The notes beneath the pieces were generated by a model. It was not told the DNA's origin. It saw nothing but the letters and a program-made list of their open reading frames with translations, and ran no database searches. Of a DNA stretch of 64,000 bases, positions 1 through 64,000 are shown one piece after another. The DNA is from an uncultured Gammaproteobacteria bacterium (lineage in GTDB: Bacteria; Patescibacteriota; Patescibacteriia; UBA11705; JABHMO01): the NCBI GenBank assembly GCA_964590105.1, contig CAZPYM010000003.1:72179-136178 (forward strand). Reading direction: 5' to 3'. A program made the position numbers and the translations under genes. Within the stretch, counting starts at the first letter, position 1, and each line of letters opens with the position of its first letter.

Positions 1-246
1 GCGGAGGGCGGCCAGTTGATTTTCGTCCAGATCGGTTGTGTTTTTGTCTTTGAAAAAATATTCGCCCTTGGTTGGTTTATCAAGAAATCCAATGATGTGC
101 ATCAAGGTTGATTTGCCCGATCCCGACGGCCCCATGATGGCCACAAAGTCGCCTTGCTCTATTTCAAAAGTAGCTTCTTTCAGTGCGACTGTTTTTACTT
201 CTTCATTTTCGTATGCTTTGTTTAGATTGCTGGCTTTGATTAACAT
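1..246 (-). CDS. ABC transporter ATP-binding protein (MacB/LolD-like), N-terminal part, truncated by the window edge
   Basis: Reverse-strand translation from ATG at 244-246 reads MLIKASNLNKAYENEEVKTVALKEATFEIEQGDFVAIMGPSGSGKSTLMHIIGFLDKPTKGEYFFKDK with Walker A GPSGSGKST. It lies immediately downstream of the HlyD adaptor gene on the same strand. Confidence 0.8.
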   Translation of the reverse strand, partial: MLIKASNLNKAYENEEVKTVALKEATFEIEQGDFVAIMGPSGSGKSTLMHIIGFLDKPTKGEYFFKDKNTTDLDENQLAALR

Positions 247-321
247 AGTCACGAATTAACGCAAAAAACAAATTTACAAATTTTTACAAATATTACTAAT
301 AATTTTGATAACTAATACAAA

Positions 322-2082
322 TTAATCCCCGTTTTTAATGCTGATAACAATTTTGTCGCCCTCATTCACACCGGAAAGGATTTCAATGTTACCATTTGAG
401 CCGCGTAGTCCGGTTTTAACTTCAGTTTCCTTGAAATCAATTCCGTCAGCATTCAGAATTCGTACAATTTTTTTATTGTCTTTTTTTAATATCGCCCGTT
501 GAGGAACGCTAATGACATTGTCTTTTTTGTTTGTGAGAATATCCAGGTCAGCGGTCATGCCCGGTTTAATGAGTTCGTTTTCTTCTGAAAATTCAAAAGT
601 TACTTTGTAGGTGGGTACATTATCAATTATAGTTTCAGCCGGGTCAATCAAGATTACTTTGACTCCGAATTCGGTGTCGCTTGAATAAGCGTCAAGAGTA
701 ACTTTGGCCGGGTCATTAATTTTTATATCGGCAATATCAACTTCCGGCACATTGGCTTCAATTTGATATTTGGCTTCAGAAATAATTTTTATAATGTTTG
801 AATTTGCCGCCACGATCTCGCCCAGTTTAGTGTCTACGAGAGTGACAATGCCGACAATTGGCGAATGAATCGTGGTTTTGCTGATTTGCGCCTGATAATT
901 TTGCACATTGGCTTCGGCATATTTAATCTGCGCTTCCTGCGAGGCCGCGTTTGCCTCGGCTTGTTTTACTTTTGCTTCTTGCGCAGCGAGCTGTTCGGCC
1001 GTGTAGCCGGATTTGGTTATTTGGAGTTCGTCTTTTGTCGTGGCCAAAGTATTTTGTGCCGTAGTAATGCTAGCCCCGGCCGTAAAGATGGCGCTTTCAT
1101 TGGTGGCCTTTTGAACGGCCAGCGCCTGCCCTTTGGCGGACAGGGCGGAAATTTCAGCATTAATATTTGTTTTTTCCGTATTAATACTCAGAATGTCAGC
1201 GCTGCTCATGGTGACGGATATCGGCAGATTGCCAAGTGATGTTTTGATTGTTTGCAAAGTTGATTTGACCGAAGCGAGCGTGGAGTCAATATTGGCGCGC
1301 GTCGGATCAGCTTTTGTGCTGTTGACTAGGCCTTTGGCGCCACCGGACAATTGCGATAAACTTGTCTTGGACCAGAAGCCGGCGCCGGATTGACCGAGCA
1401 GGCTCAAAACAATAGCTTCTTTTTCAGAGGCGAATTTTATTCCATTCTGATCAGTTGAATAAAAAGAAGTTGTTTGAATATTATTGAGAGTATTGAGAGT
1501 GTTTTCGGCAACATTAATGGAAGCAGCAAGAGCATTCAGCGTGCCGGCATAGTCCTCGTCAAGATCCGCTTCAGCCTTGGATTTAACGTTTAATAAATTG
1601 TTTTCCGCGTCAGTCAAGGATTTTTGCGCATTGCTGACAGCTGTTTCGGCCAGCTGGATTTCTTCTTGTTTGGCGCCGGCTTTGTATTCATCCATTTTTG
1701 CCTGTTCGCTATCGCGGGCGGCCTGGTATTGGAGGAGCAGAGCGCGGGCGCTGTCAACGCTGGCACCGGCTTGCTTTAATTGAGCCGCCAGATCAGCGTT
1801 GCTCTCGCTGGCCAGCAATTGACCAGCTTTAACTTTGTCTCCAACTTTTATTGGCAGGAAAGAAATCTTGCCTGATTTTTCAAAGGCGAGCGACACTTCT
1901 TCGGCCGGTTTGACTGTGCCGGTAACGCTGATTTCCTGAATCAGTTCTCCTTTTTCCGCGACAACAAGATCATATTCCGGCGAGGTGGGCTTTTTTGTAA
2001 AATAAATTCCGCCGGCAATGAGCGCGATGATTATGATTAAAATAATGTAAAAACTTTTTTTCTTGTAAAACATAAAATACAA
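322..2082 (-). CDS. HlyD-family membrane-fusion / efflux adaptor protein with a long coiled-coil
   Basis: 586 aa. It has an N-terminal TM helix, a biotinyl-lipoyl-like beta segment (VKAGQLLA), a long Ala/Gln-rich coiled coil and a C-terminal beta-barrel typical of MacA/HlyD adaptors. It is paired with the downstream ABC ATPase. Confidence 0.75.
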   Translation of the reverse strand: MYFMFYKKKSFYIILIIIIALIAGGIYFTKKPTSPEYDLVVAEKGELIQEISVTGTVKPAEEVSLAFEKSGKISFLPIKVGDKVKAGQLLASESNADLAAQLKQAGASVDSARALLLQYQAARDSEQAKMDEYKAGAKQEEIQLAETAVSNAQKSLTDAENNLLNVKSKAEADLDEDYAGTLNALAASINVAENTLNTLNNIQTTSFYSTDQNGIKFASEKEAIVLSLLGQSGAGFWSKTSLSQLSGGAKGLVNSTKADPTRANIDSTLASVKSTLQTIKTSLGNLPISVTMSSADILSINTEKTNINAEISALSAKGQALAVQKATNESAIFTAGASITTAQNTLATTKDELQITKSGYTAEQLAAQEAKVKQAEANAASQEAQIKYAEANVQNYQAQISKTTIHSPIVGIVTLVDTKLGEIVAANSNIIKIISEAKYQIEANVPEVDIADIKINDPAKVTLDAYSSDTEFGVKVILIDPAETIIDNVPTYKVTFEFSEENELIKPGMTADLDILTNKKDNVISVPQRAILKKDNKKIVRILNADGIDFKETEVKTGLRGSNGNIEILSGVNEGDKIVISIKNGD

Positions 2083-2181
2083 TAATTATTGATTACGTGT
2101 TAATTATACTACAGTAGCTTGTTTTAACAAAATTATCAAGACTATGAACTATATACCTCACTACATTCCTTAAGTTCATGG

Positions 2182-2215
2182 CAAGTAAAAAAAACACAGC
2201 CGGTGAGGGCTGTGG
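2182..2215 (-). terminator. Rho-independent terminator for minus-strand gene 2227..2520
   Basis: Hairpin cacagcc-ggtgag-ggctgtg, followed on the minus strand by a T8 run. Confidence 0.6.
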
Positions 2216-2226
2216 TGGATTGTCAG

Positions 2227-2520
2227 TTATGCGGCGGCAGTAGTTTTATCTATGATGGTTTCTTCTCTTGTAAAAACATAAGAGGGGTTGAATTCATTGT
2301 GCTTGTAGACAAAGAATCTCGGCAGAGAGAATGAGTAATCGAAGTGCCGCAGATCCATTACGCAAGTGTTGCCTTCGTCAAGCCGCATCTGGATAGCGGA
2401 TATGTTTTTCTGAAGAGCCAGCGTAAGATGGACAACTTGGCTGGCAGTAATGGTAATTCCTTTCGCCGCAAGTGTTGCGGCAACGTGGGTCACATCATCA
2501 ATAATCGTCTGGTCTTCCAT
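2227..2520 (-). CDS. hypothetical small protein (97 aa)
   Basis: Intact ORF with a downstream terminator hairpin. No recognisable motifs. Confidence 0.45.
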   Translation of the reverse strand: MEDQTIIDDVTHVAATLAAKGITITASQVVHLTLALQKNISAIQMRLDEGNTCVMDLRHFDYSFSLPRFFVYKHNEFNPSYVFTREETIIDKTTAAA

Positions 2521-2883
2521 TGGGTCCTCCTGTTTTGTTCTTGTGTTACATTATATATTATCAATCTTTTATGTTTTGTCAATGGTGGTGATATTTTTTG
2601 TCTAATTTTGATGCATTCAAAACAAAAAACACAGCTTCGGAAGCCGTGTTTTTTTATTCTACTTTTTTATCGAACCTTGCTTAACGTCTTGATGCATTTT
2701 GTACACATAGTCATTCTTTTTCCGTCTACTTTTTTGCTTTGTAAATTCGGAAACTGGCGCCTTTTGGTGGCGACCTTTGAATGACTTCGTTGGTTGGCGG
2801 TGTTTGGACGCTTGCCGCATTTTTCGCAAATTTTTGCCATATTGAGTTTACTTATTTGTTAACTGGATATATACTATCATATG

Positions 2884-2892
2884 TGATATAAT
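2884..2892 (+). promoter_or_regulatory. extended -10 promoter element (TGaTATAAT) upstream of the S2P protease gene
   Basis: TGnTATAAT match about 90 nt upstream of the ATG at 2979. Confidence 0.35.
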
Positions 2893-2978
2893 TTGACAAG
2901 ATGCGTTAGTTGATTTGTTGATTCGTTAATTAGTTAATTGGTTGATTCGGACAAAAACTCATCTCTGTCAACAGAATT

Positions 2979-3647
2979 ATGATAATAATGAATTTAATTG
3001 ATCAGCCTCTGGTTTTGCTCGCCTGGGTCGCGGCCATAGTTTTTGTTTTGACTATCCATGAGTTTTCTCATGCGCTGGCCGCCACTGCACTCGGAGATCA
3101 GACAGCAAAAATGAATGGAAGATTAACGCTCAATCCATTATCTCATATTAGCTGGGTTGGTTTTGCCATGTTGCTTCTGGTCGGTTTTGGCTGGGGCAAG
3201 CCGGTGCCTTTCAACCCATACAATTTGAAATGGCCGAGATTTGGCCCGGCGGTAGTAGCCATAGCCGGCCCATTGTCAAATTTTATTTGCGCGGTGGTTT
3301 TCATTATCGCTTTCAAAATAATTTTTCCTGCCTTGCATCCGTTATTTCTAGCCTATGGTTATGAGGGTGGAAATTTAAATTTATTGGCAATTTTTCTGTC
3401 GCTGGCAATTTTTATCAACATTATTTTAATGTTATTCAATTTAATTCCTCTACCGCCGCTCGACGGTTCTAAGGTTTTATTTGCTTTTATTTCTGATGTT
3501 AAATATGCGGGCGTCAGGGAATCCTTGGAACATCAGGGACCATTAATATTAATGATGATAATAATCTTCGATAGCTTTTTAAACATCAATTTGCTTAGCC
3601 GTCTGCTTTACGGAGCAATAGACCTTGTTTATAAGTGGTTGCTCTAG
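2979..3647 (+). CDS. site-2 protease family zinc metalloprotease (peptidase M50)
   Basis: HEFSHA (HExxH) lies in the first TM helix, with multiple TM segments and an LPPLDG motif downstream. This is typical of SpoIVFB/RseP-like M50 peptidases. Confidence 0.75.
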   Translation: MIIMNLIDQPLVLLAWVAAIVFVLTIHEFSHALAATALGDQTAKMNGRLTLNPLSHISWVGFAMLLLVGFGWGKPVPFNPYNLKWPRFGPAVVAIAGPLSNFICAVVFIIAFKIIFPALHPLFLAYGYEGGNLNLLAIFLSLAIFINIILMLFNLIPLPPLDGSKVLFAFISDVKYAGVRESLEHQGPLILMMIIIFDSFLNINLLSRLLYGAIDLVYKWLL

Positions 3648-3726
3648 CTCTTGACCTATGCAAATTTGTGTGATATCCTAATATCGAATTAATATAGCTT
3701 AGCTAGGCTATTTTTTATTAATAATT

Positions 3727-4143
3727 ATGCCAACAATAAATCAATTAGTCCGACAGGGACGAAAAAGCGCGAAATCAAAGTCAAAAACACCGGCTTTGCA
3801 AACTGTTTTTAATACTTTAAAAAGACGACGCCGAACATTAAAAAAGGGAGCGTCTTTCAAACGTGGAGTGTGTCTGAAAGTGACTACTACGACTCCGAAA
3901 AAGCCGAACTCAGCCCTTCGAAAAATCGCTCGTGTGCGCTTGTCAAATGGCCAGGAGGTAACAACCTATATTCCTGGTGAGGGACACAATTTGCAGGAAC
4001 ACTCAATTGTCATGTTGCGCGGCGGCAGAGTAAAAGACTTGCCTGGTGTTCGTTACCATATTGTTCGTGGCGTGTATGATACGCAGGGAGTGGATGGCCG
4101 GAAGCAGTCTCGATCTTTGTACGGAGCAAAAAAAGCAAAATAA
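3727..4143 (+). CDS. rpsL: 30S ribosomal protein S12
   Basis: [13 protein letters not shown]...[10 protein letters not shown]...[10 protein letters not shown] is the canonical S12 sequence. Confidence 0.95.
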
Positions 4144-4204
4144 AATTGCTGATAATTGGTTTAATAGTTGATATCGGTGATTTTTTGTTCAAATCAAATT
4201 TAAA

Positions 4205-4252
4205 TCAACCAATTAACCAATTAACTAATTAACTAATTAACCAATCAACTAA
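4205..4252. repeat. tandem AATTAACY heptamer array (about 6 copies) in the rpsL-rpsG spacer
   Basis: caaccaattaaccaattaactaattaactaattaaccaatcaactaag. The reverse-complement copy lies at 2911-2950, with related copies at 36541-36568 (inside argS) and 63781-63825. Confidence 0.8.
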
Positions 4253-4353
4253 GTTGGGAGTAATGCGGTATAAAAGGTTTTCGTTATCGCGGGAAGAAAC
4301 CCGGGTCGTGAGCATATTATTTCGCGTGAATCTACACCAACTTCAATATTGTT

Positions 4354-4851
4354 ATGAGAGGGAAACAAGCGCCAAAAAGAAAGTTAAAGCCGGACATTCG
4401 CTATAATTCTACTCTGGTGGCTAAATTTATAAATTATCTAATGAATGATGGCGACAAGTCTATCGCTCAAAAGGTGATTTATAATTGTTTTGATGAAATC
4501 GAAAAAATGATTGCAACCGGCAAGATCAATAAAGAAGAGTATCCCAATGCACTCAGTGTTTTTGATCAAGCAGTAAAAAATGTTACCCCTCAAATGGAGG
4601 TTCGCGGCCGGAGAATCGGCGGCGGAAACTACCAAATACCGTATCCTGTGCGCGGAGAGCGCCGGGTTTTTTTGTCTTTGCATTGGTTGATTACAGCGGC
4701 TAAAAATAAAAAAGGCAAGCCTATGTCAGTAAAATTGACAAATGAATTGGTGGCTGCTTTGAATAATGAGGGCGATGCAGTAAAAAAGAAAATGGACGTT
4801 CACCGTATGGCAGATTCTAATAGAGCTTTTGCTCACTTTGCGCGTTATTAA
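4354..4851 (+). CDS. rpsG: 30S ribosomal protein S7
   Basis: 165 aa with an S7 signature (…NALSVFDQAVKNVTPQMEVRGRRIGGGNYQIP…). Confidence 0.93.
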   Translation: MRGKQAPKRKLKPDIRYNSTLVAKFINYLMNDGDKSIAQKVIYNCFDEIEKMIATGKINKEEYPNALSVFDQAVKNVTPQMEVRGRRIGGGNYQIPYPVRGERRVFLSLHWLITAAKNKKGKPMSVKLTNELVAALNNEGDAVKKKMDVHRMADSNRAFAHFARY

Positions 4852-4934
4852 AAATAAAAATTGTACGAATATACGAATGTAATGCAATTGTTGCGAATAT
4901 GCGAATAAAACGAATTCATTAATCTGTAATTTGT

Positions 4935-4972
4935 GATTCGCGTCATTCGCACAAAGATTCGCGTCATTCGCA
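4935..4972. repeat. two direct copies of the 17-mer GATTCGCGTCATTCGCA (reverse complement of the dispersed GCGAATGAYGCGAAT motif)
   Basis: Copies at 4935-4951 and 4956-4972 sit just upstream of the fusA start. They create a spurious N-terminal extension ([15 protein letters not shown]) in the ORF track. Confidence 0.8.
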
Positions 4973-4983
4973 TCATAATTTAT

Positions 4984-7062
4984 ATGCCGAGAGAATATTC
5001 TTTAGAAAATACCAGAAATATAGGTATTATCGCTCACATTGATGCCGGTAAAACTACGGTTTCCGAGCGCATTTTATTTTACACTGGGAAAAAACATAAG
5101 ATAGGAGAAGTTCATGAAGGACAGGCGGAAATGGACTGGATGGAACAGGAAAAGGAAAGAGGCATCACTATTACTTCTGCCGCCACCACTTGTTTTTGGA
5201 ACGGCAAAAGAATTAATATTATCGACACTCCCGGCCACGTGGATTTTACCGCCGAAGTGGAACGATCTTTGCGTGTGCTTGATGGCGGCGTGATAGTTTT
5301 TGACGGCGTAGCCGGTGTGGAGCCGCAGTCTGAGACTGTATGGCATCAGGCCGTGAAATACAATGTTCCGCGCTTGGGATTTATTAATAAAATGGATCGC
5401 ATGGGCGCGGATTTTTATGCTGACATGGAATCTATTTATGAGAGATTGACCAAGGCCGCTCATCCTATTCAGTTGCCGATCGGCGCGGCTGAAACATTTA
5501 GAGGAATTATTGATTTATTTGAAAGGCGAGCTTACATTCATGAGGATGACCTCGGAATAAAAATTAATGAAATCGATGTTCCCGAAGACATGAAAGAAAA
5601 AACAGAAAAATACCGTGGAAAATTAGTCGAAGCTATAGTTGAAAACGATGAAGCTTTGATGGATAAATATTTAGCCGGAGAAGAAATCCCCGTCGCAGAC
5701 TTAAAAAGAGTTTTGCGCAAGGCGACAATAGAAAACAAAATTGTACCAATCTTAGTTGGCAGCGCTCTGAAGAACAAGGGAGTTCAGGCATTACTTGACG
5801 CGATTGTCGACTTTTTGCCCTCACCACTTGAAATTCCACCAATGCAGGGCACTGATCCAAACGATCCTGAAAAAGTCATTACTGTGAACGCCAGCGATGA
5901 AGAGCCTTTTGCCGGCTTGGCATTCAAGATTGCCACTGATCCATATGTTGGCAAGCTTTGTTTTGTGCGCGTTTACTCAGGAGCTTTAAGGTCAGGTTCA
6001 TATGTATTAAATACTTTCACTAATAATAAAGAGAGAATCGGACGTTTAGTGCGTATGCACGCCAATCATCGAGAGGAGGTTAGTGAAGCTTTTGCTGGTG
6101 AAATAGTCGCGGTTATTGGTTTGAAAAATACTTTTACAGGGCATACTCTTTGCGATGAGAGTCGACCGGTTATCCTGGAAAACATTGTATTTCCCGAGCC
6201 GGTTATTTCAGTTGCTATTGAACCGAAAACCAAGGCTGATCAGGAAAAAATGGGTATGGCTATGCAAAAATTGGCTGAAGAAGACCCGACCTTTAGAATT
6301 CGCACTGACGAAGAAACAATGCAAACAATTATTTCCGGCATGGGGGAACTTCATTTGGATATTTTGGTTGATCGAATGAAAAGAGAATTTGGTGTGGAAG
6401 CTAATATTGGTAAACCGCAAGTGGCTTATAAAGAAACAATTAAAAAGACTGCAGAAGCAGAGGGAAAATATGTTCGTCAGTCAGGTGGCCGCGGACAATA
6501 TGGTCATTGCTGGCTTAGAGTCTCTCCTCGAGAACGCGGAGAAGGATTTGAATTTTTGGATGAAGTCAAGGGGGGCGCAATCCCGCGAGAATTTATTCCG
6601 GCAATTCAAAAGGGAGTCAAAGAATCGTTAGACAAAGGAATTCTGGCGGGTTATCCGCTCATTGATGTTCAGGTCACTGTTTACGATGGTAGTTTCCATG
6701 ATGTTGACTCTTCTGAGGCGGCCTTTAAGATTGCCGGTTCTCTGGCTTTTCAGGAAGCCACAAAAAGAGCTTCCCTCGTTCTTTTGGAGCCGATTATGAA
6801 AGTGGAAGCTGTGGTGCCAGAAAAATTTTTGGGCGACGTGGTTGGTGATTTAAATTCAAAAAGAGCGCAAATAAATGAAATGAAAGATCGCGCAAATGCC
6901 AAGGTTGTTGAGGCTCAGGTGCCGCTGGCTGAAATGTTTGGTTATGCGACTTCACTCCGATCAATGACACAGGGGCGCGGCAGCTACTCAATGGAATTTC
7001 TAAAGTATTCTGAAGTCCCGGCCAATGTGGTTGAGGCAATCTTAGTCGCAAAGGGACGGTAA
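4984..7062 (+). CDS. fusA: elongation factor G
   Basis: Start chosen at [25 protein letters not shown] (G1 motif). Full-length EF-G with DTPGHVDF and NKMD motifs. Confidence 0.95.
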
Positions 7063-7080
7063 GAAGCTGTCGTCAATTAT

Positions 7081-7383
7081 ATGCAAAATGCTTGGGACAA
7101 AATCTTAGATTTAATAAAAAGAACCGGTGACCGGTGTATCGTTATTAACGGAAAAGACGGGGATGCCTATGTGGTGATGGATTTGAGAAATTATGAGAAT
7201 TGCGTGCTACGCAAAAGTGAAGTGAGGGACTTGACAGAAGACGAATTATTAGATAGAATTAACCGTGATGTGTCTCTCTGGCAATCAGCACATTTTTCTT
7301 TGAGTAATGATGTTGAAACAGACGAAGAAAAAGATTTCAGGCGGGAAGAGGAAGATGAGTATTATATTGAGCCGGTTGATTAG
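7081..7383 (+). CDS. hypothetical acidic small protein (100 aa) between fusA and tuf
   Basis: Intact ORF 18 nt after the fusA stop. Asp/Glu-rich C-terminus. No known motif. Confidence 0.45.
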   Translation: MQNAWDKILDLIKRTGDRCIVINGKDGDAYVVMDLRNYENCVLRKSEVRDLTEDELLDRINRDVSLWQSAHFSLSNDVETDEEKDFRREEEDEYYIEPVD

Positions 7384-7416
7384 AGCAGGTGGTTCGTCGG
7401 GAAAAATTTAATAAAC

Positions 7417-7444
7417 TTGCAAGATAAATATTTTGTGCTATAAT
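7417..7444 (+). promoter_or_regulatory. sigma70-type promoter for tuf (TTGCAA-16-TGcTATAAT)
   Basis: -35 TTGCAA at 7417-7422 and an extended -10 TGcTATAAT ending at 7444. The tuf start is 85 nt downstream. Confidence 0.6.
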
Positions 7445-7529
7445 AGTTGCACAAAAAATAATAATTAATTTCAGCGGCTGGATTGTAACCCTGATTAAAT
7501 TTAGGGGCCGCTTAAAGGAGAATAATACA

Positions 7530-8720
7530 ATGGCAGCAGTATTTGAACGAACAAAACCTCATGTAAACGTGGGGACAATTGGTCACGTTGACCATGGCAA
7601 GACAACTTTGACCGCCGCGATTTTGAAATATTTAATCGGCAAGGGCGGCAAAGCGCAGGATAAATCTGTTGATCAGATTGATTCAGCGCCGGAAGAAAAA
7701 GCGCGTGGTATTACAATCGCCACGGCTCATGTTGAGTATGAAACAGAAAAAAGGCACTATGCTCACGTTGATTGTCCCGGCCATGCTGATTATGTAAAAA
7801 ACATGATTACCGGAGCCGCTCAAATGGACGGCGCAGTTTTGGTTGTGGCCGCGACAGACGGTCCTATGCCTCAAACCAGAGAGCATATTTTATTGGCCAG
7901 ACAGGTGGGCGTTCCATCAATTGTTGTTTTCTTAAACAAAACCGATTTGGTTGAGGACAAAGAATTAATCGATTTAGTGGAAGAAGAAATCAGAGATTTA
8001 TTGAAAAAATATGAATACCCGGGTGACGAAACTCCAATTATTCGCGGATCAGCTTTGAAAGCTTTGGAAAATCCTGGCGACGCAGAAGCGACTAAGTGCA
8101 TTCAAGAGTTGCTTGATGCTCTCGATAGCTTTATTCCCGAACCAAAAAGAGATATTGACAAGCCTTTCTTAATGCCCGTTGAAGATGTTTTTTCAATTGA
8201 AGGTCGCGGAACAGTAGTGACCGGCAGAATTGAAAGGGGGATCATTAAAATCAATGAAGAAGTTGAAATCGTCGGTATTAAGCCAACAGTAAAAACTGTG
8301 GTTACCGGCGTGGAAATGTTCAATAAAACTTTGGACGAAGGACGAGCCGGAGACAATGCCGGACTATTGCTCCGTGGCACAAAGAAAGAAGATGTGGAGC
8401 GTGGGCAAGTGTTAGCCAAGCCGGGAACAGTAACTCCTCATGTTGAATTTGAAGCAAAAGTTTATATCCTAACCAAGGATGAAGGTGGCCGACACAAACC
8501 ATTTTTCAAAGGCTACAAACCGCAATTCTATATGCGTACCACTGATGTTACCGGTGAAGTTGAATTACCAGAAGGCACAGAAATGGTAATGCCTGGTGAT
8601 ACGGTTAATATCAATGTTAAACTTATCACCCCGGTTGCTTTGGAAGAACAACAGCGATTTGCTATCCGCGAGGGTGGTAGAACTATTGGTGCCGGTGCGG
8701 TTACCAAGATCACTAAATAA
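7530..8720 (+). CDS. tuf: elongation factor Tu
   Basis: [21 protein letters not shown] and NKTD motifs. 396 aa. Confidence 0.97.
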
Positions 8721-8742
8721 TCTAATCTAATGAAATGATCAG

Positions 8743-9102
8743 ATGGCAGACGAAAAATCAAACAATCCTCGCGTAAGTGAGGAAAAGAAAACGGAAAATA
8801 TTCAGCGCGTGCGTATCAAGATCAAGGCATACGATCACAAAATAATTGATCAATCCACCAAAACTATTATCGAAGCCGGCGAAAGGACGGGAGCTACTAT
8901 CAAGGGCCCGATTCCATTGCCTGTAGAGAAGAAAAAGTTTACGGTGAATAGTTCAACTTTTGTGCACAAGAACGCGAGAGATCAATACGAAATGCGAACA
9001 CACAAGCGGCTGATTGATATTTTGAATCCAGGACCCAAGACTATTGACGCGCTCATGAGTTTGAATTTGCCTGCCGGAGTTGATATTGAAATCAAGATGT
9101 AG
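8743..9102 (+). CDS. rpsJ: 30S ribosomal protein S10
   Basis: ...[38 protein letters not shown]... It has a short N-terminal extension. Confidence 0.92.
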
Positions 9103-9129
9103 CCCTAAATTTAGCCAATAATTGTAGGG

Positions 9130-9158
9130 TTGACAGAACTTGAAAAATGTAATAGTAT
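9130..9158 (+). promoter_or_regulatory. promoter (TTGACA-17-TAGTAT) starting a roughly 280-nt leader upstream of rplC
   Basis: Consensus -35 with a good -10, located inside an unusually long 337-bp rpsJ-rplC spacer. Confidence 0.5.
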
Positions 9159-9322
9159 TTACATAGTAAATTAAGAGCATTTGAAATGGGGTTTAATAGG
9201 AGATTTCCGGTAACCGTAGCGCATTGCCACGAAGTGCCGGGCGCCAAATATTAAGCTAGAGAAGTTGTCTTATTGAAAAATCGTAAATAAAATTCGACTT
9301 AAGATAACCCGATCTATCAATT

Positions 9323-9355
9323 GTCCGGGCAGTTAAGTCCGGACTTTTGATTTAA
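9323..9355 (+). terminator. terminator/attenuator-like hairpin within the rplC leader
   Basis: gtccgg-gcagttaa-gtccggac stem followed by ttttgattt, about 90 nt upstream of the rplC ATG. Confidence 0.4.
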
Positions 9356-9439
9356 TCAGGCGAAACAATGCTCTAAATCAATTTTGAAAAGAATAGAAGT
9401 TAATCCAGCCAGGCTAATGCCTCAACATTATAATCAGTT

Positions 9440-10225
9440 ATGAAATTCCTAATTGGGAAAAAACAAGAAATGAGCCAAAAGTTTTTGGAAGATGGCACTA
9501 TCGTACCAGTAACTCGGATTATTGCTGGTCCTTGTTATGTAACTCAAAAAAAGGAATATGACGGCGGGAGAGCCATTCAATTGGCCTGGGGAGAAATGAA
9601 AGACAGCAAATTAAATAATGCGCAAAAAGGTTTTTTTAGCAAGATATTCAACCGGGGCGGCGGATATCGCCATTTAAAAGAATTTCGGTTACCGGAAGGA
9701 GATGCCATGTATGACAAGCTAGAAGCTGGCCAAGAGCTCGGCGCTTCAATTTTTGAAGCTGGTGATGAAGTGGACATTCAGGGTATTTCCAAAGGCAAAG
9801 GCTTTCAGGGCGTTGTGCGCAGACACGGATTTAAAGGTGGCAAAAAAAGTCATGGACACAAAGATCAATTGCGCATGCCGGGTTCAATCGGCTGCAAAGG
9901 TCCGGCCAGGGTATTCAAGGGAACCAGGATGGGCGGTCAAATGGGAAATCAAACAGCGACTGTTCAGGGGCTGGAAGTGATTGAAATTAATGCTGAAAAT
10001 AATGAAATTCTTGTAAAGGGAGCAGTACCGGGCGCCCGCAATGGACTATTGTTTATCGTTGCTGACGGTGCTTTTGAACCAATCAAACCAGAAATTAAAA
10101 TAGTCGAGGAAGTGAAAATTGAAGCTGATAAAATTGATATAAAAGAAGAGGTGAAAGAGGTGAAAGAAGTGGGGCAAGAAAAAGCACCTGAAACCGTTGA
10201 ACAAGAAATTAAAACAGCCGAGTAA
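9440..10225 (+). CDS. rplC: 50S ribosomal protein L3 with a Lys/Glu-rich C-terminal extension
   Basis: MKFLIGKKQEMSQ... L3 core. There are about 50 extra C-terminal residues (EVKIEADKIDIKEEVKEVKEV...). Confidence 0.93.
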   Translation: MKFLIGKKQEMSQKFLEDGTIVPVTRIIAGPCYVTQKKEYDGGRAIQLAWGEMKDSKLNNAQKGFFSKIFNRGGGYRHLKEFRLPEGDAMYDKLEAGQELGASIFEAGDEVDIQGISKGKGFQGVVRRHGFKGGKKSHGHKDQLRMPGSIGCKGPARVFKGTRMGGQMGNQTATVQGLEVIEINAENNEILVKGAVPGARNGLLFIVADGAFEPIKPEIKIVEEVKIEADKIDIKEEVKEVKEVGQEKAPETVEQEIKTAE

Positions 10226-10869
10226 TGTTATCAGATATGCTCAAGGCAAAAGTATATAATCAAACCGGAGAAGACAAGGGTGAGGTCAGCCTCAATCCGA
10301 AGGTCTTTGAAATACCTGTAAAAGATGAGTTGATTCATCAAGCTGTAGTGGCGCTATTGGCGAATAGGCGGCAGGTCTTGGCTCACGCCAAAACCAGAGG
10401 CGAAGTCAGAGGCGGCGGCCGCAAACCGTGGAAGCAAAAAGGCACCGGCCGAGCTCGTCATGGCTCAATTCGCTCTCCTTTATGGGTGGGCGGTGGCGTG
10501 ACCTTTGGTCCGACCAGCGACAGAAATTTTTCAAAGAAAATCAACAAGAAAATGAAAACCAGAGCTTTGTTTATGGTTTTGTCAGAAAAAGCATTAAACA
10601 AGAACGTTTCTGTTTTGGAAAAACTAGAAATAGCAGAAGCGAAAACCAAGCCAATTATTGAACTATTGAAAAAAATAAAGTTGGATAAAAAAGTTTTATT
10701 GATAATTGAAAAAATGGATAGCAAAATTGCGCGTTCGGTTAATAATATTCCAAAGATTACGTTGATATCAGCGAATAGTTTGAATGTTTATGATGTTTTG
10801 AACGCCAAGCATTTGTTGGTGACAAAAAACGCGTTAAAAACAGTAGAGCAAACTTTTTTGGTAAAATAA
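10225..10869 (+). CDS. rplD: 50S ribosomal protein L4
   Basis: L4 core ...RGEVRGGGRKPWKQKGTGRARHGSIRSPLWVGGG... Confidence 0.93.
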   Translation: MLSDMLKAKVYNQTGEDKGEVSLNPKVFEIPVKDELIHQAVVALLANRRQVLAHAKTRGEVRGGGRKPWKQKGTGRARHGSIRSPLWVGGGVTFGPTSDRNFSKKINKKMKTRALFMVLSEKALNKNVSVLEKLEIAEAKTKPIIELLKKIKLDKKVLLIIEKMDSKIARSVNNIPKITLISANSLNVYDVLNAKHLLVTKNALKTVEQTFLVK

Positions 10870-10875
10870 AAGCAT

Positions 10876-11370
10876 ATGGGATTGATTAATACAATTTTCA
10901 AATCCAAAAAATCAGAGACCAGGGCAAAGAAAAGCGATGATTTAAAAGAAACGGAAAAACCCGCAGTAGTTCAGGTTGCTCAGCAAAAAGAGGAAACAGA
11001 AAAGTCCGCGCCAAAGATTTCTCCGGAAAATAAATTGGAAAAATCAAATTACACACCTGCGATAAAGGTTTCTCAAAAAGATGACGCCACTGCCTACCGT
11101 ATGCTATATTATCCGTTGATTACGGAAAAAGCGACTGATTTAGTTCAATTTGGCAAATACTGTTTTGTAGTGCCTGTTAATGCTTGCAAAAATGAAATAA
11201 AGAAAACAATTATAAATGTTTACGGAGTTAGCCCCGCCAAAATAAATTTTGTCCGGCGCGAGGGCAAGCGGGTACGAGCCGGCAGAAGGTACGGACGAAC
11301 CAAGGCTTACAAAAAGGCAATTGTTACTTTACGGCCAGGAGACAAAATTGAATTGTACGAAGGCGTATAA
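10876..11370 (+). CDS. rplW: 50S ribosomal protein L23 (the annotated ORF carries an N-terminal Lys/Glu-rich extension of about 70 aa; the core may instead start near 11099)
   Basis: Core YPLITEKATDL...KTIINVYGVSPAKINFV. Upstream is low-complexity K/E sequence. Confidence 0.85.
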   Translation: MGLINTIFKSKKSETRAKKSDDLKETEKPAVVQVAQQKEETEKSAPKISPENKLEKSNYTPAIKVSQKDDATAYRMLYYPLITEKATDLVQFGKYCFVVPVNACKNEIKKTIINVYGVSPAKINFVRREGKRVRAGRRYGRTKAYKKAIVTLRPGDKIELYEGV

Positions 11371-11382
11371 AATTACCAAAAT

Positions 11383-12228
11383 ATGGGAATTAAAGTATAT
11401 AAACCGATTAGCAATGCTCGCCGCCAAATGAGCATGATTGATTCTTCCGGTTACACAAAGAAAAAACCGGAAAAGAGTTTGATTAGAATCAAGAAAAAAA
11501 CAGGCGGACGCAATGCCCAGGGGAAAATTACCGTTAGGCATATTGGTGGCGGAGCAAAGCGTTTTTGCAGAGAGATTGATTTCAAAAGAGACAAATTTGA
11601 TGTGCCAGCGATAGTAAAAGCAATAGAATACGATCCTGGCCGCACTTCTAGAATAGCGCTGTTGCAGTATCGAGATGGTCAAAAAAAATATATTGTCGCT
11701 CCGACAGAGTTAAAGATAAACGAAGAAGTTATTTCTTCTAAATCAAAAATTGAAATCAAGGCAGGCAACGCAACAATACTGGAAAATATTCCGATTGGCA
11801 CCTTGATTCATAGCATTGAAATGGTTCCGGGTAGAGGGGCTGAAATGGTCAGGTCAGCAGGCTCATGGTGTAAATTGATGGCGGTCGAAGGAAAATACGC
11901 CCAGCTGCGCTTGCCTTCATCTGAAATCCGTTTAGTCCCCAAAGAATGTATGGCGACGATCGGACAGGTTAGTAATCCTGAGCACATGCATATTAACATT
12001 GGCAAGGCTGGTAGGAAAAGACATATGGGAATCCGGCCGACAGTTCGGGGAAAAGCTATGAATCCGGTTGATCATCCGCACGGAGGCGGTGAGGGCGGTT
12101 GCCCTATTGGGTTAAAGCATCCGAAGACTCCATGGGGTAAGCCGGCGCTTGGACTCATTACCCGCAAAAGAAATAAAGCATCAAATAAATTTATTATACA
12201 GAGACGTAAGAAAAAAAGACGAAAATAA
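11383..12228 (+). CDS. rplB: 50S ribosomal protein L2
   Basis: ...[15 protein letters not shown]...[10 protein letters not shown]... Confidence 0.95.
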
Positions 12229-12231
12229 TTA

Positions 12232-12528
12232 TTGCGCAATATGTCAAGAAGTCTAAAAAAAGGGCCCTATATCGACTTAAGGCTAATTAAGAAAACCAGC
12301 TTGGTTAAGCAAGGCGAAAAAGTCGTAATTAAAACTTGGGCCAGGCATGCAGTGATTACCCCTGAAATGGTGGGCTTTACTTTTGGCGTGCACAATGGAA
12401 AAGACTTTGTTGAAGTAACGGCCGTTGAAAATATGGTTGGACATAAGTTGGGCGAATTTTCGCCGACTCGCAAGTTTGTTTCTCATGGTGGCAAAATCGC
12501 CAAAGCTCAATCAAAGGATGGAAAATAA
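12232..12528 (+). CDS. rpsS: 30S ribosomal protein S19 (the start may be at 12241, [10 protein letters not shown])
   Basis: [12 protein letters not shown]...NGKDFVEV...[13 protein letters not shown]. Confidence 0.93.
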
Positions 12529-12571
12529 TATAAAGAGTAAATTATAAAAGCAAAAGGCAAATTAATATAAT

Positions 12572-13168
12572 ATGCAGGTAAAAGCTAAAGCAAACTATAT
12601 CAGAATTTCTCCGCGCAAAGCACGCTTGGTTGCAGCCGTAGTGCGCAGTTTGGATTTGCAGCGGGCTTTTGATCAATTGGCAATGTTAAATAAAAAGGCC
12701 GTCAGACCAATTGTCAAGCTGTTGAAATCGGCTTTAGCCAACGCAGAACACAATTTTGAATTAGATAAAGGAAATTTATTTGTTCAGGAGATAAGAGTTG
12801 ACGATGGTCCCACTCTTCACCGGTGGATGCCCAGAGCATTTGGCCGCGCTACCCCCATCCGAAAGAGGACTTCTATGATCAGTTTAATTTTGGCAGAGAG
12901 AGTTCCTAGCGAAGGAAAAGCTAAGACCAAAAAGCAAAAAATTGAAACAATCAAGACAGCTGCGGAAATAGCAACTAAACCCAATGAAACAAAAATTGAA
13001 ACGCCTAAAAATGACGCTGTCATGAAGGACGCGGAAGCCGGACACCAAGAAGAATATTTTGACGTAAAGAAACAAGGCGGTTATCGCGATGCTCAACAGG
13101 TTGGAAAAAATATCAAAAAAGAAAAAGGATTATTTAAAAAAATGTTCAGACGCAAGTCTGGCATGTAA
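12572..13168 (+). CDS. rplV: 50S ribosomal protein L22 with a C-terminal extension of about 85 aa
   Basis: The L22 core MQVKAKANYIRISPRKARLVAA... is followed by a K/E-rich tail. Confidence 0.9.
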   Translation: MQVKAKANYIRISPRKARLVAAVVRSLDLQRAFDQLAMLNKKAVRPIVKLLKSALANAEHNFELDKGNLFVQEIRVDDGPTLHRWMPRAFGRATPIRKRTSMISLILAERVPSEGKAKTKKQKIETIKTAAEIATKPNETKIETPKNDAVMKDAEAGHQEEYFDVKKQGGYRDAQQVGKNIKKEKGLFKKMFRRKSGM

Positions 13169-13181
13169 TTAAGCAAGTCTT

Positions 13182-13850
13182 ATGGGAAAGAAAATAAATC
13201 CAAGAATTTTCAGAATAAAACAGACGCGCGGCTGGGACTCACGCTGGTTTTCTGGTAAAAATTACGCCAAATTTTTAAGGCAGGATTTATTGGTCAAAGA
13301 ATATTTAAAAAAGAAATTGCTAAATGCCTTTGTGTCTAGAATAAATATTGAAAGAACCGCCAAAGAGATAAATGTTATTATTTATTCCGCCAGGCCTGGG
13401 ATAATTATCGGACGGAGTGGTGCAGGCATTGAAGACATAAAAAAAGAAATCAGGCAAAAATTTTTGCCCGATCGCACAGCTAAACTGAATATTAATATCA
13501 AGGAGGTCGCAAATCCAAATTTAGATGCAAATATTGTTGCGCAAAGTATAAAGTTTGATATTGAAAAAAGAATTCCGTTCCGTCGAGCGATGAAGCAAGC
13601 TCTTGGAAAAGTAGAGAGGGCGGGCGCCAAGGGTGTGAAAATCAGAGTGGCCGGCAGATTGAATGGCGCTGAAATTGCCAGGACAGAAAAGGTGATTTCA
13701 GGCAAGGTGCCACTGCATACCTTGCGAGCAGATATTGATTATGCTTTAGTTGAAGCAAATACAATTTACGGAGTGATCGGTATTAAGGTCTGGATATATC
13801 TCGGAGAAATTTTTGAAAAAAAAGAAGTTACAACAAAAGAAAAAAATTAA
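13182..13850 (+). CDS. rpsC: 30S ribosomal protein S3
   Basis: MGKKINPRIFRIKQTRGWDSRWF... with KH and S3-C domains. Confidence 0.95.
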   Translation: MGKKINPRIFRIKQTRGWDSRWFSGKNYAKFLRQDLLVKEYLKKKLLNAFVSRINIERTAKEINVIIYSARPGIIIGRSGAGIEDIKKEIRQKFLPDRTAKLNINIKEVANPNLDANIVAQSIKFDIEKRIPFRRAMKQALGKVERAGAKGVKIRVAGRLNGAEIARTEKVISGKVPLHTLRADIDYALVEANTIYGVIGIKVWIYLGEIFEKKEVTTKEKN

Positions 13851-13853
13851 TAT

Positions 13854-14270
13854 ATGTTGGTCCCCAAGAAAGTAAAACATAGAAAATGGCATAAAGGACG
13901 GAGTCTTCGCAAGGAGATTACGGCTTGTCGTAGCACAGAAGTTTCGTTTGGCGAGTATGGCCTCAAGGCCGTGACAGAGTCTTGGGTTTCTTCCAAGCAA
14001 ATAGAAGCTGCCCGTCGAGCAATCACCAGACATGTAAAAAGAGGCGGCAAGGTTTGGATCAGGATATTCCCCGACAAGCCGGTCACGGCCAAAGGAACGC
14101 AGGCAACTATGGGTAGCGGCAAAGGAACGCCAGATCATTATGTCGCTGTTGTCCGACCGGGAACAGTTGTTTTCGAGATAGCGGGTGTAACTGAAACTAT
14201 TGCCAGAGAATCAATGCGTCTAGCCGGGCATAAATTGCCGGTCAAAGTGAAATTTGTTACCAGAAACTAA
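13854..14270 (+). CDS. rplP: 50S ribosomal protein L16
   Basis: [16 protein letters not shown]... and ...[19 protein letters not shown]. Confidence 0.95.
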
Positions 14271-14271
14271 T

Positions 14272-14463
14272 ATGAAAACAAAGGAAATAAGAGCAAAACA
14301 AACGGAAGAGCTGGAAAAAATGTATTTAGAGCTTTGTCAGAAAAGGCAGCAGTTAAATTTTAAGGTTGCCGGTAAACAGCTGAAAAACGTTAGAGAGCTA
14401 AGGGATGTAAAGCGAAGTTCGGCAAAAATTCTAACGATATTAAAAGAACGAAGCGGCGAATAA
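14272..14463 (+). CDS. rpmC: 50S ribosomal protein L29
   Basis: [31 protein letters not shown]... Confidence 0.85.
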
Positions 14464-14483
14464 TTATCAAATTTCAAATCAAT

Positions 14484-14741
14484 ATGGCAGAAGAAAAAAA
14501 ATCAAAAATTTGCCGGCAGCACAGCGGCATAGTTGTCAGTGTCAAGATGAATAAAACCGTAGTGGTTTTGGTTGAAAGGATTGTGAAACATAAAACATAC
14601 CTGAAGCAATACCGCGTCAGCAAAAAATACAAAGCACATGACGAAAAAAACGAATGCCAAGTTGACGATAAAGTTATAATTGAAGAATGTCGGCCGCTCA
14701 GCAAAGACAAGAGATGGAGAGTAATAAAAAGGGTCAGCTAA
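14484..14741 (+). CDS. rpsQ: 30S ribosomal protein S17
   Basis: ...[40 protein letters not shown]... Confidence 0.92.
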
Positions 14742-14744
14742 TAT

Positions 14745-15116
14745 ATGATTCAAGCAAGCACAATATTAAAATGCGCAGATAATACCGGAGCGAAAAGGAT
14801 CCAGTGTATTAAGGTTCTCGATGGATATAAAAAAAGATACGCTAGATTGGGTGACGTTATTACCGTTAGCGTAAAAGAAGCCAAACCGCATAGTATGGTA
14901 AAGAAAGGGGAGGTTTTGCATGCAGTGGTGGTCAGGACAAAAAAAGAAACAAGGAGAACTGATGGATCATATATTCGTTTCAGCGATAATGCGGTAGTAA
15001 TAGTTGACAGAAAAAGCAAAGAGCCAAAAGGCACAAGAATTTTTGGGCCGGTGGCCAGAGAGTTGAGAAAACATGGATTTAATAAAATTTTGTCATTAGC
15101 GCCAGAGGTTTTATAA
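14745..15116 (+). CDS. rplN: 50S ribosomal protein L14
   Basis: [27 protein letters not shown]... Confidence 0.95.
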
Positions 15117-15129
15117 ATTTGTTATTATT

Positions 15130-15489
15130 ATGAAAATACGCAAAGGAGACAAAGTACAAATAATGAAAGGCAAGGATCGCGTCAAGCGGACAAAAAAGGG
15201 AGAAAAAAAAGAAAAGTCCAATCAGGGAAAGGTTGTCCAGGTGATTCCGGCCAAACAAAAAATCATTGTTGAGGGGCTGAATTTGAGATACAAACATGTC
15301 AGGCCGAAAAAAGAAGGAGAAAAAGGCCAGAGGATCGAATATCCATATCCGATTAATGTTGAAAACGTAATGCTGGTTTGCCCCAAATGTCATAAATCTG
15401 TCCGGGTGGCCTACAAACTATTGGATTCTGATCTGAAGGGTAGAAAAAAAATACGAATTTGTCGCAAGTGTAATGAGGCGATTGATTAA
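15130..15489 (+). CDS. rplX: 50S ribosomal protein L24 with a C-terminal CxxC...CxxC zinc-ribbon tail
   Basis: KOW motif MKIRKGDKVQIMKGKDRVK, then CPKCHK...CRKCNEAID. Confidence 0.88.
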   Translation: MKIRKGDKVQIMKGKDRVKRTKKGEKKEKSNQGKVVQVIPAKQKIIVEGLNLRYKHVRPKKEGEKGQRIEYPYPINVENVMLVCPKCHKSVRVAYKLLDSDLKGRKKIRICRKCNEAID

Positions 15490-15540
15490 TCAATAAATTA
15501 TTTAGCCGAAAGGGTATATTATATAGAAAAGAAATAAATT

Positions 15541-16089
15541 ATGAATAGCCTAAAAGAACAATACAGCAAAGAGGTTGTGCCGGCGCTCATGAAGAGCCTT
15601 GGTTACAAAAACAAGTTATCAGTGCCCACAATAAAAAAAGTTGTGCTAAATGTTGGAATTGGCGCTGGGCTAAAGGATAAAGAATATCTTGAGATAGTAA
15701 AAAACACTTTAAGACGGATAAGCGGTCAGGAACCGATTGAAACGACTGCCCACAAATCAATTTCAAATTTTAAGATTAGACAGGGAATGGTGGTCGGGAT
15801 TAAAGTAACTTTGAGAAAAAGCCGAATGTGGGATTTTTTGGAAAAGCTGGTAAAAATTACTTTGCCTCGGGTTAGAGATTTCCGTGGATTAAGCTCTCAG
15901 GGTTTTGATAATCGTGGAAATTATTCACTTGGTTTTAAAGAAAATGTCGCTTTTCCGGAAATTAAACAGGATGAACTAGAAAGAATGCACGGACTGGAAG
16001 TCTGTATTTCCACCTCAGCTGAAACAAAAGAGCAAGGGAAAGTATTACTGCAGGAATTAGGGTTTCCATTTAAAAAGGAAGATAAATAA
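15541..16089 (+). CDS. rplE: 50S ribosomal protein L5
   Basis: MNSLKEQYSKEVVPALMKSLGYKN... Confidence 0.93.
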   Translation: MNSLKEQYSKEVVPALMKSLGYKNKLSVPTIKKVVLNVGIGAGLKDKEYLEIVKNTLRRISGQEPIETTAHKSISNFKIRQGMVVGIKVTLRKSRMWDFLEKLVKITLPRVRDFRGLSSQGFDNRGNYSLGFKENVAFPEIKQDELERMHGLEVCISTSAETKEQGKVLLQELGFPFKKEDK

Positions 16090-16098
16090 AATATTGAT

Positions 16099-16284
16099 AT
16101 GTCGACAACCGCGCAATACGCAAAATCACAAAAAAAACCAAAATATACCAGTCGGTTGATCCGGCGCTGTTGGCGTTGTGGCCGGGTACACGGCTTTATG
16201 AGAAAATTTGGTTTGTGCAGAATTTGTTTCCGTGAACTGGCTGACCGAGGCGAAATCCCTGGTGTTACTAGAAGCAGTTGGTAA
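16099..16284 (+). CDS. rpsZ: 30S ribosomal protein S14 type Z (zinc-binding)
   Basis: 61 aa with the [20 protein letters not shown] zinc ribbon. Confidence 0.92.
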
Positions 16285-16338
16285 ATGATCTAATCGGAGA
16301 ATTAATAGAAAAATTATCATTTTTTTAAGATCATAACT

Positions 16339-16731
16339 ATGACAATGACAGATCCAATCGCAGACATGCTCACACGCATAAGAAATGCCTCCATGGCGAA
16401 AAAGGCAGAGGTTTTGGTGCCTTATTCAAAGATCAAGCTGGCGATTGCAAAAATTTTAGAAAAAGAAAGATATATTAATAACGCAACGACTGTTGAGGAC
16501 AATTTTAAATTTATTAAAATTAAATTAAAATATCAGGATAAAAAATCTGCAATAAGTTCCATCTGTCGGGTAAGCAAGGCCGGGAGAAAAATGTATGCGG
16601 GCAAGGGCAATCTGCCCAGGGTTTTAAATGATTTTGGCATTGCCATCGTCACAACCTCCAAGGGAGTGATGACGAATAAAGAAGCCAGACGCGCCGGCTT
16701 GGGCGGAGAAATTATCTGCGAAGTCTATTAA
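16339..16731 (+). CDS. rpsH: 30S ribosomal protein S8
   Basis: MTDPIADMLTRIRNA... and ...TTSKGVMTNKEARRAGLGGEIICEVY. Confidence 0.93.
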   Translation: MTMTDPIADMLTRIRNASMAKKAEVLVPYSKIKLAIAKILEKERYINNATTVEDNFKFIKIKLKYQDKKSAISSICRVSKAGRKMYAGKGNLPRVLNDFGIAIVTTSKGVMTNKEARRAGLGGEIICEVY

Positions 16732-16755
16732 GCTAGTTTTTACTAAGAAGATTAT

Positions 16756-17310
16756 ATGTCACGTATAGGAAAGCTGACAATTGAGATTTTAGATGGGGTT
16801 GAAGCCAAAATGAACCAGCGGGTTTTGTTTGTTAAAGGTAAAAAGGGAGAATTATCGCAGGAAATCCCACCAATGGTTAATGTGTCAATTGATACCGAAG
16901 GAAAAGAAATAAAAATTTCAGTGAACAAACCAGCTGATCATAATCAAAATGCGCTTTGGGGACTGTTTCGCAGCTTGGTTAATAATATGGTTGTTGGTGT
17001 GACGCATGGTTTTGAAAAAAAACTGGAAATAAATGGAATCGGTTACAAAGCAGCTGCCAATGGCAGAAAAGTAATATTGAATGTTGGCTATTCACATCCA
17101 ATTGAGTTTAATTTACCAGAGGGAATTGATTGTCGGGTAGAAGGACCAGTAATAACTGTTTCTGGTTGCAATAAACAATTGGTCGGCGAGGTGGCCGCTA
17201 ATATCAGAAAAGTCAGAAAGCCTGAGCCGTACAAAGGCAAGGGCATTAAATATGCAGACGAAGTATTAAGGCACAAAGTTGGGAAAGCTGCGGCCAAAGG
17301 GGCAGCATAA
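16756..17310 (+). CDS. rplF: 50S ribosomal protein L6
   Basis: [18 protein letters not shown]... shows the duplicated L6 fold. Confidence 0.93.
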
Positions 17311-17315
17311 TTAAT

Positions 17316-17675
17316 ATGAAAAACGAGCAAAAAACAAAATTAAGCAAAATATTCTTGCGCAAGCAAAGAACTAGGAAAAAGATATTAGGCAAAGAAAAAT
17401 ATCCTAGACTAACTGTGTTCCGCAGCTTAAAACATTTTTATTTGCAGATAATCGATGATGCCAAGGGGATTACTTTATGCGCGGCAAGTGACAAGAACGT
17501 TAAAGTAACAGGCAAGAAACCGATTGAGATTGCCGCTGAAGTGGGCAAAGAACTTGCCAAACGAGCGATCGCAAAAAAAATAGATCGAGTCATTTTTGAC
17601 CGAGGAGCAAATAAGTATCATGGCCGGGTCAAGGCGGCGGCCGAAGGAGCCAGGGAAGGCGGCTTAAAATTCTAA
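17316..17675 (+). CDS. rplR: 50S ribosomal protein L18
   Basis: ...[19 protein letters not shown]...[25 protein letters not shown]. Confidence 0.93.
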
Positions 17676-17682
17676 TTGAAAT

Positions 17683-18261
17683 ATGATTAAAAAAAAGGAC
17701 AATAAAAAAGGATCAAGAGCAGGGAAAAAGCCAGAGCAAGAGTTTGAGCAAAAAATAATTGATTTAGCGAGAATTACTAGAGTAATGGCCGGTGGTAAAA
17801 GAATGCGTTTTCGCGCCTGTGTTTGCATCGGAGACAAAAAGGGTCGAGTAGCCATTGGATTGGCCAAGGGTGCTGACGTAACGGTAGCGGTTAACAAGGC
17901 GGTTAATAAGGCTCAAAAGCAGTGGATTACTGTACCGATAATTAATGAAACTATTCCGCACGAGATCCGTACTAAACTTGGGGCAGCCAGATTACTTCTA
18001 AAACCAGCGCCAACCGGAACAGGTGTACGCGCCGGTGGCGCAGTTCGCGTGGTCCTGGAATTGGCCGGTGTGCCGAATATTGTCGGAAAGATCATGGGGA
18101 CAAATAACAAGGTGAATAATGTAAAAGCATTGATCAGCGCTTTGTCGTCATTTAATCCTGACGCGATTAGAAAAGCCAGAAATAAACAACAAAAGAAAGA
18201 TAATAAAAATAAAGCTGAAGTGACTGAAGATAGCGTGAAGAAAGAAGAGGATAAGGAATAA
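17683..18261 (+). CDS. rpsE: 30S ribosomal protein S5 with a C-terminal extension
   Basis: ...ITRVMAGGKRMRFRACVCIGDKKGRVAIGLAKG... The next gene is rplO, so there is no intervening L30 gene. Confidence 0.93.
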   Translation: MIKKKDNKKGSRAGKKPEQEFEQKIIDLARITRVMAGGKRMRFRACVCIGDKKGRVAIGLAKGADVTVAVNKAVNKAQKQWITVPIINETIPHEIRTKLGAARLLLKPAPTGTGVRAGGAVRVVLELAGVPNIVGKIMGTNNKVNNVKALISALSSFNPDAIRKARNKQQKKDNKNKAEVTEDSVKKEEDKE

Positions 18262-18319
18262 AAATTAATAAAACAAGAAATTAAGAAAATAATAAGGAAT
18301 AAGAAAATAAGAATATAAT

Positions 18320-18793
18320 ATGGCATTGGGACTAGACAAAATCGGAACGAGAAAAAAGACCAAGAAGAGAGTTGGCAGGGGCAATGCTTCCGGCCACGGC
18401 ACTTATAGTTGCCGCGGATTGAAAGGGCAACGGTCACGTTCTGGCGGTAAAGGAGGATTGAAGCTAAAGGGATTTAAAAAGAATTTACTGAATATTCCTA
18501 AAATGAAAGGCATGAAGAGCAAAAGACCCAAAAACCAACTTGTAAACATTTCCTCTTTAGAAAAATTTAGCGCGGAAGAAAAAGTCACCCCCGGTAGCTT
18601 GTTTGAAAAAGGGCTTATTGATACAATGAATTTGCCGGTGAAAATATTGACTGACAAGAAAAATAAACCAATGACAAAAAAAGTAGAAATTTATAATTGT
18701 TTTGTGTCTGATTCAGCAAAAAAACTAATTGAAGCGGCCGGAGGAAAAATTATTGACCTCGAGACTCGAGAAAACAAATCCGAGAAAGTTTAA
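18320..18793 (+). CDS. rplO: 50S ribosomal protein L15
   Basis: MALGLDKIGTRKKTKKRVGRGNASGHGTYSCRGLKGQRSRSGG... Confidence 0.92.
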   Translation: MALGLDKIGTRKKTKKRVGRGNASGHGTYSCRGLKGQRSRSGGKGGLKLKGFKKNLLNIPKMKGMKSKRPKNQLVNISSLEKFSAEEKVTPGSLFEKGLIDTMNLPVKILTDKKNKPMTKKVEIYNCFVSDSAKKLIEAAGGKIIDLETRENKSEKV

Positions 18794-18802
18794 CATTGAT
18801 AT

Positions 18803-20074
18803 ATGTGGGAGAGAATCATTCAAATCTGGAGATTAAAAGACTTGCGGAATAAAATACTGTTTGTTTTTTCCATGTTAGTGGTTTTTAGATTGGCGGCGCA
18901 TATCCCGATTCCGGGTGTTAATATTGACAATCTGCGGGAATTTTTTGGTTCAAACCAAGTTCTTGGACTGTTGAATCTGTTTTCAGGTGGCGGTATGCAG
19001 AATTTTTCAATTGTGATGATGGGAGTGGCCCCCTATATTACAGCTTCAATTATTTTTCAGCTTTTGGCCATGATTATTCCAAAGCTGGAAGAAATATCAA
19101 AGGAAGAAGCCGGCCGACAGAAAATCAACATGTATACCAGGATTGCCACGGTTCCGCTTTCCTTTTTACAGGCCTACGGCATGATTACTTTGCTAAAGCA
19201 ATCGCCAAAGCCGATTATTGAAGATTTAAGTTTATTCAGTCTTTTTGCAATGCTTTTAACTATCACCGCCGGCACGGTTTTTCTGATGTGGCTTGGCGAG
19301 TTGATTACAGAGAAAAAAATAGGTAACGGTATTTCACTTTTAATTTTTGCCGGTATAGTTGTTCGCGTCCCAACGGCTTTGCAGACAGTGGTAATCAATT
19401 TTAGTCAAGAACAGGTTGTTAACCTATTGGTCTTTTGTGCCATTGCACTTATTACTGTTGTCGGAGTAGTGATTATTACGGAGGGTCAGCGAAATATCCC
19501 CGTGAGCTACGCCAAAAGGGTTCGCGGAATGAAAATGTATGGCGGAATGAATACTCATTTGCCGATTAGAGTAAATACAGCCGGCGTTATTCCTATCATC
19601 TTTGCCATTTCCTTAGTTTTGTTTCCGCCAATGATTGCTCAATTTATGTTGCGGGCCAATTCGGCCTGGATTCATTCGTTCGGGCAGGGGATTATTACAT
19701 TATTTAACAATCATCTTTTCTACGGTATCTTATATTTTTTATTGGTATTTGGTTTTACATATTTTTACACGGCAGTAATTTTTCATCCATATCAGATTGC
19801 GGATAATCTGCAGAAAAATGGCGGATTTATTCCAGGCATTAGACCCGGTTCGCATACGGCGGAGTATTTGCAGCACACTATCAGCAGGATTACCCTGACC
19901 GGTGCTTTGTTTCTCGGTTTAATTGCGGTTTTGCCAATGATGTTGCAACAAGTTTCCGGACTGCAATCAATGGTAATCGGTGGAACCAGTATTCTGATCG
20001 TAGTAAGTGTGGCCATTGAAATTGTCAAACAAGTCGAAGCGCAAATGACAATGCGCGATTATGATGGATTTTAG
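18803..20074 (+). CDS. secY: preprotein translocase subunit SecY
   Basis: 423 aa, 10 TM segments, GGGMQNFSIVMMGVAPYITASII motif. Confidence 0.95.
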   Translation: MWERIIQIWRLKDLRNKILFVFSMLVVFRLAAHIPIPGVNIDNLREFFGSNQVLGLLNLFSGGGMQNFSIVMMGVAPYITASIIFQLLAMIIPKLEEISKEEAGRQKINMYTRIATVPLSFLQAYGMITLLKQSPKPIIEDLSLFSLFAMLLTITAGTVFLMWLGELITEKKIGNGISLLIFAGIVVRVPTALQTVVINFSQEQVVNLLVFCAIALITVVGVVIITEGQRNIPVSYAKRVRGMKMYGGMNTHLPIRVNTAGVIPIIFAISLVLFPPMIAQFMLRANSAWIHSFGQGIITLFNNHLFYGILYFLLVFGFTYFYTAVIFHPYQIADNLQKNGGFIPGIRPGSHTAEYLQHTISRITLTGALFLGLIAVLPMMLQQVSGLQSMVIGGTSILIVVSVAIEIVKQVEAQMTMRDYDGF

Positions 20075-20278
20075 AGCCAATATACAAACCTCAAATATTA
20101 TTAAAAATGTTGGCTCTTTGCCGGCATTTTTGATATAATGATAAAGAAATTTGAAAACAGAAAATGGAAGCTGCCCGCCTTGACTAGACGTCAAGTCGAG
20201 GCGGGGAAATTAGGGTTAGGCTTAGTAGTCTCTGAATCATGGCGTTAACCCGAGTTTATAATTTCTAATCACGTATTT

Positions 20279-20926
20279 ATGAAACAGGTTTATATTCTAG
20301 TAGGTCCGCCGGGTTCGGGCAAGGGAACGCAGGCAGAGCTTTTGGCCAGGGAGCTCGGCATTAAGAGTTTTTCTTCCGGCCAGATTCTTCGCGAGGAAAT
20401 TATCAGAAAAACCGTAATTGGGAGGGAGGCTGACAGATTGCTTCGTCAAGGGCTCTTTATGCCTGATGATATAGTCTGCAAAATGATGATTGGCAGGCTG
20501 AAATCAGCGCGAAAAGCGGTGATTTTCGACGGGTTTCCGAGAAATTTAGCGCAGGCTAAAATCTTTAATGATTATCTCGAAAAGCATAAATCAATCAATA
20601 CCGTGATTGACATCAATCTTAGTCTAAGTAAAATATTTGATAGAATTTTGGGTAGGCTTTCGTGCCAGTGCGGGGAAATTTTTCATCGCAAGTACCGGCC
20701 GCCAAAGAAAAAAGGACTGTGCGATTATTGCGGTGGTAAATTAAAAAAACGATCTGATGATAATGAGAAAACTTTGCGGGCTAGGCTAAGAGTATATCAG
20801 CGGGAAACCAAACCGATAATAAAATATTATCAGAAGAAAAAAGGCTACCAATATTTTCGGCTTAATGGCGGCGGCTCGGTTGAAGCGGTTAATCGAATGC
20901 TTATAAAAAAAGTGAAAAACAAATGA
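20279..20926 (+). CDS. adk: adenylate kinase with a Cys4 zinc-binding lid
   Basis: ILVGPPGSGKGTQAE P-loop and the CQCGEIF...CDYCGG lid. Confidence 0.93.
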   Translation: MKQVYILVGPPGSGKGTQAELLARELGIKSFSSGQILREEIIRKTVIGREADRLLRQGLFMPDDIVCKMMIGRLKSARKAVIFDGFPRNLAQAKIFNDYLEKHKSINTVIDINLSLSKIFDRILGRLSCQCGEIFHRKYRPPKKKGLCDYCGGKLKKRSDDNEKTLRARLRVYQRETKPIIKYYQKKKGYQYFRLNGGGSVEAVNRMLIKKVKNK

Positions 20927-21687
20927 TCAGATTAAAAAGTGAAAGTGAAATTCAAGAGTTAAAAAAGGGCGGAAAAATTCTGGCTGGGGTTTTGGCGAAA
21001 GTAAAAAAAGCAGCTAAAGCCGGGGTTACTACTGTCGAACTTGATAAGATGGCGGAAGATGAAATTTTATTGAGTGGCGGCCAGCCTTCTTTTAAAGGCT
21101 ATGGCGAGGTAAATAATCCATTCCCGGCTTCACTTTGCACTTCGGTCAATGAACAGCTGGTTCACGGCGTGCCGGGTGGGTATATTTTAAAAAACGGTGA
21201 TATCCTTAGTTTGGACCTCGGGATGCGATTTCCAAAAGATCATGGATTATACACTGATATGGCCGTGACTATTCCCGTTGGAAAAATCAGCCAACCGGCA
21301 AAGAATTTGATAAAAGTAACAAAAAGAGCTCTGGATGTTTGGCTCGACAATCTCAAAGCTGGCCGCGATCTTTTTCAGATAGCAAAAAAAGTTCAGGATT
21401 ATGTGGAGGTGGCGGGATACTCTGTTGTTCGTGATCTAGTTGGTCATGGCGTGGGGCACGCAGTGCACGAAGATCCGCAGATTCCAAATTATTTTATACC
21501 AAGGGCGGAATTAATTTTAAAAGAAGGCATGGTGCTGGCGCTCGAACCAATGGTCAGCGCTGGTGACTATCGGATAAAAACATTGAACGATAATTGGACA
21601 ATTGTTACGCTGGATAAAAGTCTATGCGCTCATTTTGAGCATACTGTTGCGATAACAAAACGGGGCTGTATTGTTTTGACTAAATAA
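20923..21687 (+). CDS. map: methionine aminopeptidase type I
   Basis: MAP-I fold with metal ligands (D...D...H...E...E). ATGA overlap with the adk stop. Confidence 0.9.
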   Translation: MIRLKSESEIQELKKGGKILAGVLAKVKKAAKAGVTTVELDKMAEDEILLSGGQPSFKGYGEVNNPFPASLCTSVNEQLVHGVPGGYILKNGDILSLDLGMRFPKDHGLYTDMAVTIPVGKISQPAKNLIKVTKRALDVWLDNLKAGRDLFQIAKKVQDYVEVAGYSVVRDLVGHGVGHAVHEDPQIPNYFIPRAELILKEGMVLALEPMVSAGDYRIKTLNDNWTIVTLDKSLCAHFEHTVAITKRGCIVLTK

Positions 21688-21690
21688 AAC

Positions 21691-22077
21691 ATGAACTATC
21701 TTGGACTTGATTGGGGAAAAGCAAAAATTGGTTTGGCGATTGGCAGCGATGAAGTCAAAATCGCCAGCCCGATTTTAATATTGAGGTCAACGGGCGGGCA
21801 GGATTTAATTTTTAAATTGCGAGAAATTATTGAACAGGAAAACATTGAAGCGATTGTTGTTGGCAAGCCGGTCAGTTTAAGCGGGCAAATGGGAGAATCG
21901 GCTGAGTTTGATAATTTTGTAGCCGGTCTGGAATCTTTGGGTGTCAGGGTGGAGGTGGAAGACGAGAGACTGTCAACAAAAATGGCGCAAAAACTGCAAC
22001 GCGGCGCAGAAAAAAAAGGAGATGATGATGCCCTGGCTGCAGCGATTATTTTGCAGTCATATTTTGACCGGCTATAA
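21691..22077 (+). CDS. ruvX: Holliday-junction resolvase-like YqgF/RuvX
   Basis: MNYLGLDWGKAKIGLAIGSDEVKIASPI... RNase H-like YqgF. Confidence 0.85.
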   Translation: MNYLGLDWGKAKIGLAIGSDEVKIASPILILRSTGGQDLIFKLREIIEQENIEAIVVGKPVSLSGQMGESAEFDNFVAGLESLGVRVEVEDERLSTKMAQKLQRGAEKKGDDDALAAAIILQSYFDRL

Positions 22078-22078
22078 T

Positions 22079-22732
22079 ATGGAAAGAACTTATAAAACTG
22101 CGGCCATTGCGCTCGGCCAAAAACAATGGAGGGATGACGACCTCTTGTTTTATTTTTTTACGCAGGATTTCGGGCGAGTTGAGGCGGTGGCTACGGGCGC
22201 CCGCAAAATAAAAAGCAAGCTGGCTGGCCACCTGGCAGTTCCCGGAATTATCGAAGTTATTTTTATTAATGGTAAAGCGCAAAAAAAATTAACCCACGCA
22301 TATTTAATTAAAAAATATAGTTTTGATAGTGAGCAAGATTGGTATTATTATAATTGTTTACTCGAGCTTTTAGTCAAGTCGTTGCCAGTCGGAGAGAAGA
22401 ATGAGCCGGTGTGGAAACTATTAATGTGGACGATGGAAAGTATTGGACTGCAAAATACTGACGAAGGAAAAAAAATGATCTTGAATTTGTTTATTATAAA
22501 ATTAATGACAATGCTTGGTTACGAAATTAGTTTTGATCGCGCCGGAACATATACGAATCGGTTCAATCTGCCCGATCAGATCCGGCAGACGATTGAAAAC
22601 ATTCAACAAAAGAGAGCGAATCCGCAAATAAGCATTTCAAAGGAAAATGTAAAAAAAATGGCCGTGTTTTTACGTAAATACTTAGCTTATTATTTAGAGC
22701 GGCCAATACACAGCTTGGAAAATGTTGTTTGA
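22079..22732 (+). CDS. recO: DNA repair protein RecO
   Basis: MERTYKTAAIALGQKQWRDDDLLFYFFTQDFGRVEAVATGARKIKSKLAGHL is the RecO N-terminal OB fold. The start sits 1 nt after the ruvX stop. The longer upstream ORF in the track (21941) overlaps ruvX and is rejected. Confidence 0.75.
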   Translation: MERTYKTAAIALGQKQWRDDDLLFYFFTQDFGRVEAVATGARKIKSKLAGHLAVPGIIEVIFINGKAQKKLTHAYLIKKYSFDSEQDWYYYNCLLELLVKSLPVGEKNEPVWKLLMWTMESIGLQNTDEGKKMILNLFIIKLMTMLGYEISFDRAGTYTNRFNLPDQIRQTIENIQQKRANPQISISKENVKKMAVFLRKYLAYYLERPIHSLENVV

Positions 22733-22805
22733 TTGGGCTCTTGACATTGTTGTTTCTTTGATGTAACTTTAAATGTTGGAATAGTTCATTTTAACGGAGG
22801 GAACA

Positions 22806-23585
22806 ATGAAACGTCTCGGATATATGCTGTTGATTTTTGTTTTGAATGGCTGTCTGCAAAAGCCGTCTCCCTGGGTGCCGTCAGGCGACTGGGCGGGAGA
22901 AGTCCTTGCAGAAGCAGTAATTACTATTCATCCTGATCTGGAGGGGGAAGCCGAACCGTTGGATCTCCTGGATCAGACAGAGGACAAGCATCGGCAGGAA
23001 AATGAAGACTTGTCTACGAAGGACAAGGATCTGTCGGTGGAAGTTTCGGATCTTGATTTCGTGGAACAATGCACTTCTGACAATGAACTTGCAGCAGACA
23101 CGCCGGAAGTGGACTTTGAAACAGATGACGACACGGCAGATGTCTCCACTTTCGATGTCCCAGTCTGCCCGCCGGGCTATGTCTGGAGCAAAACGCAGGG
23201 TAAGTGCGTTTCATTCTGCGCGGCTGATCAGTATTATGAAGCAAACCTGGGCAAGTGCGTATACTACCCGTGTTGTGACCTTTCTGGTAGCTGGGAATTA
23301 AGCATACTTGATTCAGACACCATGCTCTTCACGATTTATCAGTTGACGATCAATCAGTTGATATCGTACTTGGAAGGCGATGCAAAATGTGTTTCGCTGT
23401 CGGAAGAGGCCAAGTGCTATGGCCTGCTGGAAGATAAAAAGTTCACGCTGAACTGTGTGAGCAATGAATACACACTTGTGCTCACGTCTGGCATTACGAC
23501 AGTAACTTCATTTATTGGATTTTACAGTTACCAGTACACTGATGGTAATTTTAAAAATGGTTCGTTTAACGTAAAAAAATTATAA
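22806..23585 (+). CDS. lipoprotein with an acidic variable N-terminal region and a conserved Cys-rich C-terminal domain (paralog 1)
   Basis: Lipobox-like signal MKRLGYMLLIFVLNGC. A D/E-rich region is followed by a C-terminal domain of about 150 aa with at least 8 Cys. That domain is near-identical to the next gene. Confidence 0.7.
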   Translation: MKRLGYMLLIFVLNGCLQKPSPWVPSGDWAGEVLAEAVITIHPDLEGEAEPLDLLDQTEDKHRQENEDLSTKDKDLSVEVSDLDFVEQCTSDNELAADTPEVDFETDDDTADVSTFDVPVCPPGYVWSKTQGKCVSFCAADQYYEANLGKCVYYPCCDLSGSWELSILDSDTMLFTIYQLTINQLISYLEGDAKCVSLSEEAKCYGLLEDKKFTLNCVSNEYTLVLTSGITTVTSFIGFYSYQYTDGNFKNGSFNVKKL

Positions 23586-23592
23586 ACAAAAC

Positions 23593-23622
23593 AGGTCCGA
23601 TCATCCGGGCCGTTTTATTTTG
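23593..23622 (+). terminator. Rho-independent terminator after lipoprotein paralog 1
   Basis: ggtccg-atcatc-cgggcc hairpin followed by gttttattttgtt. An identical element follows paralog 2 at 24415-24445. Confidence 0.6.
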
Positions 23623-23725
23623 TTAATAATATGTGGCGAGGTCTTATTAATGGTTGTTGACATTTTTATTTCGCTATTGTAAAGTAATTGGTAATAATTG
23701 TTCTTTACCCAACAAGGAGAACGCG

Positions 23726-24406
23726 ATGAAGTATTTTGTATGTTTCTTTCTGGCCCTCATTTTCAGTTCATGTATAAAACGAGTTGATTGGGGTGAGTTT
23801 GTCCCTTTGGACGAGCTTTCAGTTGATTCTGATATTAATGTTGGCGAAACAGAGATTTTTCAGCTATTGGATGGTAGCGGTGAGCAACACGAGAATTTGT
23901 TTGATTCTATCACGTCTGAGTTATTGGATACAAATATTGCCCCCCTGAGAGAGATAAAAGAGACCGTATCCGTTGATGTGCTGGTTTGTGCTCCGGGCTA
24001 TGTCTGGAGCGAAGCGCAGGGCAAGTGCGTTTCATTCTGCGCGGCTGATCAGTATTATGAAGCAAAACTGGGCAAGTGCGTATACTACCCGTGCTGTGAT
24101 CTTTCCGGCGACTGGGAATTAAGCATACTTGATTCAGACACAATGCTTTTTACGATCTATCAGGTAAAGATCAATCAGCTGACATCGTACTTGGAAGGTG
24201 AGGCAAAATGTGTTTTACCGTTGGAACAGGCGGATTGTTACGGTTTGCTTGAAGACAAAAAATTCGCGTTTAATTGCGTGAGCAATGATTACACGCTGGT
24301 GCTCACGTCCGGACTGGCGACAGTAACTTCATTTATTGGATTTTACAGTTACCAGTACACTGATGGTAATTTTAAAAATGGTTCGTTCAACGTAAAAAAA
24401 TTATAA
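23726..24406 (+). CDS. lipoprotein paralog 2 (Cys-rich C-terminal domain)
   Basis: Start MKYFVCFFLALIFSSC (lipobox). AAGGAG RBS. The C-terminal 150 aa are about 85-90% identical to the previous gene, and there is long nucleotide identity as well. Confidence 0.7.
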   Translation: MKYFVCFFLALIFSSCIKRVDWGEFVPLDELSVDSDINVGETEIFQLLDGSGEQHENLFDSITSELLDTNIAPLREIKETVSVDVLVCAPGYVWSEAQGKCVSFCAADQYYEAKLGKCVYYPCCDLSGDWELSILDSDTMLFTIYQVKINQLTSYLEGEAKCVLPLEQADCYGLLEDKKFAFNCVSNDYTLVLTSGLATVTSFIGFYSYQYTDGNFKNGSFNVKKL

Positions 24407-24476
24407 ACAAAACAGGTCCGATCATCCGGGCCGTTTTAATTTTATTAATAAATTGTATATAAAAATTAATTTTAAA

Positions 24477-24505
24477 AAGAAAAAGAGGCGAATGTTCGCC
24501 TCTTT
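24477..24505. terminator. bidirectional terminator hairpin (serves minus-strand gene 24530..25708)
   Basis: aagaggcga-atgt-tcgcctctt with T-runs on both strands. Confidence 0.6.
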
Positions 24506-24529
24506 CTTTGTTGTGACAGAGTTATTTTT

Positions 24530-25708
24530 CTATCTCTTTTCTTTTGCCTTGGCCCTGACCGCCTGGCACCAGGGCAAGCCCCAGACGTACCAGGGGCAAG
24601 CGTTTTCCGGCTTGGACGCGCACATGCCCATCTGACAGAGCGCGGCGCGAGCCGGTTCAAAGGTCTCCGGACAAACCGCCACCTTGATCAGCTCGCAGAT
24701 ATCCGCGAGCGGGATCATGGTCGGCGTGGTGGCGGGAGCAGTGATGCTCCCGTTCAGCAGGAACTGGCCTTCGTGATGGAAATACCACACACCGGAGGGG
24801 CCCATGCCTTCGTCCGACAGTTCCCGCCAGTTGTTTACGATGACCTTGCCGCGAACCTTCTGCTCTTCATAGCGCAAGACTCGCGCCAGGGTGAAAAGCT
24901 TCAGGTTGGCACGGCGGGCCGTGTGAATGGTCACATGACCGGCCGGTCGTCTCTGGACAACGATGTCAGCGTTGGCGCCGTCCTTGAAGCGGCCGGCGCG
25001 GCCGATTTCGTTGTTGTCCGATTCGATGGCCAGGAGAACAAGCGTGCGCTCGTTCGGGCCCTTGATCTTGCTGATCTGGCCCTTTTCTTTGATTTCCTCG
25101 AGCGCGGCCTTGAAGGCCTCGTCCTGCGCCTTTTCCGCGTCAGCGGTATAGGCCAGCCAGTTCGCCGCGGAAATCTCAGGCTTGTTCGGATTCTGCTCGA
25201 CGAGTAGTTTGCCGAAATAGTCCTTGCCGAACTCCTTGGTTTTCTTCTCCGCCCGAATCTTGGCGCGGATGGCCACAAGGGCCCAGTCGATGATCTCGGC
25301 GGTCTGTTCCGAGAAAACCCGGTGCAGCATGTTCACGTACGTGGCCAGCCCACCAGGCTGATCGCGTCCGTGGAGGTCATTGTCCAGGACATAGGACAGA
25401 ACCTCCTTCAGTTCCTCGTTGTCCCGGACGCCGAGTGCCCTCGCCACCAGTGTGGCCGCGCATTCGTCCTCTTTCTTCGCCTCCCCGTTGGCGGGATGCT
25501 CATCAAACTCGCCACCCAGCACTCCGACGTGGATGATGCCGTGTGGACAGTGCGTTTTTAGAAACTCCTTGGTGCCGTACAGCTCAAGGAGGGAGATTGC
25601 CGCGATTTCCTCCACGTGGAGGGCGGCGTGAGTGAGAAACCAGATCTTCCGGCCTGCGACCGTGATCTGGAATCGGATGAAATTCCCTTGTCTTTCTATT
25701 GTTTTCAA
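24530..25708 (-). CDS. hypothetical protein (392 aa) on a GC-rich island. Apparent TTG start. His-rich N-terminal region and a Cys-cluster C-terminus.
   Basis: Long ORF with strong GC3 bias in about 57% GC DNA, a G-rich RBS and a terminator. Motifs THAALHVEE, HCPHGIIHVGVLGGEFDEH and 5 Cys in the last 45 aa. I cannot assign a family. Confidence 0.55.
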   Translation of the reverse strand: MKTIERQGNFIRFQITVAGRKIWFLTHAALHVEEIAAISLLELYGTKEFLKTHCPHGIIHVGVLGGEFDEHPANGEAKKEDECAATLVARALGVRDNEELKEVLSYVLDNDLHGRDQPGGLATYVNMLHRVFSEQTAEIIDWALVAIRAKIRAEKKTKEFGKDYFGKLLVEQNPNKPEISAANWLAYTADAEKAQDEAFKAALEEIKEKGQISKIKGPNERTLVLLAIESDNNEIGRAGRFKDGANADIVVQRRPAGHVTIHTARRANLKLFTLARVLRYEEQKVRGKVIVNNWRELSDEGMGPSGVWYFHHEGQFLLNGSITAPATTPTMIPLADICELIKVAVCPETFEPARAALCQMGMCASKPENACPWYVWGLPWCQAVRAKAKEKR

Positions 25709-25935
25709 TTTTCCCCCCTATTTTGGTTGTCAATTTGCAAACTCTACGAAATCGTATTATAGCATATAAAAATTTAAATGTCAAGCTGTTTTAGCTATTT
25801 TTAGCTAAAATTGCTATTTATATTAAGTTCCAAAAAGACCATTGACAAGAATAAAAAAATTGGGTAAGCTTATTTGATATATTTGTTCATTTATTGAAAT
25901 TTCTAAACGTTGTTCGAGCTTTACAAGGAGGCGCA

Positions 25936-26808
25936 ATGGCAGGAAAAAGCAAAACCGGTTTTATCGAACGAGCTATGGCTAAAGTGGCCAAGCAGATTGA
26001 AAAATTGATTGAAGAAGAAGGAAAAATGCGGATGCGTTGGGTAAAGGGTTACCACCGCATGCAACGCGCGGCGCAGGGTTTGACAAAGATTACGAGACTG
26101 AAAACCAAGAGAGCTGAAAGTTTTGGGAAGATTGTCAATTCCTGGATGCAGGAATCAATAGGCATGACCAAGGCGCGTGACGCCAAGCGAGCGCAAAGGG
26201 AAGCCAAAGAAAAAGAGCTTCAGGAATTGAAGTTACAATTGGTTAAACTGCAGGCTGAAATCAACCGCGTGACCGGTGAAACCGATGAAATCGTGGACCA
26301 GGTTTTCAGTCTGAATGACGCAGTGGTGGCGGCGCTCGAGTCGCGGCAGGCATATCTCAGCAATCATGTGTTTCATCGTTTGATCGGCGACAATGGGGAG
26401 ATGCGCAGTCAGATCACGTTTGACAGCAAGGACGGTTTGCGCCGGGTGGTGGTTATGGTGAATCATATAACCAAGGTTCAGACCGACTTGGCTAACGCGG
26501 CCATGCTCGAGATTGATAAGTTTTTCACCCGCTTTGGCGTTGAAACCGCAGAAGACAGGCTGGAACCGGAAGTGCAGGCGCTGTACAAGCTGACGCGCGA
26601 GATCTTGATTTCACGCCAGACATTCAAGGTCGGACGGGATTTGTATCGGTTCCTCGGAATTGAGATTGATGAAGGCATTTTCCCCGAATTGTACAAGGCT
26701 CAGATGCTCCTGCGGCGCAGTCTGCGCAGTGAGAAAACCAATTCATACATTCGCTTGTCCAAACGAGCAAACATGAATGACAAGTGGCAGGCATTGCCCC
26801 TGCACTAG
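25936..26808 (+). CDS. hypothetical coiled-coil protein (291 aa) on a GC-rich island, divergent from the previous gene
   Basis: AGGAGG RBS 7 nt upstream of ATG 25936. N-terminal K/R/E coiled coil, then a C-terminal globular part. High GC3. Followed by a strong terminator. Confidence 0.55.
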   Translation: MAGKSKTGFIERAMAKVAKQIEKLIEEEGKMRMRWVKGYHRMQRAAQGLTKITRLKTKRAESFGKIVNSWMQESIGMTKARDAKRAQREAKEKELQELKLQLVKLQAEINRVTGETDEIVDQVFSLNDAVVAALESRQAYLSNHVFHRLIGDNGEMRSQITFDSKDGLRRVVVMVNHITKVQTDLANAAMLEIDKFFTRFGVETAEDRLEPEVQALYKLTREILISRQTFKVGRDLYRFLGIEIDEGIFPELYKAQMLLRRSLRSEKTNSYIRLSKRANMNDKWQALPLH

Positions 26809-26840
26809 ATTTGAGATCATCCCCCCGCCGTTCGCGAATG

Positions 26841-26877
26841 GCGGGGATTTTATTTTTAAACTCTTGATAAAAAGGCA
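26841..26877 (+). terminator. Rho-independent terminator
   Basis: ccccgccgttcgcgaatggcgggg hairpin followed by attttattttt. Confidence 0.7.
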
Positions 26878-26913
26878 ATAGTTTGTTATTGTGGGTTTAG
26901 TTTCAAGTTTTAT

Positions 26914-26989
26914 GCTCGTATAGCTCAGTGGTTAGAGCACCGCCCTTATAAGGCGGGGGTCGATGGTTCAAATCCATCTACGAGCACCA
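26914..26989 (+). tRNA. tRNA-Ile with anticodon UAU (as read from the loop CTTATAA)
   Basis: 76 nt cloverleaf: acceptor GCTCGTA/TACGAGC, D arm GCTC-AGTGGTTA-GAGC, anticodon stem CCGCC/GGCGG, T arm GATGG-TTCAAAT-CCATC, encoded CCA. The scaffold closely resembles bacterial tRNA-Ile(GAU) but has TAT in the anticodon. Confidence 0.75.
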
Positions 26990-27050
26990 TTCTTCGCTCC
27001 GCTAAGGCGGAGCTACGAATGGCGCGCCAAAGTTTGTAACGTTCAGTTCA

Positions 27051-27127
27051 GGGCAGCTAGCTCAGTTGGTTAGAGCGTCTCGTTGACGTCGAGAAGGTCA
27101 CAAGTTCGACTCTTGTGCTGCCCACCA
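27051..27127 (+). tRNA. tRNA-Val (anticodon GAC)
   Basis: 77 nt. Acceptor GGGCAGC/GCTGCCC, anticodon loop TTGACGT, T arm ACAAG-TTCGACT-CTTGT, encoded CCA. Confidence 0.8.
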
Positions 27128-27195
27128 TAAGAAATAAATATATTTAACTGTTTATTTTTTTTTGCCTTTTTATGTTATAATGAAAAAAATCAAAT

Positions 27196-28218
27196 ATGAT
27201 GATATTTATCTGGAGTATTATTTTAGTCACGAGCCTCTGGGTTCTGGTAAAGGCCGCTGACTATTTCACTGATTATGCTGAAAAGTTGGGTAAATTACTT
27301 CACCTGTCCAATTTTATTATTGGAGTTGTGATTGTGGCTGTCGGTACATCTTTGCCGGAACTGGCCACGTCCATCATGGGAGTTAGGCGGGGAGAGGTTG
27401 AAATGCTTAGTGGCAATGTGATCGGAACAATCATTGCTAATCTATTGCTTGGCCTCGGACTGGCGGTTTTATTTACTAGAAAAAAGGCGGTTTTCAATTG
27501 GGACATTGTGTCCAATGATTTTCCGTTTTTTGCCGGCGCGATATTTTTACTGGCCGTGACATTGATGGACGGCAAGTTCACTTTTGTTGAGGCGATTTTA
27601 TTTTTAGTCGGCTATGTTCTTTATTTATTGTATGCCTTTTTTATTCAAAAGGAGGAAAGCGCTGTCACGCGCCAGGAGTTTAGAAAAGAGCTAAAAAAAG
27701 AAGTTGAAACAGGCATTGAAGAAACACAAAAAAGAGAAAAAAAAGCCGGCTTTCTTGCCACGATGATTAGTGAAAACACAAAAACGATTTTGGTTTTAAT
27801 TGTCAGTCTGGGAATTGTTTCTTTCGCTTCTTATTATGTAGTGGAAGCAGTAATCAATATGGCTGTCTTGCTTGGCTTCGGAGCTTCGGTTCTGGCGGCA
27901 ACAGTGGTGGCAGTGGGAACTTCACTCCCTGAAATATTGATTGCAATTTCAGCGGCGCGGCGCGGTAATTTTGACCTGGCGCTGGGCGATATTTTCGGTT
28001 CAAACATCTTTGATATTTTCGTGATTTACGGCGTGGCTGGCCTCATGACAACCTTAACAATCAGTCCGGCTTTGTTCAGCACTTTAATTATATTTTTAAT
28101 TGGAACCTTTATCCTGCTCTGGTTGGTATTGATTGACAAAAAAATTACAAAAACAGAGGCAACACTCTTTCTTATTATTTATTTATTTTTCATCGGTAAA
28201 ATGTTTTTGTTGTTTTAA
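27196..28218 (+). CDS. Ca2+/Na+ antiporter, CaCA family (YrbG-like)
   Basis: Two alpha-repeats containing GTSLPEL / GTSLPEI, with about 10 TM segments. Confidence 0.8.
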   Translation: MMIFIWSIILVTSLWVLVKAADYFTDYAEKLGKLLHLSNFIIGVVIVAVGTSLPELATSIMGVRRGEVEMLSGNVIGTIIANLLLGLGLAVLFTRKKAVFNWDIVSNDFPFFAGAIFLLAVTLMDGKFTFVEAILFLVGYVLYLLYAFFIQKEESAVTRQEFRKELKKEVETGIEETQKREKKAGFLATMISENTKTILVLIVSLGIVSFASYYVVEAVINMAVLLGFGASVLAATVVAVGTSLPEILIAISAARRGNFDLALGDIFGSNIFDIFVIYGVAGLMTTLTISPALFSTLIIFLIGTFILLWLVLIDKKITKTEATLFLIIYLFFIGKMFLLF

Positions 28219-28276
28219 TAACAAAATAAAAACTTCTTTGGCGATTTAAACTGTCCCCTAGAAGGCGGACAAAACA

Positions 28277-29272
28277 ATGAATTTATGGCCATGGAATTGT
28301 TTTTTTGAGCGGGGCTTTAATCGAATAACAATTCGTATGAACAAAGACATGGTTAAGCTAGTTGAGCCAATGTACCCTTGTCAGGATGTGCCAGTTGTTG
28401 TATTTGACGTCAGATGCCCAAAACCTTGCTTGTATTGCGATTTGTATCAGCGAGAATTTTCAGATGATCAGATAATTGCTGTCGGCGTAGACAATGTTTT
28501 AAAAAAATTGAAAAATTATAGCGGCGCATATTTTAGCGCGGTGTCGGATTGTTTTTTAGAAGAGAATCGGGAGCTGACCCATTATTTGTTGGAAAACATT
28601 TTTAGAATTATTCCGGATTTTGTGCCGTTGGTCGTTACTAAACAAATAATTCCGGATAAAACAATTGACTTGTTGATTGGGAATAAAGACCGAGTAGTTG
28701 TTCAGGTTTCAATTCCAAGTTTAAATGATAAATTGCTTTCAGTACTTGAACCTGGCGCGGCGGTAGTTGCTGATAGATTAAAACTAATTAAAAAATTAAT
28801 CAGCGCCGGCGTTCCGGTTTTGCCAGTCATTATGCCGTGGTTTGAAATTTATGAGGCCGAAGATAATATTGAAGACCTGCCAAGAGCTCTGGCTGAAGTC
28901 GGTGTTACTCGTTGTACGCTGGGTACAAGTGTTTTACCGGAAAAACAGCGGAAGGCGATGATTGGTTCCGGAAATGGAGCGGTTATTGAAGCCGTTAATA
29001 GTATGACAGAATCAAGAGAAGTTGTAACCAAGACTGGCTATACCCTGCCATTAGGAAAAAGAATGTTGATATTTGGGCGATTGGTTGAGGCTTTTAAAAA
29101 ACATGGTATTAAGGCTCGAATTTGTTCAGCGGATAATGTTGATATGATTGGCAAAACTGATTTGCCGATTTGTACAAAGTTTAAACATCCGCTGTTCCGA
29201 ACAATTAATAAAGCAAGAAAAGCAAGTTCGCCCGCCCAATATGCCAGCCGAGGCAGGCGGGTGGGTTGCTAA
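28277..29272 (+). CDS. radical SAM domain protein (SplB / COG1533-like DNA-repair-photolyase family)
   Basis: CPKPCLYC = CxxxCxxC radical SAM cluster motif, in a protein of about 330 aa. The last roughly 15 codons run into duplicated junction sequence. Confidence 0.6.
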   Translation: MNLWPWNCFFERGFNRITIRMNKDMVKLVEPMYPCQDVPVVVFDVRCPKPCLYCDLYQREFSDDQIIAVGVDNVLKKLKNYSGAYFSAVSDCFLEENRELTHYLLENIFRIIPDFVPLVVTKQIIPDKTIDLLIGNKDRVVVQVSIPSLNDKLLSVLEPGAAVVADRLKLIKKLISAGVPVLPVIMPWFEIYEAEDNIEDLPRALAEVGVTRCTLGTSVLPEKQRKAMIGSGNGAVIEAVNSMTESREVVTKTGYTLPLGKRMLIFGRLVEAFKKHGIKARICSADNVDMIGKTDLPICTKFKHPLFRTINKARKASSPAQYASRGRRVGC

Positions 29273-29443
29273 GGTAAAAGTTTTTAATTTACAAAAACAG
29301 AGGCAATGCTTTTCCTTGTTATTTATTTATTCTTTATCGGTAAGATGTTTTTGCTATTCTAATGGCAAAATGAGAAAATAAAAAATTAAGAAATAAAATA
29401 TAAAAACTTCCTCAGCGATAGCCGCGGAAGTTTGAGTTTTGGA

Positions 29444-30556
29444 TTATAGCAGTTGTTTTAGTTTTTCGAGCACAACTTCATTTCCGGTATTTAATGGAAA
29501 TTTAATCAGAGTCCTATTGCCCGTAGGTTCGAGAGCGGCAAAGTGGACGCGAAGGTCAAGGTTTTTTTCAGATTTCAGCAGGCAGTAGGCCTGTTCATTT
29601 TTTTTATAGAAAATAGCGGTCAGCTCAATAGTTGGGACGCTGGCGATTAGCTCGTCAATCGCGCCGACCAGGTCCTGCGGCAGGGCATTAGTTTCTCTGA
29701 AGTCTTGTTCATTTACTTCAGCCCAGGCGATTTTTTGCAAATCATCAGTTTTGAGACTGAGAAGCACTCTGCCCCAGAGACGCAGGGCACCCACAGTTTG
29801 CATTTGATAAAGATTTTTTACAATAGACTCGCGCTGGGCTCCGGCCGCCATCAATTGGCTGGCGATACTCAAACTTTTGGGAGTAATGGCCGGGGTTTTG
29901 AAACTTTTTGTTTTTTCAATCATGCCGGTCAGAAGATAAGTGGCAATGGTTTCATCGAGCAGATTGGCATCGGTTTGTTCAATAAAGTCATAAATAATTT
30001 CCGAGACTGACGAAGAAGCAATATTAATAATATTTATGTGGCCGTAATGTTCATTATCGGGCGAATGATCAATATTAACAATCGGCACATTGTAAAAAAA
30101 ATCAGTATTTTTTTCATAAACATGAGACAATGATTCGAGATCCGGCGTGTTTACGGTAATAATCAGGTCATGATTGTAATGATTGTCGGTGATAGAAATG
30201 TTTTGTTTGGAAAAATTACTGTTGGTCGGATTGACATGAATGTGCATTTTATTTTTTTCAATTTTATAATCAATCTCCGGATGCTGGCCGTCAATAATAT
30301 CCAAACTAATAATTAATTTTTTCAAATTATCTAGGCGGCTTTGAATGGTATTTGATTGCGCTAAAAATTGGTATGAATGCGGTAATTCAAAGTCCGGCGA
30401 GACGATTGTCGCTTTTTTATCCATCTTACGAAGGAGTTCTGCGAGAGCCAGACTAGCGGCAATTACATCGCCATTGTGCTCTTGTTTGAAAGCAATGAGC
30501 GGCGTATTGCTACTTTGTATGGCTTCGTATAATTGTTGGTGTTGATTTAATGACAT
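29444..30556 (-). CDS. DHH-family phosphoesterase (NrnA-like nanoRNase / pAp phosphatase)
   Basis: DHH motif (NIDHSPDNEHYG) with an N-terminal DHH and a C-terminal DHHA1-like region. Confidence 0.7.
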   Translation of the reverse strand: MSLNQHQQLYEAIQSSNTPLIAFKQEHNGDVIAASLALAELLRKMDKKATIVSPDFELPHSYQFLAQSNTIQSRLDNLKKLIISLDIIDGQHPEIDYKIEKNKMHIHVNPTNSNFSKQNISITDNHYNHDLIITVNTPDLESLSHVYEKNTDFFYNVPIVNIDHSPDNEHYGHINIINIASSSVSEIIYDFIEQTDANLLDETIATYLLTGMIEKTKSFKTPAITPKSLSIASQLMAAGAQRESIVKNLYQMQTVGALRLWGRVLLSLKTDDLQKIAWAEVNEQDFRETNALPQDLVGAIDELIASVPTIELTAIFYKKNEQAYCLLKSEKNLDLRVHFAALEPTGNRTLIKFPLNTGNEVVLEKLKQLL

Positions 30557-30787
30557 ATTAATTTAGTAAAATTTAAAGCGCAAAGCCCAAAGTTCAAAGG
30601 AAATTTTAAATTTAAAGTCTAAAATTCGAAGATACGCCTTTGTTTTTTAATTTTAAGTTTTAAGTTTCCTTTTGATTTTGCTTTTTGAATTTTGAGCTTG
30701 GATATAGCATCTTAGCTAAATAAATGTATAGTGTCAAGGCATTAGCCCACACAATTCGTCACAAATGGGTGATTGTGTCAAATATAG

Positions 30788-30816
30788 TTGTCATTACAGT
30801 ATAAATATGCTAAAAT
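30788..30816 (+). promoter_or_regulatory. promoter for valS (TTGTCA-17-TGcTAAAAT)
   Basis: Good -35 and an extended -10, about 30 nt upstream of the valS ATG. Confidence 0.5.
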
Positions 30817-30844
30817 CAAATAGAATTTATCTTTAATTTTCAAT

Positions 30845-33800
30845 ATGGAGATACCCAAAGCCTACGATCCGAAAGAGCATGAAAGCCGGATTTATAAAAT
30901 GTGGGAAGAGGCCGGGCTTTTTAATCCGGACAATTTGGAGCCTAAATCCAAAAAGCATTTTTCCATTGTTTTGCCGCCGCCAAATGTTACCGGCACACTG
31001 CACCTGGGGCATGCGGCCATGCTCGCAATAGAAGATTTAATGGTCCGTTACAAAAGGATGAATGGTTTTGATACCCTCTGGATGCCTGGCACTGATCACG
31101 CGGCGATTGCCACGCAAAACGTGGTTGAAAAAAAGCTTTACAAGGAAGAAAAAAAGACCAGGCACGATCTGGGTCGTGAGAAATTTTTAAAAAAAGTTGA
31201 GCAGTATGTGGAAGGCTCAAAAAATGTTATTCATAATCAATTGCGCAAAATGGGTTCAAGCCTGGACTGGAGCCGCGAAGCGTATACTCTCGATGAAGTC
31301 AGAAGCAAGGCAGTAAAAAAGGTTTTCAAACAAATGTATGAAGACGGGCTGATTTATCGGGGTTATCGGATTGTCAATTGGTGTCCGCGCTGCCATTCAA
31401 CGCTCGCGGACGATGAGGTTGATTACAAAGAAGAAAAAGCCAAGATTTACACTTTTAAATACGATAAAAATTTTCCATTTGCTATCGCCACAACGCGGCC
31501 GGAAACCAAACTTGGGGACACGGCAGTGGCTGTGCATCCTGACGACAAGCGCTATGCAAAATATATCGGTAAAACATTTGTCGCTGATTTCTGTGGTGTT
31601 AAGTTGAATATAAAAGTAATTGCCGATGATCAGGTTGAAAAAGATTTTGGCACCGGCGCGCTTGGCGTAACCCCGGCGCATAGTTTGATTGACTACGAAA
31701 TGGCGCAAAAAAATAAATTGCCGGTGATTAAAGTTATTGACGAGGATGGAAAAATAACGGTGGCTGGCGGAAAATTTCAGGGATTAAGCGCGGAACAGGC
31801 AAGAGAAAAAATTGTTGAAGAATTAAAAAAGCAGGGGCTTTTGGAAAAGCAGGAAGAGAATCAGCACAATTTATCTGTTTGTTACCGTTGTAAATCAGTA
31901 GTGGAGCCTTTGCCGAGCGAGCAATGGTTTATCAGTATAAGTTCAAAGTTCAAAGTTAAAAGTGAAAAGTTGAGAAAAATAATCGGGAAAAAAGAGGCAA
32001 GCTTGAAGGAAATTTCGCTCGCCGTGGTAAAGAGCGGGTCGATAAAAATAATTCCAGAGCGTTTTGAAAAAATTTATTATCATTGGATGGAAAATTTGCA
32101 TGACTGGTGTATTTCCCGGCAGATTTGGTTTGGGCACAGGATCCCTGTTTGGTACAAAAAGCAAAAACAAATTATTGTTTTGCGGCACGGACAGGCGGAA
32201 AGCAATGCCCGAGATCAGCTGAATTCCGATATTTTGCGGAATCATTTTCACTTGACCGTAGAGGGTAGGGAGCAGGCGGCCGCGGCGGCGGAAGAGCTGC
32301 AAAAAGAAAAAATTGACATTATTTTTTGTTCTGATTTCGAACGGGCAAAACAAACCGCCAAAATAGTTGCCGACAAATCGGGGATTAAGCAAATTATTGA
32401 AGACGCCAGACTCAGGGAAGTGGGAGTGGGGGATTTCGAAGGCAAATCCGATATGGACTTTACCAAATTTCGTCAGCAAAACTTTGACAAGTGGCATAAA
32501 GGAAATCCGCATAACATCGAGTCCTTTGTTGAATTAAGAAGCCGTGTATTTAATTTTCTTGACGAAATAAAACAAAAGTATGGAGATAAAAAGATTTTAA
32601 TGGTAACGCACGGCGATGTGGCGCGAGTGGCGCAGGCATACGGAAAAATTTTATCGGATAAAGAAATTTATGGCCTTGATTATCCGGATACCGGAAAGTT
32701 TTATCGCGTTGATTTAAATCAAAAAACATCTGGAATCGAACTTAGTTTTCGTAATCGAAAAATATTTGAAGCGATTAAATCCGGCAGCAAAACCATTGAA
32801 ACCAGAGCTTTGAATCCTGAAGAGCCGGATCGTTATTTTGGCAATATTAAAGGCGGCGATCAGATAATTTTGAATTATAAGCAAGGGGAGTATATTTTAG
32901 AAAGTTTAAAATCAAAAGTCAAAGCGGCGAGGCGGTACAAAACCATTGAAGAATTGTTAGCCAAGGAAAAGATGTCTAAAATTTTTCCCGGCAAAAACAT
33001 TGATTATAAAAAATCCTATTCTGATCTGGTGCCCGGAAATTTGGAAAAAATAAGCAAGAACGGAATAATAGCTTTTGAGCTTGGAAAAGTTGAAAAGTAT
33101 AATAAAAATATCACGCTTCGCGTTTCTGAAGAAGAACTGCCGGCTGCCGAATGGAAACAAGATGAGGATACTCTTGATACCTGGTTTTCTGCAGGTCTTT
33201 GGACTTTCAGTACGCTCTTGCCGAAGGATTGGGACGGAAAAGAATTTAAATCCAAGGATTTGGAACGATTTCATCCAACGACCGTGCTGGAAACCGGTTA
33301 TGACATTTTGTTTTTCTGGGTGGCGAGGATGATACTCATGACCACTTATGCGACGGGCGAAATACCTTTTGAAACAGTTTATCTGCACGGCCTGATTCGC
33401 GACAAAGACGGCGACAAAATGAGCAAATCCAAACCAGAGACGGCGATTGATCCGGTTGAAGCCGGCAATAAATATGGATTTGACGCGGTGCGTTTGAGCT
33501 TGCTTATCGGCAATACGGCGGGCAATGATATTCGGCTTTATGATGAAAAGATTGAGGGGTACAGGAATTTTGTTAATAAGTTGTGGAATATTAGTCGGTT
33601 TGTGTTGCAAAATAACAAATTACAAGACACAAATTACAAGCAAATTACAAATAACAAATTACAAACAGTTGCATTGACTTTAGCGGATAAGTGGATACTT
33701 TCGCGATTCAATAAGTTAAAATGCGAGGTAAATAAATTGCTGGATGAATATAATTTTTCACAGGCCGGCGAGATTTTGCGGGAATTTACCTGGAATGATT

Positions 33801-34483
33801 TTGCCGACTGGTATTTGGAAATTTCAAAAGTTGCCCTTCGGCAAGATCAGGGTGACAATCGAAATTTAATTTTGAATTCAATTTTTCGGGAATTGCTGAA
33901 ATTGTGGCATCCTTTTGTGCCGTTTGTGACAGAGGCTGTTTGGTCCCTCGCTATGCTCGGGATGACACAGCAAGCAAAAAGTATTATGGTTTCTGATTGG
34001 CCAGCGGTCGAAAAGGGATTAATTGATGAAAAAGCGGAAAAAGGATTTGAAAAAATTCAAGAAATAATTATTAAAATCAGAAATTTGCGGGCTGAATACA
34101 AAGTCAATCCGGGGAAGAAGATTTCTGTTTCCATCAAAGGCGCTTCAATTGGCGAAAATGAAATAGTTGTAAAAACCTTAGCTCGTCTGGAAAAAATTAC
34201 TTACGTAAAAATAAAACCGGAAAAAGCAGCCGGCGCGGTTGTCGGTAAAAGGGAGATTTATTTGTTGTTATCAGATTTGGTTGATGTTGATAAAGAAAAA
34301 GAGAGACTGGAAAAAGAAAAAGCCGACCTTGAAAAATATTGCTTCGGATTGGATAAAAAACTTCAGAATAAAGAGTTTACGAAAAATGCTCCGGTGGCCG
34401 TGGTTGACGGAGAGCGGGCAAAACTCACGGAGGCGGAAGAAAAATTAGGAAAAACAAATACGCAATTAAGTGAATTAAAATAA
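30845..34483 (+). CDS. valS: valyl-tRNA synthetase carrying an in-frame histidine-phosphatase (PGAM-like) + ASCH domain insertion
   Basis: HLGHA (HIGH), CP1 editing domain (TTRPETKLGDTAVAVHPDD), DWCISRQIWFGHRIPVWY, KMSKS, and a C-terminal coiled coil. Between WY (about 32154) and QDEDTLDTWFS (about 33158) about 330 extra residues contain IVLRHGQAESN and VTHGD (histidine phosphatase) and G-SKTIETR (ASCH). Length is 1212 aa against roughly 880 typical. Confidence 0.9.
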   Translation: MEIPKAYDPKEHESRIYKMWEEAGLFNPDNLEPKSKKHFSIVLPPPNVTGTLHLGHAAMLAIEDLMVRYKRMNGFDTLWMPGTDHAAIATQNVVEKKLYKEEKKTRHDLGREKFLKKVEQYVEGSKNVIHNQLRKMGSSLDWSREAYTLDEVRSKAVKKVFKQMYEDGLIYRGYRIVNWCPRCHSTLADDEVDYKEEKAKIYTFKYDKNFPFAIATTRPETKLGDTAVAVHPDDKRYAKYIGKTFVADFCGVKLNIKVIADDQVEKDFGTGALGVTPAHSLIDYEMAQKNKLPVIKVIDEDGKITVAGGKFQGLSAEQAREKIVEELKKQGLLEKQEENQHNLSVCYRCKSVVEPLPSEQWFISISSKFKVKSEKLRKIIGKKEASLKEISLAVVKSGSIKIIPERFEKIYYHWMENLHDWCISRQIWFGHRIPVWYKKQKQIIVLRHGQAESNARDQLNSDILRNHFHLTVEGREQAAAAAEELQKEKIDIIFCSDFERAKQTAKIVADKSGIKQIIEDARLREVGVGDFEGKSDMDFTKFRQQNFDKWHKGNPHNIESFVELRSRVFNFLDEIKQKYGDKKILMVTHGDVARVAQAYGKILSDKEIYGLDYPDTGKFYRVDLNQKTSGIELSFRNRKIFEAIKSGSKTIETRALNPEEPDRYFGNIKGGDQIILNYKQGEYILESLKSKVKAARRYKTIEELLAKEKMSKIFPGKNIDYKKSYSDLVPGNLEKISKNGIIAFELGKVEKYNKNITLRVSEEELPAAEWKQDEDTLDTWFSAGLWTFSTLLPKDWDGKEFKSKDLERFHPTTVLETGYDILFFWVARMILMTTYATGEIPFETVYLHGLIRDKDGDKMSKSKPETAIDPVEAGNKYGFDAVRLSLLIGNTAGNDIRLYDEKIEGYRNFVNKLWNISRFVLQNNKLQDTNYKQITNNKLQTVALTLADKWILSRFNKLKCEVNKLLDEYNFSQAGEILREFTWNDFADWYLEISKVALRQDQGDNRNLILNSIFRELLKLWHPFVPFVTEAVWSLAMLGMTQQAKSIMVSDWPAVEKGLIDEKAEKGFEKIQEIIIKIRNLRAEYKVNPGKKISVSIKGASIGENEIVVKTLARLEKITYVKIKPEKAAGAVVGKREIYLLLSDLVDVDKEKERLEKEKADLEKYCFGLDKKLQNKEFTKNAPVAVVDGERAKLTEAEEKLGKTNTQLSELK

Positions 34484-34488
34484 AATTT

Positions 34489-35673
34489 ATGAAAATCAAC
34501 ACTGACGAAAAAAAAATTAATGAACTCTTAACGCGCGGAGTTGAAAATGTTTATCCCAACCCAGAGTTTCTGGAAAAACTGCTTAAATCAGGCAAACAAT
34601 TAAAATTATATCTTGGCATTGATCCGACAGGTCCCAGTTTGCATATTGGTCATGCGATTAGTTTAATGAAACTGAAACAATTTCAGGACCTCGGCCACAA
34701 AGTGATTATGCTTATCGGCAGTTTTACCGCCATGATCGGCGATCCGACCGACAAATTGGCCACGCGCCAGCAATTGACGCGCAAGCAGGTCATGAATAAT
34801 TGTAAAAATTACAAAAAACAAGCAGCCAGCATTTTGGACATGAAAAAAACGGAGATTCAATACAATAGTCATTGGCTCGATAAATTAACTTTTAAAGAAG
34901 TTGTTGAATTGGCTTCAAAAATGACCGTACAACAAATGCTGGAGCGCGATATGTTTGAAAGGCGAATAGAAGACGGCAAACCAATTGGCTTGCATGAATT
35001 TTTATATCCGCTGATGCAGGGTTACGACTCGGTGGCCATGGATGTGGATGGGGAAATCGGCGGGAATGATCAGACTTTTAATATGCTCGCCGGCAGGACG
35101 CTGATGAAGGCGCTCAAGGGCAAGGAAAAGTTTGTTTTGACCAATAAACTCCTAGCAGACACTTCCGGGAAAAAAATGGGAAAAACAGAAGGCAATATGA
35201 TTGCGCTTGATAATTCCATTGACGACAAATTTGGCAAAGTAATGTCCTGGACAGACGACATGATTGCCGGCGGGTTTGAAATGTGCACTTTTGAGCCGAT
35301 GGAAATAGTCAAGCAAGTGGGAGAAAGATTGCAGCAAGGAGAAAACCCGCGTAATTTAAAACTGGAATTGGCCGAGGCGATTGTGAAAATTTATCACGGC
35401 GAAAAAGCTGCCAAAGCGGCGCGAGAAAATTTTTTGAATATGTTTCAGAAAAAAGAAACGCCTGATCAGCTCGATGAATTTGATCTGGCCGGAAAAAATA
35501 TTGTTGACGCATTATTGGAAGGCGGATTAGTTCAATCAAAATCTGAAGCTCGTCGGAATATTGAACAAGGCGGAGTGAAAATCAATGAAAAAGTTGAGAA
35601 AAATGCGGCAGCTGTTGTTCGTGCCGGGGATATAATTCAGAAAGGGAAAAGATTTTTTATCAAAATTAAGTAG
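34489..35673 (+). CDS. tyrS: tyrosyl-tRNA synthetase
   Basis: LHIGHA (HIGH), KMGKT (KMSKS-like), C-terminal S4-like domain. Confidence 0.92.
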   Translation: MKINTDEKKINELLTRGVENVYPNPEFLEKLLKSGKQLKLYLGIDPTGPSLHIGHAISLMKLKQFQDLGHKVIMLIGSFTAMIGDPTDKLATRQQLTRKQVMNNCKNYKKQAASILDMKKTEIQYNSHWLDKLTFKEVVELASKMTVQQMLERDMFERRIEDGKPIGLHEFLYPLMQGYDSVAMDVDGEIGGNDQTFNMLAGRTLMKALKGKEKFVLTNKLLADTSGKKMGKTEGNMIALDNSIDDKFGKVMSWTDDMIAGGFEMCTFEPMEIVKQVGERLQQGENPRNLKLELAEAIVKIYHGEKAAKAARENFLNMFQKKETPDQLDEFDLAGKNIVDALLEGGLVQSKSEARRNIEQGGVKINEKVEKNAAAVVRAGDIIQKGKRFFIKIK

Positions 35674-35675
35674 CA

Positions 35676-35730
35676 AGTTGTAAGGTTGTAAGTAAATTAC
35701 TACTTACTCACTTACAACTTTTAAATATAT
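35676..35730 (+). terminator. imperfect inverted repeat / terminator after tyrS
   Basis: agttgtaaggttgtaagtaa ... ttactcacttacaact followed by ttttaaat. It is built from the TTGTAAK repeat family. Confidence 0.4.
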
Positions 35731-36208
35731 GAAAATACTAGTTTTTACTGAAGGCACGGTTTTGAAGCATGTTTCAGATGACCGGATCAAGGATTATTCA
35801 AGCTATGTGCCGGTTGGTGGCGCGGTGGAAAAACTGACCGTCTGGACGGAAAATGGCGCGGAAATTTCTTATTTAACTTCCCGCGTCAAGTTTATGGAAA
35901 TCAAACAAATCAAGGACGTCTTGAAAAATTTTGATTTTCCGGGCGACATGGTTCACGCGAGGCAGGAAGACGAAACATATAAGCAGGTAGTTATGACCGT
36001 TAAGCCGGATCTTTTGATTGAGGACGACTGCAAGAGTATTGGTGGCGAAGCAGAGATGATTTCGTTTGGCTTAAAATCAGAAGCAGGCATTCATGTTATT
36101 GTCGTGCCGGAATTCGGCGGTATTGATCATTTGCCGGATAATTTGGAGGAATTGAAAGAGTTTGGAAAAAAAGAAGAGGTGGCTACAACCAGAGATGATA
36201 CTTATTAA
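35729..36208 (+). CDS. hypothetical protein (159 aa)
   Basis: Intact ORF between tyrS and argS. No motif recognised. Confidence 0.5.
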   Translation: MKILVFTEGTVLKHVSDDRIKDYSSYVPVGGAVEKLTVWTENGAEISYLTSRVKFMEIKQIKDVLKNFDFPGDMVHARQEDETYKQVVMTVKPDLLIEDDCKSIGGEAEMISFGLKSEAGIHVIVVPEFGGIDHLPDNLEELKEFGKKEEVATTRDDTY

Positions 36209-36244
36209 GTAAAAAGTAAATTTAAAGCTTAAAATTGAAATCGC

Positions 36245-37960
36245 ATGTTAGAGATAAAAAATAAATTAGCAAAAGTGCTTAGTGAGATTTTAAAGGTGGA
36301 AATCAATCCGGAAGATTTTACCGAGCCGCCGAAAAATGTTGAAGCAGACCTGGCTTTGCCGTGTTTTACTTTGGCCAAGGAACTAAGACGCGATCCGAAT
36401 GAGATTGCCGGCGAGTTGGGAGCAATGGTCAATGCGAAAAATTTAGTTATTATTGAAAAAGTAAAGTCGCTCGGCCCTTATATGAATTTTTTTATTGATT
36501 CGGAATATTTGGCGCAAGCTGTTTTATATTCTCAATTAACGAATGAACCAATTAACCAATTAACTAAAATCATGGTAGAATTTGCGCATCCAAATACGCA
36601 CAAAGCATTTCATATCGGGCATTTGCGAAATATTATTACCGGCGAATCAATTGTCCGGATTTTGCAAAACGCTGGATACAAAGTTACCCGGGCGAATTAT
36701 CAGGGTGATGTCGGTCTGCATATTGCCAAGGCGCTCTGGGGAATTGATCAGCTTCGGAATGAATACAAAGAAGTTAAGAAAAAGGACTTAGACGATAAAG
36801 TCGGGTTTTTGGGCAAAGCCTATGCGCTTGGCGGCCAGACATTTGAAAAAGATGAAAAAGCAAAACAAGAAATTTACAAGTTGAATGAAAAAATTTATAA
36901 CAAAGAAAAGTCGATTCAAGATGTTTATAAAACAACCAGGGCTTGGAGCCTGGAATATTTTGATAAAGTTTACAAACGAGTTGATTCACACTTTGACAGG
37001 TTATATTTTGAATCCGAGGTTTTTGAAAAGGGAAAACAAATTGTTTTGAAGTTTCTGGAAAAGGGCGTATTCAAGAGAAGCGAGGGCGCGGTCATATTTG
37101 AAGGTGAAAAATATGGCTTGCACAGCCGCGTTTTTGTCAATAGTTTGGATTTTCCGACTTACGAAGCCAAAGATCTGGCGCTGGCTGAAGCGCAGTTCAA
37201 AGAGTTTAAGCCGGACAGAATTATTCATGTTGTCGGCAAAGAACAAACAGAATATTTCAAGGTAGTATTTAAAGCACTTGAATTTACCCTACCGAAAAGC
37301 AAGGGCAGGGAAGAGCATCTGGCTTACGGCTGGGTTTCTTTGAAGTCCGGCAAAATGAGTTCGCGAACCGGGCAAGTTATTTTGGGCGAATGGCTTTTGG
37401 ATGAGATTGAAAAAAGAATTGCGGCAATTATGAAAGATAGTCCAGCGAAAGATAAGGATTTAATTATTAAAAAAGTTGCGTTGGCGGCTGTTAAATACGC
37501 GATGCTAAAGATTGGCGTCAAAGTTGATATGGCTTTTGATATTGAAGAATCCGTGAATACTTCTGGCGACAGTGGACCGTATTTACTTTACATTGTGGCG
37601 AGGATAAAGAGCATTTTGAAAAAGGTAAAGGGTAAAAGTGAAAAGCATGCCCTGAGCATGGTCGAAGGGTTAAAAGGAATTGAATCAATTAAGATAAATG
37701 AATATGAAAAAAGTTTGCTTTTAAAAGTGGCAAAGTTTGAGGAGGCGCAAGAGCTGGCGGCAAAAGAGCTGGATCCGTCGCAAATTGCCAAATACTTGTT
37801 TGAACTGGCGCAGGAATTCAATGGTTTTTATCACGAGTGTCCGGTATTGCAAGCTGAACAGGCTATTCAGGCATTTAGAATCAATTTAATAAAAAAAGTT
37901 GAGCAGACAATGACCAAAGGTCTAAATTTACTTGGAATCGAGCCTGTTGATGAAATGTAG
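36245..37960 (+). CDS. argS: arginyl-tRNA synthetase
   Basis: HPNTHKAFHIGHLRN (HIGH) and GKMSSRTG (KMSKS). An in-frame AACCAATTAACCAATTAAC repeat at 36541-36568 encodes EPINQLTK. Confidence 0.92.
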   Translation: MLEIKNKLAKVLSEILKVEINPEDFTEPPKNVEADLALPCFTLAKELRRDPNEIAGELGAMVNAKNLVIIEKVKSLGPYMNFFIDSEYLAQAVLYSQLTNEPINQLTKIMVEFAHPNTHKAFHIGHLRNIITGESIVRILQNAGYKVTRANYQGDVGLHIAKALWGIDQLRNEYKEVKKKDLDDKVGFLGKAYALGGQTFEKDEKAKQEIYKLNEKIYNKEKSIQDVYKTTRAWSLEYFDKVYKRVDSHFDRLYFESEVFEKGKQIVLKFLEKGVFKRSEGAVIFEGEKYGLHSRVFVNSLDFPTYEAKDLALAEAQFKEFKPDRIIHVVGKEQTEYFKVVFKALEFTLPKSKGREEHLAYGWVSLKSGKMSSRTGQVILGEWLLDEIEKRIAAIMKDSPAKDKDLIIKKVALAAVKYAMLKIGVKVDMAFDIEESVNTSGDSGPYLLYIVARIKSILKKVKGKSEKHALSMVEGLKGIESIKINEYEKSLLLKVAKFEEAQELAAKELDPSQIAKYLFELAQEFNGFYHECPVLQAEQAIQAFRINLIKKVEQTMTKGLNLLGIEPVDEM

Positions 37961-38043
37961 ATAAAAATGATTGACGGCTCAGCTAGCTTACATTAAGATA
38001 AGTATCAAGGAGGGGTTAATAATAGGTAAAATGAAAAAAGCTT

Positions 38044-38466
38044 ATGTTTAGATCAAATGACGAGGAGGAAAAAGATTTTAATGAAGTTGACGACACTGTT
38101 ATCGGCCATTCAATTAAGATTGAAGGAGACCTAGTAAGCAATGGCAGTATTACCGTCGAAGGAGAAGTCGTCGGTAGTTTGAAAACCGAACAAGTTTTGC
38201 GTGTCGGAGAAAGAGCGAAAATTGTGGCTGATGTAAAGGCTAGGGAAGCTTTGGTTTCCGGAAAAGTAAACGGTAATGTAGCAGTCGAAGGTAAGCTGGA
38301 ATTGGCTGAAACCGCAGAAGTGAATGGCGATATCAGCGCTGCAACATTGTCAATTGCCGCCGGAGCAGTTTTTAACGGCCGTTGTTCAATGACGAATCAG
38401 GGTCAGTCAGCGCCAGTCGTAGAAAAGGCCAACGTCGCCGCGAAATCGGATAGCGAAGAAGAGTAA
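38044..38466 (+). CDS. bactofilin (CcmA-like) cytoskeletal protein
   Basis: DUF583-type beta-helical repeats (VEGEVVGSL...VSGKVNGNVAVEGKLEL...VNGDISA) with acidic termini. Confidence 0.75.
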   Translation: MFRSNDEEEKDFNEVDDTVIGHSIKIEGDLVSNGSITVEGEVVGSLKTEQVLRVGERAKIVADVKAREALVSGKVNGNVAVEGKLELAETAEVNGDISAATLSIAAGAVFNGRCSMTNQGQSAPVVEKANVAAKSDSEEE

Positions 38467-38564
38467 AGTTAACTTCCGGTTTCTGATTTTGAATTTGGAG
38501 TTTTAAATTTCCTTTTGCGCCAGAGGCGCATCCGCCTATGGCGGAGGATTTTGGGCCTTGAGCT

Positions 38565-39365
38565 TTGAATTTTGTTATGTATTATTATATTTACGATACA
38601 TTTCTTGCTGATAAAAAACACGAAAAAGTCATTGACCGGATCAAGACTCGGCTTTTGGATTTAGAAATCCAGGGCAAGCACGAAAAATTAACTTTGCTGA
38701 AAAGCATGGATGAATTAATCCGGGACGAGGTAAAAAAGGGCGTGGATACTGTGATCGTTATTGGTAACGACAAGACTTTTCTCAAAGCGATCGATGTAGC
38801 CGCGCAAAATGATGTTTCTCTGGGGCTGATTCCCGTTGGCGAAGACAATAATTTAGCCCCTTGCCTTGGCGTGCCAATGGAAGAGCCGGCATGTGAAGTG
38901 ATCGCCGCTCGCAAGATTGTAAAGTTTGATTTAGGCAAGATTAATGCACAATATTTTTTCTCAAACCTGAGCATTACAAAAAATCTTGATCGGTTGAGCG
39001 TTCAAAAAGATAAATATAAAATTGTGCCCAGCCGGGAATGTTCGGAAATTGCCATTTACAATTTTTATTTTCCAAACAAGAAACAAAGGTTTGAACGGCA
39101 AATGAAAAAAGTTTCTGCTCAAGACAAAAAGCTTGAATTGGTAATAAGGTCAAAACAGGAAAAAGGGAGCTGGTTTTCTAAAAAAACAGAGACGGCCAGG
39201 ATTGACAGCATTATTCAGGGAGAAGAATTTGAAATAAAAAGTTTTGAATATCTGCCGGTATTGCTTGATGGTTATAAAATTATCAAGACTCCGGTAAAAA
39301 TAGAAGTTGAGCCGAAAAAATTAAAAGTAATTGTTGGCAAAGATAGATTGAAAACTATAAACTAA
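38565..39365 (+). CDS. DAGK-catalytic-domain-like (YegS/BmrU/NAD-kinase fold) protein with divergent motifs
   Basis: VIVIGNDKTFLKAIDV (compare GGDGT) and LGLIPVGEDNNLAPCLG (compare GIIPxGTGNDFAR). The key Gly/Asp/Thr residues are altered. Confidence 0.55.
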   Translation: MNFVMYYYIYDTFLADKKHEKVIDRIKTRLLDLEIQGKHEKLTLLKSMDELIRDEVKKGVDTVIVIGNDKTFLKAIDVAAQNDVSLGLIPVGEDNNLAPCLGVPMEEPACEVIAARKIVKFDLGKINAQYFFSNLSITKNLDRLSVQKDKYKIVPSRECSEIAIYNFYFPNKKQRFERQMKKVSAQDKKLELVIRSKQEKGSWFSKKTETARIDSIIQGEEFEIKSFEYLPVLLDGYKIIKTPVKIEVEPKKLKVIVGKDRLKTIN

Positions 39366-39480
39366 AATTTATACGAATAATGCGAATATGTATGCGAATG
39401 ATGCGAATTGCGAATAACGCGAATAGTATAGTTCGTAATATTCGCGATTTGCGATATTCGTATTAAAATTCGCGAAATTC
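39366..39480. repeat. cluster of GCGAAT/ATTCGC-type repeats, including the core ATGCGAATGATGCGAATT at 39393-39410
   Basis: Dense, both-orientation GCGAAT hexamers upstream of the ferredoxin gene. The same 15-18-mer recurs at 39696-39715 and 52975-52994, and as a reverse complement at 4935-4972. Confidence 0.8.
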
Positions 39481-39494
39481 GCGTTAAACTATTT

Positions 39495-39680
39495 ATGACA
39501 CCAAAAGTAAATCAAGAAACTTGCATCGGTTGCGGCACTTGCGCCGCCGTTGCTGTAGATGTGTTCAAAATGAATGATGCCGGTAAAGCGGAAGTGATTG
39601 CCGGGGATTTTGCCGGCAAAGAAGATTTGATAAATCAGGCGAAGGATGCTTGTCCGGTACAGGCGATTACAGTAGAGTAA
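39495..39680 (+). CDS. small ferredoxin (single-cluster, Pyrococcus-type)
   Basis: 61 aa, CIGCGTC ... CP motif. Confidence 0.7.
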   Translation: MTPKVNQETCIGCGTCAAVAVDVFKMNDAGKAEVIAGDFAGKEDLINQAKDACPVQAITVE

Positions 39681-39760
39681 CACGAATGAGCCGCAACGCG
39701 AATGACGCGAATTAGAAGTTTATATGATTGTCAGGCTGATTCGTGTCATTCGTGTCGAGT
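39681..39760. repeat. GCGAAT-family repeat cluster downstream of the ferredoxin (ACGCGAATGACGCGAATTAG, and the inverse-orientation variant GATTCGTGTCATTCGTGTCG)
   Basis: Shares a 17/18-nt core with 39393-39410 and 52975-52994. It contains both orientations. Confidence 0.8.
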
Positions 39761-39782
39761 CTGTTTATTCGTATTTATTTAT

Positions 39783-39868
39783 GCCCAGGTGGTGGAATCG
39801 GTATACACACATGGTTGAGGGCCATGGCTCTTCGGGGCGTGCGGGTTCAAGTCCCGCCCTGGGCACCA
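39783..39868 (+). tRNA. tRNA-Leu (anticodon GAG), class II with a long variable arm
   Basis: 86 nt. Acceptor GCCCAGG/CCTGGGC, anticodon loop TTGAGGG, variable arm GCTCTTCGGGGC, T arm GCGGG-TTCAAGT-CCCGC, encoded CCA. Confidence 0.8.
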
Positions 39869-39996
39869 TGAATTTTAGAATGAGTACAAAGCTAGATTTC
39901 ATGGTAAAACATTTGTTTAGTTTTTCGGTAGATTCGAATCTCGGGTTCATGCTTGCCGTGTACCCGAACGAAGAGTAGAACTCCGGTAAATTACCA

Positions 39997-40024
39997 CGCC
40001 AAGATGATTGGCGTTTTTTTGTTT
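39997..40024 (+). terminator. Rho-independent terminator
   Basis: cgccaa-gatga-ttggcg followed by a T9 run. Confidence 0.6.
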
Positions 40025-40070
40025 TTATGAATTATGGTATAATTGAATTGAAAAAAAATAATCAATATTT

Positions 40071-40310
40071 ATGTTTGTAAGAATCTTGATTGGCGCTGTT
40101 GTGTGCGCAATTGGTTTTCTTTTAGTAAGAAAAACGGATTGGGCGCTTGATACCGTCGGATCGATAAATTTTGCCGAAAAAATGTTTTCAGGCGGAAGCC
40201 GTTCATTTTACAAATTGTTCGGTGTAATTGTTATTCTGATAGGTTTCCTGGTGATAACAAATTTGCATGAAAGTTTTTTTGGAGGACTATTTCACTTCTT
40301 TTTTGGCTAA
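40071..40310 (+). CDS. small membrane protein (79 aa, 2 TM)
   Basis: Hydrophobic ORF after a terminator. No motif. Confidence 0.45.
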   Translation: MFVRILIGAVVCAIGFLLVRKTDWALDTVGSINFAEKMFSGGSRSFYKLFGVIVILIGFLVITNLHESFFGGLFHFFFG

Positions 40311-40337
40311 TTTGCCGACGGCAAACTGTTTTTTGTT

Positions 40338-40718
40338 ATGAAAGGTTATAAAAAAAGGATTGGCTCCTGGGGGGAAGAACTTGCCGAAAAGTACTTAGTG
40401 GAGCGCGGTTATACTTTGGTGGCAAAAAATTGGAGAGCCCGGGATATGAAAATACTGGGAGAAATTGACTTGATTATGACAAAAGATCAAGAGGTTGTGT
40501 TTGTCGAAGTGAAGACCAGAGCAACTCCGGCTTTTGGTTATGGCGAGCAAGCGGTAACTTATTCTAAAAAGCAAAAGTTAACAAAAGCGATAAATCAATA
40601 TTTAACAGTCCATCCTGAATATGATGATTGTTTTCCTCGTTTTGATATTTTAGTGGTGGAAATTTTTCAACTGACGCCGAATTTTATTCATTTTGAAAAC
40701 GTCGCATTAAATTGTTAA
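40338..40718 (+). CDS. yraN: YraN-family (UPF0102) endonuclease-like protein
   Basis: GEELAEKYLVERGYTLVAKNWR...GEIDLIMTKDQEVVFVEVKTR is the classic YraN pattern. Confidence 0.75.
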   Translation: MKGYKKRIGSWGEELAEKYLVERGYTLVAKNWRARDMKILGEIDLIMTKDQEVVFVEVKTRATPAFGYGEQAVTYSKKQKLTKAINQYLTVHPEYDDCFPRFDILVVEIFQLTPNFIHFENVALNC

Positions 40719-40777
40719 ACTATTAAATCGCCAAACTGTTTAAACAATTTAGCGGTTTAACAATATATTTTATTTTT

Positions 40778-41107
40778 ATGCAAACCCAACAATCTTCTAC
40801 ATCAAATCTTTCAGAAAACAAATTATTGGCGGCCATCAGCTATCTCGGAGTTTTATGCTTAATTCCGCTACTTCTGAAAAAAGACGATAAATTCGTCCAG
40901 TTCCACGCCAAACAAGGGCTGGTGCTTTTTATTGCTGAAATTGTTGTCAGCTTCATTAATATTATCCCTTTTCTTGGGCAAATGATCTGGTTGTTCGTCA
41001 GTTTGGCCTTTTTGCTGATTTCAATTATCGGCTTGATCAAAGCTTGTCAGGGAGAATGGTGGAAAATTCCGTTTTTGTATGAGTATTCGCAAAAAATTAA
41101 CATATAA
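40778..41107 (+). CDS. conserved membrane protein (DUF4870-like)
   Basis: AAISYLGVLCLIPLLLKKDDKFVQFHAKQGLVLFIA motif with 3 TM segments. Confidence 0.45.
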   Translation: MQTQQSSTSNLSENKLLAAISYLGVLCLIPLLLKKDDKFVQFHAKQGLVLFIAEIVVSFINIIPFLGQMIWLFVSLAFLLISIIGLIKACQGEWWKIPFLYEYSQKINI

Positions 41108-41110
41108 AAT

Positions 41111-42544
41111 ATGAAACGGACAAAAATCGTCTGCACAATCGGACCGGCGTCGGACAAAAAGAATATTTTGAAAAAGCTCGTTCAAAACGGTATGAACGTG
41201 GCGAGGCTTAATTTTTCTCACAATGTTCACAAATATCATTTGCAAGTGATAAAAAATGTTCGTGCCATTGCGAGAGAGCTGGGACAGCCGATTGCCATTT
41301 TGCAGGATTTGCAGGGTCCGAGAATTCGGCTTGGCGATCTTCCTGAAAAAGGAATTGAGCTGAAAGCAGGCAAGCAGATTACATTGACGACGTACAAGGG
41401 AATTCAGCAGGAAAAAATTCCAGTTACTTACGAAAAAATGCACGAGGATGTCAAAGCCGGCGAAAGGATTTTGATTGCCGACGGGTTGATTCAGGTAAAT
41501 GTCCTTGAAGTGAAAGGACAGAACATTATTTGCAAAGTAATTAATGGCGGCAAAATTACTTCTCATAAGGGAATAAATTTGCCGGACACCAGCGTCAGCG
41601 TACCGGCTGTTTCTGGAAAAGACAAAGACGATTTGCTTTTTGGCGTGAAAAACAGAGTTGATTTTGTGGCCTTGTCTTTTGTGCGGACAGCCAAGGATGT
41701 TTATGACCTGAAGTATTTGATTCAAAAATATCAGCAAAAATTAAAAATAAAAGAAAAACAGCCGATAAAAGTTATAGTAAAAATTGAGCGTCGGGAGGCC
41801 ATTGAAAATATTGACGAAATTATTGAAGCCACGGACGCTGTGATGGTGGCGCGCGGCGATTTGGGCATTGAACTGCCGGCGGAAGACGTGCCGCTCATGC
41901 AAAAAATGATTATTGACAAGTGCCTGGCCGCGGCCAAACCGGTAATTGTGGCTACGCAGATGCTTGAGTCAATGATAATTAATCCCCGGCCAACGCGCGC
42001 CGAGGTCAGCGATGTGGCCAATGCGGTAATTGATCATACTGACGCAGTCATGCTGTCCGGCGAAACCGCTTCAGGAAAATATCCGGCGGTAGCGGTTGAA
42101 TACATGAAAAAAATAATTGAAAAAACAGAAAAATCAACATATGATGATTTGGTTTTGCAGGAGAAAGTAAAAAAAATTGTGCCTACAAGCGACGCGGTCA
42201 GCAGTGTGGCGAAAATGCTGGCTGAACACGTGAAAGCTAAATTGATTTTAGCCGCCTCGCTTTCCGGTTATTCCGGCCGAATCGTCAGCCGCTACCGTCC
42301 GGAATTGCCGATTTTGGTTGCTTGCGATAATGAGCGAACCGAGCGCCAATTGAATTTGAGCTGGGGCATTATTCCGTTTGTTCTCCCGCGCTGTGATTCC
42401 ATTGAAGAGCTGCTTGATCGTTCAGTCGGGTATTTAAAGAAAAATAAGTATCTTTTTAAAGAAGATAAGATAATTATCGTGGCCGGCGAGCCGGTTGGCA
42501 GGAGCGGGAATGTTAATTTGGTTGAGATTAAAACGATAAACTAG
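41111..42544 (+). CDS. pyk: pyruvate kinase
   Basis: MKRTKIVCTIGPAS...NFSHN... and ...MVARGDLGIE... Confidence 0.92.
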   Translation: MKRTKIVCTIGPASDKKNILKKLVQNGMNVARLNFSHNVHKYHLQVIKNVRAIARELGQPIAILQDLQGPRIRLGDLPEKGIELKAGKQITLTTYKGIQQEKIPVTYEKMHEDVKAGERILIADGLIQVNVLEVKGQNIICKVINGGKITSHKGINLPDTSVSVPAVSGKDKDDLLFGVKNRVDFVALSFVRTAKDVYDLKYLIQKYQQKLKIKEKQPIKVIVKIERREAIENIDEIIEATDAVMVARGDLGIELPAEDVPLMQKMIIDKCLAAAKPVIVATQMLESMIINPRPTRAEVSDVANAVIDHTDAVMLSGETASGKYPAVAVEYMKKIIEKTEKSTYDDLVLQEKVKKIVPTSDAVSSVAKMLAEHVKAKLILAASLSGYSGRIVSRYRPELPILVACDNERTERQLNLSWGIIPFVLPRCDSIEELLDRSVGYLKKNKYLFKEDKIIIVAGEPVGRSGNVNLVEIKTIN

Positions 42545-42546
42545 GT

Positions 42547-44919
42547 ATGACAAAGAAAAATAAGTATATTTTGTTTTTTCGGGAAATCAATAAAACCGAC
42601 ATTGGTCTAGTCGGCGGGAAAAATGCCTCGCTCGGCGAAATGTATTCCAATTTGGGGAAAAGAGGCATTCTGGTTCCGGACGGTTTTGCAATTACAGCCA
42701 AGGCTTATTTTGATTTTATTGGCGAGGCAAAGATAAAAAATAAGATCGCTAAAATTTTAAAAGGCTTGGATGTGCAGAACGTAAGAGAGCTGGCGCTTCG
42801 AAGTTCAGAGGTCAGAGAATTAATTATACAGGCCGAGTTTTCAGAAAAACTTCAAACGCAGATTATTTCTGCCTATAATATTTTGTCAAAAAAATATAAG
42901 GCTGGAAATCTCGATGTGGCAGTGAGAAGTTCAGCCACGGCGGAAGACCTGCCAATAGCTTCATTCGCTGGGCAACTGGAGTCTTATTTGAATATTTCCG
43001 GAGAAAAAGAACTTTTACTGACAATAAAAAAATGTTTTGCTTCTTTGTTTACCAATCGAGCTGTTTCTTATCGGTATGACAAAAAATTTCCGCTGTGGAA
43101 AGTTGGAATTTCAGTGGGCGTGCAAAAAATGGTTAGAAGCGACAAAGCCGGCGCAGGCGTAATGTTTACCCTGGAAACTGAAAGCGGGTTTAAAGATTTA
43201 GTCATGATAAACGCGGGATTCGGGCTTGGCGAAAATGTGGTCAAAGGCAGAATAATGCCGGACGAGTATTTTGTTTTCAAAAAAACATTAGTCGGTAAAT
43301 TCAAGCCGATTATCAGAAAAGAAATCGGAAAAAAAGAATGGAAATTGATTTATAGTTTCAATAAACAAAAGTCCACGAAGAATTTATTAACCCCAAAAGC
43401 GGAGCGGCAGAAATTTGTGTTGAGCGATTCTGAAATTTTACAGCTGGCAAAATGGGGCGTGGAAATAGAAAAATATTTTAACAAGCCGATGGATATTGAG
43501 TGGGCCAAGGACGGAAATGACAAGAAAATTTATATCGTGCAGGCGCGGCCTGAAACGGTTCATTCTCAAAAAAATCAAAATATTTTCGAAGAGTATACGC
43601 TCTTGGCAAAATCAAAGGTTATATTAAAAGGTTTGAGCGTCGGCAATAAAATTGGCAGCGGGCAAGTGCGGATTGTAAAAAATCCCGCGGAATTGAGCCG
43701 TTTCAAGCAAGGCGAAATTTTGGTGGCGAAAATAACTGACCCAGCCTGGGAGCCGATTATGAAAGCGGCCGGAGCCATTATTACTGACAGCGGCGGCAGG
43801 ACGTGCCACGCGGCAATAATCAGCAGAGAGATGGGAGTTCCCTGCGTGGTGGGGACAAAACAAGCAACTTCAATTTTAAAAAATGGACAAAAGATTACGG
43901 TTGACTGTTCCGAGGGAACAGACGGAACAATTTATCAGGGTGAGTTAAAAATTAACAAAAAGAAAATCAATCTGTCAAAAGTAAGCTTACCAAAAAAAGT
44001 AAAAATAATGATGAATATCGGCAATCCTGATATTGCTTTTGCCAGTTCTTTCCTGCCGAATAGCGGCGTGGGATTGGCGCGCGAAGAATTTATTATCAGT
44101 AATTATGTCGGCATCCATCCTTTGGCGCTCCTTGATTATTGCCGTTTGCCCTTGAAGCTTAAAAAGCAGATTGAAGAGTTAACGCCGAATTATAAAGATA
44201 AAAGCCAATATTATATTGATCGGTTGTCGCAGGGGGTAGGCCAGATAGCGGCGGCTTTTTATCCGAAAGAAGTAATCGTGCGTTTTTCTGATTTTAAAAC
44301 CAATGAATATCGCAGTTTGGTCGGCGGCAATCTTTATGAACCAAAAGAAGCCAATCCAATGATCGGTTGGCGCGGCGCTTCGCGGTATTATGATCCGAAG
44401 TTCAAGAAAGCGTTCATTATGGAAATCGAAGCGATCAAAAAGGCACGCGAAGTTTTTGGTTTAGACAATATAAATGTGATGATTCCGTTTTGCCGCAGCG
44501 TGGAAGAAGCAAAAAAAGTCATGGCGATATTAAAGCAAAACGGTTTAAAAAGAAGTAAAAAATTGAAAGTATATTTGATGTGTGAATTGCCGGTTAATGT
44601 TTTGAACGCTGAATCATTCTTGCCTTTGGTTGACGGCTATAGCATCGGCAGCAATGATCTGACGCAGCTGACTCTCGGCGTTGACCGCGATTCTGAGCTG
44701 GTCAGCCATATTTATAATGAATTGAACCCTGCTGTTTTGAAAAGTCTGGCGCAGGTAATTTCCACCTGCCGCCGGATGAAGAAAAAAGTGGGAATTTGCG
44801 GGCAGGCACCGTCCGACTTTCCGGAATTTGCTAGGTTTTTAGTGAAAAATAAAATTGATTCAATGTCTCTAACTCCGGATTCGGTGATTAAAACCATAAA
44901 GAAAATAAAAAACAAATGA
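42547..44919 (+). CDS. ppsA: phosphoenolpyruvate synthase (pyruvate, water dikinase)
   Basis: 790 aa. ATP-grasp N-terminus, phosphohistidine domain GGRTCHAAIISREMGVPCVVG, and a PEP-utilising TIM barrel. Confidence 0.88.
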   Translation: MTKKNKYILFFREINKTDIGLVGGKNASLGEMYSNLGKRGILVPDGFAITAKAYFDFIGEAKIKNKIAKILKGLDVQNVRELALRSSEVRELIIQAEFSEKLQTQIISAYNILSKKYKAGNLDVAVRSSATAEDLPIASFAGQLESYLNISGEKELLLTIKKCFASLFTNRAVSYRYDKKFPLWKVGISVGVQKMVRSDKAGAGVMFTLETESGFKDLVMINAGFGLGENVVKGRIMPDEYFVFKKTLVGKFKPIIRKEIGKKEWKLIYSFNKQKSTKNLLTPKAERQKFVLSDSEILQLAKWGVEIEKYFNKPMDIEWAKDGNDKKIYIVQARPETVHSQKNQNIFEEYTLLAKSKVILKGLSVGNKIGSGQVRIVKNPAELSRFKQGEILVAKITDPAWEPIMKAAGAIITDSGGRTCHAAIISREMGVPCVVGTKQATSILKNGQKITVDCSEGTDGTIYQGELKINKKKINLSKVSLPKKVKIMMNIGNPDIAFASSFLPNSGVGLAREEFIISNYVGIHPLALLDYCRLPLKLKKQIEELTPNYKDKSQYYIDRLSQGVGQIAAAFYPKEVIVRFSDFKTNEYRSLVGGNLYEPKEANPMIGWRGASRYYDPKFKKAFIMEIEAIKKAREVFGLDNINVMIPFCRSVEEAKKVMAILKQNGLKRSKKLKVYLMCELPVNVLNAESFLPLVDGYSIGSNDLTQLTLGVDRDSELVSHIYNELNPAVLKSLAQVISTCRRMKKKVGICGQAPSDFPEFARFLVKNKIDSMSLTPDSVIKTIKKIKNK

Positions 44920-45152
44920 AATCGCAGGCAAAATATTTAATTTTATTAATATTTATTTTGGTGGTTATCCTGGCGATGTTTTTTATTTATTCAAATATTA
45001 ATTCGCCGGAAAAAATTGTTTATTATCAGGAAAAGCCAAAAATATTAGAAAAAGTTTACTGCATTATCAGGGGCGGCGCGTTGGAAATTTTGGAGGATGG
45101 CGCGATCAACAGTGAAGACGGTCTTGCTGTTTATCTTTGCCATTTCCATTAG
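44916..45152 (+). CDS. small membrane-anchored hypothetical protein (78 aa), start overlaps the ppsA stop
   Basis: ATGA overlap, one TM helix, C/H residues at the C-terminus. Confidence 0.4.
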   Translation: MKSQAKYLILLIFILVVILAMFFIYSNINSPEKIVYYQEKPKILEKVYCIIRGGALEILEDGAINSEDGLAVYLCHFH

Positions 45153-45176
45153 AAAAATAAAAAAATATAAACGGTT

Positions 45177-46316
45177 ATGATTTTTAGCGAAAAAAAAACC
45201 AGTTTCTGGGAGGCGGTGGCCACGCTTGTCGGCACAATTATTGGCGCGGGAGTTCTCGGCGTGCCGTTTGTTATTGCTCAGGTCGGTGTTTTACCAGGAT
45301 TTATAATGTTGGCGATTTTAGGATTAGCGGCAATGCTTATGAATTTAATGTTTGCCGAAGTGGTTCTGCGTACTCATTTCCGGCATCAGATAGCCGGATA
45401 TGCAAAAAAGTATTTGGGAGTCTTTGCCTACCGAATAGCGACTGTGGCGGTTCTGATCGGCGGCTATGGCGCGCTAACTGCGTATTTGATTGGCGAAGGT
45501 GAAGTTTTGTCGGCGCTTTTTGGCGGGGAAAGTTTTTTGTACAGTTTGTTTTTCTTTGTTATTTGTGCAGTGGTTCTATATGTTGGTCTAAAACTGGTAA
45601 AAGTTTTTGAGCTTTGGATGGTGGCGATATTTATTATTATCATTTTAATCATCTTTGCCAAAAGTTACTTGTCAATTGATTTTTCAAATTTGCATTATGT
45701 TCACTGGAGCAAAATTTTTCTGCCGTACGGCGTGATTTTATTTGCCTACGGCGGCGCGGCCTCAGTCGTGCCTTTGCGTGAAATTCTGCGCCGCCGTGAA
45801 AAGTTAGTTCCTCATGCCGTCGCTGTCGCCAGTATTATTCCTATTATTATTTATTGCATTTTTGCTATTGTGGTCGTGGGCGTTACAGGCTTGTCAACAA
45901 CAGAAGTAGGCTCGGTTGGTTTGGGGCAGACAATTGGACCTTTTATGATTGTTTTTGGAAATTTATTCGCAGTTTTTGCTATGGGCACCAGTTTTTTGAT
46001 TATTGGCGAAACCATGAAGGAATTTTTTCAGTTTGATTTTAAAATGCCAAAGCCGGCAGCTTGGCTAAGCGTCGTATCAATTCCATTAATTATTTTTTTG
46101 GTCGGGGCCAGAGATTTTATTGCAGTGATGAGCATTGCCGGCAGTCTTACTTTTGGTTTGACCGGAATCCTTTTGGTTTTAATGTATTGGAAAGCCAAGA
46201 AGCATGGCGACCGCCGGCCGGAATTTAGCTTGCCAAAATTTAAAGTTGTTGGTTTGGCCTTGATTGCCATGTTCGCGGCGGGCATTGGTTATGCTGTTAT
46301 TGAGTTGTTAAAATAG
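45177..46316 (+). CDS. amino-acid permease (Trp/Tyr-permease-like HAAAP family)
   Basis: About 11 TM segments, N-terminal TLVGTIIGAGVLGVPFVIAQ motif. Confidence 0.55.
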   Translation: MIFSEKKTSFWEAVATLVGTIIGAGVLGVPFVIAQVGVLPGFIMLAILGLAAMLMNLMFAEVVLRTHFRHQIAGYAKKYLGVFAYRIATVAVLIGGYGALTAYLIGEGEVLSALFGGESFLYSLFFFVICAVVLYVGLKLVKVFELWMVAIFIIIILIIFAKSYLSIDFSNLHYVHWSKIFLPYGVILFAYGGAASVVPLREILRRREKLVPHAVAVASIIPIIIYCIFAIVVVGVTGLSTTEVGSVGLGQTIGPFMIVFGNLFAVFAMGTSFLIIGETMKEFFQFDFKMPKPAAWLSVVSIPLIIFLVGARDFIAVMSIAGSLTFGLTGILLVLMYWKAKKHGDRRPEFSLPKFKVVGLALIAMFAAGIGYAVIELLK

Positions 46317-46441
46317 CGATTGATTACATCGAATACAGAATGTTTGTTAAATCGGTTCTATTGAAAATGGAGCTTTTTTTGTTTCTAAAATAAGCTTGAT
46401 TTAGCTGTAATTTTGTGTTATGGTAATGAAGATTCACTCCT

Positions 46442-47926
46442 ATGAAAGATGCGACCAAATTAAAAATTTATGAAATGATCCCGGGCACTTTGATCTGGAC
46501 GAGCTTTATTTTGTCTTTTGTTTTGTCATTTATTTGGCCTATTTTCGTTATTTGTTTCATTATTGCTTTTGATTTATATTGGCTATTACGTGTTTTGCAT
46601 TTTATTTTCTACGCCAGTTATTCATATTTCAAATACAAGAGCACGATTCAAATCGATTGGTTGGGTAAAGTCGAAAAGATCCCCGGCTGGGAAAAAATTT
46701 ATCATATTATTTATATCCCGACTTATGGCGAACCGGTCGAAGTTTTGCGCACGACTTTTAATAGTTTGTGCAACAGCAGTTATCCTTTGAAAAAAATGAT
46801 TGTTATCCTGGGCGGAGAAGGCAGGGTAGAACAAGATTTTAGAACCAAGGCGGCTCAGATAAAAAAAGAATTTGGCGATAAATTTTTTCAATTAAAGTTT
46901 ACTATTCATCCAGATGGATTACCGGGAGAATTAAAGGGCAAAGGCGCCAATGCCAATTGGATGGGGCACAAGTCGCAGCAATTGATTGACGAGCTGAAAA
47001 TTCCTTATGAAAATTTAATTGCTTCATATTTTGACTGCGATACTTGCGTGCACAAAAAATATTTTGCTCATTTGACTTACCGTTATCTGACTCACAAAAC
47101 ACCGACCAGAGTTTCATATCAGCCGGCGGTAAATTACAACAACAATATCTGGGACGCGCCGGCGGCCATGAGGGTGACAGCTTTTGGCACAATTTTCTGG
47201 CTACTGATGGATCTGATGCGGCCAGAGCGTTTGTATACATTTAGTTCTCATTCAATGAGTTTCAAAGCGCTCGTTGATGTCGGCTTTTGGCAAAAAGATA
47301 TTGTGACTGATGATTCCAGAATATTTTTGCAATGTTTTTTCAAATACCATGGCAACTATGCGGTTGAGCCAATGTATGTCCCTGTTTCCATGGATACGGT
47401 GATGGATAAAAATTATTGGCAAGGATTTAAGAATCTTTACAAGCAGCAGCGGCGCTGGGCCTGGGGCGTGGAGCATTTTCCGTATATGATGCTGAATTTT
47501 GGCAAAGATAAAAAAATCCCCTGGTACAAAAAATTAAAATACACCTGGAATTTAACAGAAGGAATGTATTCCTGGGCAACTGCTCCGATTTTGATTTTTG
47601 TTTTAGGCCGCTTGCCCCTGTGGGTCGCCGGCAGAGGCGAGGTTTCCTCATCAGTAATTGTTCAGAATGCCCCATTTGTACTTGAATGGCTTATGTCCGC
47701 CGCTATGATCGGTATATTTTTTTCGGCAATAATTAGTTTGCTTATACTGCCGCCGCGTCCAAAGGATCATCCGCGCTGGAAATATCTGATTATGTTTTTG
47801 CAGTGGATTTTACTGCCCGTAACATTGGTTATTTTCGGTTCTATCCCGGCAACAGAGGCGCAAACTCGTTTGATGTTGCCAAAAAAATATCATTTGGGAT
47901 TTTTCACCACGCCGAAAGTACGGTAA
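46442..47926 (+). CDS. family 2 glycosyltransferase, processive/cellulose-synthase-like (QxxRW)
   Basis: QQRRWAWG motif, N- and C-terminal TM helices, 494 aa. Confidence 0.7.
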   Translation: MKDATKLKIYEMIPGTLIWTSFILSFVLSFIWPIFVICFIIAFDLYWLLRVLHFIFYASYSYFKYKSTIQIDWLGKVEKIPGWEKIYHIIYIPTYGEPVEVLRTTFNSLCNSSYPLKKMIVILGGEGRVEQDFRTKAAQIKKEFGDKFFQLKFTIHPDGLPGELKGKGANANWMGHKSQQLIDELKIPYENLIASYFDCDTCVHKKYFAHLTYRYLTHKTPTRVSYQPAVNYNNNIWDAPAAMRVTAFGTIFWLLMDLMRPERLYTFSSHSMSFKALVDVGFWQKDIVTDDSRIFLQCFFKYHGNYAVEPMYVPVSMDTVMDKNYWQGFKNLYKQQRRWAWGVEHFPYMMLNFGKDKKIPWYKKLKYTWNLTEGMYSWATAPILIFVLGRLPLWVAGRGEVSSSVIVQNAPFVLEWLMSAAMIGIFFSAIISLLILPPRPKDHPRWKYLIMFLQWILLPVTLVIFGSIPATEAQTRLMLPKKYHLGFFTTPKVR

Positions 47927-47983
47927 GTAAGGTCATTATTATTCCAAATAAACGTCAAGTTCCAAATTTAGAAAATTAGAATA

Positions 47984-48030
47984 ATTGTAATTTGTAATTT
48001 TTGCTTTATCGTTTGTAATTTGTTTTTGTA
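47984..48030. repeat. TTGTAATT tandem/dispersed repeat array
   Basis: ttgtaatttgtaattt ... tttgtaatttgtttttgtaatttgtaatc. The reverse complement of this motif occurs in frame inside valS (33611-33668). Confidence 0.75.
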
Positions 48031-48049
48031 ATTTGTAATCTAAACTATT

Positions 48050-49027
48050 ATGTCCAAAGTTTCCATCAACTTAGTCACCTGGAACGGCGCTCGTTATATT
48101 GAAAATTGCCTGCGTTCGGTTATGAATCAAACATTCAAGGACTATTCGATTGTCATTATTGATAATGGCTCAACAGATCAGACTTTGGAATTAATTGACG
48201 AGCGTTATCCTCACCTGAAAATAATTAAGCATAAGGAAAATTTTGGTTTTGCCAAGGCGCACAACCAGGCTATCCATTGGACAAAATCAGATTATGTTTT
48301 GTGTTTGAATCAGGATGTTGAGCTCGATGAAAATTTTCTGGCAGAAATGGTGCGCTTTATGGACTCGCAGCCAATGGTCGGGACGGCCAGCGCCAAGGTT
48401 TTGCGATTGCAGGAAGGCGAGAGAACCAATTATATTGACACTCTTGGTTTGAAAATATTTAAAAATTTTAGAGTTATTGATATGGCCAGCGGAGAAGTTG
48501 ACGAGGGACAGTATGATGTTTCTGAAGAAGTGTTTGGCGTTTCTGGAGCAGTGCCATTTTTTCGGCGCAAAGCCTTGGAGGAAGCAATCTATCAGCAGGA
48601 ATATTTTGACGAATCATTTTTCAGTTACAAAGAAGATGTGGATCTGGCTTTCCGACTGCGCCTTGTCGGCTGGAGATCGTGGCGAGTGCCAAAAGCCGTG
48701 GCTTATCATGATCGGACAGTGACAACGCCAGTGAACCGGATGACAAAAATACAGATTGCCAGAAACAGAATAAAAAAATCAAAGTTTGCCAATTATTATT
48801 CATACCGTAATCATTTATTTTTTCTAATCAAATGTCTGCCAAAATTAAATTGGCGGGTTTTCTGGTATGAGTTGGTAAAGTTTTTTTATGTTTTGTCTTT
48901 GGAAACTAGGAATCTAAGGGTTTGGTCAGAGGTACTTAAAAACCGGAAGCAACTACAGCTCAAACGAAAAGTAATCTGGAAAAATGCCAAGGTTAAGGAA
49001 GAAGATCTGGTGCAGTGGTTTAGTTAG
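48050..49027 (+). CDS. family 2 glycosyltransferase
   Basis: N-terminal GT-A fold signature SINLVTWNGARYIENCLRSV...IVIIDNGSTDQT. Confidence 0.8.
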   Translation: MSKVSINLVTWNGARYIENCLRSVMNQTFKDYSIVIIDNGSTDQTLELIDERYPHLKIIKHKENFGFAKAHNQAIHWTKSDYVLCLNQDVELDENFLAEMVRFMDSQPMVGTASAKVLRLQEGERTNYIDTLGLKIFKNFRVIDMASGEVDEGQYDVSEEVFGVSGAVPFFRRKALEEAIYQQEYFDESFFSYKEDVDLAFRLRLVGWRSWRVPKAVAYHDRTVTTPVNRMTKIQIARNRIKKSKFANYYSYRNHLFFLIKCLPKLNWRVFWYELVKFFYVLSLETRNLRVWSEVLKNRKQLQLKRKVIWKNAKVKEEDLVQWFS

Positions 49028-49173
49028 AGGAAAAGCACAAATCACAAAATCCAAAACTCGAAGGAAATTCCAAATCTAAAATTCACAAATCATTTTGGAA
49101 TTTTGAATTTTGCGCTTTGAATTTAAGTCTTCAGTACGCGGTAATCGCGTTAAACATTAATCTTCCATACACT

Positions 49174-49965
49174 ATGGAGTTGAGCATAATAATTTTAAAT
49201 TACAAAATGAAGGGCTTGGTTAAAAATTGCGTCAAGACTATTTTTGAGTCTGAATTTGATCAGCCCTATGAAATAATTGTTGTGGATAATAATTCCGGCG
49301 ATGGAGTTGAAGCTATGCTTCAGGAGAGATTTCCACAAGTTAAATTTATCCAAACCGGCGCAAACCTGGGAATGGGCGCGGGAAACAACGCCGGAATTAA
49401 TGCAGCGCTGGGAAAATATGTTTTAATAATGAATCCTGATATTTTTGTGTCCAGGGATTCTTTGCAAAAACTTTATGATTATATTAGCCAGCGGTCTGAT
49501 GTTGGTCTGGTGGCGCCGCGCTTGTTAAATCCCGACAAAACCTTGCAATACACGTGCTATCGCTGGCATAAATTTTTAACGCCGGCTTTGCGACGTACTT
49601 TTTTTGGTAAAATTAAATGGGCGCAGAAAGAGTTGGATCGTTTTTTAATGCGGGACTGGGATCATGCATCAACTCGTGAAGTAGATTGGATCCAGGGCTC
49701 GTGCCTGCTCATTCCTAAAAAAGTGATTGATGAAGCCGGAGCTTTTGACGATCGTTTTTTTATGTATTTTGAGGATACTGATCTTTGTCGGCGAATTCGA
49801 AAAGCCGGATACAAAAATGTTTATTTGGCAGAGGCTGAAGTTGTTCATCTGCACCGCCGCCAGTCAGCTGATCAGAGCGGCCTGAAGTCTTTGTTCAGCA
49901 AACTGACCAGGATTCATATTGCCAGCTGGATGAAGTATATGTTGAAGTGGAAGGGGGAAAGTTAA
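49174..49965 (+). CDS. family 2 glycosyltransferase
   Basis: MELSIIILNYKMKGLVKNC...IIVVDNNSGDG... Confidence 0.8.
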   Translation: MELSIIILNYKMKGLVKNCVKTIFESEFDQPYEIIVVDNNSGDGVEAMLQERFPQVKFIQTGANLGMGAGNNAGINAALGKYVLIMNPDIFVSRDSLQKLYDYISQRSDVGLVAPRLLNPDKTLQYTCYRWHKFLTPALRRTFFGKIKWAQKELDRFLMRDWDHASTREVDWIQGSCLLIPKKVIDEAGAFDDRFFMYFEDTDLCRRIRKAGYKNVYLAEAEVVHLHRRQSADQSGLKSLFSKLTRIHIASWMKYMLKWKGES

Positions 49966-50046
49966 AAGTTAAAAGGTAAAAGGGGAAAAGGGAAAAGGTA
50001 AAAGGTAAAAGGGGAAAAGGGAAAAGGGAAAGGGGAAAAGGGAAAA
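49948..50046. repeat. tandem heptamer minisatellite (GGKAAAA)x~14 with G3-4 tracts
   Basis: gttaaaa gttaaaa ggtaaaa ggggaaaa gggaaaa ggtaaaa ggtaaaa ggggaaaa gggaaaa gggaaa ggggaaaa gggaaaa gggaaaa. It begins at the stop of the GT2 gene and ends before a terminator hairpin. Confidence 0.9.
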
Positions 50047-50058
50047 GGGAAAAGTAAG

Positions 50059-50082
50059 ACAGCCTGGAGGCTGTTTTTTTGT
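50059..50082 (+). terminator. Rho-independent terminator
   Basis: acagcc-tgga-ggctgt followed by a T7 run. Confidence 0.7.
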
Positions 50083-50123
50083 TTGCTCGATGTTGTAAAA
50101 TTAGCTAAAAGCAGTTGCCTAAC

Positions 50124-50152
50124 TTGACAAATATGTAAATCTGTGCTATACT
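50124..50152 (+). promoter_or_regulatory. consensus sigma70 promoter (TTGACA-17-TGcTATACT) for the GC-rich membrane-protein gene
   Basis: Perfect -35, 17-nt spacer, extended -10. About 50 nt upstream of ATG 50206. Confidence 0.65.
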
Positions 50153-50205
50153 AAAACGTAGTTGATCTTTGTTAGACGTGTCCTTAACCTTAGAAGAGGT
50201 GTCGC

Positions 50206-50682
50206 ATGAAAAAGGAAATGCTGTGGTTTTACGGCTCGTTGGCAGTGGTTGCGCTGGTAGCACTCGTTGTCGGGCTGAATGCGGAGGTTGTTTTCACCGC
50301 GAAGCTCACCGGCCTGTTGGTCGCCTTGATTGTCGGCACGGTTGTGGGAGCCTGGCGCGACGGAACCAGCTATCGCGCTGCGAGTGAGGGGGATCCTCTG
50401 ATCGTCCCCAAGTTGTTCATGTTCGCAATGGCGGCCATTTCAATCCTTGTCGGTGCGTATCTCGTTGACTTGATCAACACCTACGGGGTGCGATTCTTTT
50501 CACAAGGGGTTTCAATCTGTTTTTCTGGAGTAATGGTGGTTTTCTTGCTTGCCACTGGGGCCAGCATCGGGATGTACTGGAATGACCGTCCCGCCGGTAC
50601 CACCGTCCGCACAGCCATCGCCACCTGCGCCATCTACCTCCTGCCGGCGATCATCCTCACGCCGATGGTGATTTACATCTAA
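50206..50682 (+). CDS. hypothetical membrane protein (158 aa, about 4 TM) encoded on a GC-rich (about 58%) islet
   Basis: High GC and GC3 unlike neighbouring genes. Own promoter and terminator (cgact-acac-agtcg + T-run at about 50727-50751). Confidence 0.55.
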   Translation: MKKEMLWFYGSLAVVALVALVVGLNAEVVFTAKLTGLLVALIVGTVVGAWRDGTSYRAASEGDPLIVPKLFMFAMAAISILVGAYLVDLINTYGVRFFSQGVSICFSGVMVVFLLATGASIGMYWNDRPAGTTVRTAIATCAIYLLPAIILTPMVIYI

Positions 50683-50837
50683 GTCGCCTGAAGCAAATTT
50701 TCACAACAACGTTTTGTGAAAGAACTCGACTACACAGTCGGGTTTTTTCTTTTAAATGAGCAATAGGCCTGCCCTGAATCTGACGGAGGAATGGTTCATG
50801 GCTCGTTTTTTATTTAAGAAATTGTTATAATGGTGAC

Positions 50838-52805
50838 ATGCACAGTAATAAACAAAATTTTATCCGGCCGGAAAGGCGGGATTACAAAAAGCACGCAATA
50901 ACCGTGGGCCAGATTTTGTTGATTCCAATTCGTTTACTGCCGTATTTAATTCTGCTGTGTTTAATCATGGCGATTTTGATCGGCGTATTTGTCGGTATTT
51001 CTTTGGCGCCATATTATGCCTCACTAAAAGCTGTTTATGCGCAGGGAATAGAAGGGCAAAATCATTTATTGGCCGCGGAAAAGTTTTTGGGAGCGCAAAA
51101 ATTTGATTTGACTGCGGCAGAACTGGAGAGCGCGGAGCAAAGTTTTGTCAATGCGCAAAAAGGTTTGAAGCTGGCCGGCCAGGCGGCGATTTTTCGGAGC
51201 GATCTCATAAAAAATCAGTTGGTTGTGGCTGAAGAAATTTTTTCAATCGGCGAAATTTTATCCCGGTCTTTAAAAAATATCACCGCTATTGGTCAGGAAA
51301 TTCAGGCGGCATTAAAAGCAGACAATATTGTCTGGCTGGATATTACTCCGGAGAAAAAAGGCGAAATTTTGAAAATTCTGAATGATTCTGTCGGCGACCT
51401 GCAAAAAGTTCAGCAGGATTTTGCCTTAGCCAATGGAAAACTTCTTGATATCAATAGCCGCCAGCCGCTTTTCATTTTCAATAAAGCGGTAACTCCCCTG
51501 CAAACAAAGATTCCCAAGCTGCAGAAAACTTTTGACGGCCTGGTCACAGTCGCCAAGCTTTTGCCGGCTTTTTCCGGATATCCCGAAGCCAAAACTTATT
51601 TATTTATTTTGGAAAATAATCGCGAGATGCGTCCGGCCGGCGGATTTATCGGTACCTATGGCATACTGAAAATAAAAAATGCTGAAATGGAACAATTTTT
51701 TACTGACAATTCATACAATTTTGATTCTCCGGTTCACGACACTTTTCAGATCCCTTCACCGGAGCCGATGAAAAAATATATGAATCAGCCTCATTGGTAT
51801 TTTCGCGATTCTAATTGGTGGCCGGATTTTCCAACTTCAGCAGAAAAAGTGGAGTGGTTTTATCACAATCAGGGCGGCGCGGAAAATCTGGATGGTATTA
51901 TTGCTATCACGCCAAACGTGATCGAAGAACTGCTCGGCGTGCTGGGTGAATTTCAGGTGAGCGATTTGAAATTTAATAAAGAAAATTTTTGGGAGCAATT
52001 GCAGTATCAGGTTGAATACGGTTATTACAAGCAGGGGATTGAGGCGAAAGACAGAAAAGACATTATCAGCGATCTGGGCCAGCAGATGATTGCCAGGTTA
52101 TATTTATTGCCAATGAATAAGTGGCCGATCCTTATTGACGCCATTTCAGAGCAAGTAAAGGAAAAGCAGTTTTTATTATATTTTAATGATCCGGAAATGC
52201 AGGCTATGGCAATTAAAAATGGCTGGGCCGGCGAGGTAAAAGATTTTTCCGGCGATTATATAATGCTCGTGGACGCGAATCTGGCGGCGCTGAAAACCGA
52301 TTCGGTTATGAACAGAACAATGATGTACCGGCTGGATCAGAACGAAGATGGCGAATTGTTTGCCTCAACCAGTGTTAATTATCAGAACATGGGAACTTTT
52401 TCCTGGAAAACCACTCGATATCGAACTTACACCCGATTGTATGTGCCGGCAGGAAGCGAACTTATCTCCGTGAAAGCGGGTAATACAGAGATTGACCTGG
52501 AGAAAGACGTTGACATAACCAATGAATTTGGAAAAACCGCTTTTGGTTTATTTTTCGAGGTAGAGCCGCAAACTTCCAAAGTCATAACCTGGAAATATAA
52601 ATTGCCGGCTCGAATTTTGCCGGGCAATGAATATGCTGTCATGGTGCAAAAACAGCCGGGCATTCCTCAAATGAATCTTCAGCTTGATTTAAACTTCCAG
52701 AAAAAAATAAAAAGCAATCAGGTCGGACTGCACGCCAGCAAAAACAATCTTAAACACGTGGAAGTGATGCGTCAGGATCAGGTTTATACGGTTTGGTTGG
52801 AGTAG
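50838..52805 (+). CDS. DUF4012-domain membrane-anchored protein
   Basis: N-terminal TM helix. LENNREMRPAGGFIGTYG matches the DUF4012 signature. 655 aa. Confidence 0.6.
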   Translation: MHSNKQNFIRPERRDYKKHAITVGQILLIPIRLLPYLILLCLIMAILIGVFVGISLAPYYASLKAVYAQGIEGQNHLLAAEKFLGAQKFDLTAAELESAEQSFVNAQKGLKLAGQAAIFRSDLIKNQLVVAEEIFSIGEILSRSLKNITAIGQEIQAALKADNIVWLDITPEKKGEILKILNDSVGDLQKVQQDFALANGKLLDINSRQPLFIFNKAVTPLQTKIPKLQKTFDGLVTVAKLLPAFSGYPEAKTYLFILENNREMRPAGGFIGTYGILKIKNAEMEQFFTDNSYNFDSPVHDTFQIPSPEPMKKYMNQPHWYFRDSNWWPDFPTSAEKVEWFYHNQGGAENLDGIIAITPNVIEELLGVLGEFQVSDLKFNKENFWEQLQYQVEYGYYKQGIEAKDRKDIISDLGQQMIARLYLLPMNKWPILIDAISEQVKEKQFLLYFNDPEMQAMAIKNGWAGEVKDFSGDYIMLVDANLAALKTDSVMNRTMMYRLDQNEDGELFASTSVNYQNMGTFSWKTTRYRTYTRLYVPAGSELISVKAGNTEIDLEKDVDITNEFGKTAFGLFFEVEPQTSKVITWKYKLPARILPGNEYAVMVQKQPGIPQMNLQLDLNFQKKIKSNQVGLHASKNNLKHVEVMRQDQVYTVWLE

Positions 52806-52974
52806 GGGACGCGAAATAACGCTAAACTAAAAGCAAAACAACGCGAAACTACGCTAAGAAGAGAGCGTTTTTTTTGTTGAAAAATGGCATAATAAGTGGA
52901 TAAATTGTCGCTTTGTTTAATCGGGTTTTGTGTGGTAAAATGGAGGCGAAAGAAACATCACGAATAACTCAAAA

Positions 52975-52994
52975 CATGCGAATGATGCGAATTA
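52975..52994. repeat. copy of the dispersed GCGAATGAYGCGAATTAG motif upstream of dnaE
   Basis: atgcgaatgatgcgaattag, compared with 39393-39410 and 39696-39715. Confidence 0.75.
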
Positions 52995-53098
52995 GGAAGG
53001 CAAAATAAAGAGAAATACAGTGAATAGAAGTGTAATAATTAGCTCAGAATCGTTCCATGTTTCCTGTCACGTGTTTCGTGTTATGTGATTAATAATTC

Positions 53099-56000
53099 GT
53101 GTTTATGAAATATACCCCTCTCCATGTCCACAGCCATTATTCATTGCTTGACGGCCTGACCAAGATTGACGATCTGGTGGGCAAAGCAAAAGAAGACGGC
53201 ATGACTGCGCTCGCATTGACCGACCACGGTGTGATGTATGGCGCGATTGAGTTTTATCAAAAATGCAAAGCCGCGGGCATCAAGCCGATAATCGGCGTGG
53301 AAGCGTATATTGTTAATGATCGAAAGGAAAAGAAAGCGTCTGAAGAAGAGCGCTTTCATTTGATTTTATTAGCCAAGAATTACGAAGGGTACAAAAATCT
53401 GATCAAGCTGACAACGCTCGCTCATTTGGAAGGATTTTATTACAAGCCGCGCATTGATTGGGAGATTCTGCGGAAATATAGTAAAGGACTTATTGGTTTA
53501 TCTGCTTGTCTGGCCGGCGAAATACCGCGGGCGATTACCAGGGGGCTCGACGACGAGAAAATTGAATTAGTAATAAAAAAATATTTAAATGTTTTTGGCA
53601 AAGACAATTTTTATCTGGAAGTCCAGCACCATCCGAATATCCCTGATCAAAAAGTGGTAAATAATAAAATTTTTGAAATAGCCAAGCGCTTGGGATTGGA
53701 AGTCGTGGCCACGAATGACAGCCATTATTTAAATACAGAAGATGCGGAAGCGCATGATATTTTAATCTGCCTTCAAACAAAAAAATTGCTCAGTGATACT
53801 GACCGCATGAGCTATCTTGGCGAAGATTTTTCTTTGTATACTTCACAGCAGATGACTGACAATTTTCGCGGCAATCCGGAAGTTCTGGAGAACACCAATA
53901 AGATTGCGGATAAATGTGAAATAGAAATTCCGCTTGGCGAGATCAGATTGCCGTACTTTGAAGTACCGGAAGGGCAAACTGATTTTGAGTGTTTGCGTGA
54001 CCTTTGTTATCACAATATAGCCCGCCGCTATAATTTTGATTATAAAAAAGAGCAATTAATTGAAGCTGAAAAAAAAGTTATCGGCCGATTGGAATTTGAG
54101 CTCGGCGTTATTCAGCGCACCGGTTACTCTTCATATTTTTTGATTGTGCAGGATTTTACCAGCTGGGCGAGAAGCAAAGGGATCATTGTTGGACCTGGCC
54201 GCGGCTCGGCAGCCGGGAGCATAGTTTCATATTTGCTTGGCGTGACCAATTTGGATCCACTTCAATATGATTTGTTGTTTGAAAGATTTTTAAATCCGGA
54301 CCGTATTTCAATGCCTGATATTGATATTGATTTTGCTGATGAACGCCGCGCTGAAGTTATTCATTATGTCGAAGAAAAATACGGCAAAGATCACGTGGGC
54401 CAGATTATTACTTTTGGCACAATGGCCGCCCGGGCGGCGGCGCGCGACGTGGGCCGGGTGCTCGACATGCCGTATACGTTTTGCGATCAGGTGGCCAAAT
54501 TGATTCCAATGGGAATTAAACTGGATGAAGCTATCAACAAGGTAGTTGAAGTCAAAGAATTATATCGCAGCAATGATGATGCCCGGCGGCTTTTGGATTT
54601 CGCCCGCAAGCTGGAAGGCGTGGCCAGACATGCTTCCACGCATGCTTGCGGCGTGGTTATTACCAGAGAGCCGCTGGATAATTATTGTCCCTGTCAATTT
54701 GCCAGAGATCAGGAAGACGTAATCGTCACTCAGTATTCACTTCATCCGGTTGAAGATCTCGGCCTTTTGAAAATGGATTTTTTGGGTTTAAAAAACCTGA
54801 CTATTATCGAGAGAGCCTGTGAAATTGTGGAAAAAATGCATGGACAAAAAATAGTTATTGATGATTTGCCTCTGGGGGACATAAAAGCTTACGAACTGTT
54901 TCAGAACGGTCAGACAACCGGTGTTTTTCAATTTGAATCGAGCGGCATGAAAAGATATTTAAAACAGTTAAAACCGACGGAATTCGAAGACCTGATCGCC
55001 ATGGTCGCGCTCTATCGTCCGGGACCGCTTAATTCCGGCATGGTGGATGAATTTATTGCCAGAAAGCATGGCTTGAAAAAAATTGCCTATGTTCATCCGT
55101 TGATGGAAAACGCTTTGAAAAATACTTACGGCGTTATTGTTTATCAAGAGCAGGTCATGCAGCTTTCAAAAGATATGGCCGGTTTTACCGGCGGTCAGGC
55201 GGACACTTTGCGCAAAGCTATAGGAAAGAAAATCGCCGACTTGATGGAAAAAATGAAAACTGTATTTATTGAAGGCTGTATAAAAAATAACATTTCCAAG
55301 CAAATAGCTGAGCAGACATTTGAATCAATGGAAAAGTTCGCAGAATACGGATTTAATAAATCCCATGCCGCTTGTTATGCGCTCATTGCTTATCAGACGG
55401 CATTTCTTAAAGCAAATTTTCCTACTGAATTTATGGCGGCCCTTCTTACTTCAGATCAGGGAAATTTGGACAGAGTGGCAATTGAAATTGATGAATGTCA
55501 GCAGATGGGAATAGAAATTATGCCGCCAAGTATTAATGAAAGTTATTCCACTTTTACTGTAGTCGCCGATTCATTAAAACAAGGAACTCCAAGAATTCGT
55601 TTTGGCTTGAACGCAATTCGTAATGTCGGAGAAAACGTGGCCAGAGAGATTATTCATGAAAGAAAAGACAACGGCGCGTATATAGAACTGGAAGATTTTT
55701 GCAGCCGGCTCGGCAACCGGGCGCTGAATAAAAAATCTCTTGAAGGATTGATAAAAAGTGGCGCCATGGATCTTTTTGGTTCGCGTTCACAGCTGTTGGA
55801 TAATGTTGATAAAATTATAATGTTTATTCGAGAGGTTGAAGCGTCGCGCGCAACAAAACAGGTAAATATTTTTGATTTAAATAATTCACCTGACGCAACT
55901 TTACCGCGCATATTGCTCCGTCAGAGCAAAGATCTGGGACTCAAGCAAATACTTGCCTGGGAAAAAGAATTTTTGGGATTATACGTATCAGAGCATCCGT

Positions 56001-56611
56001 TCAAAAATTATGAAAAGAAATTACAGGGCCTGGTAACGCCGCTTTCAGAATTAAAAATCGGGGGCGACAGGCAATTGGTGCGCATTGCCGGCGTGGTGGC
56101 CAGCGTGAAAAAAATCACCACAAAAAAAGGCGATCCGATGCTATTTGTTTCCCTGTCCGATGCTTTGCGGGCGGTTGAAATATTAGTATTCCCTCGTTTG
56201 TACAAGGAAGATGAAGTGATCTGGCACGACGGCAAAGTTTTGATGGTAGAGGGAACAGTTTCCGACAAAGATGAAGAAATAAAAATTTTAGCCAATAAAG
56301 TCTGGGCCATTGATGAGATTGGCCTCGAGACAATACCAAAGGAAATGAACAGCGAATCACCGCGAGGCAGATTTAGTGGCGCCGGCCGGGGGAAAACGGT
56401 TTTGCGGGCGATAATAAATTACCCGGCCGGCGCAACTCATGATTTTGCCAATCAGGTAAAAATGCTTTTCATGGCAATCCCCGGCCGGCATCAAGTAATA
56501 TTTCGGATTCAAGACAAGCTGATAAAAACTAATTTTTTAATCAGCGTGGATGAAGAAAGTAGGTTGAAAATAGAATCTTTGCTTGGCAAGGGGACACTGA
56601 AGCAATTATAA
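53099..56611 (+). CDS. dnaE: DNA polymerase III alpha subunit
   Basis: PHP domain HVHSHYSLLDG, polymerase core, OB fold. 1170 aa. Confidence 0.92.
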   Translation: MFMKYTPLHVHSHYSLLDGLTKIDDLVGKAKEDGMTALALTDHGVMYGAIEFYQKCKAAGIKPIIGVEAYIVNDRKEKKASEEERFHLILLAKNYEGYKNLIKLTTLAHLEGFYYKPRIDWEILRKYSKGLIGLSACLAGEIPRAITRGLDDEKIELVIKKYLNVFGKDNFYLEVQHHPNIPDQKVVNNKIFEIAKRLGLEVVATNDSHYLNTEDAEAHDILICLQTKKLLSDTDRMSYLGEDFSLYTSQQMTDNFRGNPEVLENTNKIADKCEIEIPLGEIRLPYFEVPEGQTDFECLRDLCYHNIARRYNFDYKKEQLIEAEKKVIGRLEFELGVIQRTGYSSYFLIVQDFTSWARSKGIIVGPGRGSAAGSIVSYLLGVTNLDPLQYDLLFERFLNPDRISMPDIDIDFADERRAEVIHYVEEKYGKDHVGQIITFGTMAARAAARDVGRVLDMPYTFCDQVAKLIPMGIKLDEAINKVVEVKELYRSNDDARRLLDFARKLEGVARHASTHACGVVITREPLDNYCPCQFARDQEDVIVTQYSLHPVEDLGLLKMDFLGLKNLTIIERACEIVEKMHGQKIVIDDLPLGDIKAYELFQNGQTTGVFQFESSGMKRYLKQLKPTEFEDLIAMVALYRPGPLNSGMVDEFIARKHGLKKIAYVHPLMENALKNTYGVIVYQEQVMQLSKDMAGFTGGQADTLRKAIGKKIADLMEKMKTVFIEGCIKNNISKQIAEQTFESMEKFAEYGFNKSHAACYALIAYQTAFLKANFPTEFMAALLTSDQGNLDRVAIEIDECQQMGIEIMPPSINESYSTFTVVADSLKQGTPRIRFGLNAIRNVGENVAREIIHERKDNGAYIELEDFCSRLGNRALNKKSLEGLIKSGAMDLFGSRSQLLDNVDKIIMFIREVEASRATKQVNIFDLNNSPDATLPRILLRQSKDLGLKQILAWEKEFLGLYVSEHPFKNYEKKLQGLVTPLSELKIGGDRQLVRIAGVVASVKKITTKKGDPMLFVSLSDALRAVEILVFPRLYKEDEVIWHDGKVLMVEGTVSDKDEEIKILANKVWAIDEIGLETIPKEMNSESPRGRFSGAGRGKTVLRAIINYPAGATHDFANQVKMLFMAIPGRHQVIFRIQDKLIKTNFLISVDEESRLKIESLLGKGTLKQL

Positions 56612-56790
56612 AGCAAAGGGCAGTTTTTACATCTAGTTTGAACACGGGTAAATTGCTTTTTTCTTTTATTCTGGTAAACTATAGGTGTGATATAGGCAGG
56701 TTCATATAAGTTTACAATTAGATTAATAAATAGGGAAAGCCGGACAGGGAGCCCCTCTATCTTATTGGCCTGTTTAGCCCCATCTTCCAT

Positions 56791-57933
56791 ATGTATATCA
56801 AAAAACATTCAAGAGTTACGGAGGGATACAAAAAAATGGTTTTCAGTTTTGTGGTAATCACGGTTATTTTGGTGGGAATAATTTTATATTTTTCAGCCAG
56901 CAAAGCCCTGATCAAAGTAGTGCCAAAAGCGTCAGCCATTGAAACTGATTTTGTTATTGATGTTATTAGTGATGGCGGTTCGGCAGAGGGCGCTATGCAG
57001 GGAGTATTGTATGAAACAGAAGTAGAGGGAACTATCGAAGGAGTGGCCACTGGGACAGAGATAGTTGATGGTAGCGCGATTGGCGAAGTGCTTTTGATTA
57101 ACAAGCGGGCAGAATCGCAAACTTTGGTTAAAACAACGCGACTTCTAACGCAAGATGGAATATTGTTAAGGTTAATGGACAAAGTCAATGTTCCTGCCGG
57201 CGGACAGATTGAAGCGGCTGTTTATGCTGATGATCCAAATGCTTTTGAAGAAATTCAACCGACTACATTTACTATCCCCGGACTTTGGGAAGGTTTGCAA
57301 ACGCAGGTTTACGCGGAAAGCACGACTGTGTTAAAAAGTACCGGCGATTCAATCAAAGTAGTAAAAGCAGTTGACATTGCCCGCGCCAAAGAAGAATTGA
57401 CAAATCAGCTTTATGATCGGGCGATCGAAAAATTTAAAGAACAATTACCAAATGGAAATTATGTTTCGCAGGTAGTTTCAAAAAAAATTATTGAAGAGAG
57501 CGTAGACGCTTCGGCTGGCGACAAAAAAGACAAGTTTACGTCAAGCATGAAGTTGAGCGCGACATTAATCGGCGTTTCGCAGGACAAAATTATTGAATTG
57601 GCGGGCGAGAGACTAAAGGCCGCGGTTTCCGGCGGTCAGGATCTGGCTAATTTGGATCCTAATACGCTGTCATATAAAGTGCAGAGCTTTGACGAACAAA
57701 AAATGACCGCCAATATAAAAGTTCATGCCGCAGGTTCGGCAGTCGTCAAGGAAAATAATGAAATATTTCAGAAAGACAAGCTGATTGGTCTCAGTCCAAA
57801 GGGAGTGGAGCTGTATCTGGCCAATTTTGACGAAGTGGAATCAGTGACTGTTGAGCTTTCTCCTTTTTGGGTGAAAAATATTCCAAAATTAAAAGATCAT
57901 ATTAATATTGTGATTGTCAGCCCGAATAAATAA
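56791..57933 (+). CDS. hypothetical membrane-anchored protein (380 aa; the start may be at 56836, MVFSF...)
   Basis: One N-terminal TM helix, followed by a soluble domain rich in small residues. No motif recognised. Confidence 0.5.
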   Translation: MYIKKHSRVTEGYKKMVFSFVVITVILVGIILYFSASKALIKVVPKASAIETDFVIDVISDGGSAEGAMQGVLYETEVEGTIEGVATGTEIVDGSAIGEVLLINKRAESQTLVKTTRLLTQDGILLRLMDKVNVPAGGQIEAAVYADDPNAFEEIQPTTFTIPGLWEGLQTQVYAESTTVLKSTGDSIKVVKAVDIARAKEELTNQLYDRAIEKFKEQLPNGNYVSQVVSKKIIEESVDASAGDKKDKFTSSMKLSATLIGVSQDKIIELAGERLKAAVSGGQDLANLDPNTLSYKVQSFDEQKMTANIKVHAAGSAVVKENNEIFQKDKLIGLSPKGVELYLANFDEVESVTVELSPFWVKNIPKLKDHINIVIVSPNK

Positions 57934-57979
57934 GGACGGAGAAGGGAGTAAAAGTGGAATACAAAATAATAAAACACAA

Positions 57980-58010
57980 AGAACGCTGCGAGATTGGCGT
58001 TCTTTTGGTA
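57980..58010 (+). terminator. Rho-independent terminator
   Basis: gaacgc-tgcgagattg-gcgttc followed by ttttgg. Confidence 0.5.
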
Positions 58011-58021
58011 AGGCTTATTAG

Positions 58022-58049
58022 TTGACGAAAATTTTTCAAGTGCTATAAT
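58022..58049 (+). promoter_or_regulatory. promoter (TTGACG-16-TGcTATAAT) driving a short non-coding transcript
   Basis: Strong -35 and an extended -10. No ORF follows before a terminator at 58213-58240. Confidence 0.55.
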
Positions 58050-58055
58050 AAAAAT

Positions 58056-58238
58056 AATCACAAGCGATTGGCCTGGCTACCAACCGGGCACCACAAGGTT
58101 TTGCAATAAAAAGCTAACTAAGTTTGTGAGAACAATATAAGAAATTAAGAGCTTTGGCGTTTGTTTGTCCGAAGAACTTGGGTGGAACCCCCTGGCGTAT
58201 GCCTGGGCCCAAGACTAAGTAAAATTAGTCTTTTTTAT
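58056..58238 (+). ncRNA. putative small structured RNA (about 180 nt; 6S-like long hairpin?) between promoter and terminator upstream of dtd
   Basis: Bounded by the promoter at 58022-58049 and by terminator agactaa-gtaaaa-ttagtct plus a T-run (58213-58240). The 5' segment (ttggcctggctaccaaccgggcaccacaagg) is largely complementary to the 3' segment (cttgggtggaaccccctggcgtatgcctgggcccaag), predicting a long closing helix around an AT-rich interior. There is no coding potential. Confidence 0.4.
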
Positions 58239-58242
58239 TTGT

Positions 58243-58704
58243 ATGAAGGTTTTATTACAAAGAGTAAATTTAGCTTCCGTTGAAGTTGACAATAAAGTTG
58301 TCGGAAAAATCGGCAAAGGGCTTTTGGCTTTTTTGGGCGTTGGCAAAGAGGATTCTGAAGTGGAAGTAACTACTTTGGTCGAAAAGTTAATAAACTTGCG
58401 GATTTTTCCAGTTGAAGACCCTTCGACAAGCTCAGGGCAGGGAAAACATTTTGACAAATCATTATTGGAAGTTGGCGGCGAGGTTTTGGTGGTTTCCCAG
58501 TTTACTCTTTATGCTAATTGCGAAAAAGGCAGGCGGCCTGATTTTTTTGACTCTGCCGATCCTAAAAAAGCAGAAGATTTGTACAATAAATTCATTGATA
58601 AATTAAAATCTAAAAACATTAAAACTGAAGCAGGAAAATTTGGCGCGTATATGCAAGTCAATTTAGAAAATGACGGGCCGTGTACTTTCTGGCTGGAGAG
58701 ATAA
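58243..58704 (+). CDS. dtd: D-aminoacyl-tRNA deacylase
   Basis: MKVLLQRVNLASVEVDNKVVGKIGKGLLAFLGV...SQFTLYAN...GRRPDF...NDGPCTFWLE. Confidence 0.8.
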   Translation: MKVLLQRVNLASVEVDNKVVGKIGKGLLAFLGVGKEDSEVEVTTLVEKLINLRIFPVEDPSTSSGQGKHFDKSLLEVGGEVLVVSQFTLYANCEKGRRPDFFDSADPKKAEDLYNKFIDKLKSKNIKTEAGKFGAYMQVNLENDGPCTFWLER

Positions 58705-59017
58705 CGGGCACTCATTCTTGTCATTTCGACCATCGTGGAGAAATCACAAGAATGGAGAAGGGATTTCTCGACTCCTCCTTCGTCGTCGCTCGAAATGACA
58801 AAAATGGGGAAGCGGACGTCGCTCGAAATTGCCAAAGATCTTGGCTATGTTTCAGAATATGAATATAAAGTTCTGCTCGAACAGTCCATTAAAGTCCACA
58901 AAATCACCAAGGGCTTAATAAAGAGGACTCGCTCCCTCTCAACATGATTTATGCTTCATTCTTCATGTTTCATGCTTAATTCATAATTCATTATTCATAA
59001 TTCATACTTCAAATTTT

Positions 59018-60823
59018 ATGAACAAAGAACAGTTAGAATTAATGCGTCATTCGCTTAGCCACATAATGGCTGAGGCAGTACTTAAATTTTACCCAAACGC
59101 CAAGCTGGCAATCGGGCCGGCGATTGAAAACGGCTTTTACTATGACTTTGATTTGGGGGATGAAGCCTTTTCAAAAGATGATTTAAAGAAAATTGAAAAA
59201 GAAATGAGAAAAATTGTCAGTGCCGATCAAAAATTTGAGCATTTTAATTTACCGATTGACGAAGCTAAAGAAAAACTGGCGGGCAATCCTTACAAACTGG
59301 AAATGGTGGATCAATTGGCGGTTGAGGGAGAAAAAGAAATTAGTTTTTACAAAAATCTTGATCAGGATGGCAATGAAGTTTTTGTTGACATGTGCCGCGG
59401 TCCGCACGTTGCCTCAACAAAACAAGTCGGCGCTTTCAAACTGCACAAAGTTGCCGGCGCATACTGGCGGGGAGACGAAAAAAATAAAATGCTTCAGCGT
59501 ATTTACGGGTTAGCTTTTGAAACGCGGGAAGAAATTGAGAAATATTTAAAACTGCTCGAAGAAGCGGAAAAGCGCGATCATCGGGTGATTGGCAAAGACT
59601 TGTTTTTGCTTGATCCGATGGTCGGACTTGGACTCGCCATGTGGAAGCCAAAAGGCGCTCTGCTCTGGCACATTATGGAAGATTTTTGGTACCAAGCGCA
59701 TCTGCGGGCAGGTTATCAACTGGTTAGATCGCCACATATTGGCTCGCGGCAATTGTGGGAAACTTCAGGGCATTGGAATTTTTATAATGACAGCATGTAT
59801 CCGGCGATTGAAGTCAGCAAATCATTGAAAGAAGTGCAGCTGGGACAAACAGTCGACCGGCCAAAAGAAGAATATCTGTTAAAGCCGATGAATTGCCCAT
59901 TTCATGTTCAGCTGTATAAAGCAGAAATGTGGTCGTACAAGGATCTGCCTTTGCGCTGGGCTGAATGCGGTACGGTTTACCGATATGAAAAATCAGGAGA
60001 GCTTTCCGGCCTGGTGCGCGTTCGCGGTTTTACCCAGGATGACGCGCATATTATTTGCACAAAAGATCAGGTAGAGCAGGAATTAGTCAGAGTTGCGGAA
60101 TTTATTAAATATATATTTGAAACATTTGGCTTCAAAGAATATAAGATCTGTTTGTCGCTTCGCGACCCTCAAAACAAAGATAAGTACGCCGGCAATGACA
60201 GCGGTTGGGAATTTACAGAGGCGGTCATGGAAAAGGTCGCTGGACAGCTGGGCGTGGAATATGAAAAAGAGCTTGGCGAAGCGGCGTTTTACGGGCCGAA
60301 ACTAGATTATAAGATAAAAGATGTGCTTGGTCGCGAGTGGCAATGTTCAACTCTGCAGTTTGATTTTAATCTGCCTGAGAAATTTAAAATGACTTATATT
60401 AATAATGAAGGGAAAGAAGAACAGCCATTTATGTTGCACCGGGCTTTGTTCGGTTCGTTTGAGCGATTTGTCGGTTTATTGATTGAGCACTATGCCGGCG
60501 CTTTTCCATTGTGGTTGTCGCCAGAACAAGTCCGTGTTTTGCCGGTATCGGAAAAGTTTGATGATTATGCCAAAGAAGTTGTGGAAGAGTTGATAAAAAA
60601 TGGCTTGCGCGCAAGGCTGGATAGTGAGAGTGAATCTCTGCCAAAGAGAATCAGAAACGGAGAAAAAGCCAAGGTGCCATATTTATTGGTTGTCGGAGAA
60701 AAAGAAGCGGCTGATCGGACAGTGGCGGTGCGTCAGCGGTCGCAGGGAGATTTGGGCGCAAGAGCGATTGCTGAATTTATTTCAGAGGCAGTTCAGGCAA
60801 ATGAGAAAAAAATAATTTGGTAA
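59018..60823 (+). CDS. thrS: threonyl-tRNA synthetase (lacks the N-terminal TGS domain)
   Basis: N2 editing domain HSLSH, class II motifs, C-terminal anticodon-binding domain. 601 aa. Confidence 0.92.
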   Translation: MNKEQLELMRHSLSHIMAEAVLKFYPNAKLAIGPAIENGFYYDFDLGDEAFSKDDLKKIEKEMRKIVSADQKFEHFNLPIDEAKEKLAGNPYKLEMVDQLAVEGEKEISFYKNLDQDGNEVFVDMCRGPHVASTKQVGAFKLHKVAGAYWRGDEKNKMLQRIYGLAFETREEIEKYLKLLEEAEKRDHRVIGKDLFLLDPMVGLGLAMWKPKGALLWHIMEDFWYQAHLRAGYQLVRSPHIGSRQLWETSGHWNFYNDSMYPAIEVSKSLKEVQLGQTVDRPKEEYLLKPMNCPFHVQLYKAEMWSYKDLPLRWAECGTVYRYEKSGELSGLVRVRGFTQDDAHIICTKDQVEQELVRVAEFIKYIFETFGFKEYKICLSLRDPQNKDKYAGNDSGWEFTEAVMEKVAGQLGVEYEKELGEAAFYGPKLDYKIKDVLGREWQCSTLQFDFNLPEKFKMTYINNEGKEEQPFMLHRALFGSFERFVGLLIEHYAGAFPLWLSPEQVRVLPVSEKFDDYAKEVVEELIKNGLRARLDSESESLPKRIRNGEKAKVPYLLVVGEKEAADRTVAVRQRSQGDLGARAIAEFISEAVQANEKKIIW

Positions 60824-60830
60824 TAAAAAA

Positions 60831-60860
60831 GACCCCGTCTCTGGCGAGAGACTGGGGTCT
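60831..60860. terminator. bidirectional terminator between thrS and the convergent minus-strand gene
   Basis: gaccccgtctc-tggcgag-agactggggtc with flanking A/T runs. Confidence 0.65.
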
Positions 60861-60864
60861 TGTG

Positions 60865-61515
60865 TTAGTTCGTGTCGGCCAACGCCGACGTCTTGTCGAA
60901 GTGCCGGCGGAACATCCTGAGGATGATGAAGAAGAAGACTTCTCCCTTGAATAGTACGAAGGGGACATCCTCTTCCGGCACTTCTTTTTTGAACTCGGGC
61001 CGCAGAAAAAAGACCTTTTGGGGCCGTTCGTTTCTCGGCAGAGTGAATTGCGCGTGCGCGCTTTCCAGGTCAAAGCCCTGAATCAGGCTCTGGCCACTCA
61101 CGGCGGCTCGACTCCACAGGGCCTGTTCTTCGTCGGCAATGTCATACTTGGTCGGCTGATGAGACTCTTTGAACTCAGCTCTCACCGACTTGATGATTTC
61201 ATATTCAAGATCAGGGAACATGTCCATGAGCGGCTGCAACGCCCGGTAAAGCCGGTTGTGCTCGCGGGGCGAAACCAGTTTTTCACGGAGCAGCATGTCA
61301 ATATAGGTGTCGAGAAGGTGTTCTTTTCGCACGGGCTGTCCACCTCCTTTTGGCTTTTCAATTTGCTTCTTCTCAGGCCGGCAAAACTGCAGGAGCTTGC
61401 CGGGCGCTTGTTTTTCTCTGTTCTCTCCAGTAATACCCGCTTCGTGGTTCTGGCTGAAAGAGATAAAGACAACGGACTGGTCAGTCCGAGCTTGTTTGTT
61501 CATCGTAACCTCCAA
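60865..61515 (-). CDS. hypothetical protein (216 aa) on a GC-rich (about 56%) islet
   Basis: Strong RBS (ttGGAGGTtacgATG) on the minus strand, high GC3, terminator downstream. No family recognised. The overlapping + strand ORFs are judged spurious. Confidence 0.55.
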   Translation of the reverse strand: MEVTMNKQARTDQSVVFISFSQNHEAGITGENREKQAPGKLLQFCRPEKKQIEKPKGGGQPVRKEHLLDTYIDMLLREKLVSPREHNRLYRALQPLMDMFPDLEYEIIKSVRAEFKESHQPTKYDIADEEQALWSRAAVSGQSLIQGFDLESAHAQFTLPRNERPQKVFFLRPEFKKEVPEEDVPFVLFKGEVFFFIILRMFRRHFDKTSALADTN

Positions 61516-61645
61516 TTGTCAGAGAGTAAACCCTAACAAGGTATTATTGCATTTTTTTACTGAGTTGTCAAGGCCTTAAAAAATTTATAAATTTAGGGTA
61601 TAATGGGGACAGTTAACAAATAAAGCTATAATCAGAAAATATTGT

Positions 61646-63712
61646 ATGAAAAAAGCATATTTATTAATCGGATTTTTAATCATTAGTTTTGTCATAACTA
61701 ATAGCTCACTTGCGGCGGCTGATCCTTATTATTACAAACAGTGGTATCTGCCGCAAATAAAAGCACCTGAAGCCTGGACTGTTACCAAGGGGAGCACCAA
61801 TATTATTGTGGCGGTTTTGGATACAGGACTCGACATGGAGCATCCTGATATCAAAGATAACATTTGGCGGAACCTTGATGAGATTCCCGGCGACAAAATT
61901 GACAATGATGGAAACGGTTATATTGATGATGTGAACGGCTGGGACTTCGTTGACAAGAACAACACTCCGTCTCCAAAATTAAGCGGAAAATATTCTGTGC
62001 CGGCTGTTGATCATGGCACTTTTGTGGCGGGATTAATTTCTGCGGTTCACGACAATGGCCAAGGAATAAAAGGCGTTACCGCCAATGTGAAAATTATGCC
62101 TCTGCGCGTTTTGGATTCAGAGGGCTATGGTACTTCAGCCACAGTTACTTCGGCAATGGATTACGCGATAAAAAATGGCGCTGATATTATTAATCTTAGT
62201 TTTGGCGGATATGATTATAGTAGCAGTCTAAAAAATAAAATCAGCGAAGCGTATAGCAAAGGCATTTTGATAGTGGCGGCGGCGGGCAATATGGCTGATT
62301 CTACGGCCAGCACTGGAGTTGATTTGACTGATAAACCGATTTATCCGATTTGTTATGATCAGCAATTTACTGAAAATAAAATTCTGGGAGTAGTGGCCAG
62401 CACCAAGCAAAATAAGCCGGCTGCTTTTTCCAATTACGGTAAGGGCTGTATTGACATTGCCGCTCCGGGCGAGGATTTTATCGGACTTGTTTATCATGAT
62501 AATGAAAAAGCAAATTTAAGCGCCTATTACGAAGAGGGCTGGAATGGCAATTCTTTTTCCGCGGCTTTGGTTTCAGGAGCGGCGGCTTTATTAAAATCAG
62601 TAAAACCGGAATTAACGCCAAAGCAATTGATTGAAACATTAATGCAGGAAAGCGGCCTGCTCATCATTGACAATCCCAAATATAATGGTAAGGTAGGTGC
62701 TGGACTATTGGACATCAAAAAGGCTTTGGACAAAGTGTATACTCCGGCAGTGACTACGACGCCGGTTGTCGCGACACCGGTAACCGGAACGACCCCAACA
62801 CCGATTGTTTCCAATGCGCAAATTATTGTTTCGACAAAAGCCAAGGGCCTTAGTTCAGTCATGATTTACAATTCAAGTTTAACTAGAATCAATGAAATAG
62901 AAGTGTTAAAGGGAGAAGAATTTCAAGGATTGAATGTTCAGGTGGCGGATGTTAATGGCGGCGATAAGGAAATCATAGTTGGAGCGGCCAGGGGCGCCAC
63001 GCCTTTTGTGCGAGTGCTTGATTCAAACGGCACAATTGTCAGTAGTTTTCTCGGCTTTGACGCCAATTTCAAGGGCGGCGTGGAAGTGGCGGCTGGCGAT
63101 ATTGACGCGGATGGCCAGGTGGAGATTATTGTCGCTCCGGAATCAGGCTATGCTCCGGTAATCAAAATTTTTGATTTAAATGGTAAACTTAAAAAAGAAT
63201 TTTACGCTTATAATGAAAGCTTTACAAACGGAATAAACGTGGCGGTGGGAGATGTTGACGCGGACGGCAAGCCGGATATAGTAGTGGCGCCGCACCAGGG
63301 TTTGATGCCCAAAATAAAAATTTTTGACGGGCAGGGAACTCTGAAAAAAGAACTGGTTGTTTACAGCCCGCAATTTACCGGCGGCGTAAACATTGCTCTT
63401 GCCAATGTTAATGGTACGGGGCCGCTTGAAATCATCACTGGCGCAGGACCTGGCGGCGGGCCTCATGTGCAGGTGCTGACTTATCAGGGAACAAAGCTGG
63501 CCAGCTTTATGGCTTACAGTGCGAGTTTTACCGGCGGAGTGGAAGTGGCGGCCGGCGACTGGAATGGCGACGGAAATATTGAAATCATTACCGCGGCCGG
63601 ACCGGGCGGCGGGCCGCACGTAAAGATTTTTAATAGTTGGGGCGGCTATTTGAATCAATTTTTTCCATTACCAAACACTTTTACGAATGGAATTAATATA
63701 GCGATTAAATGA
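61646..63712 (+). CDS. secreted subtilisin-like serine protease (S8) with a C-terminal FG-GAP beta-propeller repeat domain
   Basis: Signal peptide. D (VAVLDTGLD), H (HGTFVAG) and S (GNSFSAALVSG) triad. Thr/Pro linker, then about 6 repeats of ...AAGDIDADGQVEIIVAP...P.IKIFD... Confidence 0.8.
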   Translation: MKKAYLLIGFLIISFVITNSSLAAADPYYYKQWYLPQIKAPEAWTVTKGSTNIIVAVLDTGLDMEHPDIKDNIWRNLDEIPGDKIDNDGNGYIDDVNGWDFVDKNNTPSPKLSGKYSVPAVDHGTFVAGLISAVHDNGQGIKGVTANVKIMPLRVLDSEGYGTSATVTSAMDYAIKNGADIINLSFGGYDYSSSLKNKISEAYSKGILIVAAAGNMADSTASTGVDLTDKPIYPICYDQQFTENKILGVVASTKQNKPAAFSNYGKGCIDIAAPGEDFIGLVYHDNEKANLSAYYEEGWNGNSFSAALVSGAAALLKSVKPELTPKQLIETLMQESGLLIIDNPKYNGKVGAGLLDIKKALDKVYTPAVTTTPVVATPVTGTTPTPIVSNAQIIVSTKAKGLSSVMIYNSSLTRINEIEVLKGEEFQGLNVQVADVNGGDKEIIVGAARGATPFVRVLDSNGTIVSSFLGFDANFKGGVEVAAGDIDADGQVEIIVAPESGYAPVIKIFDLNGKLKKEFYAYNESFTNGINVAVGDVDADGKPDIVVAPHQGLMPKIKIFDGQGTLKKELVVYSPQFTGGVNIALANVNGTGPLEIITGAGPGGGPHVQVLTYQGTKLASFMAYSASFTGGVEVAAGDWNGDGNIEIITAAGPGGGPHVKIFNSWGGYLNQFFPLPNTFTNGINIAIK

Positions 63713-63745
63713 GAAGGTAAAAGCTAAAAAGTAAAAGTTAAAAGT
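63713..63745. repeat. GTAAAAG-type heptamer repeats (same family as 49948-50046)
   Basis: gagaaggtaaaagctaaaaagtaaaagttaaaag. Confidence 0.6.
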
Positions 63746-63827
63746 TTTCGTCAAGGATAAATTCGTCTATGGCGAAAAGCAAGTTAACCAATTAGCTAGT
63801 TAGCTAATCAACTAGTCAACTGCCATA

Positions 63828-64000
63828 TGATTGAAGGAGTGAAAATTAAACAGCTAAAAAAGTTTTGCGATGATCGTGGTTTTTTTGCTGAAATTATCAA
63901 GGAGGGCGAAGACTCTTTTTGCCAGGTAAAACAAACAAGCTATACGGAAACTCATCCTGGCGTGATCAAAGCTTTTCATTGGCACAAGCGCCAGTGGGAC
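63828..64000 (+). CDS. rfbC: dTDP-4-dehydrorhamnose 3,5-epimerase, N-terminal part (truncated by the window end)
   Basis: MIEGVKIKQLKKFCDDRGFFAEI... is the RmlC cupin start. Confidence 0.7.

Follow-up and report, generated by a model that had tools for sequence, protein, structure and literature searches.

The segment at positions 58056-58236 of the window (the whole stretch of 64,000 nucleotides that was analysed, from a bacterium of the candidate phyla radiation, CPR) is very probably the 5' leader of a dtd-thrS operon and a tRNA-Thr-specific T-box riboswitch acting by transcription attenuation. As judged from its sequence, it is a divergent T-box, whose front (decoding) half is non-canonical and which is missed by standard annotation. 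The elements of the leader, their conservation, their covariation and their exclusive association with thrS were observed directly. A preliminary description of the same DNA had proposed a small RNA gene; this holds insofar as the segment yields a regulatory RNA that is non-coding, structured and conserved and has a terminator and a promoter of its own, but the RNA is a cis-acting leader of dtd-thrS. The features are listed in Table 1.

Table 1. Features of the dtd-thrS leader and its surroundings (window positions)
Feature	Position	Strand	Basis
Upstream ORF	56791..57933		Hairpin and U-run after it
Putative terminator of the upstream ORF, hairpin AAGAACGC/GCGUUCUU and U-run	57979..58006	+	Read from sequence
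Sigma-70-type promoter	58022..58049	+	11/12 consensus positions, TG present
Decoding domain closed by helix P1	58058..58129	+	Unconstrained MFE and covariation
Hairpin P2, GCCUGG, loop CUACCAA (58077-83), CCGGGC	58071..58089	+	Covariation
Candidate specifier ACC	58079-81	+	P2 loop, then purine A58082
Hairpin P3 (ACC-ACAA-GGU, 58090-99), then variable stretch	58090..58117	+	Stem covariation
Linker GA-ACAAU-AUAAGAAAUU-AAGAG	58130..58151	+	Conservation, Rfam alignment
Candidate specifier ACA	58132-34	+	Linker, purine after
Stem III, CUUUGG, 11-nt loop, CCGAAG	58152..58174	+	Rfam alignment, covariation
Antiterminator (T-box proper)	58177..58213	+	Unconstrained fold, motif count, covariation
Intrinsic terminator AAGACUAA-GUAAAA-UUAGUCUU and U-run	58211..58236	+	Sequence, fold
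dtd (D-aminoacyl-tRNA deacylase), first regulated gene	58243..58704	+	Pfam PF02580, E = 7.7e-52
thrS (threonyl-tRNA synthetase), second operon gene	59018..60823	+	Pfam tRNA_SAD, tRNA-synt_2b, HGTP_anticodon

The promoter named in the preliminary description (TTGACG-16-TG-n-TATAAT) was borne out. Its hexamers TTGACG (58022-58027) and TATAAT (58044-58049), with a 16-nt spacer after the first and TG at 58041-58042, make it the top-scoring promoter between positions 56500 and 59500, and a sigma-70-like promoter is found in all nine homologous leaders at an equal distance from the first helix. The predicted transcript start lies at about 58055-58057, which would be only some 1-3 nt 5' of P1. The hairpin with a U-run behind the upstream ORF is likely, from its sequence, to be the terminator of that ORF, and would shield the leader promoter from upstream transcription. 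The region had also been described as lacking any ORF, and this is essentially right: the ORFs that overlap the leader, one of 40 aa (TTG start, 58161..58283) and one of 32 aa on the minus strand, are mechanical only. Attenuation by a leader peptide was rejected, as neither a conserved ORF nor a run of Thr codons is present.

At all complete-leader loci with an intact downstream sequence (L001, L018, L161, L163, L164, L166 and L173) thrS lies 3' of dtd, and it is also downstream of dtd at the partial loci L162, L165, L167, L169, L170 and L174. The sole exception is L171/L172, in which dtd is followed by a gene for an ISL3 transposase and the contigs end soon afterwards. Among the matches listed, none of the roughly 150 other dtd loci has thrS nearby, and CPR dtd loci without thrS have no leader. 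The leader is always upstream of dtd and on the same strand, without another promoter-sized gap between them; in L001 one small ORF intervenes. The spacer between dtd and thrS in the window contains a 70-aa ORF, which gave no Pfam match and is dissimilar to the ORF at the equivalent place in L161.

Comparison of the whole window with Rfam at the gathering thresholds returned three tRNAs only, and the T-box leader was not listed. When matches with E up to 10 were considered, the T-box model (RF00230) was the sole notable match to the leader (22.4 bits, E = 0.0045) beside noise, and 6S, SRP (SRP_bact) and other sRNA families were absent. The homologous leader L161 matched the same model with 35.8 bits (E = 1.2e-6), and the seven remaining homologous leaders gave no T-box match at E up to 1; the scores of the window and L161 (22-36 bits) are far below the curated gathering threshold of RF00230, which is 93 bits. 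Followed column by column, the two alignments to the model cover the linker, Stem III and the antiterminator. The decoding half fails to align and is either treated as an insertion or misaligned into the promoter.

Nine distinct homologous leaders with a common plan were found among the matches listed, all from Patescibacteria (relatives of Kuenenbacteria, Falkowbacteria and Parcubacteria). A profile built from five leaders, from which the window was excluded, matched positions 58054-58236 with E = 2.2e-34, and this was its sole match in the window. The scans of genome and metagenome contigs returned mostly distant dtd loci among the matches listed, the contigs of P0005 begin within the T-box, and a pattern scan of viral contigs gave chance matches only and no further leader. 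In the alignment of the nine leaders that we curated, 97.1% of the cells are paired, 22 of 35 pairs are changed on both sides, and the covariation score is 0.707 against 0.30 after shuffling, a value that none of 500 shuffles reached; since this alignment was cut to fit the proposed helices, these numbers are inflated, and the unedited MAFFT alignment, a control that is a partial remedy, gave 88.7% paired cells and a score of 0.547, which none of 500 shuffles equalled. With the pairing partners slid, the score of the curated alignment was at most 0.18. The L001, L018, L164 and L171 leaders carry insertions in the region of Stem III and helix A2.

The preliminary description had also noted extensive complementarity between the 5' and 3' ends of the transcript, from which it predicted a long closing helix of the type seen in 6S RNA or other regulatory RNAs. 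The complementarity does exist, as the minimum free energy (MFE) fold of the leader in the window has 23 long-range pairs, but it is not conserved and is a chance feature of one sequence. Of 8 homologues, 6 lack the helix in their MFE folds, and on the nine-leader alignment it gave 57.4% paired cells and no covariation, with 470-487 of 500 shuffles equal or better. A trans-acting sRNA gene in its own right, 6S-like or otherwise, that happens to precede dtd would agree with that fold and with the strong promoter and terminator, which would let a terminated RNA of about 180 nt accumulate. We regard it as highly improbable: the MFE fold of the leader lacks significant stability (z = -1.57), Rfam gave no match to 6S, SRP or another sRNA family at E up to 10, the structure that is conserved is that of a T-box, and the element always accompanies dtd on the same strand, co-occurs with thrS and ends in a U-run abutting the dtd start codon.

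The rear half of the leader carries the sequence elements by which T-boxes are recognized. The linker ends in AAGAG, which matches the canonical RAG/AGUG element 5' of Stem III, so that a RAG/AGUG element and an AU-rich stretch precede Stem III as in other T-boxes; the linker of L161 aligns with the Rfam consensus uuaauaaauaaAGuG. Stem III, which the Rfam T-box model places as such, shows double-sided changes at 6 of 6 pairs. The antiterminator consists of helix A1 (CUUGGG, 58177-82, with CCCAAG, 58208-13), the 7-nt bulge UGGAACC (58183-89) and helix A2 (CCCUGGC-GUAU-GCCUGGG, 58190-58207). Its 5' side contains the conserved T-box sequence AGGGUGGNACCGCG, a diagnostic feature of the family: UUGGGUGGAACCCC is found at 58178-58191, and its 10-nt core GGGUGGNACC is identical at 10 of 10 positions. 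The motif GGGTGGNACC occurs once in the 64-kb window against 0.13 expected, and GGGUGGAACC is unique in the window. When folded without constraints, the antiterminator of the window formed A1, the 7-nt bulge and A2 with -15.9 kcal/mol, the same shape was obtained for 5 homologues, and A2 covaries in 3 of 4 pairs.

The terminator in front of dtd that the preliminary description had noted is present. Its stem pairs AAGACUAA (58211-58218) with UUAGUCUU (58225-58232) and runs into six consecutive U's (58231-58236), of which the first two still belong to the stem as its final bases. With 2 G-C pairs and -7.8 kcal/mol the stem is weak, and the hairpin was omitted by a consensus terminator scan because that scan needs at least 3 G-C pairs. 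Only 6 nt separate the end of the U-run from the ATG of dtd (58243), therefore space for another promoter is lacking; in L161, L164 and L173 the distance from the terminal hairpin and U-run to the start codon is 50-130 nt. The 5' AAG of the terminator (58211-13) is the 3' end of A1, so that a terminator mutually exclusive with the antiterminator is formed on the 3' strand of the latter, as is characteristic of T-boxes. The overlap is only 3 nt in the window, and with the weak terminator (-7.8 versus -15.9 kcal/mol) it makes the off-state of this leader look leaky on paper. An overlap of the terminator with the 3' strand of A1 is seen in every leader, with a U-run following in all. In the window, L166, L171 and L018 the shared part is AAG, in L001 it is the equivalent AGG, and in L161 (CCCAAGG/CCUUGGG), L163 and L164 (both CCAAGG/CCUUGG) and L173 (CCAAG.../...CUUGG) the terminator captures the CCCAAG(G) strand largely or completely.

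The weakness of this terminator, together with an antiterminator that is thermodynamically favoured in the window, would suit an ordinary 5' UTR with a constitutively leaky hairpin and no sensing of a ligand. Such a UTR would leave unexplained the invariant UGGAACC, the 7-nt bulge and the invariant Thr codons, and equally the covariation of Stem III, A2, P1, P2 and P3 beside Dtd proteins that are only 50-80% identical, and we consider it very unlikely. The preliminary description had named this very arrangement, a dtd 5' UTR with a leaky hairpin, as the outcome that would refute its small RNA. That outcome came closer to the truth, except that the hairpin is the regulated terminator of a conserved switch.

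The decoding domain is 72 nt long in the window and 55-105 nt among the leaders. Helix P1 pairs UCACAAGC (58058-65) with GUUUGUGA (58122-29); a GA bulge (58066-67) and the mini-helix P1b, UUG (58068-70) with UAA (58119-21), follow inside it, and a conserved C58118 stands before the UAA. Unconstrained MFE folding of the domain gave P1, P2 and P3 together in the window, L163, L173 and L018. P1 varies from 5 to 8 bp among the leaders and shows double-sided changes at 5 of 10 pairs, and it is supported on the plain MAFFT alignment too; P1b appears compatible with the G-to-A change of L164, on thin sequence support. P2 has a stem of 6 bp and a loop of 7 nt in 9 of 9 leaders, with 100% pairing and double-sided changes at 6 of 6 pairs in both the curated and the plain MAFFT alignments, and positions 3-7 of its loop (ACCAA) are invariant. 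The stem of P3 covaries (ACC/GGU, AUC/GAU, ACU/AGU, AUG/CAU), its loop and the stretch 3' of it are variable in length and sequence, and in some relatives this stretch forms an extra hairpin, P4.

Neither a K-turn (GA motif), an S-turn, a specifier internal loop nor Stem II/IIA-B was found in the leader, and AGAGA/UGNRA platform motifs are absent at conserved positions of the homologous leaders. The junction reads GAU-UG/CU-AA, against a canonical GAU-GA/GA. A pseudoknot between GAUUG and CAAU of the linker is disfavoured, as it is broken in L164 and L166 and its 3-4-nt connector is too short for an 8-bp P1. Two further readings of the P2 loop, as imitating the 3' end of a tRNA or as pairing with the T-box sequence, were rejected; the complementarity amounts to only 3-5 bases and follows trivially from CCA/UGG.

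A specifier codon followed by a purine and matching the amino acid of the downstream synthetase is a further mark of a T-box, and here there are two candidates. All nine leaders have the same two Thr codons, ACC-A within the P2 loop and ACA-A within the linker; both are mostly unpaired in the folding ensemble, so that accessibility does not tell them apart. The fourth base of the UGGN in the bulge is A throughout the leaders, which predicts a U73 discriminator in the cognate tRNA. U73 is found in bacterial tRNAs for Gly and Cys and in 18% of those for Thr, and in only 5 of 259,651 tRNAs for Leu (PMC6097841, Table 1). UGGA, which demands U73, therefore fits Thr and excludes the conserved CUAA as a Leu codon. 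Indeed, (R)CUAA before the 3' strand of P1 was rejected as specifier, both for the conflict of CUA (Leu) with UGGA, as tRNA-Leu has A73 in the window and bacteria-wide (PMC6097841), and for the variation of its triplet (ACU, GCU, AUU) while thrS is constant. No tRNA-Thr gene was found in the window, in the CPR loci that were fetched or in the 10 kb past the right end of the window.

Of the two Thr codons, ACC in the P2 loop is favoured as the specifier over ACA in the linker. The alternative is the same T-box in another geometry, in which ACA is read in the single-stranded linker directly 3' of P1, much as GAA-NNN-purine stands on the 3' side of Stem I in canonical leaders, P1, P1b and P2 together form a Stem I along the tRNA, and the P2 loop touches the tRNA body. 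Several facts speak for it: ACA and the purine after it are the same in all nine leaders, with purines before them (AGA, AGG, AA, UAA) like the canonical GAA-NNN-A, and the spacing between ACA and Stem III is held at 16-17 nt in all leaders but one, while that from P1 to ACA varies by 1-5 nt. P1, P1b and P2 add up to about 17 bp with the GA bulge, a length comparable to that of a canonical Stem I from specifier to apex in the glyQS layout. In addition, CUACCAACC recurs in the glycine-type leader L301 (positions 9-17), where it would be unexpected were ACC solely a Thr codon; there the motif is part of a stem, its context is different and the sequence is cut by the contig end. The comparison across amino acids covered the glycine leader L082 and its relative L301; the P0128 loci have no leader. 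Against ACA stands the predicted transcript start some 1-3 nt before P1, which would make a specifier loop, an S-turn and a lower helix around it impossible and leave a bare 3-bp contact with two A-U pairs, which would be very weak. The P2 loop is unlike the AGAGA/UGNRA platform consensus, and P1, at 5-8 bp among the leaders, is a poor fixed ruler. ACAAU occupies the place where the F-box (CGUUA) canonically ends before the linker, so that its conservation may have a different cause. A simple count gives a Thr codon about a 6% chance of falling by accident at a loop centre and about a 20% chance of falling anywhere in a conserved 5-mer. We hold the ACA geometry to be the less likely of the two.

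The resemblance of P2 to an anticodon stem-loop raises one more explanation, an operator of the E. coli thrS type, in which ThrRS would bind an anticodon-arm mimic of tRNA-Thr and control its own synthesis. The operon does encode ThrRS and a precedent exists in E. coli (PMC9976931), but the P2 loop bears the codon ACC, which complements a Thr anticodon instead of imitating it, and the element ends in a T-box antiterminator and terminator, not in a ribosome-binding site. Recognition of threonine tRNA by ThrRS involves G35 and U36. We hold this explanation to be very improbable.

Drawn together on the T-box model, with tRNA binding, the switch itself, the start site and the choice of Thr codon taken by analogy from the T-box family, the mechanism would be as follows. 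Transcription would start from the strong promoter, and the nascent leader would fold into the compact decoding domain, with P1 closing P2 and P3, followed by a linker of about 22 nt, Stem III and the T-box. When threonine or ThrRS activity is limiting, the anticodon of uncharged tRNA-Thr would pair with a Thr codon of the leader, most likely ACC in the 7-nt, anticodon-loop-like P2 loop CU-ACC-AA, and its free 3' NCCA would pair with UGGA of the 7-nt bulge. This second contact would stabilize A1/A2 and hold AAG (58211-13) out of the terminator stem, and with the antiterminator kept, RNA polymerase would continue into dtd and thrS. Charged tRNA would make no contact through its 3' end, the terminator would form, and an RNA of about 180 nt would be released.

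T-boxes serve as the textbook example of a structured RNA that reads another one. CPR bacteria may have a minimal transcriptional class of them, in which the specifier sits in a 7-nt anticodon-loop-like hairpin loop (pyrimidine-pyrimidine-NNN-A-A) and the tRNA is caught by loop-loop kissing without K-turn, S-turn, elbow platform or Stem II; to us the case for such a class is evenly balanced. According to current models, a transcriptional T-box can capture its tRNA in time only through a long Stem I that carries an elbow-binding platform (PMC7583486), and a terminator-type T-box of about 180 nt with a small closed decoding domain would put this rule to the test. If the minimal class is real, it would be a very compact natural tRNA sensor, elements thought necessary for tRNA capture during transcription would be dispensable in it, and the chiral proofreading enzyme DTD would be under tRNA-Thr control by the same switch. 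Should the leader instead prove to be an ordinary T-box whose Stem I has degenerated, the gain would be modest, a better covariance model for CPR genomes. T-box regulation would extend to Patescibacteria, where the Rfam model misses the leader and where we found no prior report of it in the literature searched, and thrS and dtd of reduced genomes would be recognized as regulated by tRNA-Thr charging.

With the class I transcriptional T-boxes (RF00230; for example thrS and tyrS of Bacillus subtilis) the leader has in common its promoter-proximal place, the AU-rich linker ending in RAGNG, Stem III, GGGUGGNACC, the 7-nt UGGNACC bulge between A1 and A2, the competing intrinsic terminator, and a downstream synthetase gene with a matching codon and purine. 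It differs from them in having a closed multi-helix decoding domain in place of the K-turn, the S-turn specifier loop, the AGAGA/UGNRA double T-loop platform and Stem II/IIA-B, elements described as generally required in transcriptional T-boxes (PMC7583486), and in having dtd as the first regulated gene. The glyQS T-boxes are closer in size (about 180 nt) and layout, with a Stem I domain, a single-stranded linker, Stem III, no Stem II, and UGGA in the bulge for a tRNA with U73; however, their Stem I is still the long canonical one, complete with K-turn, specifier loop and platform, which the leader does not have, and their amino acid is Gly, not Thr.

The actinobacterial ileS T-boxes with an ultrashort Stem I (Mycobacterium/Nocardia) likewise carry the codon near the 5' end (nt 16-18 there, about nt 24-26 here) on a short hairpin without an elbow-binding platform, and Stem III and helix A2 are prone to insertions in both. 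The CGUUA F-box (IIA/B pseudoknot) and the AGUA/GAA S-turn of class II translational T-boxes are absent, and the leader falls outside that class (ultrashort Stem I) in that it ends in a hairpin and U-run in place of a Shine-Dalgarno sequestrator; in contrast to the ileS elements it has the terminator end, a 3-5-bp hairpin P3 beside P2 and the extra closing helix P1. With the E. coli thrS operator, a known case of control by a tRNA mimic (PMC9976931), the leader shares control of thrS through a leader hairpin shaped like an anticodon stem-loop. That operator mimics the anticodon and binds a protein at the ribosome-binding site, whereas the leader described here presents the codon, to which tRNA would bind, and has a T-box as its final part.

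A search against Rfam, the check suggested in the preliminary description, returned three tRNAs and nothing else over the whole window at curated thresholds, while a permissive scan of 57900-58300 gave a single notable, though weak, match to the T-box family (RF00230), scoring 22.4 bits (E = 0.0045) where the threshold is 93. The alignment is convincing over the 3' half of the leader upstream of dtd, where it takes in Stem III, AACUUGGGUGGAACC, the second helix and CCCAAG, and GGGTGGNACC occurs once in the 64 kb against 0.13 occurrences expected. By its 3' half the leader belongs to the T-box mechanism class; it lacks the Stem I features of RF00230 and falls short of its curated score. In Pfam, the dtd product matches PF02580 and the thrS product the tRNA_SAD, class II core and anticodon-binding domains. 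We consider it very probable that the region serves dtd-thrS as a T-box leader responding to tRNA-Thr.

The promoter and terminator that had been proposed held up. The strong promoter (see the table for its consensus matches and TG) is the top-scoring promoter-like site within 3 kb in a consensus scan, and no meaningful ORF lies between it and the terminator. The latter is read from the sequence as a hairpin with six consecutive U's (58231-58236), the first two within the stem, ending 6 nt before the dtd ATG (58243); with just two G-C pairs, it went unlisted in the consensus terminator scan. The upstream ORF has no Pfam match, and the hairpin with U-run that follows it is, judging by sequence, probably its terminator. 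A similar hairpin lies immediately ahead of the leader promoter in the homologous locus L163.

The nearest named relatives of Dtd are from Candidatus Kuenenbacteria and Falkowbacteria (Patescibacteria/CPR). For leader comparison, dtd loci (L-numbers) were taken from genomes and metagenomes, and among the matches listed nine distinct leaders of the same plan were found: the window, L161, L163, L164, L166, L171, L173, L001 (Parcubacteria GW2011_GWA2_40_23) and L018. Each of the nine has a sigma-70-like promoter, whose end lies 8-10 nt ahead of the first helix. A sequence profile built from five leaders, the window excluded, recovered 58054-58236 end to end (E = 2.2e-34), with no second match anywhere in the window. 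Of the eight homologues only L161 was matched by the Rfam T-box model (35.8 bits); the remaining seven gave no match even with E allowed up to 1.

Features of the leader and of related loci (window positions, except for L082)
Feature	Position	Strand	Description
Upstream hairpin and U-run	57979-58006		AAGAACGC/GCGUUCUU; between upstream ORF (56791..57933) and leader promoter
Promoter	58022-58049	+	TTGACG, 16-nt spacer, TG, TATAAT; 11/12 consensus positions
P1	58058-65 with 58122-29	+	closes 5' domain
GA bulge, then P1b		+	3 bp, UUG with UAA; inside P1
Hairpin P2	58071-89	+	6-bp stem, 7-nt loop CUACCAA
Hairpin P3	58090-99	+	short
Variable stretch, then conserved (R)CUAA		+	3' of P3
Linker		+	GR-ACAAU, ~11 nt, RAGNG; 3' of P1' (3' strand of P1)
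Stem III	58152-74	+	
Helix A1		+	CUUGGG with CCCAAG
Bulge	58183-89	+	UGGAACC
Helix A2		+	follows the bulge
Leader terminator		+	AAGACUAA-GUAAAA-UUAGUCUU with U-run at leader 3' end
tRNA-Ile	26914-26989		anticodon UAU
tRNA-Val(GAC)	27051-27127		follows tRNA-Ile
L082 T-box-like leader	5917-6108		Candidatus Parcubacteria contig Ga0233431_1000099; directly upstream of glyS (6157..7461)

Folded alone and unconstrained, the 5' domain gave P1, P2 and P3 in the window, L163, L173 and L018, and in each of the six leaders folded in this way the 3' element gave A1, the 7-nt bulge and A2. In a core alignment cut by hand, with loops and insertions removed and a resulting bias towards the proposed model, 97.1% of the cells were paired, 22 of 35 pairs were altered on both sides, and the covariation score was 0.707, against 0.30 after shuffling (0.707 was reached by 0 of 500 shuffles) and at most 0.18 when the partners were slid. 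The unedited MAFFT alignment was 88.7% paired with a score of 0.547, matched by none of 500 shuffles; P2 was 100% paired in it, all six pairs being altered on both sides. The long helix earlier proposed between the two ends of the transcript is present in the MFE fold of the window's leader, whose stability is no better than that of shuffles (z = -1.57), but it is not conserved: on the nine-leader alignment it is 57.4% paired, below the shuffle mean, with zero covariation, and six of the eight homologues lack it in their MFE folds. With this result and the T-box match in Rfam, the suggested 6S-like small RNA is unsupported.

Wherever the leader is complete and the sequence beyond dtd intact, thrS lies downstream of dtd on the same strand, and thrS follows dtd in the partial loci L162, L165, L167, L169, L170 and L174 too. 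Only L171/L172 deviate: there dtd is followed by a gene for an ISL3 transposase, and the contigs end soon beyond. Among the matches listed, thrS is near none of the approximately 150 other dtd loci, and no T-box motif was found in the CPR dtd loci without thrS. The bulge reads UGGA in all leaders, from which the ligand is predicted to be a tRNA with U73; in bacteria this base occurs only in tRNAs for Gly and Cys, in 18% of those for Thr and in a few percent of those for Arg (PMC6097841 Table 1), and Thr fits the prediction. No tRNA-Thr gene of this lineage was found in the window and the CPR loci scanned. The conserved CUAA and GCU strings were ruled out as specifiers, since bacterial tRNA-Leu and tRNA-Ala have A73 (PMC6097841 Table 1) against UGGA; the window's own tRNA-Leu has A73. 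All three tRNA genes of the window have A73 and an encoded CCA end.

Two Thr codons, ACC and ACA, are invariant, each followed by a purine; the former occupies the middle of the P2 loop, and the latter lies immediately 3' of P1'. We lean towards ACC as the specifier because of its 7-nt anticodon-loop format, the stability of loop-loop contacts, its 5' position and its NNC form. The P2 loop is always 7 nt, Y-Y-ACC-A-A, as in an anticodon loop. Two tRNAs whose anticodons are complementary form a far more stable complex than free triplets do, and a tRNA could credibly be held without a platform by a loop-loop contact that is pre-stacked. The usual T-box specifiers are NNC codons. In T-boxes with an ultrashort Stem I the codon lies near the 5' end (nt 16-18; PMC7583486), as ACC does here. 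It is rather doubtful that the linker ACA is read instead: its flanks look canonical (purines-NNN-purine) and its spacing to Stem III is fixed at 16-17 nt, but it is unable to sit in a specifier loop, as the inferred transcript start is only 1-3 nt before P1. Both ACC and ACA are predicted to be mostly unpaired, and accessibility does not separate them.

By analogy with the T-box family, whose mode of action is reviewed in PMC7583486, uncharged tRNA-Thr would pair with the specifier, for which we favour ACC, and its NCCA end would pair with UGGA, stabilising A1/A2. The terminator reuses the 3' end of A1: in L161, L163, L164 and L173 it captures the CCCAAG(G) strand largely or entirely, and in the window, L166, L171, L001 and L018 it takes up no more than the three final bases of that strand, which make the three lowest pairs of the terminator stem, adjoining the U-run. 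The free energies calculated for the window are -15.9 kcal/mol for the antiterminator and -7.8 for the terminator, so that on paper the switch leans towards read-through, which is a weakness of the simple switch model. In three relatives (L161, L164 and L173) the hairpin and U-run lie 50-130 nt from the start codon, which points to transcriptional rather than translational control.

A T-box-like leader was also found ahead of glyS in L082. It reads CUCGGG-UGGAACC-GUCC...GGAC-CCCGAG, with the terminator GAGACC.../GGUCUU + U7, the bulge UGGA as in the Thr leaders and CU-GGC-AA in the 5' part; the Rfam T-box model did not match it even at E up to 1. The single relative retrieved, L301 (1-262; GlyRS 87% identical), has the 3' half in common; its 5' part is cut by the contig end and differs. 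In four Thr leaders the P2 loop and the first bases of its stem have the same sequence as the 9-mer CUACCAACC at L301 9-17, which in L301 is part of the stem of a hairpin, CCAACC-UUUA-GGUUGG. The identity may be accidental or due to recombination, or it may hint at a motif without amino-acid specificity. In L002, L008, L026, L048, L168, L302 and L303, from other CPR including Gracilibacteria, Peregrinibacteria and Peribacteria, dtd lies directly upstream of glyS, not thrS, and no T-box motif was found in these loci. In these reduced CPR genomes dtd seems to keep company with genes for class II aminoacyl-tRNA synthetases.

The window dtd contains a GC-rich 24-nt insert, CCTTCGACAAGCTCAGGGCAGGGA (58420-58443), adding the residues PSTSSGQG; its product is thereby 153 aa long, while most relatives have 145 aa. 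The insert has a near copy at 33835-33851, and similar strings (CCTTCG...CTCAGGATGACA, or GTCCTTCGCCAAGGCTTCGGCNGGCAGGCC) are inserted in Stem III, P4 (an extra hairpin of some relatives) or A2 of the leaders of L163, L164, L018, L171 and L301. The dtd-thrS spacer (58705-59017) is 313 nt long, against about 80-110 nt in L163, L166, L170 and L173, and its short ORFs have no Pfam match. At this position L161/L162 have a 118-aa ORF, to which the 70-aa ORF of the window showed no similarity when compared with that of L161, and L296 has a 128-aa ORF of PF05635 (23S rRNA IVS protein family).

The decoding half is unusual. In the Rfam alignment of L161, P1 through ACAAU is handled as an insertion, and the alignment resumes at the linker, UUAAUAAAUUAAGAG, nearly identical to the model consensus. 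In the leaders we found no S-turn, Stem II/IIA-B or K-turn, the junction being GAU-UG/CU-AA instead of GAU-GA/GA, and no AGAGA and UGNRA platform loops at positions conserved across them. The TBDB database is based on the Rfam T-box model and an Actinobacterial class II model, both of which would miss this leader, and in the literature searched we found no link between T-boxes and CPR/Patescibacteria/Parcubacteria, nor between T-boxes and dtd. According to PMC7583486, a platform is generally required by transcriptional T-boxes, and a short Stem I is typically found in the translational ileS leaders of Actinobacteria, for which a K-turn and Stem II are necessary. In the present leader a short decoding domain is joined to a terminator.
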